The notes under the pieces were generated by a model. The model was not told where the DNA came from and searched no databases. It was given only the letters and a program-made list of their open reading frames with translations. From assembly GCF_964355755.1 (NCBI RefSeq), contig NC_092676.1, positions 29,875,499 to 29,939,498 on the forward strand: a stretch of DNA of 64,000 bases, given 5' to 3'. The DNA comes from Antedon mediterranea (lineage: Eukaryota > Animalia > Echinodermata). How positions within the stretch are numbered: position 1 is the first letter of the stretch; the number at the start of each line of letters is the position of its first letter. Positions 1 to 64,000 of this stretch are shown one piece after another. Position numbers and translations under genes: made by a program.

Positions 1-462
1 TGGAGACTCCTACAGCAAACTGAACACATACATCACACATGCTAGACCCTGGAGATTCCTACAGCAAACTTAAGCACTTCTGATGGGACCATCCCAGCCA
101 GCAACAATTAGCATTAATTCTGTGTTTTAACCATAATCTTACATTGCAAAAATAGCAAAACTATTGAATTATTGAACTTAAGTTAAAATATAGTTGATGT
201 TGATATAAAGATTGCAGTAAACTATATATGTAATTCTGAAAAGAACTGTTGAGTTAATTCAATCAATATGCTTTAATCGTTAATGGACTTCAAAGGATAG
301 TTTAAGACAGTACTCACTCCAAACAACTTTTGTGAGTAATGTTTTTTTATTATTCCAACACCTCTAGCTACATTTTTGCAACGTATACATCACCGTAGAC
401 TTTTGCAATGTGTACATCACTGTAGACTTCCAAAAATAGCGTATAAAGAGTACAAACCTGAA

Positions 463-1444
463 TCAGATTCCACACTACCATTGCTCTTCTTTTTATGAGA
501 GTCAAATACCGCTGGTGAGCTACAGTCGTCAGAGTGTACACCATTAAATACCGCCGGTAAACTACAGTCGTCAGAATTGACCCCATTACTTGTCTCCTCA
601 TCTTGACTCATTGGTTCCTCCTCATCACTAGATATTGATATACACACTAGATGGATGCAATATTAAATATTTACTTGTATGAACAGAAATATGAAGATGC
701 AGATGCTTTTCATGAATTCTTAAATACCTTTTTTGATCAATTTTTAACTTTTACAATGTATGATATTGACACATAATTAGACTAAAAATTAGACTACCAA
801 TTAAACAAACAATGAAAGAAACCTAAAGGAAAGTAAAAAAACATCAGGAAGAACGAAATATTTAAAGGAAAAAACATTGACACCAAACCATCTAGCCCTA
901 AACAGAAAATAAATTGGAAAAAAGGTCTAAATGACAGAAAATGTTTAAGAGAGGAAGAGAGAGTTTTATAATTCCTCACTGACTTCTGGACCAAATTGTA
1001 AATCATTCTGGTGATAACCAGCCTTAAACATGTTCTTTATTTTGAATGAAATCAACTCAAATTAAAACGAAAAAAGGTTGCGAAGTGAAACTAAGTAACA
1101 TATTACCAGGTTGAACAGCTTGTTTTCTAGGCCTCCTTGCTGGGTAGCTCTTTGCTGGTGTCTTCAGCCGATATGATTCTTTCCAATTACTAGAAGATAC
1201 TGTAGATGGAGGTGACTGCCGTTTTACCGGCAAATAAACTGTTTTTTTCTTGTTAACAAAAGATCTCCATGATTCATTGTTTAAAGTTTTCATTTCTTCT
1301 TTTGGCACAGGAATAAGTTTCCGATATTTTTTAACAGAGAAATCACATTTACAGGAGTCACATTTTACAAGACTTCTTGATTTTATTCCACAATGAGCAC
1401 ACAGGGCAAGATTAACGGTATCTGTATCATCATCATCATCATCC
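463..1444 (-). CDS. Partial unidentified gene with two internal coding exons (about 1107..1444 and 463..635). The protein has an acidic tract then Cys-rich C-x2-C...C-x2-C-x-C (zinc-finger-like).
   Basis: Minus-strand ORFs 1057..1476 (DDDDDDTDTVNLALCAHCGIKSRSLVKCDSCKCDFSVKKYRK...) and 417..647 (DEEEPMSQDEETSNGVNSDDCSLPAVF...). The upstream exon has acceptor tttcag|GATGATGAT at 1444 and donor CCTG|gtaata near 1107. The downstream exon has acceptor tatctag|TGATGAG near 635 and donor TTCAG|gtttgt near 463. I recognise no family. Confidence 0.3.
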
Positions 1445-2396
1445 TGAAATAATAATAATAATAGTCTGAAATGCAAATTATACTAATATTTTTCAAAAAT
1501 AGACATATCAAATAATAATGATACTAGGATTTTGAAATAGGAGACCCAAGTTGTAAAATTTACACTGAATTTAACTTATTGTTTATCGTTTGAATTGAAA
1601 ATTTCAAAATTTGTGGGGTGGTGGCGGGAGTGTTTGGTGTCTTAGTCGGCCCATCACAGAGACATTATTATTTCTACATGCTCAAATACCAAGGATAATA
1701 TCTTTAGGAAATTTATGTATTGTTCCCCAAAAACTTGAAAAATGAAGATTAATTAAATCAGATTTTGAATAGGTTATTTTTTAGTTAGTTAATCACTTCC
1801 ATAGAAGTTTTTTCACGTAAATAAATTTTGTTTAGATCCAATTTTTGGTCACAGTGGATAACTATTATGAGACATTAAAATGGCATATTCAACAACAAAA
1901 ATTATTTTTCAGGGGGACAATACATCTTTAACCATAGTGTTACTACAACTGAAAATACACATCAACAGCCAACACAATTTAACTGTGCTTGTGTATAATC
2001 ACAAAAAAAAAATATTGCATATTATTTCTACCATCTCATCATCGGGTGTACACGTTTTCTTACGTTTTCGGTTGAAAGGATTTCCGACGTTGAGGCTGGG
2101 ACTTTTACTGGACGTGTTTGTGGTGTCATTTTAGTTGGTAATGATCTACTAGAATGCTTTCCTGGTGTTTTGCTGTTTGTATCATTTGTAGCTGCTGTTT
2201 AAAAAACAAAAATAAATTGTATTTGTATTGGTTCACTATAGTTAATCTTTTTAGTCACCACTTAGTAGACTTTGTTATTTGTTTGAGAACAGGAACACAA
2301 TTTGACAAAACCAAATTTGATCATTACAACCATTCAGGATCTTTCTTTATATATTTAGCTAAATTGCCAAGGATAAACTTAAACTATCCTTCTTAA

Positions 2397-2590
2397 AGGT
2401 GGCAATCTTGTTCACAAGACAAACATATACACAAGATGCTCTACATAAACAAAATCTTATTACAACTTTTTGGGAGTGGAGTTGTAATTTGTCATTTGAA
2501 AAAAATTCTGACATGCAGACAGGACTTGGATTGGTAGCCAAGCATCATAACCACCAAGTCACCAATCTACTCCAATGTGATTGGTCATTG
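2397..2590 (+). repeat. Copy 1 of a roughly 190-bp dispersed repeat (SINE/MITE-like). Copy 2 is at 63049..63240.
   Basis: ggtggcaatcttgttcacaagacaaacatatacacaagatgctctacataaacaaaatcttattacaac..ggtagccaagcatcataaccaccaagtcac is about 85% identical to 63049..63240. Confidence 0.7.
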
Positions 2591-2769
2591 GTCTTACCTG
2601 TAAGTTGCTTATGTTGGATGAGTTTGAGTAGTTGGGAAGAAGGTATTTGTATCACACCTGGCCTCAAATCTGCCATGTTTACATTTGTGCCATTTGAACT
2701 GAAATCAAAACACAGATTGAAGAAAAATATGAAAAAAAATCAAAAGACAATGCAATATCAAATATTGTA

Positions 2770-3330
2770 CTTGACCTAGTACAGTATATTATGGTACAGT
2801 CGGAGTATATTATGGTACAGTATATTATGGTACAGTATATTATGGTACAGTATATTATGGTACAGTATATTATGGCACAGTATATTATGGTACAGTATAT
2901 TATGGTACAGTATATTATGGCACAGTATATTATGGTACAGTATATTATGGTACAGTATATTATGGTACAGTATATTATGGTACAGTATATTATGGTACAG
3001 TATATTATGGTACAGTATATTATGGTACAGTATATTATGGTACAGTATATTATGGTACAGTATATTATGGTACTGTACAGTATATTATGGTACAGTATAT
3101 TATGGTACAGTATATTATGGTACAGTATATTATGGTACAGTATATTATGGTACAGTATATTATGGTACTGTACAGTATATTATGGTACAGTATATTATGG
3201 TACAGTACAGTATATTATGGTACTGTACAGTATATTATGGTACAGTACAGTATATTATGGTACTGTACAGTATATTATGGTACTGTACAGTATATTATGG
3301 TACTGTACAGTATATTATGGTACAGTGTAT
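2770..3330. repeat. 15-bp minisatellite (GGTACAGTATATTAT)n of about 37 units, with variant units (GGCACAG.., GGTACTGTACAG..) concentrated at the 3' side.
   Basis: Direct reading of the sequence. The six-frame ORFs 2791..3378, 3087..3458 and 3182..3370 are translations of this repeat (MVQYI..). Confidence 0.95.
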
Positions 3331-3686
3331 TATATACCAATACAAATCATTTATATACCTACCGTTTTAGTAAAATAATTGGTTGGTTTGTCTGTGTAAA
3401 GACAGTTATTTCAGCATTTGTGACTGGGGTTTCTGAACTAGTTTGTGTTGTAATGTAGGTCCTCTTCTGGGCTCTTGGTCTAGTGTTTGATAAGTTGTTG
3501 GACTGGTATGGTTTAAAAGAAGCTACTGTGCTGCCATCCACTTTGGGTAAGTTTGTAGACTTTGGTACAGACAGTTTTGGAATTTTACCTAATTGCTTGC
3601 TGTCAAATTCCTTTTGGAGAAGAAAGATTACTATTTTCAGCAATAAAAATCATTTTTTAAAACCAATTTGATATTAAATTTCTAAA

Positions 3687-3832
3687 GCTCTGTCTACACT
3701 ATCAAACGAGTATGACAAAGAAAGTGTGATTTGCCCAAATATGGTAGTGATATGCCTCAATATGGTGGTGATATGAAATTAGCATGTCCATATATGGGCA
3801 CATCACATTTTTTTGTGAAATAAAGACAGAGC
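3687..3832. mobile_element. MITE of the GCTCTGTCTACACTATCAAAC-TIR family (right TIR degenerate).
   Basis: Left end gctctgtctacactatcaaacgag. Internal ...atatggtagtgatat..catatatgggcacatcac... Right end ..aaagacagagc. Confidence 0.6.
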
Positions 3833-5821
3833 TTTATAAGCTATATATTATACAAATTAGTTATCAAGCAAAATATATGGATAAAACCTACAAACTTCAT
3901 TCAATTTTATGTACAGACATAACTCATATCATCATTATATTAAACTTTAAGAACGAGTACTTACTATAGCACCCTTGTGTTTCCTAGATAATGGTGGTTG
4001 AACTACCACATGGCTTGTTCCTGTTTTCGTAAATAAATTCCCATGTTTTCCCTTATCAACAATGATAATATCACTGCAAAAACAATTGTGGTAACTATAT
4101 ACATATAATATGTTTGTATATGATATATAAAGCCCCAATGATCAACAAATTGTATAAATTGTATACACTTACACAGTATAATTTGACACTCAATTTTAAA
4201 AACATTTTAGAAATTTTACACTGGAATATTACTGATGATATTACATATTTGGTTTGACAGAATTTAGTTTTTTTGTATTTTGCTTTTTTTTACATTTTTT
4301 AAGAACTAATTATTCTGTGTTGAGGGTTAGATGAAGACACAACTTTGCGCCGATTACTAGCTGCATTATGGGAGTATGTTTCCATACATGTTTGATCTAA
4401 AAAAATGAATGGGGTAATAATGTTCAGTGTTTAGAGGTTTCACAACTTTAGGTGCTACCCTATATAAATCCAGGATATTATTATTATTATTATTATTAAT
4501 TAGGTTGTCCAGAATCAATTGTGTTTATATGTTTTTAGATTGGAAATATAACACATACTCATCATCAATTTCTTCTTCTTCTTCTATTTCGTCAGAGGTT
4601 ATGTCAGAATTTCCGTATGTTGTTACGAAGCCTTGTCCTTTACCAGATTCTTCTGCATCTAAAGCTATTTAATATGCAATGATACGATAATGATATACCA
4701 GCAAAGACCATGATGACATGATGTGTGATTTGAAATCCAAATTTGAAACAGCACAATGTATTTTTTTATATATAAAAACCTGTTTCTATTATTGCATTTA
4801 TATATAATTATATATTTATACACATATAAATGGGCGCCTATAAATGTATATTAAAATAACTTTATTTTGCTTATATTGTTTATGTAAACTAAACAGCATT
4901 ACCATATAATATATTATATATTCTATTGATGAAATACAGACTTGTGTCGCCAAGGGCCGGTTTTACAACTCCCTGGTCTAGTCAAGTCTCTAAGCCATTT
5001 TTATATTCCCAGCATGCGCACATGAAACAGGGACGATCTGTCCAACATTTTTTAGCTATGTCTCTCTCATCCCGACCACACGACGCCGTCCATACGTCGT
5101 ACTAGGCCTAGCTCCTGTCCTGCTGTCAACAATTACCGAGTCGGCAGATCAAAACAACAGACAATGGCCTTAATATCTCAATAGCATAAGACTGCATTTA
5201 TAACAATAATTAAGGTTTATTCTTACCAGACAATAGATCGGAATAATTCATTTTCAGTAATGGTGTTTCCAGAACATTTTGAGATGTTTATTTTTGGCTA
5301 GGCCTACCTAATCTCTCTCTCGCGCGCGAGCAACAATTTCCAAAACCTGAAAAAAATCTTCTTCTTTTTTTTCGATTCGCCAATGTGACGTGTGTAGAGG
5401 GCGTTATTGCTGACTCTGCTGCCCCCAACCAAACATACTGTCAACGTAAAAACAGAGGTCAAAGTTTATTTGCATCCAACACATGTTTTTCTTTAACGTC
5501 GGCATTTACATTGGAAGCTGTCTACATTTAGTATTATTTAAATGTATAATCAAGGTATATTGTGGTAAGACTATTCATCAGTTTTGTTAAATCTGCATTA
5601 AAAAATATAAAATCCTAAATGAAATATTTTTTTGTTAATTAGGAAAGGCTAAAAGGGCTAACTAATAAAGTACCCTCCGTCCGTCGTGACCCACCACCAC
5701 CAGCAGGAGTAGGAATGTTCATCCTCGCAGTGTGTGTTAGCACTGAAGTATCTAGTCGGTTCGCCCCTTAATATATTTTCCAAAATCAATACTGTAATTT
5801 GCAGTCCTTGTTTACTTTCAG

Positions 5822-8800
5822 GTCAACGACAACTGACTCATCATTAAGGACTAGTGGTAGTGACAATGACGAGGTCTGATAACAGCTTTATTTGGAAAAT
5901 ATTAAAATGCTAAATTTACTTTTTAATACTTTACTATTCTATTCTATAGATTATTACACAAAAGTAATAATTTTTATTCATTTTGATTTAGATTTATTAA
6001 TATGATTTTTAACATTCTATAATTAAAAAAAAAGACAGTAAGTTAATATATTGTTATGGATATTGTAGTTATTGATGAAATAAATATATAATAAATAATA
6101 TTAAAACATTTAGTTTTATTGTTTTTAGGATGATGTTGATGATGAACAACATAGCAAACTTTTAAAGGCCATCGGATCTCTGGATGGAAAGAAAGGGTTA
6201 GTTTCATACCATTTTTTATTATACATAATTATAAATGCTTGATAAATAATAAAATGAAATTATGTTTTTAAAATTGTTACTAACATTTCTGTGTTTGAAC
6301 CGTTTTAGCTGACCCAAGGTTAAGACTACATCTTTAAGCTCTGTCCACTCTATCTAACTTAATGTGACAAAAAATGTGATGTGGCCATATATGGACACGA
6401 TGATGTCATACCACTACCATATTTGGGCATATCACACTTTTTTTGTCAAACTAGTTTGATAGTTAGTTTTACTGTGTAGATAGAGCTTTAGTTTAATAAT
6501 ACTTTGATGATATAAATAACTTGTTATTATCTTATTTTAGGAAAAGAGTTCAGCAGAGATCAGAGGCTGTTAAGGAAATATCAGAGTTTACCTTAGCCTC
6601 AAAAGATGGCAAATCAAGTCGTGTCAGAGTTCATGAGTTGATGGGGACATTAAAGAGTACAACATCACATTCAGAACTTAAGAAACAACTAATTAATGTT
6701 CAAAGAAAAAGTAAAACCTTGTCAGCTTCATTGCCAAAACATGAAGCATTAAAGGTATGGAAACTATGCCCTAAATACTGTTGAGATTACCTGCCTTGTT
6801 GGCTAGCTAGAACAGACTCTTGTAATAGATTGATACCTGCCTTGTTGGCTAGCTAGAACAGACTCTTGTAATAGATTGATACCTGCCTTGTTGGCTAGCT
6901 AGAACAGACTCTTGTAATAGATTGATACCTGCCTTGTTTCCTAGCTAGAACAGACTCTTGTAATAGATTGATACCTGCCTTGTTGGCTAGCTAGAACAGA
7001 CTCTTGTAATAGATTGATACCTGCCTTGTTGGCTAGCTAGAACAGACTCTTGTAATAGATTGATACCTGCCTTGTTGGCTAGCTAGAACAGACTCTTGTA
7101 ATAGATTGATACCTGCCTTGTTGGCTAGCTAGAACAGACTCTTGTAATAAATTGAAATGAAACAGACGCGGCTTCTATGTACTAACTGCCGTGGAGGCAG
7201 TAACCACTTGCTTTTATTAAGTCAATTACTAATTAGCATACATAGTTACATGTGTGTGTGTATAATCATTACAACTCTAACTAAAACTTTACTTATGTAT
7301 AGGTTGAACGTAAACTTGCTTATGAAAACACCAGTAATGAGCTCTCAAAGTGGCAGCAAGCTGTCCAGGCAAATCGAAGAGCCGAACATCTGTCGTTCCC
7401 TCTCAACCAATCAACCACCAGCCTTCAAACCACGGACACCTTTGTCAAGAAATTTAAGGTGAAATACAAAGAGTATATTTAATTTATCAAAAGAACATTT
7501 CACTAAAGCTCTGTCTACACCATCAAAGTTTATATGACAAAAAAAAGGTGATGTGCCCATGTATGGACACGATGACATCATATCACTACCATATTTGGGC
7601 ACATCGCACTTGTTTTAGTCAAACTAGTTTAATTGTTCGAACACCTTTGTCAAGAAATTGAAGGTGAAATTTAAAAAGTTTATTTAATTTAATAAAAGAG
7701 GATATCACTAAAGCTCTGTCGACGCTATCAAAGTCAAAATAATAAAAAAAATCAGACTTTTTAGTCAAACTAGTTTAGTAGTGTAGACAGAGCTTAACAC
7801 ATGTAGCATACATTTGAATAGTAAATTGTTACTAATTGTGTTCACATTTCAAATTGTTATCTTTTTTTAACTTCAGCCTGCAACACCACTTGAGGAGGAA
7901 ATCTATACGTTGTTACATGGCAGTAAGCACATGGAACGACCTGACAAAGAATTTACACAAGCAGAAGAAGAAGCCCTGAAGGCTATGAGTCTAGAGGAGG
8001 TATTTGTTAAACATCTTTAAAATATTATAGATGCATGGCAGGATATGCTGGGTGAAACTTGGCTTATTGTATGTTGCCCAGTTTTGACTACATCATGAAT
8101 AAATTAGCCTGACTGAAAATAAAAATGTTCTATTAAAAAAAACTATTATCTGTTATATGTGCCATCAAATGTTACTGTAGTATGAACTACAGGTATGTAT
8201 GACTTAATTTATGTCTACACTATCAAACTTTATGTGACATGATCACTACCATATTTGGGCATATCACTACCATATTTGGGCATATCACTACCATATTTGG
8301 GCACATCACTACCATATTTGGGCACATCACACTTTTTTTTGTCAAACTAGTTTGTTAGTGTAGACATAGCTTTACAGTATGTTATATGTATTTATATATA
8401 TTTTTTTCAAAAGGCAAAAGCTAGGCGAGCAGAACTACAGAAGGCAAGAGCTTTACAGTCTTACTACGAGTCAAAGTGTAAACGACAGAAAAAGATCAAA
8501 AGTAAAAAGTAAGCATATCAAAAGAAATAATGTTTAGAATGATAAATAATGTAATTCTCATTGTAAAGAGCTAGTGTTGTACATTTTTTGGCTGTTTTGA
8601 TTTTTAGCTCCATTGATATCCAGCCACTGATACCCACAGCATTGTCATTTTTTCAGTAATTTGCCTTTGGATTCGTATTGTGTATATATATTTATCGACA
8701 GAATGTCTGTTTTGACCATTACTGTACATCTTTACTTCTTGTTAGGTTCCATCGTATTCAAAAGAAAGCAAAAGCAAAAGAGGATATTAAAAAGATGCAA

Positions 8801-11163
8801 GAGGTGATGGAGAATGATCCTGAGGCAGCAAACGAAATGATGACAAAGATTGACAAAACGAGAGCACAGGTATAAAACACTTTATCATTACAATTCAACA
8901 ATATGTAAGGCCAACTTGAATAGCAAAAGCTGATTTAAGGCCAATTTACACAGACGAAAAAAGGCGTAGCTTGGCCCATATAGAATATGTATTTATTCTG
9001 AGCGGAAACCGCCCGTCCGCTCCACGTTGTGGGTAAATGGTCATAAGGAATAACATAGATTTTATATTTTTATTACTGTTACCGCTCGTCTGTGTAAATT
9101 GACCTTTATTTTGGTCTTATATGTCATGTTTGTTAATAAAGTTTCTATATTATTGTACGAGAGTGACAATAAAGTATTTATACATACATTAAATTACAAT
9201 TATCATACCTTTTCAATTGCAACTACTATGTGCCTATACCTTCTCATGGCAAAATAAATAGTAAACATTCAACATTTGTATACTACGGTAAAGAGCGCTT
9301 TATAAATGGTCGATATTATTATTATTATATTTGTATAGTGTCAATAACGTAGTGAATTGTAATAATTTGTATTTTATTTCTCTCATAAAAGGAACGTGTT
9401 AGTCTGAAGCATAGAAACACTGGCAAATGGGCAAAGAGTACTGTTCGCTTCGGTAAATACAATCTACAGGTATGATGATTTCATTTATATTTTATTTGTT
9501 AAAAATAATTTCTATATCAATCTGCTATTTCTATATTATCCATATTTTAATTCTGAGCTGTTGAATGTTGATAGGCTAGAGAGCAGATTCAACAACAGTT
9601 ACAGAAGAGCAGAGACCTGACCCAAAAAATTGCAGAGATCAACAAGAGCGATGAAGAGGATCAAGAAGAGGGCTTGGAGGGAGAAGAAGGTTTGGCGCCA
9701 TCATTGACAGATATCAATAATCCATGGTTTAATGCATCGGCTAAAAATCTGACAAAAGAGGAGTCCAAGACAACGTCAAAGAGCGCTAAGGATCATGTTC
9801 GTATATCCGCACTTGAGGCTGTAACTGCTCAACAAGTTGATGACAGTGATTCTGAAGATGATGACGCTCCAGAAATTGTCACACGTCACATGTTAGAGGG
9901 CGTATCAAATGCTGACTTACTAGAGACTCCTGTTGATGATCAGGAGTTGTTAAGCGAAGGAGTAAATCGCAAACAGACTCTTGAGGATTTTGAATTCACT
10001 GGTTCTGATGAAGAGACTTTACCAGAGGTAAATAACAGCAAGGTCATACACGATTCTAAGGAGGATAGTACAACAGATAAAAGGGGAAACATAAAAGATA
10101 TTCATGTCAATCCTATGAAGGTATTCACCATCAAACCACGAGAAATAAAATGTCTTGAACCAGATATTGTTGTTGGCGATTTTGAAAAGGAAGATAGACC
10201 AGACAAGCACCTGATGAACATACAAGAGGCGTTTGCAGATGATGATGTTGTTGAAGATTTCCAGCAAGACAAAAAGAGAAAGATTGATGAGAGTACACCT
10301 AAGGACATTGACCTTACACTACCAGGATGGGGTGACTGGGGAGGAACTGGGGTCAAGCCATCAAAAAGGAAAAAGAAAAGGTAAGAACATTAGTTTAGTT
10401 GTTTATGAAAAAATAATTCATGATTACAGAGGACATTGCATACTGTACATATATTATTTTATATTATACCAATTCTCTGTTAACAGATTCATAATTAAAG
10501 CGCCACCTGCTGCTCCACGTCAGGACCGAAAACTAGCTCATGTGATCATCAACGAGAAACGAAATAAATCTGTCGCCATGCATCAGGTAAATATTCAAAT
10601 CTGCTTTTGCAATTATTAGTTAAGTTAATTATAGCAGTTAAATATTTCTTACAAAAAACGCCGCTCATCTCATGGTAACTACAGTCTTCGTGCATCTCAA
10701 TATTTATCAGTAAATGTTTTCATAGACTCTCTTTTCCATGACGTACTTTGGGGTGTGCGCATGCCCAGTCCGAGTTTCTAAATACCCATTTTTTCAGCCG
10801 TAGTAAACTACGGTCTCCTAATGCTCCATTCTCTTGAATATAACTGCCTAAAGGAGTGGCGCAAAAACTTTACAATGTGGTAAATTTATTTTTTAAATTT
10901 TCTTTATTTTGCAGGTGAATAATTTACCCTTTCCGTTTAATTCAGCTCAACAATTTGAATCACATATTCGAGCACCGGTAGGAAACACATGGAATACTGA
11001 AGCTGTCTTCAAGAAATTAACAAAGCCCAAAATAAAAACCCAAATGGGGGCAATAATTGAACCTTTATCGGAAGCAGATGCTTTCAAAGATACAGTTAGT
11101 ATTGAGGCTAATAACAAAGAAAAAACAAATAAATCTAAAAGGAAAAAGCATTTTAAGAAATAA
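5822..11163 (+). CDS. UTP14: U3 snoRNP protein UTP14 homologue (UTP14A/C family). Twelve coding exons are resolved; the first coding exon with the ATG lies upstream and was not found.
   Basis: Exons (1-based, + strand): 5822..5873, 6129..6196, 6541..6754, 7303..7458, 7877..7999, 8414..8508, 8746..8869, 9392..9469, 9575..10380, 10487..10586, 10915..11163 (stop TAA 11161-11163). All junctions are GT..AG with consistent reading phase. The translation aligns along its length with human UTP14A as recalled from memory: HSKLLKAIGSLDGKKGKRVQQRSEA vs QKLLEAISSLDGKNRRKLAERSEA; ALKAMSLEE; ARALQSYYE..KKIKSKK; SLKHRNTGKWAKS; DIDLTLPGWGDWGGTGVKPSKRKKKRFIIKAPP..VIINEKRN; VGNTWNTEAVFKKLTKPK. It agrees with ORF-track frames 6521..6784, 8678..8875, 9674..10384 and 10909..11163. 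Confidence 0.85.
6348..6486. mobile_element. MITE, same family, in a UTP14 intron.
   Basis: gctctgtccactctatctaac...gtcaaactagtttgatagttag..gtgtagatagagc. Confidence 0.65.
6786..7150. repeat. 46-bp minisatellite x about 8 (tacctgccttgttggctagctagaacagactcttgtaatagattga) in a UTP14 intron.
   Basis: Direct reading. One unit has ggc replaced by tcc (gtttcctagctag). Confidence 0.95.
7507..7793. mobile_element. Two adjacent partial/short MITE copies of the same family (7507..about 7640 and 7713..7793) in a UTP14 intron.
   Basis: gctctgtctacaccatcaaag... and gctctgtcgacgctatcaaag...gtcaaactagtttagtagtgtagacagagc. Confidence 0.6.
8212..8370. mobile_element. MITE, same family, carrying an internal 18-bp microsatellite (cactaccatatttgggcaca x4).
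   Basis: atgtctacactatcaaac...gtcaaactagtttgttagtgtagacatagc. Confidence 0.7.
9575..10380 (+). CDS. UTP14: UTP14 large acidic central exon (806 nt).
   Basis: Acceptor gatag|GCTAGAGAG at 9574/9575 and donor AAAAG|gtaaga at 10380/10381. Contains ORF 9674..10384. Encodes AREQIQQQLQKSRDLTQK...DIDLTLPGWGDWGGTGVKPSKRKKK. Confidence 0.85.
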
Positions 11164-11810
11164 GTTTTTGTGGTTTTAATTTGGGTCAAATTGTACACTT
11201 TAATTGTGTATATTATTATTATTTTGAAATTGTCGAAACTGTCTTATTTTTTAAATACGACAACTTTACTACATATTAATAAAAAATTTATGGAACAAAT
11301 AAATATTTTAAAACAACTGTAGTTTCTCTGAAGATTTTTATTGTCTACTTCATAATTGGGTTATCTAAATTCACAACTTATGTTCATTTTAACAGATTAT
11401 TTATATACATTTAATCAGAAAATAAAGTACATCTAAAACATTTAGTATATTTACAGTCATTGCCAACGAAATATTGGCATTTTTTAATTGTTAAATTAAT
11501 TCCGGAAGACTTTAATGTAAATTTTATAAACTAAATAAATAAACTAATTATTGTAGCATAATTTTTAGACAAAAGTTACTAAATGTTAATATTTTTTATT
11601 ATACCTGTACAAACAAGTTCACAATGATTGGAAGCAGAATTCTTCTCATTTGTCATTCAACTTAAGCTGAAATACTTTCTTTTCTTTCAATATTTATGTC
11701 CAATATCATTTCATCGATTTTACTTTTTTCATAATTGTAATAGTTCTTTGGTACAGTATATATTTAATTAACATACAACATTGTCAACTTTATGTAAACA
11801 AGCATACAGT

Positions 11811-14484
11811 TCATTCCCAGCACACATCATCACGCCTCAGTGTAGTTTGCAAGGTCTGTATATCCCTTAGAAGTGTTTTATTCTGACGTGGTGGTTGATT
11901 CTTCACTGTAATTGGCTGTACTCTTGACCCTTTTGTTTTGACCGTTGTAATGACCTGAACTTCAGCACTGTTTGAACTTGATGGTATTGAGACTGAAGAC
12001 GAACGACTTATGGCTCGCTTCTTTGTCTTCTTTTTACTTTCCAAGGCCTGCAATATTTTAAATGGACAAAAAAAAAAATGTTTTTCAGATTTGCTACATT
12101 GTTTGTTAGATAAAAACCAAACTTTCAAGTTAAAATCACGATTGTGAGGTATTTGCAAACTGCCTTAAAATGTCGACATATTTCTAGAAACTATTCTCAT
12201 CATCAGAACAGAAAAAACGCCTAGAGTTCTTATATACCAATTAAACATCAATGCCAACCAAGAGGACCCACTAACGCTCTGTCTACACTATCAAATTAGT
12301 TTGACAAACAAAGTGTGATGTGCCCAAATATGGTAGTGATATGATGTCATCATGTCCATATATGGGAACATCACATAAAGTTTGATAGTGTGGACAAGAT
12401 TTTACCTTTGATTTGTGCCTTTTTAATTTAGCAATCTGTTCTCCCTTGGCTTCCATTCTAATCACCAACTGCTCCAGTTCTCGTTCCAAATCTTCCCTTA
12501 AATGTCGATCATCTGTTTCCTGAATCTGACGAGCTATTTCTTGATGCTCACTAATATTTAAAATAAAAAAAGTCATTTGAAAAATTAAAGAAAATTACAA
12601 ATCTTCCAGGAAAAAGTAATACATGGATGCAGAAATATAAGGTGTACAGAAATATCAGGTGTGTAAAAATATAAGGTGTGCAGAAATAAAGGTGTCCAGA
12701 AATATAAAATGTCAAAAAATATAAAATGTCAAAAAATATAACGTGTGCAGAAATTATAAGGTGTGCAAATATATAATGTCTGCAGAAATATAACACTATA
12801 TTTTTCAATACTTACAATCCCATCTGCCCAAATTCATCTTGTAATCCCAACATAAGGTCAGCAAGGTCACTTTCTGAGGTAGACGATGATACCGATGGCC
12901 GACGATGGACCGTTCCATTAACTCGCTTCATGAGGGGGCCATTGTTACACCATGCAGGATTGTGCGTCTTCAACATTGCTAGTACACTCTGAAGATTCGA
13001 ACTTAGTGAATGGCTCGGAGTGGTTGACTGTTAAAAAGATTCATTTCATTTATTTTGCCATATAAAAGTTTCAGGAAGACATTTTTTTTTTTTTTCATAT
13101 TAACTGGTCCTTTCAACTAGAATATTGGAATGCAATGTAGGAGTACCTTTCATGTAACAACAAGGTATAATTAAGTTTAAACTTACTTTGCCAGCAACAA
13201 ATGGTAGAGTTTTAAAGTTTGCCCTGTAATGGCTTCCTTTTGTCGTTGTTGGTTTAGCTTTAGCAGGTTGACTAGATTGCACATTCCTTCGCTTCTTCTT
13301 TTTCTTTGGTTTTGTTGGTTGAGGGGGTGTGTTTGACGCTAGCATAATTCGGTTCATTTCTGTTTCTGTCTGAAGCTAAAAGAAAACATTGACAATAAAC
13401 TTATGTTTTCAAAAACTATGATTTTATATATTTTTTGGAATTACCAGGCTTAAGGCATTACCTCTGCAGCTTTTTCTTGGACCAACCTACGATGATGTTG
13501 CTCTTCACGCACCTTCTCTTCAAGCTGTTGAATTTTTTTCTGAAAATAATAAATTTTACAGCATAAATGTAATATGTTAGGTATACCTTAATTAATACAT
13601 GGGGTGGAGAGTCTGGTATATCTCAAGTTGTGTACTGATTATTATTATTATTATAAATCACTTTATTTACTTGAGTCCTTGTTTGAGTTGCCTGCAATTT
13701 CATGTTATCTCTTTCCAATTTTTCCACCTTTTCCTGGTGTAACTGTATCTCTTCAACCTCTTCTTTTTCCCTAGCATTAACGATCAGCTTCCGTTCGTGC
13801 AAGGCTCTGTTACGATCATGCTCGGAATTCTGCACCATTTTGCGCATATATTCCAGCTGCTTCTCCAACAGATTACACCTACTTTCTGCCGAGTCTAAAT
13901 GTAATTCTACTTCTGTTAAAAAAAAGTGAATAGGTTCAATCAGTTAAACTAACTATTTTTTTTTAGGGTAGAAGAAGGCATAATTATTTAGTTTCTTACA
14001 CACCCTTAGTTTGTTTAGATATCTCTGTTTGTGTCTCTTCTTTAGCCGTGTGTTCTTTCTGAAGAATTTCTTTGTATTGTGTTGTTTCCGATGCTAAACT
14101 TTTTAGGTTTTGTTCTGCTTGAGTGCGCTCCAACTCCAACTTGCGTATCTTGTCCTGTAGACCACGCAGTGCCGATATAATTGCTGTCAGATAAAAAATG
14201 AAAATGTTATACTTTATAATATGCATATCAGATGTAGGCAAATTGAAATTGTATGTTGTGCTACAGTACAGTATATATCAAAACAAATTCAGCATACTGT
14301 AACCATACTAACCACGACTTTTAGTCTCTGGCGCGGAATTGGTGTTTCTTGGCGAACGCCCTGGTGCATACTGATCGTCTAATAATGGCCGTGAGTGAGG
14401 ATATTCATTGTAAGAGGAAATAGAATCATTACGTAGAGAATAGTCCATGTCTGTGCCTAGGCCTACATGATACGATGACGGCAT
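11811..14484 (-). CDS. CEP57: Centrosomal protein CEP57 homologue (coiled-coil; centrosome/microtubule-binding). Eight coding exons.
   Basis: Exons (minus strand, high to low): 14313..14484 (ATG at 14484-14482), 14004..14183, 13671..13912, 13462..13539, 13187..13375, 12816..13027, 12406..12550, 11811..12047 (stop at 11811). All donors and acceptors are canonical on the minus strand, with phases 1,1,0,0,0,2,0. The translation matches human CEP57 as recalled from memory: [30 protein letters not shown] vs [30 protein letters not shown]; [13 protein letters not shown]; LPFVAGK; LQDEFGQM; [20 protein letters not shown]. Supported by ORF-track frames 13996..14241, 13623..13868, 13100..13357, 12283..12576 and 11811..12158. 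Confidence 0.85.
12275..12397. mobile_element. MITE, same family, in the last CEP57 intron.
   Basis: cgctctgtctacactatcaaattagtttgacaaac...aagtttgatagtgtggacaag. Confidence 0.65.
12620..12790. repeat. Degenerate 17/18-bp tandem repeat (cagaaatataaggtgtg)n x about 9 in a CEP57 intron.
   Basis: Direct reading of 12600..12800. Confidence 0.8.
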
Positions 14485-19552
<5,068 letters not shown>

Positions 19553-20672
19553 GTAAAAAACAAGCAGTCTGTGACTTAACTGAAATGTTAACTGTTACTT
19601 AGCTTCATACTAAAGACACTGAGTTGTTGCCACATCCTCCAATACCTTTGAATGTAACAATTGTTTTAATGCTACAGTTAACAGTTTCAAAAGTAAGTGG
19701 TATATTATGGGAAAACCTCATCCCAAAAAATGTTTCAATGCTAGATTTTTTTAAAGATTTTAATATCTGATTTTAATAACTGACCAAGAATGATGGAATC
19801 AAAAATGAGATGAATAAATTTAAATATTGGACATAAAAAAAATATTTTAATAAACCATGTAGAATCTTAAAAGTTTGTCCTAATGAAAGCGCCCTCTATT
19901 CTTGTTTAAGCTTTTTTTGTATTTCGTGTCCAAATATCAAGCCAGTTTTCAGCCTTTTTGATAATGTTATGATATGTTCCATGCTAATTTGGCAGTTGTA
20001 AGACAGCTCATGTTATTTGTATATTTAAATAATTTATATACATATGTGTATTAAGACTAGCGATAATGATGTATTTTAGTCGACTGTAATATATGACATG
20101 ATTTTATAAAATATAATAATAAAATGTATGCTAAACAAAAAAAATATTTATTCTACAAAAATTCGCTTACCAAATTAATGGACTAATAATTTGTAAACAT
20201 TGTAAAAATTGTAGTAATATTATTTGTAGGACTTGGAACTTAATATTTCTGCTAATAAGAACTACTTTAAACTTACTTGTACATATTAGGGTTCACATTC
20301 TGCTATTGATACTTTTCTATTGATACTTTGCTATTGATACTTTGCTATTAATACTTTGTCATACTCTTACTTGGTATACAGTAGGCCTATATGTTCTGTA
20401 GTTTAAGTTGTTTTATTTTCAATGTTGATGAATACGCGACCAAGTAAAAATTTTGTTGGTTTGTATGGAAAAATGAGTTTGTGGATAGTATTAATAACTA
20501 TCCAAGATTTGATCAACGACGACCTGGGAACTGGTGACGCCATGTTAATTCATTGTGCGCATGCAAAGACATTGAGATGTGCTTACTTGCCTGTGCAGTT
20601 GCTTCACAAAGTTTTGACGGAGTATAACATGTACAGAGGTGATGATCAACAAAACAATTGGATATGTCTAAA

Positions 20673-20770
20673 GCTCTGTCTACACTATCAAATTAGTTTG
20701 ACAAAAAAAGTTGATGTGCCCAAATATCCTGTCCATTTTTTGTCATATCAAGTTTGATAGTGTAGACAGG
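20673..20770. mobile_element. MITE, same family (short, 98 bp).
   Basis: agctctgtctacactatcaaattagtttgacaaaaaaag...caagtttgatagtgtagacaggc. Confidence 0.7.
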
Positions 20771-21332
20771 CTTTAGGTTGTCCAAATAGAAAGCTCCCTC
20801 TATGTTGAAAATTATTCAAATAATGTAATTATGTAGAAACAATTATTAATGCTTTTTGAAGTTTTTTAACAAAGTTCGTGAGTGTATGCATAGTGAACGA
20901 TGTCAATATTGTATAGATTTTCTGTTAATAATATATTGCTGCTGAGTTTATAAGTTAATAATTGTAGGAATATTTGTATGTTTGGGCGGCATTTGTAAAT
21001 AAACTAACGATGTTCTATATTTCTGATATTTTATTGTATTTTTCTTTTATTAACAGTGAATATTTACAAAGGATAACTGACGGAATATGCGTTATCTTTC
21101 GCGTTTGAAACGCAATACTATTGGTTCAAACGTATTGGTTTATTACGTTGTAAAACGCAACGTAATAAAGTTTGCCCTTCCAATATAATTGTGTTGCGCC
21201 TACGTGAATCAAACCTGCAATGTTTGCAGCACAGTTGCGTCGTCAGTTCCCACTTGTGATTATGCAATACAACACTTTGCCTCAATACGTCGCTGCGTTG
21301 CGTTCTAGTGAGAACCACGCTTTAAATAAGGT

Positions 21333-24300
21333 TCACGTACTGCTCTCTCCCGACGCCGTGCTTAATGATCGTCGTTGTCTTTGTAAATACATAGAATTAA
21401 CCAAGGTTCGCGTCGACGTTCCGGTCGGTAAACGCAATCTGGTATCTATGGGTGCTGTATCGTCTACTAATGGCTTAACATATCGTATAGCATAAATCTT
21501 AATTACAAATATACAAATTAAAACAACCCAGCAATTTAATATAAGCGCACTGGCTATGTATATACATTTCGTAAAAAGTTCTTTTTCATCAGTTACAAAA
21601 TACGGTGGAAGAAACGCCAGCAGTATGACGACTGTAGTGAAAGAACAGAAACTTAAAAATCTAGATTCGTAATAGTTATCGGGAAGGCGACGAGCCTTAA
21701 ACACAGACGCACAGCAAACAAGGATGAAGACGAAATTGTAGGCTAGACTGGTGATCACTTCGTTTATTTGGATGTTACACGCAAGCTCGATTCTTGGTGA
21801 GTCTCCCAAGACTTTGCGAGGAAGTACGTCTGGTGGATACAACAGCAACCAAACACTGGATATTATAACCTGGAAATAAATATTACAAAATTTCAGAATT
21901 AGTTGGTTAGATCAGGGAGTTGTAATTACAACTCCCTGGGTAGATCATTAATTGAAGGTTTGCATGGCGAAATCAATATGTTAATATAAAGTTTGCGGTA
22001 CAGCCCTACATCTTGTTCTGCAAAGAACTGCTAAAGTTCCTCGACGTTTCGATTGTGCTCTAGAGCAACAGCGATCTACAGTACATCACCAGATCATTGA
22101 GTGACATTAATTATAACACGAAAGTGTAACTTCTTTTATTATTGAAATTTCAGGAAAAGGGTTCTTGTTTATTAATATTTCTTATCCATGCAAAACATAA
22201 ATAATTGGTTTAATACCTGTATAGAAACAACAATCAGTAAGATTCCAAGTTGTTTCGGTCGTTGGATTAGTTTTGGATTTTCTGTTGAATCTGTAGCAAA
22301 TGCAACCGAAAATATTTTCTGAAGTCTAATACTCTTTAGAGCCATTGATGAATACATTAGGCAGCCTCCGATGGCGGGTAGAAGCCTTGCCGCCGCACAA
22401 ACAGTCTCACTGGGTTTAACAGCAAACGTTATTGTAGCTACCAACACTATTGTCTCACCAAATAAAATGAGATAATTTAGAAGGGGCTCAGAAGTTTGAA
22501 GAATCTGCTCCTTTCGGTAGAAAATGAAGAATATGAGTACGATTAAAATGCCTACAAGTCCGATCGATGCCGTTATAAGAATCAGAGAACCAAGATGGCT
22601 TCCCCAACTGACATAAACTTCCTCCAGTACAAGACATTCCATATGCGTGTTGTCAGGACCAGTTGACCCGTTACATTTCCAGCATTCCTTGTCATTATCA
22701 GGATCTACAATTGTGTCGTCAATACATGCTTTACATTCCCAACAACATCTCACTCTTTCGTAAATCAATACAGTTTGAAATCCGGCTGGACATGTCTCAC
22801 TACATTGGGATTGTGGGATCGACCCGTTTATCGATGATTTCACCGACCAAGTAATGTCATCATTAAAATCAGAGAAGCCGTCTGTAGTAGTCCATGTTCC
22901 CACAGGGTAAGCGCGTAACTTCCCAACTACGGCATCACGTTGGAAATAACTCATCCTGTAACGCCCCTGGATGTCTCCGTGTGAATCGAACTCTATGCGC
23001 CCGTTAACAAGACTGTCAAAAGATGTTCTTCGTAATTCTTCCAGCAAGATGTCACCTGGCACCTGTTGCATTATTTCAACACATTTGTTGTTGGTCGGTT
23101 TAGTATCGTGACAAAGTGAGCTTTGTATGCTGTGCAGTGCGTAAGCGAACGCGTATACGCTATCCATCACTAAGGTATCGTGTGAATCAGTGTCGTCCTC
23201 ATCAATGCATGACGTCATTGAGCAATTTTTTTCGTAATACTCAGAAAACCAAGGATTGTTTGACGTTAATGGAGTAGTTGAGATAAACGATAAATCGAAA
23301 GCCCGTAATCGTTCTGAATACGGTACCATCGTGAACGATCCTTCTGCTGCAGCTTCGTGTTCTACAATGCCTTTAACTCCAGCATTCCCAATGGCGTCAC
23401 TTGCGATCCATATAAAAACACCAGTGGCATTGAGACGCTCTACAGCATCAAATACAGCGTTGGCCGTTTCTAAGTCTAAGAACAATACCACCGCCACTGC
23501 ACCTCTGTCTAAGAGTATTTGTACTATCTGCTTCATGTTACTATCAACTGATACAGCTTCTTCGACTGCTAAACATATTTGATCTGCTGATTGTTTCTGG
23601 AACTCGCTGTAGCCATTGCGCCCGTAACTGTCATCAGAGTACAGAATAGAGACGTATGTCCAGTTGAAGTGGAGAACCAGATCAATCATGGCAGTCACCT
23701 ACGAAAAATCAAATATTAAGGCAAAATTAAAACAAACACTAACGAGTGTAGAATGTTTCCATTTATAAAGATTTGTTTCAACTAAGACGCAGCGCAAGGA
23801 CGACGTAAGCGCAAGGATGACGTAAGCGCAAGGATGACGTAAGCGCAAGGCACAAGCACAATTAATTAAAGTGTACAAAATATTGAAAGAAGAGCAAATA
23901 AAATGTGTAATATGTAAAGTATAATTATACGCGCTAAAATCGACTTACCTGGAATCTATCAGGCGGTACAGTCCTAAGAAAATACTCATACTTAATCTTG
24001 TCGCTAAGTTCATCACTGGTTGACAGGTAGCTAATCTGAGGAACGTTGAATAGACCCAAAGTGGTGGCTGCCTGAATACTGCTACTACTCCTCTGAGCAC
24101 CAATCACACCAGAAATATTACGGAATTGTGTACAATCTGTTGGTGGTGGAGCTATACAACTCCCAACACATGTCTCTTGTTCGTTTACATGTTCCTGATC
24201 TAGCACAAAGTTAACACTTTCCCCCAAAGCTACCGCATCATAGTAACATGTATCTCTGATATCAAATCCTAGTTTTATTCCAGGTAACATTTTTAAGTCT

Positions 24301-24539
24301 TTGTTTATTTTATCAACAGCGTACACTAATGCCTCGACTCGTTTGATGTATGGAACGGCTAAAATGCCTTCACATTCACCACTCGTCTCGTTGTATTCAT
24401 GAACTGGCATCAACGCCCCAAGAATCAAGTCACCGTCTACAAAATATCTATCTGTTGAAGATGATCTTGCCAAGCAGAAGAGAAGCACCAAGTTGAAAAC
24501 GTTCATCAACATATATTTAGGCATGGAAGATTGAAACAT
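21333..24539 (-). CDS. Class C GPCR (metabotropic-glutamate/calcium-sensing-receptor-like). It has a signal peptide, an ANF-receptor-type ligand-binding domain, a 9-Cys domain and a 7TM_3 region. Three coding exons.
   Basis: Exons (minus strand): 23949..24539 (start MFQSSMPKYMLMNVFNLVLLFCLA...), 22217..23698, 21333..21869 (stop at 21333). Junctions are CCAG|gtaagt...ttttcgtag|GTGACT and ATACAG|gtatta...tttccag|GTTATA, all phase 0. Motifs TVPPDRFQ|VTAMIDLVLHFNWTYVSILYSDDSYG are typical of the mGluR Venus-flytrap lobe-2 region. The Cys-rich domain is CSETCPAGFQTVLIYERVRCCWECKACIDD...CWKCNG. The seven hydrophobic helices include TM4 split by the second intron (LGILLIVVSIQ|VIISSVWLLLYPP). Confidence 0.8.
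22217..23698 (-). CDS. Class C GPCR large exon (Venus-flytrap C-lobe, Cys-rich domain, TM1 to TM4).
   Basis: Part of ORF 22172..23698. A donor on the minus strand at 22217/22216 (ATACAG|gtatta) precedes the in-frame stop of the raw ORF. Continuing into the 21869 acceptor restores a full 7TM. Confidence 0.75.
23793..23850. repeat. (gacgtaagcgcaagga)x4 microsatellite in GPCR intron 1.
   Basis: Direct reading. Confidence 0.9.
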
Positions 24540-25861
24540 GGCGGATACGTTTAATTACCAAATGTGAAGTCTATGTTGTATTTTTAAGTAACTGATCTGG
24601 AGGAGACAGCATAATTAATGAAAATAGTTATCTTGTTGACACAATCATCGATAGTCTATTATTAGGTCAGTTAATTAATAATTAAACATTCGACATTCTG
24701 TTGAGCATATGACAAATTCTCATCAGCTGTCAATCCAGTCCTCATACCATTGAGTTCCTGTATACAATAACAAAGTATAGTATATAAATGAATAAGTCGA
24801 ATATTTTATATATTTTTATGGCCGACTTCTGTCGTAAACGACAATGTCAATTAGTCTTACATTCATTTGAATGATGACTAAAAAGCCAGGACTGTTTAAA
24901 TCAGTTTGGCTGGTCCCAACATTGACCAAGGGCTTCTCTCGTCTCCAGTTCCCACATTAACCAGGAGAGGCATAGGCCAATGCGTCTGAGGCAGATACTA
25001 GTCGAATAACGGTTTAAATATTACAAAGCCTCGCAAACAGTATATTAAGCCTACTGGTGTGTCCCAACTTACAAACTTTAAACCCCTTTAAACAATTTGG
25101 AACAAACCTGTCTACTAAAACTATAATAGAGGCATCAAACCTTTACAGTTGCAACCGTTTTACCTTTTCATTTAGGCCGTTGGAAATTGATTTAAAGTGA
25201 AGATACTGATAGACCTAGCTAGACAAGAACGAACTTTGTTTTGCGATTGGTGTTATATGGATGTGGGCATATAGAATGTTAACACTCAAAGTCCAGTAGA
25301 TATATTGAGTGAGTAAACTTTGCTTTATTCTATATTACCTAAGTCTATTTAAATAATCTAAATCAGACTGATAACAAATTGATAACGTTTGTAATTACTT
25401 AATGATCATTATCGGTAGATTCGGAAACATTTGATGACAGATTAACCCTTAACCCATTGAATAACAAAATAAATAATTAAATAAAATATAGTTATTGAAT
25501 AATAGTTTTTCAAAATTGTTATGTCTAATAGTTTACAACTACGACGCTCTGTACAATTTGAAACCGAAGTCTCCTATGTAATATTTATCTATATAAATGT
25601 ATGAAATATATTTTCCTTGTTTATCTTCAAAGAATGAACATTTTGAAAGGAAAGGGAAAAGGTTTGTCCATGGAGGTATAACATTTATTTGATTACACGG
25701 CCTCTGTTATGGTGCCGTTCGAAATAACAGTGACAAAGATTTCGTGGTTGGTTGAACATTATGGGTATGTCTGTTTTGTTATTCAAGGTTTTTGGACATT
25801 GAAAACTTAATTCATTAGATTTTCAGATTAGTACTGTAGTAGACACTGGTGAGAAACGAAC

Positions 25862-29054
<3,193 letters not shown>

Positions 29055-30757
29055 TTTTTTTTAATAGAGAGAAAATAAATAATTGTAATGGATCATTTGT
29101 TTAATTAACTTACACATTTTTCGAAGTAGGCCTACAATAACAATATAATTAACACCCGTGAAAGATATGAGAGGCGTAGTAACACCACCGGCGAATTGAT
29201 TTCATAGGCCTTTTGTATTGGACTGGACTAATAATTAATAATATTTAATATCAATTGTTTAAAGCTAAGGTACAGGCATGAATTTTAAATATAATATTTG
29301 GTTAATTGTACATAAATCAAATATTTGTAACAGAAATCAAGATGAAAAAACATAAATTTCCCGTAATATGGTCAAATACAAAATTTGGCAAAATTCTTCC
29401 ATAAAAACCATGATAATTTTTTTTCAGTAGTTAGTTAGTTAACCTAATGTAATAACATGTCTGGTGACTCCCTAGACGGTGAAAAAAGATGGTGGATATA
29501 CAGTGGATATTTTTGCTATAGCATGAAAATAAAAATCTGAAGTTGAATAAAAATATCAGAAATGTAATATTTAAGTTATATTACCTATATTTAGTCATCT
29601 GATAACATTTTTTACCATACCGTTTATTTTTCATAGCTTTTTAAAACGCCTCTCTATTTACAAAATTTGTGTACAAAAGAATAGAGATTTTACTGTGTAA
29701 TTTGAACTATCCCCCCACTGATTAGAAAGTGCTTATTTTCAACAAGCTTGTGTAACCCAAATAAACTCCCAAAAATTATGAAACATAGGGGAAACTATAG
29801 ATCGATAATTATTGGAATGTATGATCAATAGAAATTTTTTGCCCGCACCTGGCCTTTAATCTACTACATGATTTAGTTTTTCTTATTCAATCCACGATAG
29901 GCGGTCTATTTGTAGAGGTATTTTATACTAATTATGTTTTATTATTTTTGATTACACTAACGTTATGTTTAAAGATGTATTGTCCCTTTGACTAATTCCA
30001 AAAAAATAAAAAATAATAGATTTCGAAAAAAGGTGGGTCATTTTGAAGTATCATAATAGTTATTAGGCCTAACTATCACCAAAACATTTTCGGGAAAAAA
30101 AAAATTTAACTGAAATACAGACGTTTTTTTGTTTAAAAAATAACTTTGACTTCCAGTCAAAGTTTTCAATCAAAACATATCCCATAATGAAACGCGCTTG
30201 TTTGGCTACTCTGTATGCATAATCATAAAACTTCCTCTCATGATCTGTGTAAAAATACCTTCTTAACCGTGACGAGTTGTAAACAATCCTAATTTAGCAT
30301 ATGCATAATGCGTACTCATGGTTTGAAATCTTTGTTTACTTTCGCTCGTAACGATTTTCCAGATGAAATGTAATCAAACTAATTTACCTGTTAATTACGT
30401 AAACTTGTTGTTTTTGGCTCAAATTTTCGACTTAAAGTGAATAACTTTAATATTACTTTGATATGGCCACTTTAAATTTAGAATATTTTGACCTTCATTT
30501 TTTTGTGTTTCAAGGGACAATACATCTTTAATTTTGATATGAAAATGCAAAATAAAACTCAATAATAAATTTGTGAATGCGTTTATTTATTGCGCTTGAA
30601 ACGAGAAACGATTTTTACCTGACGCGTTTTTAGCCGTGATGACGTTCACTGTTGATTACTTCATATAGAAACGTACACGTGTTGGACGTACCTGGGAAAA
30701 CCTTCTGCAGAAAAGGTGGCTGGACAATCAAAACATATCAATTAATTTACAACTAAA

Positions 30758-33022
30758 ATGTCAATCTCTACGCCATTGTCACTTTTAGGAAAGGTTGCGA
30801 TTATAACAGGTATGGTATCAAATATTAATTATACTAAATAGGCTATGAATATTAGTAGATGAGTAATTTAAAGCCTAGGCTAGGCCTTGCCCTTGTCAGC
30901 TAGAGACTAGAGAGGCTAGGCTAGCTCTCTCGTCTAGGTAGGTCCAGGCCTATATATATATATATATATATATATAAGCCTAGCAAGTAGATAAGTCACT
31001 TATTTAGGCGATGTGGATCAGCTTGGATGGGCTGTAGGCCTAGCCTTGTAGGAGTAGGCATACTGTGTAACTAGTCTAGCAGGTTAGTTAACCCTGTTAA
31101 TAAATTCATTTATTACAGGTGCAAGCTCAGGAATTGGCGCAGCGACAAGTGTTCTGTTCGCGAAGCTTGGCGCCAAGTTAGTTTTAAGTGGCCGACCAGA
31201 AGATAACTTTGAAGAAACTGATAAAAATTGCAAACAACATGGCGCTGAGGTATTGTAAAAGGGAATCCAATCTTTTTCAATTTTTGGTAATAGCTCCATT
31301 AAATAAATTCATGCTGGCAGCAGAGGGTTGTAAAATATTATTATTTTATAACTCCCTGCTGCAGGTTCAAAGTCATAAAATATATTTGAAATATGTCAAT
31401 TACATGTTACACTTACAGCCTTTGATTGTACCTGGTGACGTAACTAAAGAAGCTGATAACGTGGCATTGATAGAGAAGGCAGTTGAACACTTTGGAAAAC
31501 TTGACATATTGGTATGTAAAAACTCTTGTAACCAATGCCATGTTCATTACCTCATCTTCAACATTTTTTTAAATATCAAGTTTATCATTTGTATTGCAGA
31601 TAAACAACGCTGGAATATTGTTATTGGGAACTATAGAAACGACTAGCTTACAAGATTTTGATCATGTAATGAATACAAATGCCAGGTAAGGCAGGAGAAA
31701 ATGTTGAAGGGAGATGTGTTTTGCTTGAATAATATGGTAAGAGTGAGAAAGAAGGGAGGAGGGCCTGGTTGTTAAGTTGCTTGTACATCTCTGACTACAC
31801 TATCAAACTAGTTTGACAAAAAGTGTGATGTGCTTAAATATGGTAGTGATACGACATTATCAATATCACTGCTTTAGGCAGTATAAGTAGCATGGAGGAT
31901 TACTCTGCTAAGCGCTGTCTAGACTATCAAACTATATTGACAAAAAAATGTGCCCATATATGGACATGATGATGTTATATCACTACCATATTTGGGCACA
32001 TCACACTTTTTTGTCAAACTAGTTTGATAGTGTAGACAGAGCTTAAGAAGGCATTTTTTCAGTTTATTGCGAGAATGGCACAGGATCCATGACAATAAAT
32101 TATTATATTACTGATAAATGTTGATAAATTTAAATTTGTTGTATTCCAGATCTGTATTTCATTTGACATCACTTGCAGTACCTCACCTAATTAAAACCAA
32201 AGGAAACATTGTGAATGTGTCCAGTGTCAACAGTATAAGATCGGTAAGGTCAAATGAACATTAATGTAATTTATAAATGTTTAATCTGTCCAAAAAAAAA
32301 CTTCAGATAAATACATAATTGTTTTTTTGATAGTTTCCAGGTGTGCTTGCTTACGGGTCATCCAAGAGTGTTATAGACCAGGTGACACGTTGTGTAGCTC
32401 TTGGTAAAAATACCTTTTAAATTATTTTTGTAATTATTATTATTCATATAAGTAATCTTCAATTATTATTTGGTAATTTCAATTTTTTTTTTCAGAAATG
32501 GCATCAAATAAGATACGAGTGAATTCTGTCAAGTAAGTATTTAATTGTATTTAAATTTTTTTTTTTTTGGTTCAGTATAGTATTTAACATCAGGGAAAAG
32601 TTAAAACTTGGCTGTTTATTGTTTGATTTTATTTGTGTTATTTTTTCTCTTGTTTCAGCCCTGGAGTGATTATAACAAATATTCAAAGAACTGCTGGATT
32701 TACTGAAGAACAATATGCTGCTGTGAGTATAAAAATACTTCTTTTTTCTCAACATCATTAATTCAAGTCAATATACTACTGTATTACAACAACTACAGTG
32801 TTATTGTGCACTATATCTAATAGTACATAACAAATACACTAACATTTTAAATTCTTTCCATAGTACCTTGAAAAAAGTAAAACAACTCATGCACTGGGTC
32901 GAGCTGGTGAAGCAGACGAAGTGGCTAACGCTATTGCATTCTTAGCGTCGGATGCAGCGTCGTTTATTACTGGTGTCAATCTTCCTGTAGATGGTGGTAG
33001 ACATGTTATGTGCCCACGATAA
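30758..33022 (+). CDS. SDR paralogue B. It has the same 9-exon structure as A, with a one-codon deletion in exon 4.
   Basis: Exons: 30758..30809, 31119..31249, 31419..31511, 31600..31685, 32149..32242, 32334..32403, 32496..32532, 32659..32722, 32864..33022 (TAA). Same phases as copy A. Protein [61 protein letters not shown]... Confidence 0.85.
30951..30977. repeat. (TA)13 dinucleotide microsatellite.
   Basis: tatatatatatatatatatatataa. Confidence 0.95.
31790..32043. mobile_element. Two MITE copies of the same family in SDR-B intron 4 (partial at 31790..31870, complete at 31910..32043).
   Basis: ..ctctgactacactatcaaactagtttgacaaaaagtgtgatgtgc.. and agcgctgtctagactatcaaac...gtcaaactagtttgatagtgtagacagagc. 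Confidence 0.7.
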
Positions 33023-33516
33023 AAAGAACAAAAATATATATTTTAGTTATCCACAGGGTATATTTGTAAAGATCAATAATATTATATACAGATACTAGTG
33101 TGTGTATATTTAAACGAAAAACTTTCTCATAATAATAATATTTATTATTAATAATATAATTCTGTGGCCAAAATTATAACATTTGTGATCTGGAAATGAA
33201 GTATAAAAAAGTTATTTGCATGCCATCAATAAAAAATTTGTATAAAATACAAAATTGAATATTTTCTTTCTTTATAATAATTGGTGATGTGGTACTTGTT
33301 GGAAACGTGTGGTACATTTGAAACTACTGTATAAGAACAATTTTAGTTGACGCATTTTTCTTAGTTTGAAACGAGAAACAAATTTAGTTGACGCATAGTA
33401 TGATCTTTCGCTCGATCGCCTGCCGTTCTTTTTTAAAGAAGGACGGACGCACACACCTGGATTTCAGCCAAAATAAAACTTGAAATTCACATAAATTTTT
33501 AATAACAGTTTGTAAG

Positions 33517-40659
<7,143 letters not shown>

Positions 40660-40928
40660 AAATGAACACTTAGTAAAATATATTGAAGTTTTTAAAATCA
40701 TGCTACAGATGGATTCATTATAAATGATGGTATTTATAAAATTAGACATGATGTGCCCATATACAGTATATATAAAATTAGACATGATCTGCACATTTAA
40801 ATGGAATGCTTTATTCTGGTATTTGATCAGTAATGTAATTTATCAATTAACAACAACATAAACAATTATTCAAAAATATATTCTTTGCAATCCTTTACAG
40901 TTACTTTACTTAGTTGATTAGCACTAAG

Positions 40929-43900
40929 TTATGAGTTTGTGGGGAATGCTAAGCTATGAATGTGCTCTAAATTGGTCAGTTGTGAAAACACAACCTCTTT
41001 AGTTTCGATCTTGACCGATACGATGACCTGCGCTACCGAGTCTGCGACCTTCAGGACATAATAGAGGACGCCATTCACTTGATCCATGTTGATTACATTG
41101 CCGCCGTAATAGTGAGAAAAAATTCCTAAAAAGAAAGTAATAAAAAGAGATTCAATCTTGGTTGCCAAGCAACTGTGTTTCCTCGGTGTTAAATTATCTT
41201 TACAATACAATTTCGCAATTTTTGACGTTGAAAACCATCATCTTAATAATCATCTTACCTGCAGGAGCGATATCCATTAATTTAGTTATTTTCCCAGTTT
41301 CTGAATTTATTTCAACTAGACTCCATGCAGACAAATCTTCACTAAATAAGCCTGGTGAAAAGGCTAGCAACTGGCCTATAAAAACAAAATAAGAACGTCA
41401 ATGATTCCTTGTGCCAAGTTTGTTGCATGCATCTTGTATAGAGAGAATATAAAACATATCTTGTAATGCAACAAGGGACTAATGAAAATTAATAATATTT
41501 ACCCGTTTTCTCATAAACTTGAAATCCAGTTAAAGTAAATTGGCTGACATCAAGGTCAACTATTCTATCCAGGTGCCTGTTAAATAACAAAAAAACATGA
41601 TGCTTTACTTATTTCTTTAAAGCGTGGCATACACTATCAAACTTTATGTGACAACAAAATGTGATGTGCCTGCCCATATATGGACATGTAGATGTCATAA
41701 CACTACCTAGTTTGATAATGCTTAAGTCTAATATCACAAGATACAGTACTTATGGACATGTAGATGTCTTAACACTACCTAGTTTGATAATGCTTAAGTC
41801 TAATATCACAAGATACAGTACTTATGGACATGTAGATGTCATAACACTACCTAGTTTGATATGCTTAAGTCTAATATCACAAGATACAGTACTTATGGAC
41901 ATGTAGATGTCATAACACTACCTAGTTTGATAATGCTTAAGTCTAATATCACAAGATACAGTACTTATTTCTCAAGTTTCTTTTTGAGTTAGCAATACAC
42001 AATATATCTCAAACGTCATGAAAGTTACTTATTTTACAAAGAGTCTATCGTATTAAATCAATGTACACATTTACTATTGGTAAAGCATGTGCTTAAAACA
42101 TTTGTGGTGTAAGTCCTTACTTACAGGGTAGTGAAATTGTAGCAGTAAATCTTGGAAGGCATTTTCACTGGTTCGTTCTCATGTAGCATTAGTACATAGT
42201 ACATCTGGTGTGTTAAGTCCGATACTGCCCATTGTAAGTTTAAGTACTCATTCTCAGGTGCTGACTGGTAATCACTGTATACATTACCCATATACGAAAT
42301 ACGTCCAAAGTTTAATGTAAAGTTACCTAAGGAAGAATGTTTTTGTTTATTTCTTGCTTTAATGGAAACAATAATGCATCTAGTTCTGTATTGTTTAAAA
42401 TCATGGAATAGTAAAGTAATTTCACGCATCAAATTACTTTTATTTTCTTAAGCATTGTCTACACTATCAAACTTGATGTGCCCATATTTGGGCACATCAC
42501 ACAAGTTTGATAGTATAGATAGAGCTTTAAAATGTATCTAGAAGGCTTGTTTTTTTAAATTGTTTGTCTGTCAACTCTCCCATCACCGGACATTCTTGTG
42601 CTGGTTTTCCAGAAATATGTTTTTAGAGAGAAAGTTTGGGATCATTTGTTCCCCTAGAAAATTCTGGTTTTAGGAGAGTTTCCTGTTTTTACAGAGTCTA
42701 GTGAGAAAGAAATCATAAAAAAGACAACTCTCCCATCACCAGGCACTCTTGGTTTTCCAGAAATATTTTTTTTTTAGAGAAAGTTTGGTTTCATTTGGTC
42801 CTCTAGAAAACTTATTAGAAGAATTTCCTGTTTTCACAGAGTCTAGTATTGAAAAAGTTTTATAAACAACATGAATTTATAAATGGGTTGCCTCTATTCA
42901 CTTACCAGGGGATGTATCCACTTCTACTTGCTGTAATGTAAGAAAGTCTGTTCTCTTGTATGGTGTCAATGCAACAAACGCTTGTGGCTTTGATGTCTGC
43001 AGCTCGTACTCCCCAGCAATTACCTTAGCATACAAGTCGATCCATAAGATCTTGTTGGCACGATCTTCTAGACCCCCATTTCGATGCTCAAGAAAGAAGG
43101 CATATGGAATCTCTGGTGAATATGCCACGATGCCATCCATAAGATACTTGTAACTCTGAACCCTGGGAAGTTTTTAAATAAATATCTGACAACAGTAATA
43201 CTTAAGCATTGCTTACTCTTTCAATTTAAGTACAGTTACTTACTTCGGTGAAGTTGTTGCATATTGAAGTCCCGATCCAAAACCAAAATAAAATGATTCT
43301 AGTTTCTCGGTCAATCCAGTCATCTGATCAACAGACGCCATTGCACTCCCTTTCTGTGAAAATTTCTGCCATGAAAAACCATATAAAGGCTTGCTGAAAT
43401 TCTGTCCTGATAGACGACGCTTTTCTCTGGACTTCAAATGCAGTTGATGAGCTTCTTTGAGAGGTTTTACGTTTCCTTCTTGTGGGAATTCTACGTTGCT
43501 TGGGTTAGCTTCAGTGGCTTTGGTTATCTTGATGTCAGAACACTGGTAGAAGGGATGTTCACCAGTTTTGTGACTTATGTAACGGAGTCTAAGAACGCAG
43601 TGAGAGCAGTCTATGTTGGGAATCATCTAGAGAACAATTATACATTCATGTTTAAATGGTACACATTTTTGGTGTGATTGATGTATTTAATTTCTTACTA
43701 GTATTAAGAGCTGCACTTACAATTGAAATGGTGTACAAACAAGAAAATGTTACACATTCAAATACCCATCATTCATTTAAATAGTACATTTCTTGGTATG
43801 TTGTACTTAATTGTTTTACTGGTATGTATTTAAGAACTGCACTTACAATTGGAATGGTGTAGTTGCGTTGGTGGTACTGGGCATACTCATTAACATCACC

Positions 43901-44977
43901 TATGATGGCTACTGTGTGGAAGTCATTCATGTCTGTTGCCATTGCATAAGATATATCCATGTATCCTGAAAAAAATGAAAAACAAATTATTGAAAAAATC
44001 TCATTTTTATTATTGATTTAAAAAATTTAATTCAGATATTTAAAAAATTCAAAATACCTGGAAATCCAGTCTCGTAATGATTTAAATTCTGTTGAAATTT
44101 AAAAAAGATTGTACTGCCTCCAACATAAGATACTTTGGGATCTGCTGCTGCTATTCCACCACATGGAGCCGTATGTCGGGTGCATGTCTGGCTACCAGGC
44201 TAAATTTAATAACAAATACATTTTAATAATGATATTTAGTAAATTGTAAATAATATATTTATATTATAATTTATACATACTTACACTGATGAAGGGCTAG
44301 TGTTGCCCAAAAGCTCTGCTAACTTTTCTTGCTGTTTTACTTTATCGTTTTGATTTAGCTTTTCGCTTTTTTTGTATCTCTATTGAGATCCAGCCTTTTG
44401 CCTTTGGATTTATATAATTTATACAGTAAATATAAATTTTATAAGCTACTATCAGATCAATCAAGTGATTTTTAGATTGGATGGATATGGAATTATGGTT
44501 AATATGAATAATAATTACACACACTTTGTTTTTGTTATATAATTTACAATGAACCGATTAATACAGTAAATCCGAAAATTAACATATAGGGCCTTAAAAT
44601 TGTAAAATATTATGCAGATTTTATTTTTTATTTTATTCAGTTTACAACCAACAGCGATGAAACAACCGCCACTAACAGGTTATAATAACAGAATTTAATT
44701 TTTTTTTAAAAAGGTTGAATAAAATGTATTATTATTATTTATACATGTTATAGAATTCATAAGCTAAGCTAATCCTATCCTTGTAAAGGTTTATCATATG
44801 CATAATACAATACGTGAAAACTATAACGCGTGAAGTGTCTTGTGACGGCGGGGTACTTACCGTTGATATATCGAATGTACCTCTTTGCCGTGGGTAGATG
44901 ATACAAACATGGCCTTTGATGATGCCGCTATGCTGTACAACAGCAAACAACACCAATATCAAACTTAACTGTTTCAT
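40929..44977 (-). CDS. Unidentified secreted protein of about 535 aa with an N-terminal signal peptide. The product is not recognised. Nine coding exons.
   Basis: Exons (minus strand): 44861..44977 (MKQLSLILVLFAVVQHSGIIKGHVCIIYPRQRGTFDIST), 44058..44199, 43847..43965, 43244..43626, 42906..43162, 42125..42326, 41503..41576, 41259..41375, 40929..41125 (stop). All are GT..AG and phase-consistent (0,1,0,2,1,2,1,1). Exons coincide with ORF-track frames 44735..44989, 43769..43960, 43240..43626, 42898..43140, 42121..42432 and 40929..41210. The hydrophobic N-terminus fits a signal peptide and the mature part is cysteine-containing. Coordinates of exons 5 and 6 are +/- 2 nt. Confidence 0.55.
41625..41965. 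repeat. Partial MITE left end followed by a roughly 60-bp minisatellite (tatggacatgtagatgtc(a/t)taacactacctagtttgataatgcttaagtctaatatcacaagatacagtact) x about 4.5.
   Basis: Direct reading. The unit contains the MITE-internal motif catatatggacat...cactacc, so the array probably grew out of a MITE interior. Confidence 0.7.
42453..42527. mobile_element. Minimal MITE of the same family (75 bp).
   Basis: gcattgtctacactatcaaacttgatgtgcccatatttgggcacatcacacaagtttgatagtatagatagagc. Confidence 0.7.
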
Positions 44978-45922
44978 ATCTGTCAACACCCAGTCATATA
45001 ATTGAAATGTAATATATTATATGTATTTTCTTGATGTATAAACTACAAAATCAAGTCCTGTTTTGCAGGATTCCTCACCTGTGCACGATTTGGTTATTGC
45101 ACAAAAACAAACACCGTCACATGACAAGATCCAGGTACTGGTTAAAGAGGGCGTTGTTCATGTTTGTCGCCCCCTAAAGTGTTAGTACTTATGGCGCAGT
45201 CTATGCTGCTGCGCTTTCGTTGTACGTGTACACGCTTTCGTTGTACGTGTACACTGTAAAAAGCCTATTAATTGAACACCATACGATAATTTAACAAATT
45301 AATTTACTTTATTGAACGAAAAATGTTTATACAGATTTTTTTAAATATTTTTCAAACTTGATTTGTGCGATTAGCTACAAAACATTAATTATCCATGACA
45401 ATTTTTTTTTCAACAATTTTTTTTTCCTAAACAATACATTTTTTGTGCCAAAAAGTATAATCAAATACTGAAGAAGAAAGAAATAGTTTTTAACTTTAAA
45501 TTTTGTAGCCTTATACTAGGCCTATAGATTTAATATGATTTCTGGCCGTCACGTTTTCATACTTAAGATTCATATCGGTTTAGGAGGCCTAGGTGGTCTG
45601 GCAGGTCCATAAACTGGATTGCTTATTATGTAAATTTGTCTTCCTGCTGCATCTAAAAGAAAACATCGATAACATTGTGTTTGGTTGGTCGGTCGGTCGG
45701 TAAACACTAACTTGAGCACGCGACTGCAGCCATGTATATGGCCTTGTTTTATTTTATTTTAAAAACCCAACCAACAGCCACCCAGAATTCGATATTATAT
45801 GTACTTAACGTGCATATTAAGAATTCTCTTGGATCCCAACGTAGGGTAAAAAATCTGACTAAGTTATTTTAATACTGTTTTTGTAAATGCATTCAAGTTT
45901 TTTTTAAAAGAAGCAATGTTGT

Positions 45923-47731
45923 TTACTCACCAGAAGAATACAGGTCAACTGGTCGGATCCTTCCATCTTTTCCATATTCGAATAGACAGTTTTTGTTTAT
46001 TGCGTAACCTACACCTTTATGTCGATAATCTGGATCCGCCGATGTCAAACCAGTGGTTGGGGGATGGAACGCCTGAGGAGTAGTGCAGTGTGGGCTTAGT
46101 TTGGGACCAATGTGAGAATAATTGATTGGAGAACTTGTTGAACTCTGAGCTGTGGCCGAACTTGAAAGGACAGTTTTTCGTTTCTTTGTGCTTAGATCAT
46201 GGGCAGCTGTTGTGCTTAGATCATGGGCACCTGTCGTGCTTAGATCAAGTGGTTCCTCGTCATTTGATGGTCGTTTTTGTCCGTGCTGCTGTGAGCTGCT
46301 GAAATTGTAATAATGCATTGGATATGGTGTTCTGGTCATTACGGGTATCGGTAGCGGTTGTGTAGTAGGCCTACTTCCGGCGGGCATCATGGGAACATGA
46401 GAGGGATACGACGTGTGGGTGTAAATATTATGTCTGCTTACTGGAAGAGGCGTCTTCGGTTGTCTACAAAACCTTTGTACAATGTGTTGGTTGGCAAAGA
46501 TTGGAGGATACAGTGAAGATTGCGGATGAGGTACGTTTCCAACTACTTGGTTTTTCCGATTTGCCAAAGGTGTCGGCAGGGGAATTATGTCTGGTGTATT
46601 ATAGTGGGAGTACGCAACTGGTTTGTAAATATCTTGTACAGCTTGTGACAGTGCGAAAGGAGATGGTAGATGGCTCACTGGACTACCATTGTTTCCAAAC
46701 TCTTGGCTTAGGCCTACTGGAATTGGTATCTGCTGTATTGGCGAATCATCAACGCTTTGAGGAATTGTGTCGGATGACGTCACTCTGTGGTTGAACTGTA
46801 CTTGGTAAGTATCTTGACTAACGTCTCCAGATTGTCTGTTTATACATTGGTTTACTGGAGTTGTCATTTCTGGGTTGACAGTTTTGCCGCCAACAGCACT
46901 GGACAAAGCGACAGGAAACGGTTTACAGGGAGAGTCCTCGACGATTTGGAGTGGACTCTCTGGGCTGGCCACTCTTTGTGGTGAATGTTGTAATGGCGAC
47001 TCTGCAGTGCGATCTTCTGTATCATTTTGGAAGGACGCGACTGTACATGGTGTCTGTCCTCTCCTTACGGAATAATTACTATCACCACCATCACTCACTG
47101 CAAGATCTCTGTTATTGTATTCCAGTTTCTTTTGGAAAGCCATCAGCTGCTGAGGAAATGAACTATCAACAGTTTCAATAACTTCTCGTAAATATATCTG
47201 ATAGCGTATACGTAATTCAATGGTGTTCTTCTCGGTATTGTCAAAATGTTTACCATCGAAATTCAGAACCCAAAAGTTATCCTTTCCATGTGGTTTATCT
47301 GGCCGACGTAGGATCTTTTTGAAACAATCATTGCAGCTCAAGTTATGCCGAACACTGTTCTTCCAACCGGTGTATTCACCTCGAAGAAAATAGAAAGCGT
47401 TCGACATAAAATCAATGATATCTTTAAAGGTCATCATGATTTTTGGGTTTAAGTCAATTGACAAAATTATCATCTCGATGTATGAAAATGGAGAGTTGAA
47501 ATATCGCATTGTGTCAGACTTTCGCTGTTTTTTGTTTAATGTTAACGGTATGGCCGGTGACATGTATGTATCGGTTGGGTCAGAGGTCATGTCATCCGGT
47601 TCTAGTTTGACATAGACGTTGTCCGAGCTGCTATTCTCACATTTTTCCAATTTAACAGATTGAAGAGGTTGATCGCAGACAGTTGAATCCGGAGAGGTTA
47701 CCGCGCTTAATTCTTTCCTTACGCCAGACAT
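45923..47731 (-). CDS. Forkhead-box transcription factor, FoxN-like (FoxN1/4 or FoxN2/3 type). Apparently intronless, 602 aa.
   Basis: Single ORF 45923..47731. The forkhead domain is NSPFSYIEMIILSIDLNPKIMMTFKDIIDFMSNAFYFLRGEYTGWKNSVRHNLSCNDCFKKILRRPDKPHGKDNFWVLNFD. GWKNSVRHNLS-N-CF is the FoxN-subfamily recognition-helix signature. The remainder is low-complexity and Ser/Pro/Gln-rich, as is typical of transactivation regions. A 21-bp coding repeat gives DLSTTGAHDLSTTAAHDLST near the C-terminus. Confidence 0.8.
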   Translation of the reverse strand: MSGVRKELSAVTSPDSTVCDQPLQSVKLEKCENSSSDNVYVKLEPDDMTSDPTDTYMSPAIPLTLNKKQRKSDTMRYFNSPFSYIEMIILSIDLNPKIMMTFKDIIDFMSNAFYFLRGEYTGWKNSVRHNLSCNDCFKKILRRPDKPHGKDNFWVLNFDGKHFDNTEKNTIELRIRYQIYLREVIETVDSSFPQQLMAFQKKLEYNNRDLAVSDGGDSNYSVRRGQTPCTVASFQNDTEDRTAESPLQHSPQRVASPESPLQIVEDSPCKPFPVALSSAVGGKTVNPEMTTPVNQCINRQSGDVSQDTYQVQFNHRVTSSDTIPQSVDDSPIQQIPIPVGLSQEFGNNGSPVSHLPSPFALSQAVQDIYKPVAYSHYNTPDIIPLPTPLANRKNQVVGNVPHPQSSLYPPIFANQHIVQRFCRQPKTPLPVSRHNIYTHTSYPSHVPMMPAGSRPTTQPLPIPVMTRTPYPMHYYNFSSSQQHGQKRPSNDEEPLDLSTTGAHDLSTTAAHDLSTKKRKTVLSSSATAQSSTSSPINYSHIGPKLSPHCTTPQAFHPPTTGLTSADPDYRHKGVGYAINKNCLFEYGKDGRIRPVDLYSSGE

Positions 47732-47994
47732 GTTTGCTCCACCAATAGATAGTATTGCTTGCTTATTTTATTTTTATCTGAAAATGGTAAGACAGTTATA
47801 AGATCTTATGTTAAAAACAGGTAAGTTAAAAACCATCAGTAGTGCATCAACCGTAACCTCCCCAACCCCTAATATCCACCAACACGGTGCCATATCAGTT
47901 TTATATTACGATATCAAACAAGTGGGGCTCAAAACTACTGTTTTTAACACGTGAACAACAAATTAAAAGAAGCGAGGACAATTGTATAATTATT

Positions 47995-48790
47995 CGCCGT
48001 GGCTAAAGATACGGTACCGTATTCTAACTTCTGTTTACTAAAGGTACGGTAAAATTGCATTACGTCATAGCCAACCAATGGGGTGCTGGTACGTGTGTGA
48101 CGTCATAGTATAAGGACTTTGGATTTTTTTTCATATCGTGTCTCTGTTGTTTTGTGTAGAGAATTCCTATCGGCGGCGCCAGGCTGCGTGGGTGTGTGTG
48201 CGCTGCAGATGAGGGTTTTATTTTTATTCCAAATGGCCTATTTATGCCTATATTTTTTATTAAACTTTGTTTACAATGGTGACCATAAACAACAAGCAAA
48301 TGCAGACAATAAAGGGGCCCTCAAATACTATGATTTTGACAGTAGCCCCAGGCTAACGAGTCACAGAAATCAGCGCACACATGCAGCTGGCCCCAGCCTG
48401 GCATCGCTTTCCCTACACAAACAAACTCATATACTGTAATGAGGTTATAGTAGGCGTAGTAGGCCTAGCCTAGGCCTCTTTTGAAACGGTTTTCTGTATT
48501 CTAGAATTAAAATCAACATGTTTTGGCTTTTCAATAATAATAACAGACGTAGGCTACATTTAGTTTTTGTCACACACGACGGCGATAATAGCGATAAATA
48601 AAGCATAAAGAAAAAATGCGGTTGATCACTGTTTTCGCGATATGAAAAAAATCCACAAAGTCCTTATACGATGACGTCACACACGTCCCAGCACCCCATT
48701 GGCTGGTTATGACGTAATGCAATTTTACCGTACCTTTAGTAAACAGAAGTTAGAATACGGTACCGTATCTTTAGCCACGGCGATAATTAT
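47995..48790. mobile_element. Foldback/TIR element with about 170-bp terminal inverted repeats (47995..48165 vs 48625..48790) around about 460 bp, lying 260 bp upstream of the FoxN-like gene start.
   Basis: ggtaccgtattctaacttctgtttactaaaggtacggtaaaattgcattacgtcatagccaaccaatggggtgctggtacgtgtgtgacgtcatagtataaggactttggattttttt vs its reverse complement at 48640..48790. The TIRs contain CCAAT (gccaaccaatgg) and TGACGTCA (CRE-like palindrome) motifs. Confidence 0.75.
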
Positions 48791-49396
48791 TTTATGCGAC
48801 TATTTTAATGACGGCATCCATACCTGGGCAAAGTACAATTTGTTACTAAAGCAGTGACTTGCAGCTCAATTAATTGTGCGATATATGCCTAATAATTGCA
48901 ACAGTAAAAGCTAGCACTAGATATGGTAACACTTGTGTGTGTATATATATATATATTTGACACAGTACAATATAACAAATTAATTGCTGCTACAAGTAAT
49001 TACCTATTAAGCCTACCTATATACGGAACATCAAACAGATCGGTTTGCTGGCTATCGTAATAATGACTGTTTACGTTTGGTATCAATGGTTTAAAAGCAG
49101 ACGACAGATATGCTGATTTGAATACATGTGATTTAGTCTAGTATGGTATGCTAATTAGCATATTTAGTTTATGTTAACCAACATAATGAAACGTACAGAT
49201 ACCAATCGGGAATTTAAAGTGACGTAGTAATGAATTAAGTTATTTACCGTACTTACTGTTATAATCTTATTTATTTAAATCTAAATTTAGTGTACTTAAG
49301 TCAATGTGAATAATAATATCAAAATTGTAGCATTATATTTGCGTATGCCTATAATTATATTATTAGTAATTAATATTGTAAATATTTTAATTAATT

Positions 49397-52300
49397 CTAA
49401 AGTTCAATATGTCTTTTCATGTCAAAATACTGATTGTTGTTTTCGAATTGAATGCCAACATTCTCGGCAAATTTCTTATCACTGTCACTGAAGTCATCAG
49501 GTCGACCAGCCGCATCGCCGACATAAACAGCGTTTTCTTTGTCGATTGTCTTGAATTGGTTTAAAGTACAGCTATAATAATCCCACATGCCCGTATCAGG
49601 TTTTCTATACTTGTTCTTAGTCGTGGCTGCTAACACGAACATTGGTACATCAAGGTCTGACGTGATCTTTTCCACTTTAGCCATCCACTCATCTTTATCT
49701 TGAGCACCAGATTCGATGCCGTTCTGGTTGCTCATAATCACATTATTAATGTTGTGATAGAGGTTGTCTTGTATGATTGATTTGACATTTGGAGATGTGA
49801 AAACCCAGTCGTGTTCATTTTGAGGATATGGTTTACCACTTTTTGTCTTGATAATAGTGCCATCCAGGTCGAATGAAGCCACCTGTTCATTTGAGTGAAC
49901 TCCTTTTGTTTCATAATACAACAGTCCATCTGAACGTTCAATCCACCATCCTGATTGGTCACTGAGAGGCGGGAATTGTCTAGCAGTTCGGATACCAGAC
50001 ATCTGATAAACATCTTCAACCAAGTACGAAGCTACGCCATACCATTCGTCAGCAGAATTTGAAATCATCGAACCAGTTCTAAAGAAGGCGGAAGAAACAC
50101 CCGACTCTCTGGAGACAACTTTTTTTGTTGAGATGTAGTCGGTTACTGGCAAATTAAGTTCTGGTTCTTTATAGATTAGTTCTCTTGCTGTGTCGTCAAC
50201 GTAATTTAGAATAGAAACAAACTCAGGTTGACAGTTCAAAGTGAATCGGTTAGTTGAGCCAGGTTGCCTGCCGTTATCGCCGTTCCATTTACCGACCTTA
50301 CTCCACAAGTCGTCTGGTGAAGCTTGTTTAAAGGACTGGCACCACACCATGTATACATACGGTGACGGTTCATGTTTAGGTGTAGGTTCATTTGATGGAA
50401 GAGTTGCTTCTTTTCTGTTGAAAGAAGGATAGTCTTGGATACCACAGCCGTCAACAATTAAACCAAGTGTCGATTTAGCTGCACTGTCGGCAATTTCACG
50501 TTCATCGAGGGCTTCACTGCAAATGAGAGAAAGTTTGATTATAATCGCTGATGTACCCTTTCCTGTCGGTAGCCAAATTACTTCAACCGTAGCCTTCATA
50601 CACTTTGTGACAGACAACGCCAGTTCTTTTATAGCATCTTTAGGGGACATTGGTATGTTCTCATTAACCGAGATTGATAATTCATTTCTTACTAGTAAAT
50701 TTACGTGCTTAAGATGTTGGTAAATAAGCATGTGAGTAAGTTTCTCTGACATTGCGTAGAGCGTCGCCGCTGGGTTACCGTCGGTCTGAGTTGCAAATGC
50801 AGACGCGTCACACACCCTCAGGTTGGTAACGCCTCTTACTTGAAGAAACTCGTCTAAACACTCCGGCATTTTGCATGTTCCTACTGGATGCAAGGCTGAA
50901 ACAAGCATACCTCTCATCCAAGCGTTTAGTTCGTCATCGGTGTCTACATCGAGCCCCGGTGCCACCTCATCCAACACCAAATCACGTAAACTTTTATGAA
51001 CATTTTCCCCAAAAAACATGTTTCGAAGTATTCGAATTTGATCTCGAACTAACCGAGATACCTTTTCAAATGCGGGCGTTGTGTCGTCATTGAGAGTGTA
51101 GTTCCAGCCATACTCGAGACTAGGTTTGTCAAAGATGTTTGGTGTAGTAGCATTGAGTGAACCTCGATACTCCGGCCATTGGTCAATTATACGAATCGTA
51201 CCTTCGTTTGAACCATCGTCGTTGTCGTCATTAACCGCCTGTGGAAATTCCCCCTCGTATAGATATTCTGTTTGCTCCGAATGAGAAGAGTCAGAGGTAC
51301 ATAGTGGGCCAACTTCGTCAAAAAGCTTCGAGTTGCCCATCACATACAGTTGTACGTCACTCATTTCCTCTGGTACACGAGTATTATTCGATCTGTAGTG
51401 GATAATCCAAGAAAACGGTCCATTAATGCTATCAAGATCCGCTGTTTTATAGATTTCTCCATCGATATTAATTTCTGGTGCTTGAAAGTCGTTTGAATCG
51501 GATCTTAGTTTAAGGACATATGGTACCGAAATATGATCCCATAGATGTTGGCCTACATGTTCGTTGTCGGCAACCTCTTCCACTCCAATTCTTCTTAGGA
51601 GATCCCTGGGCCCTACACCACTTACTTGCAATAAGTGTGGTGTATCAAACGAACCACCACTCACAATCACCTCTTTACTAGCACGTCGGGTACGGATTTT
51701 GTTCGATACTACGTCCAAGTATGCGACGCCAATTGCTTTACCGTTTTCAAACATAATTTTCGTTACAGTAGCAGATGTGTGGAGGTAGGGTTTATTTTGT
51801 TGATCCTTATAATAACCAGTGTAGCTGCTTCCACGACCAGTCTTCGAGGCCCGATTTTGTCTAGCTTCATCTGTAGGGACTTTGTTGTCCAGACGTAATT
51901 TGTACTGTTGGAAAACACTGCAGCTGACTCTGTTGTTCTCGGGACCATTGTAGTCTGCTGCGTATCCTTTCCATGGTTTTGTTGTATCCTCACACAAGTA
52001 TTGCATTTCAAACGGGAATTTTCTAAATGCTTCTTTGATTTGACTGTTGAGTTGCATTGGACCACCTTTACCATGCCATTGTTCACACATGTCGCCAGTT
52101 ATACCCGTTACTTCTTCTGAATCATAGTGACAGTAATGATCTTCTATCTTCTTGTAGTACTTCGAAAATTGGTCGTGTTTCCAGCCGTCTGGCCATAAGT
52201 TCAAAACCGCTGGACTTGCACGTCTAGCAATAGCGCCATATACGCGGGATGTTCCACCGCGTCCTCGAAATCGAGGGATATAGATGTGTCGGGCGTCTTT

Positions 52301-52870
52301 TTTCTTGTTGTAAGGCTTAGCATTCGGGTACGACTGCACGTTTGTACCTAAAGCTGGTTGTGTTAGCCAGAATGGATCGTGAGGTGAGGTGAATTTGTAA
52401 GAATTGGTATACCATTCATCCATTCCACTTTCTTCTGGTCCTCGTTCAAAGACGCATATCTTCCAGTGAGGTATTTCTGCCAACCGACCAGCTACAGCTA
52501 GACCTGCTGTGCCAGCACCGACAATTATAAAATCACACGAATCGTTGTCACTGAGATGCTCATCACCATAACTATGGGTAGAAAACAACAAAATAATTGT
52601 AATTTGAATGTAATGCAATCAAGCTTTAATTCCAAGGAATGTTCATAAGCGCATTCAAATAAGTGTTTGAATTAATCGAAAGTGGTGAGTGAATGTTCGA
52701 CAAAGAGAAACTTTAAAAAGCGGATAGCAATGATTTGTTGAACATGTCGAGAAACAATTCAGGGGTTATATGGACATGGAAAATAATAAAGTACATTAAT
52801 TACTGCATTCAACTTACGTAATTGCTATAAACACCAAGCCGATGAGGATGGGATGATACTTCCACATCAT
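49397..52870 (-). CDS. Two-exon gene encoding a secreted fusion protein of about 1075 aa. The order is signal peptide, GMC (glucose-methanol-choline) FAD oxidoreductase, an unknown segment of about 240 aa, then a PNKP-type HAD-superfamily DNA 3'-phosphatase domain.
   Basis: Exon 1 is 52818..52870 (ATGATGTGG.., MMWKYHPILIGLVFIAIT, donor ATTAC|gtaagt). Exon 2 is 49397..52571 (acceptor ttttctacccatag|T, 3175 nt, no stop until 49397). The first 17 codons of the raw 1073-aa ORF (MHYIQITIILLFSTHS) are intron read-through. GMC evidence: GxGxxG FAD fold DFIIVGAGTAGLAVAGRLAE..ERG immediately after the signal peptide, and the C-terminal active-site region LHPVGTCKMP...NLRVCDASAF..DGNPAAT. Phosphatase evidence: HAD motif I FDLDGTII, the PNKP-like motif II region VIMSNQNGI, motif III RKPDTGMW and motif IV VYVGDAAGR, colinear with the human PNKP phosphatase domain as recalled from memory (FDLDGTLI / VIFTNQMGI / RKPVSGMW / VFVGDAAGR). 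No kinase P-loop follows. Confidence 0.8.
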
Positions 52871-53639
52871 TGTTGGCACTACCCTATAAGGTAAATGAAA
52901 CCATTAAATATGTATTGTCCCCAAAAAAACATAAAAAATGAAGATTATTGAAATAGACTTTGAATACATGAGTAGGCCATTTCGCAGTTTTTATAAAGTT
53001 ATTCACTTCTGTAGACATTTAAAAAATAATGTTTTCATTTATAAAAAAAACATTGGACTATTTTTTACTTTAATTTACAGTTATTTAAGGTAAACATGTT
53101 TTTTCGATCCATTTTTTGGTCAATGTGAATAACTATATTATAATGGTATATTCAACAAAAACATTCTGAGGGTTAGGCCTCAATCAAACGTTCGGAGATG
53201 TTGGAGATGACAAAATAAATGTCTTTTAGATCACCTACTAAACTGCAGTTTTGTTTCAACAGTTGAGGCCCTAATTCCAACTAAGTAGACGAAGTAAGAC
53301 ACTTTTTGTGTTGTTGTTGCGGTGGATAATTAAGGTTGTAACAAAGAGTAGGCCTACAATTTATATCAGGAAGAGTTTTTCAGAATTCCCGGATTAATAA
53401 TAATAATAACCAGACAATTTGATACGGCTCGGCCGAATAAGCGTCTATTGAGATCGTATCATTCATGCAAACCATAAAGGAAACAAGGTAGATTTTAAGA
53501 TAATTAAACACGCCTGCTGAGATCATTTAGGCATCCGGTTTGTATGTTTAATCATGAAGAAATATTATTTCTCCATGGTTTAATAAAGAATTTAAATCAT
53601 CAACAACTTATGTATGTACGGATAGAAATCCGGTATTCG

Positions 53640-54400
53640 TTAAAATAATAAGCAATTTTCTATAGTTCGCGTCAGTGACCGCTTTTATGTTTTTCTTGTA
53701 ACAGGCACCATTTACTTATTTTGTTTTGTGCTATTCTTAGTAAAATATATAAAAATACTGAATTTCGTACTTGTACCTTTTATGGTAAATTTCTTCCATC
53801 GATTCCATGTACTCAAATGTAAAAAGCAATTTTCTATAGTCATTATTCGCGTCAGTGACTGTTTTTATGTTTTCCTGGTAACAGGCGTCGTTTATTTTGT
53901 TTTTATTATTATTTTATTACTCTACTATGAATTTCATACTTATATACCTAAAATGGTAAATTACCTCACGACATCCATGTACTCAAATGCACACAAATTA
54001 ACGTAGGGCTGCTGTATATTTCTATCATGTTTATCTTTACGTTAAACCATCAATACGTACGTATAGCAACCACTAAAATCTAGTCATTGTCAGATGAAGT
54101 CGAAACGTCGCACACGTACGTATTCATGAATGGTTTATACACCGAGATTAAAACATTTTTCGAAAACCTTTATTTCGTTGGGTGGTTTGGAGAACAGCCA
54201 TATGGTCTACCGAGCCGCACTAAAACCTAGCTAAATTTCGTATACCTCACGAAATTCCTTCCATTCATGTACTCAAATGTTTAAAAATACCGTACGAAAG
54301 ACTGCTGGACGGAAAAAGTAAAAAACTAACTATATTTCGTTCGACGGGTTCTGGAGAACAGTCGTGGTCTACTGAGCCGCACTAAATCTTAAGCCATTTA
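53640..54400. repeat. Two pairs of about 130-bp and about 60-bp direct repeats (53650..53900; 54170..54240 vs 54340..54400) in the MSH2 / GMC-fusion intergenic region.
   Basis: aagcaattttctatagt..cgcgtcagtgac(c/t)g(c/t)ttttatgttttc(t/c)tgtaacaggc.. occurs twice. gggt(g/t)(g/c)t(t/c)tggagaacag(c/t)c(a/g)t(a/g)(g/t)gtctac(c/t)gagccgcactaaa occurs twice. Confidence 0.7.
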
Positions 54401-55789
54401 ATTATAATTATATAATTGCTACATAAAATATGACTTAATAACATAACACCTACTTTAACAGCAAATCGAAGATTCTGTTATATTTACTTGGTTGACACTT
54501 TGCGCTAAACTAACTTTGTACCAATGTATAATTTTAATAAACACGGATTTTAGTCGCTTTGTCGACTCCGGTAGAGTTGTCAGGGAAAGTCGGCAGCAAC
54601 ACCCGAGTTGTCTCAACACTTCCACTGATCACATTCAACTGCGAGTTCTCGTTGCTTTGGAAATAATAACATGGTGGGCGTGTCTAAGTGTTAACTTACG
54701 TGGAAGGCATACAGCCTATAGGCCCTAGTGTGTTAATATATTTTTCTTTATTATTAAGTATTTGACCCGTATTTGACCCCGTCCTATTTCCAATTGATAG
54801 GCCTACACAGAAAAACGGTCGCTTAACTCAACACCATGATGTCCGTGCACAATACACGATAGACTAGTTGATTAATTTACTTAGTTAATTGTTACTACTA
54901 CAATCCCTACATCTCCCTACATAAAATCGTTTATTATTCTTTGATAAAATAATTAACCATATCAGCTTTACTACATACCTAAAGAATACGGTTCCGTGAG
55001 TAAATTGCAGTAAACGCCCGGCTCATACCAGCCCGTTGCAATAAGACAAACAAACTAAACGGTAAGAATAATTGTTCAACAAGTTATATGCGATCGCAGC
55101 CGTCACACTGGAATGATATGCAAATTTGACAAAAATGCTGATTTTAATTTGTGATTTCAACACACGTGGCAGACGTACCTGACTCCTAACAATATCGATA
55201 CCGTGTAAAATATTAATTTTAAATTTTAACAATTAACTCACCAAGTTAATGGACTTTGTATAGTCATTATCGATGAAATCTATAAAATTGTAGGTTATTT
55301 TTTGACTTTTTGCCCTTTAGAATCGAATAAGCCTACTTGAAAGTTTATCAGAATCTTTTAGGATGATTCAGTTCAGACGGGATAGAATAGGAATATTCTT
55401 TTAGTTAGTTCAAGTTAAAATTAAAATACACAGTAAATGAAATTTGCCTTCCAAGGTTCAAATTACAATAAAAATAACAACAGTTCAAAACATACAATAC
55501 TATACAATGGATAAGATAATATATAAGAAAATATGCTATGTATAAAACATTATGAACAGTATAAATATTAAAATACTATTATAAAGAATAAAATTTATTT
55601 ATTGAGTTAATAGACCATAATTGGAATTTTTAGCTTTTATAAATATAATATTACAAAATATATAGGCCTATACAAAATATCTATCTTTTTACTAATATTA
55701 AGTCAAATCTCCGTCTCGAACCCAGACTAATTTCTTCCATGTAAAAACCAACCATATATGATGATTTACTACTACAGTCTCAAGGGGGT

Positions 55790-56014
55790 AATTTGTAAAC
55801 AAACACCATGTGCGATTTTCGCGCAATTTTTCAGACAACCCGGCTAGATCGCGAGTTATGATTGGACAATGTTTTCATTTGTCAATTCAACAGCCAATCA
55901 TATGTGTCGTTGTCTACACTATCGGATGCCAGTAGAGGAGTTTAGTAACAAGGTCCTGCTGCTGAAAAGTCGTTTTGTATAAATTTGTAAATAAAGTTTA
56001 TTTTAAAGCTGAAA
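55790..56014 (+). promoter_or_regulatory. MSH2 proximal promoter with an E2F-type site TTTTCGCGC (about 55815..55823) and two CCAAT boxes (inverted at about 55860..55864, direct at about 55893..55897).
   Basis: The sequence gattttcgcgcaatttt..gattggacaatg..cagccaatcat sits 120-200 bp upstream of the MSH2 ATG. Confidence 0.4.
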
Positions 56015-59000
56015 ATGGCGGTTCAACCAAATCAACAGTTAACGTTGGGTTCGTTCAATTCGCTATTAACATTATAAAACTAGTCGTTAGTTATTTTTGC
56101 ACCCAAAAGCTAGAGTAGGACTAGGCCTAGCCTACTAGTTAGGCCCTAGAGCCTAGCCTAGCTAGGCCACTAGACTACGTAGGTTGTTAGTGTTATGATG
56201 AGGTTGCTTCAGAGGAGCACACAGTGACAGGTAGCTGTCACTGTGTGCTGTGTGCTTGGTAATTTCGAGATATTTTAGGATTGTGAGGCCTTTGCTTTGG
56301 TAATGTTATTTTGTTCAGTATTCATTACTGAATAAGGCCGCCTAGGCCTATATAGTATATAATATTCACTGATATTTTATTAAAAATAAATTTATTCATT
56401 CATTCATGATGTTATTTTATTTTGACATTTTTAGATGGAGTTCAGGAAAGTGGCTTGTTGTCCTTTCTTCATTCAATGCCGGAGGTGGGAAATTTTAATT
56501 TTTTTATTAACGTCTATCCAAATTACAATTTTTACAACTAGGCTACTAAGCTACTAATACTAACTATAACACATATTCTGAGATATGATTATAAAGTAAA
56601 ATATTTTTTTTATACATTTCAGAAACCAGATACAACTTTTAGATTCTTTGACCGCACAGTAAGTACATTTATTTCGTCAATTTGGTAATTAGTCTTCTTC
56701 ATGTTGTCCATAATATTTATAAACAGAATGTCCTTTATTGTTGTGAACCGCATCAAATTATTAGTAACTATTCTATTCTTCATCATCCTGCCGTTTCTGT
56801 CATTTACGTTTGAAATCTTTTCATGTTCTCATGTTTTCATCCATAGGAATACTACACTGTTCATGGGAATGATGCGGTATTTGCAGCGAAAGAAGTCTTC
56901 AAGACGTCAGGAGTTATTAAATATCTAGGATCTGGTATGGAGCATCTCCCTATGTTTACATTTTGATTAATGTCAAATATTTTATAAAATCTGTAATAGA
57001 AAATTGCTAAACAATGTGTAGAGTTATGCACTTGTCAATTGTATGACCTGCTATCCAACCCATGGGAGAGGTGCGTCATTTGTCTGTCATACCTTATCAA
57101 TATGACGCACCCATGCGTAAAAAAAAAGTTACTTACCTTTAGGTGAGCATGACGCACCAATTTTGACATACTGTGACCATGTTATGGTGGGTGGTAAAGT
57201 GATGGACATTGTTTTTTGATTTGACATACCAAGTACAATACCATCAAGTTTTTTGACACACCCCTGAGTCAATTATTATTTGAAAATGTCGCATCCATGA
57301 CGCACATCTCCTGGGGGTCGTATGCATTATTTGTAACAAGTATTTCAGTACTCCTCACACTTATAAATAGAACATTTATTGTAAATGAAAATCAAAATTT
57401 ATAAGAAGAAAAAAACTTTTTTAAACAGGAGAAAGAAAGTTGGCATATGTGGTGTTAAGCAAAATGAACTTTGAATCCTTTGTGAAACATCTTCTACTGG
57501 TTCGGCAATATCGAGTTGAAGTTTATCAAAACAAGGCGACTGGAAAAGGCAATGACTGGGTGTTGGAATTTAAGGTATTGTCATGTCATGTAACCTATAA
57601 TGGATCATCCATACAGTTCAAATGTAGCTTATAAACTGTAATTTTATATACATAATTTATTGACATTTTATTTATTGAATGTAACTGTTTTGTAACAACT
57701 TGCAGGGGTCGCCTGGCAACCTGACTCAATTTGAAGAGCTGCTATTTGGCAACAGTGATATGTCGACATCACCAGGTGTAGTAGCAATTAAAATCGGAGG
57801 TCAAAGGGTACTGGGCGTTGGTTATGCAGATGCAACACTGCGAGAGATTGGCATCTGCGAGTTCCCAGATAATGACCAGTTTTCTAACCTTGAGGTATGG
57901 TGTCCTGAAAAACAAGAAATATGTAAAAATATTCTGATGTTCAAATCAAGGTCTGTTATGTTACATAACTCAATAGTCTATGGTATTGTACAACAAGATC
58001 ATTTATTCCAATTTGTTTTCTTAATTTAGGCACTTTTGGTACAATTAAGCCCAAAAGAATGTTTATTAGAAAGTGTAAGCGGAGAAACTAACCCTGAAGC
58101 AGCTAAACTAAAACAGGTTATTATGAGAAGTAATATACTAGTTACCGAGCGGAAACGAACTGAGTTCAGTACCAAAGATATTGTACAGGACTTAAACAGA
58201 CTGCTTAAAAGTAAAGGTGATGAACAGATCAACAGTGCTGCCATGGGTAATTGTTATTACTTATTATGTACAGATCTTAATAGGCGTGTTCAAAATGTCA
58301 TGATGACGTTTTGAACACGCCTGTTAAGGGAACACTTTCCCATAAAACTAACAAGTACCAATATATATTTTAACACTAAAGCCCTGTCTACACTATCAAA
58401 CTTTATGTGACCAAAAAAAATAGTTTGATAGTGTAGACAGAGCTTAAATCAGCCCACTTTCAGGGACACCCCTAATAAGGGGAAACTTTGTCGATTCCTC
58501 AAAGTGACACATCGCCTCTCATTCCATAATTATCAAATTCAAGAAAAAAAATTTTTTTTTTCAGTTGAAATGGAGCACAAACATGCAATGTCATCATTAG
58601 CAGCCTTAATTAAATACCTAGAGGTAAGTCTGTCCACACATGCACACATTTTCAAACCGAAACAAAGCAAGCTATTACCACCAATAGCCTCATACTGGAA
58701 TGTTGCACTTGCAATTCCCAAATTCAAGAAATTTTAAAACATTCGTATGACAATAATTGTTATTATTTTTCTTTGCCAATGTAGTTTCTTGGTGATGAAA
58801 CAAACTTTGGACAATTTAAGCTTCAGACATTTGACCTGAGTCAGTACTTAAAGCTTGATGCTGCTGCAGTACGAGCACTTAACCTGTTTCCATCTCCAAC
58901 TGATGGTTTGTACAACTGTTATTTATTTTTTGACTAGACTGTTTTGAGATGATCTACAGTAGCTCCCCTGACTCCTTACTGTTTCTGTATCTGAGCAGTG

Positions 59001-62000
59001 CCGGTAGATCTTGTGAGCAGTTGGAGTAGCCCCTATGATAAACCAGTCAAATTATTTATACTCTAATTATGTTAAAAAATCTATTGTTCTACCGATTTAC
59101 ACATATTACTTTTTTGTTTCTTTTCTTAATCTCTTTTTTTTTATGTTTAAGGTAATCGAACAACAAGCTTATTGGGCTTGTTAAATGAATGCAAAACAGC
59201 GCAAGGTCAAAGGTTACTGTGTCAATGGGTCAAACAGCCTTTATTGGACAAGGCTAAAATTGGTGAGAACAACGTTTCTTTAATTTTATAATCAATAAAT
59301 ACATTTGACTAAGCATTTATGAAGCCGTCTACATAAATCTCAATTTGGATGGCTATAAGTATTGCTTAGTGTCGTATCCATCCTCACTTCTTTTTTTTTT
59401 TATCTCTACAATGATTTCTTAGATTAAGCATTTTGCTATGGATATATTATTATTATATCTTGATATATGAAATAAAAAGATGAATGAATGTTGGATATGT
59501 ATGAAATAAAATAAAAATAACTCTATTTTAATAATAATTCTGTTATTTAATTTACTTCATTATTTTATATTTAGAAGAGAGACTAGACATCGTTGAAATG
59601 TTCTTTGACGATTCAGAACTGCGACAAACAATTCAAGAACAACTCAAAAGAATTCCAGATTTTCAACGTCTTGCAAAAAAATTTCAACGAAAGAAAGCCA
59701 CACTGCAAGATTGTTACCAAGTGTACCAGGGTGTGGAGTATATGCCTATTGTGATGGAAAGTCTAGAGACATCAGAGGTCAAATGTAAACCATTGCTGCT
59801 GGACCTGTTTTGTAATCCATTGAAGGTAAGAACGCCATGCCAGCCTTATTGTAGAGAGGTTTAAATTTGCAACGACCAAACTATGTCATGATTAAAAATG
59901 TTTATCTGGTTTTAAATATCCATAAGTTAGTAGTTCTTTTTGAAAAAAACACAAATTAGCGAAACTAGACTTAAACTATGTCACGTTAATTCATTGTCCA
60001 TTTGCGGGGATATTGAGATGTGTGTCCTCACTCCTCACCAAGGTTCAGACGCCCACCAACAACACATCGATTGACCTGACTTTGAAAGCTCCATATTCTC
60101 ATAGCCCTTGGTTCAATTTAAACTATGTACAGATGTTTTGTATACAATACAGTCATTTAATATAAACACATTTAATACTTTATTTCTAGGAAATTTTAAT
60201 GGATTTTGATAAATATCAACAAATGATTGAATCGACCCTTGACCTTGATCAAGTACAGAACCACGAGTTTATGATAAAGCCAGGATTTGATGAGAATTTA
60301 CAAAGTAAGTACAGTAGATTGGATTCCTCTCTGCATATATCTTCTTTTGTTTCTAAACTATTAAATAACTGGTATGGTTTCTTTTATCAGGTCTCAGAGA
60401 AAATATGGATAAATTGGAGGACAAAATGAAAGTTGTTTTGAACAAGGCAGCAAGGGACCTCGGCCTAGAACCCAGTAAAACAATAAAGTTGGAAAGTAAC
60501 TCACAGTTGGGGTATTATTTCAGAGTAACTAGAAAGGTGATCTATATATAAGTATATATCTCATTACTGTATCTATAATTTGTCCAGTTTCAGAGGCAAA
60601 TTCTATAATACAATGTCACATATCTATCACATGTGATGCCCGTATCATTGCCATAAGCCTTACCTTAACCACTATGACACAAATGTTACCACTGCCAAGA
60701 TACAGTTAGGCTAACAGAGAATCAAGTGATAAATATACATATGACTTTTTTTTTGTGTGTCCAAAATTAAAATTAACATATTTATTGCAAAAAAAATATA
60801 AGACTGCAAGATATTTATAATCCACAGGATGAAAAATGTTTGAGGAACAATAAGAATTTCTCAACGATTGACACAAACAAAAATGGCGTACGATTTACAA
60901 ATAGTAAGCTGAGAGAGTACAATGATGAGTACATGACAGCGAAAGATGACTACAACGAAACACAGAGGGCGGTAGTAGCTGAAGTGATTGATATTGCAAG
61001 TAAGAATAGTCTGTTTTAATTAAGTTTGTACATTTGGTATTTTTAATACTCTACCTCATTCTCAATAATTTGTTCATTAAAATTTTTAAAAATTGTTTCT
61101 TTTTTAGGCGGTTATGTTGAACCATTTTTGCAGTTAAACTCAATTGCAGCCCAGGTCGATGCTCTTGTGAGGTACAGTAACCATTCTCATATATACATAA
61201 GAAATACAGTGAAACTAAAAAAGGAAATTCTGATTGGAATGATAATTTATGGCACATGTGGCAAAGGAATACCAATAGTAAATGAATCACTGTCCTCTTA
61301 GATAAATGAAAACTTTGTTTATTATATAGTATTGCACAGGTTTCAGCAAACGCACCAATTCCGTACATTCGACCAAAGATTAATTCGGTCGGTGAAGGCG
61401 GCATCAGATTGGTTCAAGCTCGTCATCCTTGCATGGAGGTTCAAGACGATATTGCCTTCATTCCCAATGACATCACTTTTGAAAGAAGGGATAAAATGTT
61501 TCATATCATTACCGGTCCAAATATGGGTGGTAAATCAACATTTATTAGACAGGTAAGATTTTGATTTTCTTTACACAGAACATGATCAATACATATGCAG
61601 CAGCATTATTAGGAGTTGACACCTTAGTGGTTACATCACAGGTCTATTTATTAGTCAAAGAGCATTCGTTTATAAGTATAGGCAGACCTGGAAAATTCTC
61701 GCAACAAGCTGATTTTTTAAGGAAAGGTTCAGAACTATGGTTGCAATATCATACTAAAAGTCCTGAAAAATTATCCTTGGCTCTCCAAGAAATATATTTA
61801 TATATATTATACATTACATTAGTTAAGTGAATGAACGCGAGTCCAGGAAAGTGAGTGACCTGCTACACATACAAAATGATAAATAAATATATAAAAAAAA
61901 GAAGATTTTTTTTAATGTTTGCTAGCCTATAAAATAATTGAAGATTGACAAAATACATCAAAGACAAAATCAATTTTTCAAATCAAAGATCTTAAATCTT

Positions 62001-64000
62001 GTTGTTTTCACAGATTGGTGTAATTGTTCATATGGCACAGATTGGTTGTTTTGTGCCATGTCAGGAGGCAGACATCACCATCGTAGACTCCATCTTGGCT
62101 CGTGTTGGAGCTGGTGACAGCCAGCTGAAGGGAATATCAACATTTATGGCAGAAATGCTGGAGACTGCATCTATACTTAAGGTAAAATTTGCTTTTGCAA
62201 AGTAATGTTTTTTTAGTAAATAATTCCAATAATGTTGTATTTTTGTATTGACAATAATTATAACAATTTATAATTTTTTCAGTCAGCCACCGAAAATTCT
62301 CTTGTAATAATTGATGAATTGGGTCGTGGTACGTCAACCTATGATGGCTTTGGTCTTGCCTGGGCCATTTCAGAGTAAGTTCTTAAAACCTTTTTAAACC
62401 TAGTATAGTAATATAACTAGTAATACTCTTAATCCTTTTGAAAAAATGGTCCTTATCAAGCACTGACCAGCAACTCACAAAAATGTGTACCCTAGTTAAA
62501 TAATGATTTTCAAGATGATTTTATAGGTAATGCCTAGCATCTACTCAAAAATTATTATTTTTGGTTTGGAAACAGACAATAGTAATTCAGTGGTATTTAA
62601 TAATCATAAAAAGGATCATTATTCAGCAGGCATATATTTCACATTTTTATTTTTCAAATTAGATACATTGCGACAAAGATTAGGGGATTTTGTGTGTTTG
62701 CTACGCATTTCCACGAGCTGACCGCTTTAGCTGATACTGTGACGTCTGTCAGCAACTTACACGTGACAGCTCTTACTACCAAGGATACTTTCACGTTGTT
62801 ATACAAAGTGAAACCAGGTGAGTAAACTTTGATTATCCTCTGGTTCCATAAGCGATCCAGTATCATTCTTAAAGAATCTTTCACACCTGTTCCGGCACGG
62901 TTTCTGTCCGTCAAATCCAATTGAACATAACTGTTTCGTTTTAACAAGGTCATGCGCATGTTCGCATGGAGCATCGTGAAAACGAAACATTGATGTTCGA
63001 TTCGCCGGACAGAAACCGTGCTGGAACAGGTGTGAAAGACCCTTAAAGGTTGCAATCTTGTTCACAAGACAACATATACACAAGATTCTCTACATAAACA
63101 CAGTCTTATTACAAGTCTTTGAGAGTGGAGTTGTAAATTGTAATTAGAAAAAATCCTGACATATGACAGAACTTGAACCCATGACCCTTGGATTAGTAGC
63201 CAAGCACTATAACCACCAAGCCACAACTCCAACCCGAAGTGCCCTTCAAATCACTGTTTCCTCATCACCTCCTTCTAATGTTCATCTTCTCCTTGACATA
63301 TGGCTATGATAACTTTAGAGAAATTTCTTATCCACCAGTAATCCAATTTATTCTTTTTACAAAATGCTAGTTTCATGATTTTCAATTCGCCAGAACTTTT
63401 ACTTTTAACTGCACAATTATTTGAATTCTCCTTATTTGTTAAGGCGTTTGTGATCAAAGTTTTGGTATACATGTGGCAGAATTGGCACATTTTCCAGAGA
63501 AGGTGATCGATTTTGCCAAAAAGAAGGCAGCAGAGCTTGAAGACTACCAGTCAACACCAGCTGGTGGAATGGAAGGTGATGATGAACCAGCTGCCAAGAA
63601 AAGAAGGCTCACCAAAAAGGTCCCATAATTCAGTTGTTTTATGATGATGTTGTGAATTCAAACCAATTTGAAACATTTAATAGTTTAATGGCATAAAATT
63701 TATATAGCGCAAAATACAAATAGTCTCTATGCGCTGTTTAGCACAAGTGTGAAAATAAAAATGTTGATGTAAAATAAACCACGAAATAGCCCATGAAAAC
63801 CGAATAAATTGACCAAGACAACAGAAAAAAGTCCGAAAACAGAATCTCACATCACCACACTGTTTCACTAACTTGAATAAAGTATGGTATAAGTTCTAAA
63901 TGGTATTTTTTTTATTTTTCTTAAATGTATTTTATCGAAATCATTTTTTTTTTCTTATTCAGGATGGTGAAGAGATAATCAAGGAATTTTTAGAAAAAGT
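56015..64000 (+). CDS. MSH2: DNA mismatch-repair protein MSH2. At least 21 coding exons lie in the window and the last one runs off the window end.
   Basis: Exons: 56015..56048 (ATG), 56435..56484, 56623..56658, 56847..56934, 57429..57574, 57706..57894, 58030..58246, 58565..58623, 58785..58905, 59152..59262, 59575..59825, 60190..60304, 60391..60536, 60828..60999, 61108..61171, 61330..61552, 62014..62181, 62283..62374, 62663..62817, 63444..63619, 63963..64000+. All are GT..AG with consistent phases. The translation aligns with human MSH2 as recalled from memory: [12 protein letters not shown].. vs MAVQPKETLQLE..; [30 protein letters not shown] vs [30 protein letters not shown]; [22 protein letters not shown]; [20 protein letters not shown]; the Walker A motif [31 protein letters not shown]; [29 protein letters not shown]; [36 protein letters not shown]; and the C-terminal KEFLEK. 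Confidence 0.92.
58380..58445. mobile_element. Minimal MITE of the same family (about 65 bp, essentially TIRs only) in an MSH2 intron.
   Basis: gccctgtctacactatcaaactttatgtgaccaaaaaaaatagtttgatagtgtagacagagc. Confidence 0.75.
62870..63050. repeat. About 180-bp perfect-stem hairpin (palindromic MITE-like insertion) in MSH2 intron 19.
   Basis: cacacctgttccggcacggtttctgtccg..aaacgaaacagttatgttcaattggatttgacggacagaaaccgtgccggaacaggtgtgaaag. The arms at 62875..62935 and 62995..63040 are reverse complements. Confidence 0.8.
63049..63240 (+). repeat. Copy 2 of the roughly 190-bp dispersed repeat, inside an MSH2 intron.
   Basis: ggttgcaatcttgttcacaagacaacatatacacaagattctctacataaacacagtcttattacaag..attagtagccaagcactataaccaccaagccac. 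Confidence 0.7.

Follow-up and report, generated by a model that had tools for sequence, protein, structure and literature searches.

In the 64,000 nt stretch of Antedon mediterranea contig NC_092676.1 analysed here (the window), a gene made up of two minus-strand exons (52870..52818 and 52571..49397) encodes a fusion protein of 1075 aa that is the same, at every residue, as the NCBI model P0001. Exon 1 (53 nt, ATGATG...ATTAC) matches the N-terminus of P0001 and is followed by a 5' splice donor, GTAAGT, beginning at 52817. The acceptor of exon 2 (...cccatag) lies immediately before the T at 52571, and splicing brings the two exons into one reading frame, yielding ...AIT-YGDEHL, the sequence found in P0001. 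The minus-strand reading frame recorded in the ORF list (49397..52618) is open throughout its 1073 codons, and a tblastn search using P0001 aa 5-1075 matched 52612..49400 with 99% identity. The single uninterrupted exon (49397..52571) and the spliced 53-nt signal-peptide exon proposed in a preliminary description of this DNA are borne out by the sequence and by the identity to P0001, and the fusion is a genuine, conserved, two-exon crinoid gene. Its GC content (43%, compared with ~34% in the flanks) equals that of a neighbouring forkhead exon. The features of the gene are listed in Table 1.

Table 1. Features of the fusion gene, numbered from the first nucleotide of the window
Feature	Position	Strand	Details
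Exon 1	52818..52870	-	Contains start codon 52868..52870 and the greater part of the putative signal peptide (MMWKYHPILIGLVFIAIT...); read from sequence
Intron	52572..52817	-	246 nt, GT...AG, phase 2
Exon 2	49397..52571	-	Remaining coding sequence and TAG stop 49397..49399; ORF list
Divergent GMC FAD-oxidoreductase module	50750..52534	-	P0001 aa 31-625; PF00732 and PF05199
GAGTAG FAD motif (GxGxxG)	52502..52519	-	aa 36-41
Catalytic His579 (HPVGTCKM)	50888..50890	-	Invariant in 16/16 family sequences
Asn617 (DGNP)	50774..50776	-	Invariant in 16/16 family sequences
X1, small beta-alpha-beta-beta-alpha unit	50459..50713	-	P0001 aa ~638-722; predicted, AF2 model
X2, predicted SRPBCC / Bet v 1 / START-like helix-grip ligand-binding domain	49982..50359	-	P0001 aa ~756-881; structure
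PNKP-type HAD (DxDxT) 3'-phosphatase module	49424..49885	-	P0001 aa 914-1067; PNK3P, TIGR01664
Nucleophile Asp919	49868..49870	-	In HAD DxDxT motif
C-terminal HIEL, HXEL-type (KDEL-like) ER-retrieval signal	49400..49411	-	Sequence and comparison of relatives

From the N- to the C-terminus, the protein is predicted to begin with a cleavable signal peptide and to continue with a divergent GMC FAD-oxidoreductase, a small alpha/beta unit and an SRPBCC domain; the PNKP-type HAD 3'-phosphatase follows, and the tetrapeptide HIEL closes the chain. The evidence set out below establishes the gene, its modules, their intact catalytic residues, the joint conservation of the modules and the targeting signals. 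In a Pfam search, GMC_oxred_N, GMC_oxred_C and a full-length PNK3P were found in one frame, and the in-frame fusion of an oxidoreductase to a phosphatase is upheld. The absence of the FHA and kinase domains had also been reported correctly, as neither gave a Pfam match in the fusion protein and the score for the bifunctional PNKP model, TIGR01663, was below its cutoff (135 against 502.8 bits), with only the phosphatase segment matched (model 146-329 of 520).

GMC_oxred_N (PF00732) was matched at aa 29-363 (E 6e-20, 72.4 bits, gathering cutoff 23) and GMC_oxred_C (PF05199) at aa 482-623 (E 2e-18, 67.8 bits, gathering cutoff 24.6). The N-terminal GxGxxG FAD fold is shared with choline oxidase (2JBV), alcohol oxidase (8RPF) and aryl-alcohol oxidase (3FIM), His579 aligns with the HPVGT His of 8RPF, and the catalytic pair of His and Asn is as in choline oxidase. 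However, although both Pfam domains are held in common with GMC oxidoreductases, the likeness is distant. The closest solved relatives, alcohol oxidase and choline oxidase, were recovered at only E ~1e-27, with the similarity in patches separated by large insertions. Scores for the choline dehydrogenase/BetA models TIGR01810 (155 against 732 bits) and NF002550 (194 against 605 bits) were below the cutoffs. The Antedon module belongs to a small subfamily, of which only fusions of this type and close paralogues with GMC alone were encountered, and in the full-length AF2 model, for which the alignment was shallow, the GMC half has a pLDDT of <50.

The preliminary description treated ~240 residues in the middle of the protein as unassignable, but the structure allows an assignment, and a predicted SRPBCC ligand-binding fold lies within them. 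X1 is modelled (AF2 model m7ad858333efc) with a pLDDT mostly of 80-95 and has no family match; in per-module BLAST comparisons its sequence is conserved among animal-type members only. The modelled X2 has the helix-grip fold that defines the SRPBCC superfamily, examples of which (the Bet v 1 and START types included) are XoxI (3CNW), YPO0625 (7TMU), PYL9/PYR1, the polyketide ARO/CYC proteins and CoxG. X2 differs from the superfamily in that it gave no Pfam match at E <= 0.1, and when X was compared, using hhalign, with the PF10604 (Polyketide_cyc2) domains of the family itself, the match was in register but weak (probability 16%, E 0.0016). An HMM cross-match had an iE of 0.033. In a sequence-only search of 1.84 billion representatives, no homologues of region X were found outside the fusion family and, therefore, no function can be inferred from them.

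PNK3P (PF08645) was matched over the full profile (1-161 of 161) at aa 912-1065 (E 4.5e-47, 160 bits against 22), and the DNA 3'-phosphatase model TIGR01664 over 1-166 of 167 with 157.2 bits, which is above the curated cutoff of 107.65. The HAD motifs DLDGT, SNQ, RKP and GDAAGR are present, and D919, D921, S965, K1008 and D1037 vary little or not at all in the family, in which the ligands of phosphate and Mg are invariant. As the motifs of both catalytic centres show little or no variation among the 16 family members compared, both centres look intact, and with no stops in the ORF and the catalytic residues and Cys invariant, the gene is not a pseudogene; the preliminary description was right on both counts. 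Identity to the phosphatase domain of mouse PNKP (3ZVL/1YJ5) is ~45% over 176 aa (E 1e-28), with an ungapped core, and the HAD motifs, Mg and phosphate ligands and pocket residues are shared with the mammalian PNKP structures 3ZVL, 1YJ5 and 3U7E. Relative to a list of PNKP DNA-contact residues, which are template-based predictions (PMC7746193), the pocket residues N218, Q219 and R259 and the aromatic F185 are kept in the fusion-family phosphatases, whereas R224 and K226, basic residues of PNKP that make more distal contacts to DNA, have been lost. A 9-aa basic loop of PNKP is also missing, and just 3 of the 13 animal forms retain F306; together with the loss of R224 and K226, this counts against a nucleotide substrate. 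The Antedon phosphatase differs from PNKP in the loop and in these two residues, as well as in the FHA and kinase domains. Yeast Tpp1 and plant ZDP are stand-alone DNA 3'-phosphatases (PF08645, TIGR01664) and, like PNKP, are nuclear or mitochondrial. In contrast to all three, the Antedon phosphatase lies behind a signal peptide in a Cys-rich, putatively lumenal protein with an ER-retrieval tail, and has an oxidoreductase and an SRPBCC domain as fusion partners. When the PNK3P modules were placed in a crude NJ tree, those of the animal fusions clustered apart from canonical PNKP.

The putative signal peptide was recognized using a hydrophobicity heuristic only, and includes a hydrophobic 11-mer at aa 8 (Kyte-Doolittle 3.03) followed by TYG and then DE. 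The putative cleavage site falls between these, with the small residues T and G at -3 and -1. No internal TM segment was detected in P0001 on the Kyte-Doolittle scale (no internal 19-mer above 1.6). Complete family members have an N-terminal hydrophobic signal, and most rotifer forms have a TM anchor. Sixteen Cys, most of them invariant, were counted, and one sequon is conserved in 11 of 13 sequences. A tetrapeptide of the form [H/K/R]-x-[E/D]-L ends 10 of the 13 animal-type relatives, the tails observed being HIEL, HSEL, HTEL, HNEL, HAEL, KVEL, RQEL and HDDL, and the residues preceding the tail vary. HXEL is the ER-retention motif of the carboxylesterases CES1 (HIEL) and CES2 (HTEL) (PMC6146386). 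These carboxylesterases are unrelated in sequence to the Antedon protein and share with it the signal peptide and the C-terminal HXEL, from which we infer ER residence. Because it ends in HIEL and such tails are found in 10 of 13 animal-type relatives, the Antedon protein is probably ER-luminal, not secreted or lysosomal, and the secreted, extracellular or lysosomal location suggested in the preliminary description is unlikely for the animal forms. However, the tail is missing in three animal-type relatives, in L004 (a further genomic locus with the fusion), in Diplonema and in the protist forms, and ER retention is thus not universal in the family.

The colinear fusion is also present in Anneissia (a crinoid), Amphiura (a brittle star), Mytilus (a mussel), Dendronephthya (an octocoral), Diplonema, bdelloid rotifers and other marine eukaryotes. 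The colinear architecture recurs in >13 independent assemblies, and one relative is on an mRNA-like contig (3454 nt, in which an entire ORF has short sequences on either side and a run of A ends the contig). Hence the architecture is not unique, as it is already in public databases, in several phyla, as 'uncharacterized protein'. It remains the case that no characterised or named protein has the GMC plus PNK3P architecture, the database names being 'uncharacterized' or a generic GMC label, and a literature search for GMC plus PNK3P or SRPBCC plus HAD plus GMC architectures found nothing. The usual model organisms are not among the named family matches, which would explain why the family has been overlooked.

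In rotifers the domain order is permuted (GMC-PNK3P-SRPBCC-X2), and the protist forms are extended (EndoNS-GMC-X-PNK3P-SRPBCC) by an Endonuclease_NS with an intact DRGH motif. The SRPBCC fold is in all members, with two copies in rotifers and protists. In per-module BLAST comparisons, identity falls in parallel across the lineages (GMC, 79 to 38%; X2, 76 to 27-36%; PNK3P, 76 to 27-29%). Since the modules stay joined even though the order is shuffled in rotifers and an Endonuclease_NS is added in protists, they travel together and, as judged from these comparisons, are conserved as one co-evolving unit. The permuted orders point to a functional link between the GMC, SRPBCC and HAD modules, as in a Rosetta-stone case. 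True GMC-only paralogues were also found (L003; P0018, which ends KEEL), indicating that the oxidoreductase can work without the phosphatase. The GMC-only relative P0016 proved genuine. P0078 was rejected as a PNK3P-only relative, as it is part of a full fusion that is split by a frame change. In the crude NJ tree, animals group roughly by taxon, with the crinoids and brittle star apart from an octocoral-like group and the mussel. A coral 'PNK3P' has been listed as a candidate for HGT (PMC4878875), and may or may not be a member of the fusion family.

The difference in GC content between gene and flanks, a coding sequence nearly without introns and the patchy phyletic distribution might be taken to indicate that neighbouring genes were misjoined, in the assembly or in gene prediction, or that the gene is decaying or was recently acquired from a foreign source. 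We consider this very improbable. The frame runs for 1073 codons without a stop, the catalytic residues and 16 Cys are invariant, the GC content is that of the neighbouring forkhead exon, a spliced signal-peptide exon exists, and the animal sequences fall roughly by taxon. A mis-assembly or chimeric gene model was rejected because the same colinear fusion is found in independent assemblies, on the mRNA-like contig and at L004, and the number of such assemblies (>13) excludes the mis-join that the preliminary description had wished to see ruled out.

Our best guess is that the protein works in tandem fashion, dephosphorylating and oxidising a phospho-alcohol that may be a 3'-phosphonucleotide. 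It would stay in the ER lumen as a soluble enzyme, where the HAD phosphatase would remove a phosphate monoester and the GMC module would oxidise an alcohol on the same molecule, the simplest target being the hydroxyl just exposed by the phosphatase. The ligand held by the SRPBCC domain may be the substrate itself or a cofactor, either hydrophobic or a quinone. To this model as a whole, namely a soluble, ER-retained enzyme of the early secretory lumen with phosphatase and GMC modules working in tandem on one substrate, we give slightly better than an even chance. Hexose-6-phosphate dehydrogenase, which is bifunctional and ER-lumenal, provides an analogy, as it also has two catalytic activities in one lumenal polypeptide. 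By homology, the leading substrate class would be nucleotide-type ends phosphorylated at the 3' position, for example a 3'-NMP, a short oligonucleotide with a 3'-P or, like PAP, a 3'-phosphoadenosine compound, because of the ~45% identity to PNKP, the pocket residues kept and the Endonuclease_NS fused in protists. However, we know of no nucleic-acid (DNA) substrate in the ER lumen, and this counts against a nucleotide. Serratia-type nucleases also speak against it, since the ends they leave are 3'-OH and call for no 3'-phosphatase, and the GMC-only paralogues, in which the oxidoreductase can work by itself, weigh against the tandem model. The main alternative substrate would be a hydrophobic phospho-alcohol.

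The fusion is an uncharacterised variant assembled from known modules, and its GMC plus SRPBCC plus PNK3P combination is conserved in lineages that range from protists to echinoderms, molluscs and cnidarians. Otherwise, 3'-phosphatases of the PNKP type are known only from DNA repair in the nucleus or mitochondria, whereas the Antedon one has a putative signal peptide and an ER-retrieval tail. If the modules cooperate, they would represent an unstudied lumenal pathway in which phosphate removal is followed by alcohol oxidation, and the PNK3P fold may gain a new substrate class. What the family offers in practice is a concrete target for enzymology, and no long-standing question is resolved.

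The preliminary description named the processing of 3'-phosphate ends as a possible role, and in a secreted or lysosomal version of this the protein would act outside the cell or in digestive compartments, taking off the 3'-phosphates that nucleases of the DNase II or RNase T2 type leave behind, with the GMC module oxidising the product or providing H2O2. What stands of it is a phosphatase above the DNA 3'-phosphatase equivalog-domain cutoff and ~45% identical to PNKP, and a secreted-type Endonuclease_NS added in protist relatives; the putative signal peptide and the relatives with no ER-retrieval tail are also consistent with it. The DNA ends themselves, however, fit poorly with the loss of the basic contacts to the DNA backbone and with the ER lumen, to which the tails in Antedon and 10 of 13 animal-type relatives point. 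As, in addition, an SRPBCC domain in every lineage is left unexplained and we know of no GMC enzyme that acts on nucleic acids, we consider end-processing outside the ER unlikely.

The SRPBCC domain, present in all members and present twice in rotifers and protists, is accounted for if it binds a hydrophobic phospho-alcohol (a sterol, polyprenol, sphingoid or polyketide phosphate) that the HAD module dephosphorylates and the GMC module oxidises, much as cholesterol oxidase or fatty-alcohol oxidase would; the descent of the phosphatase from PNKP would then be a matter of history only. To our knowledge, every GMC enzyme characterised so far has a small alcohol, a sugar or a sterol as its substrate, and the ER lumen hosts lipid and xenobiotic metabolism, as with the HXEL-tailed carboxylesterases; the lost distal DNA contacts would also be explained. 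Nevertheless, a lipid or other hydrophobic substrate of this kind seems doubtful to us, as the characterised members of PF08645/TIGR01664 that we know of are all DNA 3'-phosphatases, the Antedon module scores above the equivalog cutoff, the residues of the terminal-nucleotide pocket are conserved and the protist nuclease fusion points to nucleic acids.

Compared with the tandem model we prefer, a more specific proposal, which we regard as quite improbable, is that the GMC module replaces the PNKP kinase as partner of the 3'-phosphatase, so that the same nucleotide or nucleic-acid end would be dephosphorylated and a sugar hydroxyl at the terminus (3'-OH or 5'-OH) then oxidised. We know of no described enzyme for flavin-dependent oxidation of nucleic-acid or nucleotide termini. 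If the proposal were true, such termini would undergo flavin-dependent oxidative modification or degradation inside the secretory pathway, and the nuclease-bearing protist versions would be complete machines that cut, dephosphorylate and oxidise.

The Pfam domains GMC_oxred_N, GMC_oxred_C and a complete PNK3P were all recovered in one frame of an uninterrupted minus-strand ORF of 1073 codons, confirming the in-frame fusion of a GMC oxidoreductase with a PNKP-type phosphatase set out in the preliminary description. The 53-nt first exon proposed there was also correct: donor and acceptor fit, and the spliced 1075-aa product shows no differences from the NCBI Antedon mediterranea model, P0001. 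The window is clearly from an animal chromosome. Its GC content is approximately 34 %, with exons near 42 %, and the genes near the fusion include one with a forkhead domain, a class C GPCR and an exon of Utp14.

Features of the fusion gene, its predicted product P0001, the remainder of the window and two related loci
Feature	Position	Strand	Details
Exon 1	52818..52870	-	53 nt; consensus donor AC/GTAAGT at its end
Acceptor	52571	-	cccatag/T; splice restores frame
Uninterrupted ORF	52618..49397	-	
GMC_oxred_N	aa 29-363		Pfam
GMC_oxred_C	aa 482-623		Pfam
X1	aa ~638-722		beta-alpha-beta-beta-alpha domain, AlphaFold2 model
X2	aa ~756-881		helix-grip domain, AlphaFold2 model
PNK3P	aa 912-1065		Pfam, E 4.5e-47, profile positions 1-161 of 161
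AATAAA hexamer	49270..49275	-	~125 nt 3' of fusion-gene stop; candidate polyadenylation signal, of little weight in AT-rich sequence
Forkhead-domain ORF	45923..47731	-	602 aa, E 8e-21; directly downstream of fusion gene
Tandem repeat in forkhead ORF	46186..46247		24-nt unit encoding DLSTT(G/A)AH
ANF_receptor, NCD3G and 7tm_3 blocks	21333..24539	-	three ORF blocks together resembling a class C (metabotropic glutamate or taste-type) GPCR
Utp14 (U3 snoRNP protein)	9674..10384	+	large exon, profile positions 415-641
MVQYI repeats	2791..3378	+	195-aa 'ORF', nearly all repeat; tandem DNA repeat, not a gene
L004, full fusion	5503..8813 of ENA ERZ25067548 contig		animal genome
L003, GMC-only paralogue	7968..9785 of ENA ERZ25067868 contig		

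Colinear GMC–X–PNK3P proteins, where X is the approximately 240 aa between the enzymatic modules, are predicted in Anneissia japonica (77 % identity), Mytilus galloprovincialis and Dendronephthya gigantea (58 % each), Amphiura filiformis (57 %) and Diplonema papillatum (42 %), and the fusion is also predicted in four bdelloid rotifer species and several further eukaryotic assemblies. The 3454-nt contig encoding protein P0004 looks like an assembled mRNA, because the ORF has short flanks (60 nt before, 154 nt after) and an A-run ends the contig. As the same colinear protein recurs in many independent genomes, and given this contig, a chimeric assembly was ruled out. A pseudogene was also ruled out, since in an alignment of 16 members little or no variation is seen in the GMC catalytic residues His579 and Asn617, in the HAD motifs (D919-L-D921-G-T, S965-N-Q, R-K1008-P and G-D1037-A-A-G) and in most of the 16 cysteines, which bears out the earlier view that the catalytic residues are intact.

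P0078, PNK3P-only at first sight, is the 3' portion of a complete fusion locus that the ORF caller split at a one-base frame change. L004 has a single frame shift in the X1–X2 linker (about 7806-7842), hence two called genes; the shift is an indel of the assembly or else a true frameshift. A possible member of the family is the 'PNK3P domain-containing protein' of a coral (A. digitifera_2036), which has been listed as horizontally acquired from algae (PMC4878875, eLife 2016, coral genomics). P0080, named 'MAG: HAD-IIIA family hydrolase, partial [Ekhidna sp.]' by NCBI, is a 116-aa fragment that shares 71 % identity with the PNK3P module of Antedon and is probably eukaryotic contamination of a bacterial MAG, not a bacterial homologue.

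The order of the modules is signal peptide–GMC–X1–X2–PNK3P in animals, N-terminal membrane anchor–GMC–PNK3P–Polyketide_cyc2–X2 in rotifers (P0025 has a cleavable-looking signal instead) and Endonuclease_NS–GMC–X–PNK3P–Polyketide_cyc2, with the nuclease DRGH motif intact, in protists. Per-module identity to the Antedon protein declines in parallel across these lineages. Co-evolution as one unit with permuted order is a classic signature of functional coupling, and the parallel loss of identity and rearranged order bear that signature here; the predicted proteins show the modules to be inherited together. Close GMC-only paralogues also exist, so the oxidoreductase can act without the other modules. 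They include P0018, ending in KEEL, and the genuine L003 (60 % identity to the GMC module of Antedon), where a real stop follows the GMC domain and no X- or PNK3P-like sequence was found within 8 kb downstream. With 27-29 % identity, the rotifer PNK3P modules (P0022-P0026) diverge much further, and non-canonical motifs occur in some of them; P0022 has DLEAT instead of DLDGT, and a degenerate motif IV. In this lineage, the phosphatase may have been relaxed or have taken on another role.

When 1.84 billion representative proteins were scanned exhaustively with HMMER, X had no matches outside its own family, so sequence alone is uninformative on this region. A focused AlphaFold2 model built on the 16-sequence alignment was confident (pLDDT 84, pTM 0.85) and predicts a small alpha/beta unit, X1, followed by an SRPBCC-like helix-grip domain, X2, giving a putative fold to what had been considered unassignable. 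Weaker results point the same way, namely that the X2 profile cross-hits the additional Pfam-annotated Polyketide_cyc2 domains of rotifer members, and that profile-profile comparison placed X2 and these domains in register, which was not significant alone.

The PNK3P module is approximately 45 % identical to the mouse PNKP phosphatase domain with an ungapped core. Its score of 157 bits exceeds the curated NCBIfam cutoff of 108 for the DNA 3'-phosphatase equivalog domain, and it does not pass the NCBIfam bifunctional PNKP model, because the kinase is missing, in agreement with its initial assignment. When PNKP residues listed in PMC7746193 were mapped onto the fusion family, all catalytic, Mg and phosphate ligands were kept, and every member has the pocket residues N218 and Q219 and an aromatic residue at F185. 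R259, also in the pocket, is present in each animal form and in one of the three protist forms. F306 survives in just 3 of the 13 animal forms. R224 and K226, the distal basic contacts of PNKP, are lost, and the mammalian basic loop is absent. Hence, the terminal 3'-phosphonucleotide pocket looks preserved, in contrast to the extended DNA-binding surface. The GMC module retains the FAD fold and a catalytic His/Asn pair and is highly divergent, with only patchy matches to its best solved relatives, alcohol oxidase and choline oxidase (approximately E 1e-27), and scores far under the choline dehydrogenase family cutoffs.

The Antedon protein ends in HIEL, as does CES1. Among 13 animal-type relatives, 10 have HIEL, HSEL, HTEL, HNEL, HAEL, KVEL, RQEL or HDDL at the C-terminus, preceded by variable residues. 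Microsomal carboxylesterases use HXEL as their KDEL-type signal for ER retrieval (CES1, HIEL; CES2, HTEL) (PMC6146386). Consistent with a soluble protein of the lumen are the hydrophobic N-terminal signal of P0001, the lack of an internal membrane span, 16 conserved cysteines and an N-glycosylation sequon kept in 11 of 13 sequences. The best reading is thus of a predicted soluble resident of the ER lumen, and not of the secreted enzyme originally deduced from the signal peptide. Three animal-type relatives, L004 (C-terminus ...KHRKFLTN) and the protist forms lack the tail, indicating that retention is lineage-dependent.

One predicted lumenal polypeptide therefore carries both catalytic modules, intact, together with a ligand-binding module. 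Both enzymes would act in sequence on one substrate, the phosphatase stripping a phosphomonoester and the flavoenzyme oxidising an alcohol, while the SRPBCC domain would present the substrate or a hydrophobic/quinone cofactor. Because of the PNKP homology and the protist nuclease fusion, the leading candidates are 3'-phosphorylated nucleotide-type ends, namely 3'-NMPs, short 3'-P oligonucleotides and lumenal 3'-phosphoadenosine compounds, of which PAP is our own suggestion. In favour of the main alternative, a hydrophobic phospho-alcohol, are the SRPBCC domain, the reactions that known GMC enzymes catalyse and the predicted ER location; that homology and nuclease fusion count against it. The HXEL tail and the loss of contacts to the DNA backbone weaken the case for the extracellular or lysosomal processing of DNA ends envisaged in the preliminary description, which may still hold for lineages without the tail.

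The combination of GMC, PNK3P and SRPBCC was not mentioned in the literature searched, and database matches are named only 'uncharacterized protein', 'unnamed protein product' or by generic GMC labels. The architecture therefore appears new as a described protein, in line with the preliminary description, but predicted proteins with it occur in many genomes, and the fusion is not categorically new, as every module belongs to a known superfamily. What is unusual is that a PNKP-type phosphatase is placed in the secretory pathway and, in distantly related eukaryotes, is joined to both an oxidoreductase and an SRPBCC domain.

Follow-up and report, generated by a model that had tools for sequence, protein, structure and literature searches.

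The helix-grip fold consists of a beta-sheet that wraps a long C-terminal helix and encloses a small, usually hydrophobic ligand. Its Polyketide_cyc2-like SRPBCC representatives of solved structure (2le1, Tfu_2981; 3f08, Q6HG14; 3cnw, XoxI; 7tmu, YPO0625) are stand-alone bacterial proteins, themselves of unknown function. The PYR/PYL/RCAR and Bet v 1/PR-10 proteins are stand-alone as well and reside in the plant cytosol. The di-domain aromatase/cyclases BexL (4xrw) and StfQ (4xrt) are bacterial type II polyketide enzymes. CoxG is a separate membrane-anchored SRPBCC protein of bacteria; it extracts menaquinone for delivery to a CO dehydrogenase that contains flavin (PMC12202499). On the side of the phosphatases, mammalian PNKP is composed of an FHA, a phosphatase and a kinase domain.

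The window analysed here, a stretch of 64,000 nucleotides of the Antedon mediterranea genome (NC_092676.1, positions 29,875,499 to 29,939,498), exhibits on its minus strand a gene encoding a GMC flavin oxidoreductase module, a middle region and a PNKP-type phosphatase module in a single protein. The second half of the middle region represents a new sequence family, very probably of a known fold, and the architecture around it has not been described before; no fusion of GMC with PNK or of GMC with SRPBCC was found in the literature. The predicted helix-grip domain exhibits 12-21% identity to the Polyketide_cyc2-like proteins listed above. In contrast to those, it is shorter (about 130 aa), matches no Pfam model and sits between two enzymes of a eukaryotic secretory protein. 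It has no sequence-level relationship to the PYR/PYL/RCAR and Bet v 1/PR-10 proteins. Compared with BexL and StfQ, the putative first copy of the domain is truncated, and there is neither a detectable sequence relation nor any sign of cyclase chemistry. The partner of CoxG belongs to the Mo-CO dehydrogenase family, which is unrelated to the enzymes considered here. The phosphatase module is homologous to that of mammalian PNKP with its catalytic motifs intact, but the window protein lacks the FHA and kinase domains as well as a 9-residue loop after GDAAGR, and has instead an upstream SRPBCC-like module, a GMC oxidoreductase and secretory signals.

Table 1. Features of the Antedon mediterranea gene (positions in the window)
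Feature	Start	End	Strand	Remarks
Exon 1	52818	52870	-	53 nt; ATG and signal-peptide-like N-terminus MMWKYHPILIGLVFIAIT; sequence reading and spliced-product match
Intron	52572	52817	-	246 nt; GTAAGT ... CATAG; splice confirmed by exact protein match
GMC_oxred_N, FAD-binding	51530	52534	-	Pfam PF00732; E-value 6e-20; 72 bits (cut-off 23); ORF aa 29-363
GMC_oxred_C	50750	51175	-	Pfam PF05199; E-value 2e-18; 68 bits (cut-off 24.6); ORF aa 482-623
Junction codon CAC (His)	50705	50707	-	GMC/middle-region boundary; TAG in orthologue contigs L001-L003, TAT in L005
N-terminal sub-region of the linker	50372	50704	-	linker residues 1-111; protein aa ~641-751
Predicted divergent SRPBCC (START/Bet v 1-like) helix-grip domain	49976	50371	-	linker residues 112-243; protein aa ~752-883
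PNKP-type HAD-IIIA 3'-phosphatase (PNK3P)	49424	49924	-	Pfam PF08645; E-value 4.5e-47; ORF aa 912-1065
C-terminal HIEL, HXEL variant of KDEL	49400	49411	-	sequence; stop codon 49397-49399

The minus-strand ORF (49397..52618) contains the segment ..NPAATLYAMSEKLTHMLIYQHL.., the middle block quoted in the original prediction, and GWWIERSDGLLYYETKG; the span first assigned to the linker (49980-50700) corresponds to ORF residues 640-880. After splicing to a short upstream exon (Table 1), the product of 1075 aa is exactly the RefSeq protein XP_071956123.1/XP_071956124.1 of Antedon mediterranea, named "uncharacterized protein". Given the spliceosomal intron, the ordinary animal genes in the neighbourhood (forkhead, class C GPCR, Utp14) and this exact match to a RefSeq model, we rejected the possibility that the gene is a contaminant. 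The codon at the boundary between the GMC module and the middle region differs among orthologues and is an in-frame TAG in three of the contigs (Table 1). No RNA structure of the readthrough-signal type was detected 3' of this TAG in L001 (z-score -0.03).

Judging from their sequences, both catalytic modules look active. The GMC module scores above threshold for both of its Pfam domains and possesses the FAD-type GxGxxG motif (VGAGTAG, ORF aa 33-39), as a GMC oxidoreductase should; its nearest solved relatives are choline oxidase/dehydrogenase (E-value ~1e-28). The phosphatase module scores 157 bits against TIGR01664 (cut-off 107.65) and aligns with mouse PNKP (1yj5; E-value = 2e-28), the motifs DLDGT, SNQ, RKP and GDAAGR being all intact. 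Both of these alignments begin about 13 residues before the start of the Pfam PNK3P match. No kinase domain follows the phosphatase: the protein stops 10 residues further on, and its score against TIGR01663 is 135 bits for a cut-off of 502.8. Nor was any FHA domain matched, either in the whole protein (E-value<=0.1) or in the linker (E-value<=10). With neither domain in evidence, the comparison that had been drawn between the linker and the FHA region of PNKP is one of position only. The phosphatase module also passes the NCBIfam cut-off of the 'DNA 3'-phosphatase' model, so that a nucleic-acid substrate is compatible with its sequence.

A stretch between the two catalytic modules is indeed left unassigned, and the peptides quoted for it are found on the minus strand. 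According to the boundaries of the Pfam, TIGR01664 and PNKP alignments, its length is about 265-290 aa, and not the 240 residues first estimated. Three linker sequences gave no credible Pfam match in this region, even at E-value<=10, and no SRPBCC family, Polyketide_cyc2 (PF10604) included, was reported for them at that threshold. A sub-threshold match of 20 residues to Tri-helical_Ada2b_C in one of the three sequences was dismissed as due to chance.

The middle region exhibits 52-61% identity to three orthologue-type sequences, the kind of conservation among related species that had been proposed as a check, and 23-28% identity to two protist homologues. An alignment of six sequences contains 27 invariant positions, and 24 are counted as invariant across the crinoid-type, Paramoeba and Diplonema sequences. 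Among the latter is a polar cluster, D-Y-x-x-T-K and S-x-x-x-R-x-x-S, located on two adjacent predicted strands. Such invariant polar and charged residues (Q, D, T, K, R, S) fit a role in specific ligand binding or in catalysis, of which they are not diagnostic. Conservation is lower in the middle region than in either of the other two parts of the protein, with 52% identity to L001 versus 71% and 67%, and 23% identity to Diplonema versus 49% and 41%. Between the window and L001, its pN reaches 0.32 per site (pS being saturated at 0.78), versus 0.20 in each flanking module. These identities and substitution rates mark the stretch as more than an open reading frame arising by chance. As for the spaced cysteines noticed previously, four are invariant among the crinoid-type sequences, which exhibit one covarying cysteine pair in addition; the protist homologues lack the four. 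The conservation across the six sequences, together with the structural model described below, supports the view that the middle region is a conserved folded module, neither disordered nor a low-complexity linker, as the original prediction had anticipated.

An AlphaFold2 (AF2) model was built from the six-sequence alignment (pTM 0.61, mean pLDDT 61, no residue at 90 or above). Across residues 121-210 the pLDDT is 70-85, and the topology reads strand, short helix, five strands and long helix. This agrees with the helix-grip layout of the SRPBCC superfamily, an antiparallel beta-sheet around a long C-terminal helix (beta-alpha-alpha-beta6-alpha). Foldseek matches of the model were obtained at E-values of ~1e-6, and the top structural matches are all small-molecule binders or enzymes. 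In structure as well as in sequence, the best matches are Polyketide_cyc2-like and PYL/Bet v 1 proteins, and not CoxG. A sequence profile independent of the model ranked 2le1 (E-value = 4.2e-4), 3f08 (0.021) and 3cnw (0.031), with marginal E-values, as the top three of 177,635 PDB sequences, and all three are SRPBCC proteins. On the basis of the model and the profile, a highly divergent helix-grip domain of the SRPBCC/Bet v 1/START type very probably makes up the last ~130 residues of the middle module. The sequence family would then be a new SRPBCC subfamily, missed by current Pfam models. The structural model bears out a fold for the second half of a region first described as having no recognisable family, and this fold is very probably a known one. 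A further AF2 run on the linker plus phosphatase, from an alignment of three sequences, gave a mean pLDDT of 35 with the HAD domain unfolded and was discarded.

The Paramoeba homologue exhibits, after its phosphatase, an extra and bona fide Polyketide_cyc2 domain (PF10604; Pfam E-value = 9e-17), detected with the same Pfam library that left the linkers unmatched; this suggests an affinity of the family for the fold. A comparison of the linker profiles with this single Paramoeba sequence by hhalign gave no signal, which argues against any recent duplication of that domain as the origin of the internal module.

The first ~110 residues of the middle region, a less conserved alpha/beta segment, match no family or fold, and it is in this part that the "candidate novel domain" of the original prediction persists, the claim of novelty for the second half having largely given way to annotation. 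The AF2 model places in this N-terminal sub-region two helices and two strands (H21-33, E35-46, E52-62, H68-80), with a pLDDT of ~40-58. The sole PDB match of its profile, a ribokinase (E-value = 0.44), was taken as noise. The Diplonema homologue is more informative. Its N-terminal sub-region resembles its own helix-grip part (BLASTP E-value = 2e-6), with a Smith-Waterman score of 65 versus 28 +/- 4.8 for shuffled sequences, none of 2000 shuffles scoring as high. When the same Diplonema segment is compared with the helix-grip part of Paramoeba, one shuffle in 2000 reaches the observed score. Neither the window protein itself nor the Paramoeba homologue exhibits a detectable repeat of this kind. 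The N-terminal sub-region may have originated as a copy of the helix-grip module that follows it, and then have decayed and become shorter. Since the Diplonema segment recognisably copies the start of the same module, two such modules probably stood in tandem in the ancestral middle region, the first of them having been shortened in crinoids.

The full-length members begin with signal-peptide-like segments, as seen in the window protein, P0003 and P0005. The window protein terminates with HIEL and the orthologue P0002 with HSEL. HIEL is used as an ER-retrieval motif by human CES1 (PMC6146386). The four invariant cysteines and the covarying pair in the middle region of the crinoid-type sequences fit a secretory setting too. 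The signal peptide and the ER retention were assigned here by eye and by analogy. With such termini, the protein is predicted to act extracellularly or in the lumen of the ER, and not on nuclear DNA ends. A role in DNA repair appears unlikely given the signal-peptide-like N-termini and the HIEL end.

Taken together, the features suggest a three-part secretory enzyme with a signal peptide, a GMC flavin oxidoreductase, a middle module, a PNKP-type HAD phosphatase and HIEL. The helix-grip domain would bind a small molecule of hydrophobic or amphipathic character, to be offered to the catalytic modules on either side. In the simplest scheme, the HAD domain would strip the phosphate off a phosphorylated alcohol, whose freed hydroxyl would then be oxidised by the GMC domain. 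We slightly favour this explanation as a whole, that is, a secretory three-part enzyme with a ligand-presenting helix-grip module in its middle. For its component claim that the middle module binds a ligand or substrate on behalf of the catalytic domains, we judge the case evenly balanced. The hand-off, dephosphorylation followed by oxidation, is a tentative proposal. The most extended version of this reading is a PNKP-type HAD phosphatase removed from DNA repair to become part of a secretory "bind, dephosphorylate, oxidise" enzyme of three steps, a type not described so far. Its tandem helix-grip region would extract a phospho-alcohol of hydrophobic character (the phosphate of a lipid, isoprenoid, steroid or polyketide) and hand it to the phosphatase and then to the GMC oxidase, the gene having been transferred between marine eukaryotes. 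We regard this version as rather unlikely. The "substrate-targeting" function suggested earlier would on the favoured reading be plausible for a small hydrophobic ligand, and not for DNA.

The position of the helix-grip-bearing region, directly after the GMC C-terminal domain, invites another reading. Among GMC enzymes, many act as dehydrogenases with quinones, not O2, as electron acceptors. The domain might carry a quinone or another lipophilic electron acceptor to the GMC FAD and serve the oxidoreductase alone, for which the delivery of quinone to a flavin enzyme by the SRPBCC protein CoxG offers a precedent (PMC12202499). This is improbable: CoxG is not among the best matches of the domain, no respiratory quinone pool is obvious for a soluble ER-lumenal or secreted protein, and the conserved fusion to a phosphatase would be left without a role.

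A ligand-free scaffold, in which the middle region would be a rigid spacer or oligomerisation module positioning the two enzymes around a collapsed helix-grip cavity, would accommodate the lower identity and higher pN of this part and the shortness of the domain (~130 aa for this fold). The disulfide-like cysteines of the crinoid-type sequences could simply stabilise it. However, 24 invariant residues across very distant eukaryotes, with the polar cluster among them, are more than a spacer needs, and the homologue from Paramoeba has gained another SRPBCC domain. We consider such a scaffold improbable.

Only ~20 residues separate the helix-grip domain from the downstream phosphatase. PYR/PYL receptors bind abscisic acid and then inhibit PP2C phosphatases, and the domain could in a similar manner sense a small molecule and switch the HAD phosphatase, or the oxidase, on and off. 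However, the PYL/PP2C contact joins separate proteins, PP2C belongs to a phosphatase family unrelated to the HAD phosphatases, the identity to PYLs is 13-15%, and structural similarity among SRPBCC domains does not transfer function. A ligand-gated regulator is accordingly quite improbable.

Among plant proteins with an SRPBCC domain, some act on RNA. A review on chloroplast RNA-stabilisation factors reportedly mentions SRPBCC (PMC5897788). The module proposed originally for binding nucleic acid or targeting DNA ends, located where PNKP has its FHA domain and linker, draws on these and on the true PNKP-type 3'-phosphatase downstream (TIGR01664, mouse PNKP), but is very improbable in a protein that exhibits a signal-peptide-like N-terminus and an HXEL C-terminus, no signal of an FHA domain or of any other family that binds nucleic acids, a TIGR01663 score far below cut-off with no kinase domain, a fusion to an alcohol oxidoreductase of the flavin type, and structural matches to small-molecule binders and enzymes at the top of the list.

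The favoured reading, a secretory enzyme with a ligand-presenting helix-grip module, shifts the hypothesis for the whole protein from DNA-end repair, as the PNK3P annotation implies, to small-molecule chemistry in the ER or the extracellular space. It also makes an apparently orphan 250-residue "linker" testable as a ligand-binding fold between two enzymes. If the coupling is real, a PNKP-family phosphatase would for the first time be seen to act on a substrate other than a nucleic acid, and the GMC/SRPBCC/HAD architecture would be new.

Very few sequences make up the family. Among 1.84 billion representatives, only three clusters at 50% identity were found (crinoid-type, Paramoeba and Diplonema). 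Scans with the linker alignment of JGI metagenome, IMG/VR viral and GTDB genome contigs returned no relatives, leaving a giant-virus or bacterial source unsupported. With its small size and patchy distribution over crinoid-type animals, an amoebozoan and a diplonemid, and nothing in prokaryotes, viruses or JGI metagenomes, the family is a candidate for genes having been shared among eukaryotes of marine habitats. The order GMC, middle region, PNK3P is kept in all homologues that span both catalytic modules.

The 53-nt upstream exon is connected in frame with the long exon through a 246-nt intron (GTAAGT...CATAG), and splicing yields 1075 residues identical to XP_071956123.1/XP_071956124.1, which is listed for the crinoid Antedon mediterranea as an "uncharacterized protein". 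The GMC module is of a generic type, its closest relatives being choline oxidase/dehydrogenase, alcohol oxidase and formate oxidase (~1e-28). The phosphatase module is a genuine HAD-IIIA domain of the PNKP type: it scores 157 bits with TIGR01664 (cut-off 107.65), and mouse PNKP (1yj5) matches it with E = 2e-28, the DLDGT, SNQ, RKP and GDAAGR motifs being aligned. Neither an FHA domain nor a kinase domain (TIGR01663 far below cut-off) is present in the window protein. In contrast to mouse PNKP, the window protein also lacks nine residues (a LANWAPGRK-type loop) directly after HAD motif IV. The short form after GDAAGR (window ~49490-49510, minus strand) is common to all family members.

Features of the GMC/PNK3P gene, its homologues and its neighbourhood (window positions unless stated otherwise)
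Feature	Position	Strand	Basis
Utp14 exon	9674-10384	+	domain match
Class C GPCR exons (ANF_receptor, NCD3G, 7tm_3)	21333-24539	-	domain matches
Short-chain dehydrogenase fragment	31188-31646	+	domain match
Forkhead-domain ORF, single-exon, 602 aa	45923-47731	-	Pfam E 8e-21
Open frame, 1073 codons	49397-52618	-	ORF reading
C-terminal HIEL	49400-49411	-	sequence
PNK3P	ORF residues 912-1065	-	Pfam
Probable divergent helix-grip (SRPBCC) domain (linker ~112-243, protein ~752-883)	49976-50371	-	profile and fold match
Cysteine-pair site	50150-50200 region; alignment A5 columns ~224-237	-	alignment
N-terminal sub-region of the middle region	50372-50704	-	AlphaFold2: helix, two strands, helix, pLDDT ~40-58
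TAG codon	L001:1977-1979 (also L002, L003); window equivalent 50705-50707	-	alignment
GMC_oxred_C	ORF residues 482-623	-	Pfam
GMC_oxred_N	ORF residues 29-363	-	Pfam
Exon 1, 53 nt, encodes MMWKYHPILIGLVFIAIT	52818-52870	-	read from sequence, spliced

Between the two catalytic modules, the original prediction described a linker of about 240 residues without a recognisable family. The peptides that it quoted were all found, window 49980-50700 corresponding to ORF residues 640-880 on the minus strand. The region is indeed without a Pfam domain, but its length is 265-290 residues (ORF 624 to ~898-911). A Pfam scan of three linker sequences (E<=10) returned a sole sub-threshold match of 20 residues, in one of the three. 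Searched with the linker only, 5.8 billion proteins yielded two relatives (P0001 and P0002), and when 1.84 billion cluster representatives were searched exhaustively by HMMER with a three-sequence profile, just three clusters emerged: the full-length, orthologue-type P0003; P0004, from Paramoeba aestuarina (MMETSP); and P0005, from Diplonema papillatum (KAJ9447036.1, annotated as "L-sorbose 1-dehydrogenase"). No linker relatives were detected in JGI metagenome contigs, IMG/VR viral contigs or one-per-species prokaryotic genomes. Among the data searched, the family has a patchy distribution, solely crinoid-type sequences, the amoebozoan Paramoeba and the diplonemid Diplonema, which is compatible with eukaryote-to-eukaryote transfer or massive loss.

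The order GMC, middle region, PNK3P is found in all homologues covering both catalytic modules (L001, a Logan contig of an orthologue, and P0003, P0004 and P0005); P0001 is truncated upstream of the GMC module. Checked for conservation, the linker block is retained in the orthologues and in both protists, with identities to the window protein of 52% (L001), 55% (P0003), 23% (Diplonema) and 28% (Paramoeba). The corresponding values are 71, 62, 49 and 65% for the GMC module, and 67, 67, 41 and 33% for the phosphatase. In the comparison of the window with L001, synonymous sites have reached saturation (pS 0.78-0.93) and non-synonymous differences amount to 0.20 (GMC), 0.32 (middle) and 0.205 (phosphatase), indicating that purifying selection acts on all three parts, somewhat more relaxed in the middle one.

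When the linker profile was compared with all PDB sequences, the best match was 2le1_A, with 3f08_A also among the matches; the alignment covers the motif ..E.V..L..vDd..R.L.Y.....lPvtdy..t..Vv. Both are structural-genomics proteins grouped among SRPBCC-type proteins by fold searches. A six-sequence profile of the second half only gave 2le1 (E = 4.2e-4), 3f08 (0.021) and 3cnw XoxI (0.031) as the top three, followed only by unrelated antibody fragments (E>=0.16). The AlphaFold2 model of the 251-residue region, built on a six-sequence alignment (three sequences gave a pLDDT of only 35), has a pTM of 0.61 and a mean pLDDT of 61; over residues 121-210 the block means lie between 58 and 85, most of them at 70-85. 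Its elements are E116-125, H130-134, strands at 151-155, 161-170, 175-180, 187-199 and 204-215, and a long helix at 218-235. Since the sequence search and the structure search reach the same three PDB proteins, we regard the SRPBCC assignment as solid: linker residues ~112-243 very probably form a divergent helix-grip domain missed by all Pfam models. The proposal of a candidate novel domain thus finds no support in this half, the fold being a known one. What is new is an SRPBCC-fold sequence family not covered by current Pfam models, the GMC, SRPBCC-like, PNK3P architecture embedding it, for which a literature search found no publication, and its very narrow, patchy distribution.

The profile of the first ~110 residues had no match in the PDB. 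This sub-region is ~50 residues longer in both protists, and its Diplonema version aligns with the beginning of the same protein's helix-grip part (VLWQQDFRTVSTEDL...TMQLPGYPVLT vs VLWRQNFDTVTQPEL...TFQLPGLPAMT; BLASTP E = 2e-6; Smith-Waterman score 65 against 28 +/- 4.8 for shuffles, 0 of 2000 as high). The Diplonema sub-region matches the helix-grip part of Paramoeba as well (1 of 2000 shuffles as high). No internal repeat was detected inside the window protein or the Paramoeba homologue, and the profile-profile score is weak (hhalign probability 9.5%). We infer that the ancestral middle region was probably a tandem of two helix-grip-like modules, the first of which decayed and shortened in the crinoid lineage. 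Paramoeba P0004 carries, after the phosphatase, a further, genuine Polyketide_cyc2 (SRPBCC) domain (residues 587-707, Pfam E = 9e-17). This domain has no detectable sequence similarity to the internal helix-grip module, which argues that the family gained the SRPBCC fold a second time, independently.

Profile and model thus show a conserved helix-grip fold flanked by a flavin alcohol oxidoreductase on one side and, on the other, by an HAD phosphomonoesterase that looks active. Characterised SRPBCC members bind sterols, lipids, hormones, polyketides and quinones. By analogy with them, the helix-grip module may bind a small hydrophobic or amphipathic molecule for either enzyme or for both, a prediction in which we place about even confidence. 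In the simplest coupling of the modules, offered tentatively, the HAD module would remove the phosphate from a phospho-alcohol and the GMC module would oxidise the hydroxyl so freed. A shuttle supplying the FAD with a lipophilic electron acceptor, by analogy with CoxG (cf. PMC12202499), appears unlikely, and a ligand-free scaffold equally so; a PYL-like ligand switch acting on the phosphatase is still less probable. Nucleic-acid targeting, suggested in the original prediction, is the least likely of the alternatives and hardly to be expected.

Judged from its sequence, the window protein carries secretory-pathway signals. The three full-length proteins start with short hydrophobic, signal-peptide-like segments, and the P0002 orthologue ends with HSEL, where the window protein has HIEL. 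HXEL is an ER-retrieval variant in mammalian carboxylesterases, HIEL being the CES1 motif (PMC6146386). Together with the signal-peptide-like exon 1, this C-terminus predicts an ER-lumenal PNKP-type phosphatase, a location that would be unusual. Four invariant cysteines are common to the crinoid-type middle regions. An extra pair (HCF/CSIL) occurs in P0001, P0002 and P0003, the window protein having R and V at the two sites; such joint loss is expected of disulfides and suggests that the pair, where present, forms one linking two strands of the helix-grip domain.

One orthologue, seen in three independent Logan assemblies (L001-L003), has an in-frame TAG exactly on the GMC/middle boundary, where the window has CAC (His) and another homologous contig, L005, TAT (Tyr). 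The 439 codons past it are open, in frame and conserved, and no stable RNA structure was detected downstream (z -0.03). The TAG could reflect programmed readthrough that yields two isoforms, a nonsense allele of recent origin, or separate expression or translation. P0001 (L004:14-1234) lacks the HAD nucleophile aspartate (AYALDNT in place of FDLDGT). This loss and a dN/dS of ~0.75-0.83 against the close sequence P0003, in middle region and phosphatase alike, suggest a degenerating paralogue or pseudo-enzyme.

The window is AT-rich (~33% GC), with scattered coding islands. The GMC/PNK3P gene as a whole spans 49397-52870 on the minus strand. The genes flanking it are ordinary animal genes, which rules out contamination as its origin and makes it a resident animal gene. 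The forkhead ORF lies 1.7 kb downstream; its exact translation is absent from the protein collection, so the RefSeq forkhead model probably differs from this single-exon reading.

Follow-up and report, generated by a model that had tools for sequence, protein, structure and literature searches.

Is the long, almost uninterrupted coding exon at this locus of the crinoid Antedon mediterranea a piece of foreign or retroposed DNA, or is it part of an old animal gene? An earlier note on the window (the whole 64,000-nucleotide stretch of DNA analysed here) had described a 3.2-kb coding exon as an outlier among intron-rich genes, and had proposed a horizontal or retro origin for it. The exon belongs to a fusion gene with the following features.

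52818..52870, minus strand: exon 1, 53 nt, with the start codon and the signal-peptide core (MMWKYHPILIGLVFIAI plus 2 nt)
52572..52817, minus strand: the sole coding intron, 246 nt, GT..AG, phase 2, GC 0.31
49397..52571, minus strand: the giant exon 2, with 3172 coding nt before the stop codon at 49397..49399
50723..52540, minus strand: GMC flavin oxidoreductase module, residues ~29-634, from Pfam
49910..50707, minus strand: middle region, residues 640-905; a small alpha/beta unit comes first, then a cryptic SRPBCC/START-like domain of the helix-grip type
49430..49891, minus strand: PNK3P-type HAD phosphatase module, residues 912-1065, from Pfam
49400..49411, minus strand: C-terminal HIEL, an HXEL (KDEL-type) ER-retrieval tetrapeptide

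The 3.2-kb coding exon is real, as its open frame, its splice sites, and its match to an annotated protein indicate. A minus-strand frame without stops runs for 1073 codons (49400..52618) up to the stop codon at 49397..49399, and by my own arithmetic from the base composition of the window, the chance of such a frame is about 1e-36. Exon 1 was assigned from a reading of the sequence, from the exact spliced mapping of P0001, and from the identity with the NCBI protein. The splice donor (ATTAC/GTAAGT at 52818/52817) and the splice acceptor (CCCATAG/T at 52572/52571) join exon 1 to the giant exon at a phase-2 junction. The spliced product is a fusion protein of 1075 amino acid residues, which is 100% identical over 100% of the length to the NCBI entry 'uncharacterized protein [Antedon mediterranea]' (P0001). 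The giant exon holds 3172 of the 3225 coding bases; one exon is dominant as had been claimed, at 98.4% rather than 99% of the coding sequence. The intron had been placed exactly at the signal-peptide boundary. It is indeed close to it, where the hydrophobic core ends, but 2-3 residues upstream of the likely cleavage site.

Does the exon differ from the host genes in composition? As had been seen by eye, it is richer in GC than its intron and flanks (0.43 versus 0.29-0.31), but only because it is coding; the other host exons have a matching GC content of 0.40-0.43. The GC3 value is 0.39 for the giant exon and 0.37 for the host pool. The RSCU correlation (r) of the exon with the host pool is 0.70, and that of the host genes among themselves is 0.55-0.72. 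By codon usage and GC3, which had been suggested as a check for foreignness, the exon is not distinguishable from the neighbouring host genes.

The surroundings of the gene are partly as they had been described. MSH2, CEP57, and UTP14 are nearby with many short exon pieces carrying Pfam matches, and the neighbours are multi-exon in this sense. However, other long exons are present in the window: a 1.5-kb exon of a class-C GPCR (22175..23698), one 0.8-kb exon of UTP14, and the 1.8-kb forkhead ORF adjoining the fusion gene. It had also been claimed that a foldback element and a group of repeats bound an interval containing the forkhead and fusion genes. The foldback element (47994..48783) has 138-nt arms that are 94% complementary. 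It sits between the two genes and brackets neither the pair nor the fusion gene. Since it is also self-contained with its inverted-repeat arms, and no second copy was found within the 64-kb window, it was rejected as the edge of a transferred block. The repeats at 53640..54400 do exist as direct repeats, but they are weak and local (73-80% identical).

Is the gene present in other animals? Proteins of the same architecture were found in Anneissia (76% identity), Mytilus species (58%), the octocoral Dendronephthya (58%), and Amphiura (57%), and a giant exon of 3.0-3.2 kb is present in all four. A leader exon and a phase-2 intron at the equivalent site were mapped in Anneissia, Mytilus, and Dendronephthya, and the giant coding block only in Amphiura. 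The closest orthologue, that of Anneissia japonica, has the same exon structure as the Antedon gene. The phase-2 intron precedes a conserved Cys-Asp-Phe by 12 codons in Antedon, as in Anneissia and Mytilus, and by 7 in Dendronephthya. The near-intronless layout was already present in the common ancestor of the octocoral, mussel, crinoid, and brittle-star copies. Since it predates those lineages, it is no trace of a recent insertion. The neighbours of the orthologues are ordinary animal genes (Myb/CDC5L, patatin, thioredoxin-repeat, chromodomain, and homeobox genes). When the ORFs of the window were compared with the regions within 10 kb on either side of the orthologues in Anneissia, Amphiura, Dendronephthya, Mytilus, and L004, no match outside the gene itself was found. 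A presence/absence comparison in related species, which the earlier note had proposed, gave an orthologue present in Anneissia and no microsynteny with Antedon over these 10-kb flanks. In summary, this is probably a genuine, long-resident, and host-adapted gene, whose near-intronless structure is ancestral to the family and whose product would be a phosphatase-oxidase of the ER lumen. The structure of the fusion gene has been conserved since before the cnidarian/bilaterian split, and an intron-poor gene within an intron-rich animal genome is not necessarily recent foreign DNA.

It had been speculated that an ORF of bacterial or large-DNA-virus origin recently entered the crinoid lineage and acquired a host secretion leader by way of the intron. 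An intron-poor gene amid intron-rich neighbours would suit such a gain, and bacteria as well as giant viruses have both domain types; one of the PDB matches, with 70 bits, is Mimivirus R135 (PDB 4Z24). This viral protein shares the GMC fold in a continuous alignment over residues 26-375. However, the identity is ~31-36% in the N-terminal half only, and there is no PNK3P fusion. In 185,579 prokaryotic species (bacteria and archaea), the best matches were 24-28% identical, in the GMC part only, and none had a PNK3P domain. The IMG/VR viral contigs, scanned with the family alignment, contained no relative. The JGI metagenomes yielded only two short coral-like GMC contigs, the rest being bacterial GMCs at 24-32%. 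The proposed capture of a host leader at the intron is contradicted by Diplonema, whose intronless homologue already carries a signal peptide. By the conditions for refutation that the earlier note itself had set, recent or crinoid-specific acquisition is contradicted: orthologues in four other animal groups share the structure, and the codon usage is host-like; the position of the foldback element, which does not bracket the gene, also argues against it. Thus, a recent gain is scarcely credible. What is left of the proposed origin is an older horizontal event: a horizontal origin is possible only as an ancient event older than the crinoids.

Retroposition fares little better. A processed retrogene would have arisen by reverse transcription from a multi-exon parent, with the 5′ exon added later. 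The concentration of the coding sequence in one exon is in line with this, and a pair of direct repeats (30 nt, 83% identical) lies on either side of the gene, at 49300 and 53119. However, in 12 kb of AT-rich DNA, chance alone should give about 1.2 such 14-mer seed matches (my own estimate). This single 30-nt pair, being at chance level, was rejected as a signature of retroposition or insertion. Moreover, an exhaustive HMMER search gave no multi-exon paralogue in the family, the protist homologues are intronless, and the coding intron lies at a conserved site. A retrogene is very improbable, and since the giant exon is common to several phyla, retroposition, if it took place, would be older than the separation of cnidarians and bilaterians.

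How is the family distributed? It is tiny: the exhaustive HMMER search, over 1.84 billion representatives, gave about ten clusters at 50% identity. The identified animal hosts are crinoids, one ophiuroid, Mytilus, an octocoral, Acropora (GMC-only), and bdelloid rotifers. Outside animals, Diplonema and similar protists have it, and it has so far been found in eukaryotes only. The nearest protist copy is 43-49% identical. In protist members, an N-terminal Endonuclease_NS domain (DNA/RNA non-specific endonuclease) is fused to the same architecture. Stand-alone proteins consisting of the middle region and PNK3P (P0185-P0187; 58-61% identity) belong to the family, and so do the GMC-only coral proteins (Acropora 'dehydrogenase str4-like'). 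A GMC gene adjoining a dinoflagellate mycosporine cluster, as described in PMC7875005, showed no tie to the fusion family.

The distribution in animals is patchy, and vertical descent within animals would require more than 10 independent losses. The animal members may have descended vertically with many losses, or may go back to a single ancient transfer, the source resembling a protist or a giant virus; either is possible. In a more detailed form of the latter, an intron-poor gene of a diplonemid-like protist or a giant virus passed to early animals, or repeatedly among sessile marine animals. The leader intron would have been gained later, loss and retention would have been patchy, and the bdelloid copy would have been acquired separately. 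I regard this scenario as a serious possibility, though a rather doubtful one. The small number of clusters, the few and scattered animal hosts, and the lack of introns in the Diplonema copy speak for it. So does the contig of P0317, which is among the closest non-family GMCs: it is AT-rich (26-28% GC), gene-dense, and ORFan-rich, and has a giant-virus-like look. In addition, a coral 'PNK3P' gene, A. digitifera_2036, was published as a candidate for horizontal gene transfer with a proposed algal source (Bhattacharya et al. 2016, PMC4878875). Like the present family, it represents an anthozoan PNK3P-domain protein that falls outside the usual PNKP lineage, and a horizontal acquisition was reported for it. 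In contrast to the fusion family, with which it was compared by description, only the PNK3P domain is reported for it (PMC4878875).

On the other hand, no donor clade encloses the animal sequences, even the nearest protist copy is no closer than stated above, and the IMG/VR viral contigs contain no relative. The composition of the gene is wholly host-like, and the common position and phase of the intron argue for one origin of the animal gene structure. The trees, which were made by neighbour joining only and have long branches, can be read in both directions. The marine-invertebrate clade has a support of 100% for GMC and 98% for PNK3P, and it is joined to the Diplonema-type and nuclease-bearing protist forms, with the bdelloid rotifers outside, at 84-92% NJ bootstrap, as the transfer scenario would have it. 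In the PNK3P tree, the family clade (98%) also lies outside the group of Octopus, insect, and nematode PNKPs, while the deep nodes are unresolved. The crinoids come together at 100%, and so do the Dendronephthya-type sequences. Echinoderm monophyly was never recovered, Amphiura being paired with Mytilus at 83%, and the animals as a whole are not monophyletic. These features would fit a transfer, but the basal rotifers and the Amphiura-Mytilus pairing may be long-branch artefacts of neighbour joining. The root lies between the octocoral and bilaterian sequences, matching the species tree and speaking against a transfer, with weak support (40%). In the separate trees for the two halves, which the earlier note had asked about with bacterial or viral clades in mind, both GMC and PNK3P group with animal orthologues and not in a bacterial or viral clade. 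Given its scattered distribution and the earlier claim for the coral PNK3P gene, the family is well suited for testing ancient eukaryote-to-animal transfer against massive loss.

What does the protein look like? It belongs to a small uncharacterised eukaryotic family in which three well-known modules are arranged in a new order and are combined with ER-targeting signals. The Pfam domains GMC_oxred_N, GMC_oxred_C, and PNK3P were each found above the curated cut-off. The GMC_oxred_N match scores 72.4 bits (gathering threshold 23) and the GMC_oxred_C match 67.8 bits (24.6). The FAD-binding GxGxxG motif is G36-A-G38-T-A-G41, with G36 and G38 invariant across the family alignment. H579 and N617, the catalytic pair and both also invariant, align with the catalytic residues H466 and N510 of choline oxidase. 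The module is predicted to be an FAD-dependent alcohol oxidoreductase. In these respects (both Pfam domains, the GxGxxG motif, and the His/Asn pair), the module resembles known GMC oxidoreductases such as choline oxidase (2JBV), aryl-alcohol oxidase, glucose dehydrogenase, and ecdysone oxidase. In contrast, its identity to GMCs that are characterised or come from bacteria, insects, or fungi is no more than ~28%, its N-domain has large insertions (335 residues versus a 218-position profile), and it is fused to SRPBCC and PNK3P.

The PNK3P match (E = 4.5e-47) covers profile positions 1-161 of 161. The HAD motifs I-IV (DLDGT 919, SNQ 965, RKP 1007, and GDAAGR 1036) are aligned to those of mouse PNKP, and the phosphatase aligns end to end with the mouse structure 1YJ5 (E = 1.5e-28). 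Thus, the DxDGT, S/T-N-Q, R-K-P, and GDAAGR elements of mammalian PNKP (1YJ5 and 3ZVL) are conserved in the Antedon protein. Unlike mammalian PNKP, the Antedon protein has no Pfam match to an FHA or kinase domain, stops 10 residues past PNK3P, and lacks the 9-residue loop of mouse PNKP after GDAAGR. Its PNK3P domain is the C-terminal part of a protein that has a signal peptide and ends in HIEL, and it does not group with animal PNKP.

The N-terminus, MMWKYHPILIGLVFIAITYG, is a signal peptide as assigned by eye, and the C-terminus is HIEL. Both are conserved among the relatives, whose C-termini are HSEL, HTEL, HNEL, HAEL, HIEL, KVEL, RQEL, HDDL, or REEL. HXEL-type ends are conserved in the majority of animal members, one of which is the GMC-only Acropora protein with REEL. 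HXEL is an ER-lumen retrieval signal in carboxylesterases (PMC6146386), and the ER-lumen carboxylesterases CES1 (HIEL) and CES2 (HTEL) likewise combine a signal peptide with a C-terminal HXEL. Their fold and chemistry are unrelated to those of the fusion protein, the targeting logic alone being in common.

From these sequence features, a mechanism may be proposed. The protein would enter the secretory pathway and stay in the ER lumen. There, the phosphatase may take the phosphate off a phosphorylated hydroxyl compound, whose hydrophobic or aromatic part would be held by the SRPBCC pocket. The GMC module may then oxidise the freed hydroxyl to a carbonyl and pass the electrons to O2 or another acceptor. 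It is the domain fusion alone that suggests this coupling of the substrate between the modules. PNKP-type phosphatase is normally a nuclear DNA-repair activity; its presence in a compartment without DNA would imply a new substrate.

Might the substrate nevertheless be a nucleic acid? The phosphatase would then strip 3′-phosphates from nucleic acids or nucleotides, either in the secretory pathway or extracellularly, and the GMC module would next oxidise a sugar hydroxyl, for scavenging or for an H2O2-generating defence; the enzyme would not be one for small molecules or lipids of the ER. True DNA 3′-phosphatases are the closest counterparts of the PNK3P domain (~40% identity to eukaryotic PNKPs), with all the catalytic motifs aligned to mouse PNKP, and the endonuclease fused at the N-terminus in protist members also points to nucleic-acid substrates. 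However, such substrates fit poorly with a role in the ER lumen, to which the conserved HXEL-type retrieval motifs of the animal members point, and no nucleic-acid substrate is known in the ER lumen. The SRPBCC pocket suggests a hydrophobic ligand, and the deletion of the loop after GDAAGR and the absence of the FHA and kinase domains also speak against DNA or RNA. A nucleic-acid substrate is thus quite unlikely, and the ER-lumen phosphatase-oxidase is preferred. A broader idea, tentative and on the unlikely side, is that a GMC-SRPBCC-PNK3P enzyme of the ER was passed among eukaryotes, from a diplonemid-like protist or giant virus to early or sessile marine animals and separately to bdelloids. 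Corals, mussels, feather stars, and brittle stars would use it in their secretory pathway to couple a dephosphorylation to an oxidation, a reaction pair so far undescribed.

The middle region has the helix-grip fold of the SRPBCC/START/Bet v 1 ligand-binding domains. Unlike XoxI (3CNW) and the ABA receptor PYL9, it has no Pfam match, PF10604 (Polyketide_cyc2) included, in residues 640-905 of the Antedon protein. PF10604 is detectable in the rotifer and protist relatives, but there it is placed after PNK3P, not before it.

The minus-strand fusion gene has a stop-free frame of 1073 codons, and the protein assembled from the exon coordinates of the earlier note is 100% identical, over its full length, to its NCBI protein, P0001 of the feather star Antedon mediterranea. 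The acceptor was found by reading upstream of the giant exon, and exact spliced mapping confirmed the exon boundaries, with an intron of 246 nt.

Fusion gene and encoded protein
52818..52870, minus strand: first exon, ATGATGTGG...ATTAC/GTAAGT, 53 nt, phase-2 junction to exon 2
52572/52571, minus strand: acceptor, ...CCCATAG/T
49400..52618, minus strand: stop-free frame
49400-49411, minus strand: C-terminal HIEL
49397..49399, minus strand: stop codon
Residues 29-363: GMC_oxred_N (Pfam)
Residues 482-623: GMC_oxred_C (Pfam)
Residues 912-1065: PNK3P, complete domain (Pfam, E 4.5e-47)

The claim that nearly the whole coding sequence lies in one exon holds (3172 of the 3225 coding bases, 98.4%). Is this exon an outlier, as was also claimed? 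MSH2, CEP57, and UTP14 are indeed split into many short exon-sized ORF pieces, each matching its own Pfam family, but other long exons are present in the window.

Long exons and ORFs elsewhere in the window, and the foldback element
22175..23698, minus strand: class-C GPCR exon, 1.5 kb
45923-47731, minus strand: forkhead ORF, 1.8 kb
UTP14 exon, 0.8 kb
47994..48783: foldback element, terminal inverted repeats of 138-146 nt (94-95% complementary), 514-nt loop

The forkhead ORF has 602 codons from ATG to stop, apparently in a single exon, and the forkhead domain that it encodes (residues 81-157, E 8e-21) is divergent. The class-C GPCR gene (ANF_receptor, NCD3G, and 7tm_3 domains; 22175-24554, minus strand) was absent from the earlier list of neighbours. 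The fusion exon is more GC-rich than its own intron and flanks (0.43 against 0.29-0.31), as had been judged by eye, but it equals the other verified exons (0.40-0.43). Its GC3 is 0.39, against 0.37 in 1760 pooled codons of verified host exons, and its RSCU correlates with that of this pool at r = 0.70 (0.63 +- 0.06 in subsamples of 500 codons), inside the range of host genes against one another (r = 0.55-0.72). Thus, the composition of the exon is host-like. Foldback elements and repeats had been thought to bound both the forkhead and the fusion gene. Rather, the foldback is one self-contained element that lies between them, with no second copy elsewhere in the window, and 53640..54400 holds only weak repeats, duplicated locally. 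The sole direct repeat flanking the fusion gene (30 nt, 83% identical) is at the level that I estimate for chance in 12 kb of AT-rich DNA.

The fusion architecture was found in several phyla, and on several further assemblies besides those of the taxa listed here.

Relatives of the same architecture: identity to Antedon and coding exons
Antedon: 53 + 3172 nt
Anneissia japonica (crinoid): 76%; 32 + 72 + 3187 nt
Mytilus (five species, paralogues included): 58%; 74 + 66 + 3196 nt
Dendronephthya gigantea (octocoral): 58%; 68 + 140 + 3035 nt
Contig L004 (groups with Dendronephthya): single ORF
Amphiura filiformis (brittle star): 57%; one coding block of ~3.15 kb and a partial tandem copy
Diplonema papillatum (protist): 43%; without intron
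Bdelloid rotifers: about 38%

Stony corals have a GMC-only form (~60% identical), seen in Tara Pacific contigs and as 'dehydrogenase str4-like' of Acropora millepora. The four animals mapped (Antedon, Anneissia, Mytilus, and Dendronephthya) all have a phase-2 intron just ahead of the giant exon, where the signal-peptide core ends, and a conserved Cys-Asp-Phe lies exactly 12 codons downstream of it in the first three and 7 codons in Dendronephthya. The Diplonema protein also has an N-terminal signal peptide, encoded without an intron. Thus, the structure is common to several phyla and the leader is a part of the ancestral protein; it is not a host secretion leader captured by a foreign ORF, as had been proposed. 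In Amphiura filiformis, the fusion gene is followed 4 kb downstream by its partial second copy (contig L003, 17880-20039; residues ~340-1060, 97% identical to the first) and preceded by a gene with Exo_endo_phos / Exo_endo_phos_2 domains; the annotated copy has a frameshift ('LOW QUALITY PROTEIN').

Donors were searched for broadly. When 1.84 billion representatives were searched exhaustively with HMMER, only about ten clusters of the family emerged, beyond which the scores drop to generic GMC or PNK3P level. The family alignment had no match among the IMG/VR viral contigs; in 185,579 bacterial and archaeal species it matched nothing but generic GMCs (24-28% identical), none of them with a PNK3P part, and the only family members in the JGI metagenomes were two short coral-like contigs. 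For the PNK3P half, the nearest sequences are eukaryotic PNKPs of a ciliate, a nematode, an octopus, insects, and fungi (~40% identity).

Trees were built by neighbour-joining (Kimura distances, 200-300 bootstraps). In the GMC-region tree, the family is monophyletic (90%), octocoral, mussel, crinoid, and brittle-star members form a marine-invertebrate clade (100%), Diplonema and the nuclease-bearing forms are its sister (92%), and the rotifer copies lie outside this pair. The nuclease-bearing P0020 (on contig L002) and P0021 group with Diplonema; a Paramoeba transcriptome protein, P0315, which may derive from a kinetoplastid endosymbiont, groups with them. The closest non-family GMCs form one clade that includes P0317, whose AT-rich (26-28% GC), gene-dense contig, L009 (GCA_020063875.1, JAITZF010000003.1), looks like that of a giant virus. 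The neighbours of the GMC gene there are nearly all ORFans plus one ankyrin-repeat gene, a typical giant-virus content, and the GMC gene itself, at 36% GC, is richer in GC than its surroundings. In the PNK3P-domain tree, the marine-invertebrate clade (98%) lies outside the animal PNKP group, with deep nodes unresolved. In the full-length tree, the crinoids group together (100%), as do Dendronephthya-type sequences (100%), and Amphiura groups with Mytilus (83%), both on long branches; the root separates octocoral from bilaterian sequences with only 40% support, and echinoderm monophyly appeared in 0 of 300 replicates. No microsynteny was found within 10 kb between the Antedon and Anneissia loci.

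Since animal orthologues are equally intron-poor and the codon usage is host-like, a recent, crinoid-specific acquisition from a bacterium or virus, as the earlier note had suspected, is rejected. A retrogene origin is likewise without support: the coding intron is conserved, and neither a multi-exon parent nor an insertion signature was found. The named animal members belong to few groups only (in a database built from NCBI, UniRef, and further public sources), and the gene tree does not recover the animals as one clade. One ancient eukaryote-to-animal transfer is possible, and so is vertical inheritance in which the gene was lost more than ten times. A coral PNK3P gene, possibly a member of this family, was reported as a horizontal transfer candidate of algal origin (PMC4878875).

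Every module of the protein is a known family. The GMC module has the GxGxxG FAD motif at residues 36-41, and its H579 and N617, invariant in the family, align with the catalytic pair of choline oxidase, H466 and N510. The PNK3P module aligns end to end with the phosphatase domain of mouse PNKP, keeping DLDGT, SNQ, RKP, and GDAAGR, although a 9-residue loop is deleted and, unlike PNKP, the protein has neither an FHA nor a kinase domain. The order is GMC-PNK3P-Polyketide_cyc2 in rotifer relatives, while P0020 and P0021, protist-type proteins of 1571-1581 aa from eukaryote-like contigs that are rich in GC (56%), carry in addition a DNA/RNA non-specific endonuclease at the N-terminus and Polyketide_cyc2 at the C-terminus. 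The C-terminal HIEL of Antedon fits HXEL, a KDEL-type signal for ER retrieval in microsomal carboxylesterases (PMC6146386). Among the relatives compared (P0002, P0006, P0009-P0013, P0185, and P0477), the ends are HSEL, HTEL, HNEL, HAEL, HIEL, KVEL, or RQEL, with HDDL in Mytilus and REEL in the Acropora GMC-only form. Together with the signal peptide, these conserved tetrapeptides suggest retention in the ER lumen of a protein with a DNA-repair-type phosphatase, and imply that it may be a soluble resident there.

The sequence alone names no substrate. The most economical joint function would be that the phosphatase removes the phosphate from a phosphorylated hydroxyl compound, whose hydrophobic or aromatic part would be held in the SRPBCC pocket, and that the FAD-dependent module would oxidise the freed hydroxyl. 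The protein might instead act on nucleotides or the 3′ ends of nucleic acids, as the PNKP-like phosphatase and the nuclease fused in protist relatives suggest; this fits poorly with both ER retention and the SRPBCC pocket. As far as the literature was searched, the module combination, order, ER targeting, and distribution of the family are undescribed.

Elsewhere in the window, two tandem short-chain dehydrogenase paralogues (26045-28400 and 38680-40470, plus strand) have nearly identical exon peptides. Between them, a GC-rich minisatellite of 16-nt units, GGGCGACTTTGCGTTG with variants, recurs in 5-9 copies at three sites (33685-33821, 35551-35627, and 37122-37236), one of them oppositely oriented. 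An AT-rich tandem array of 74/147 nt occupies 36138-36659, and a long simple tandem repeat at 2680-3455 is open in several frames (peptides YHNIL... and VYYGT...).
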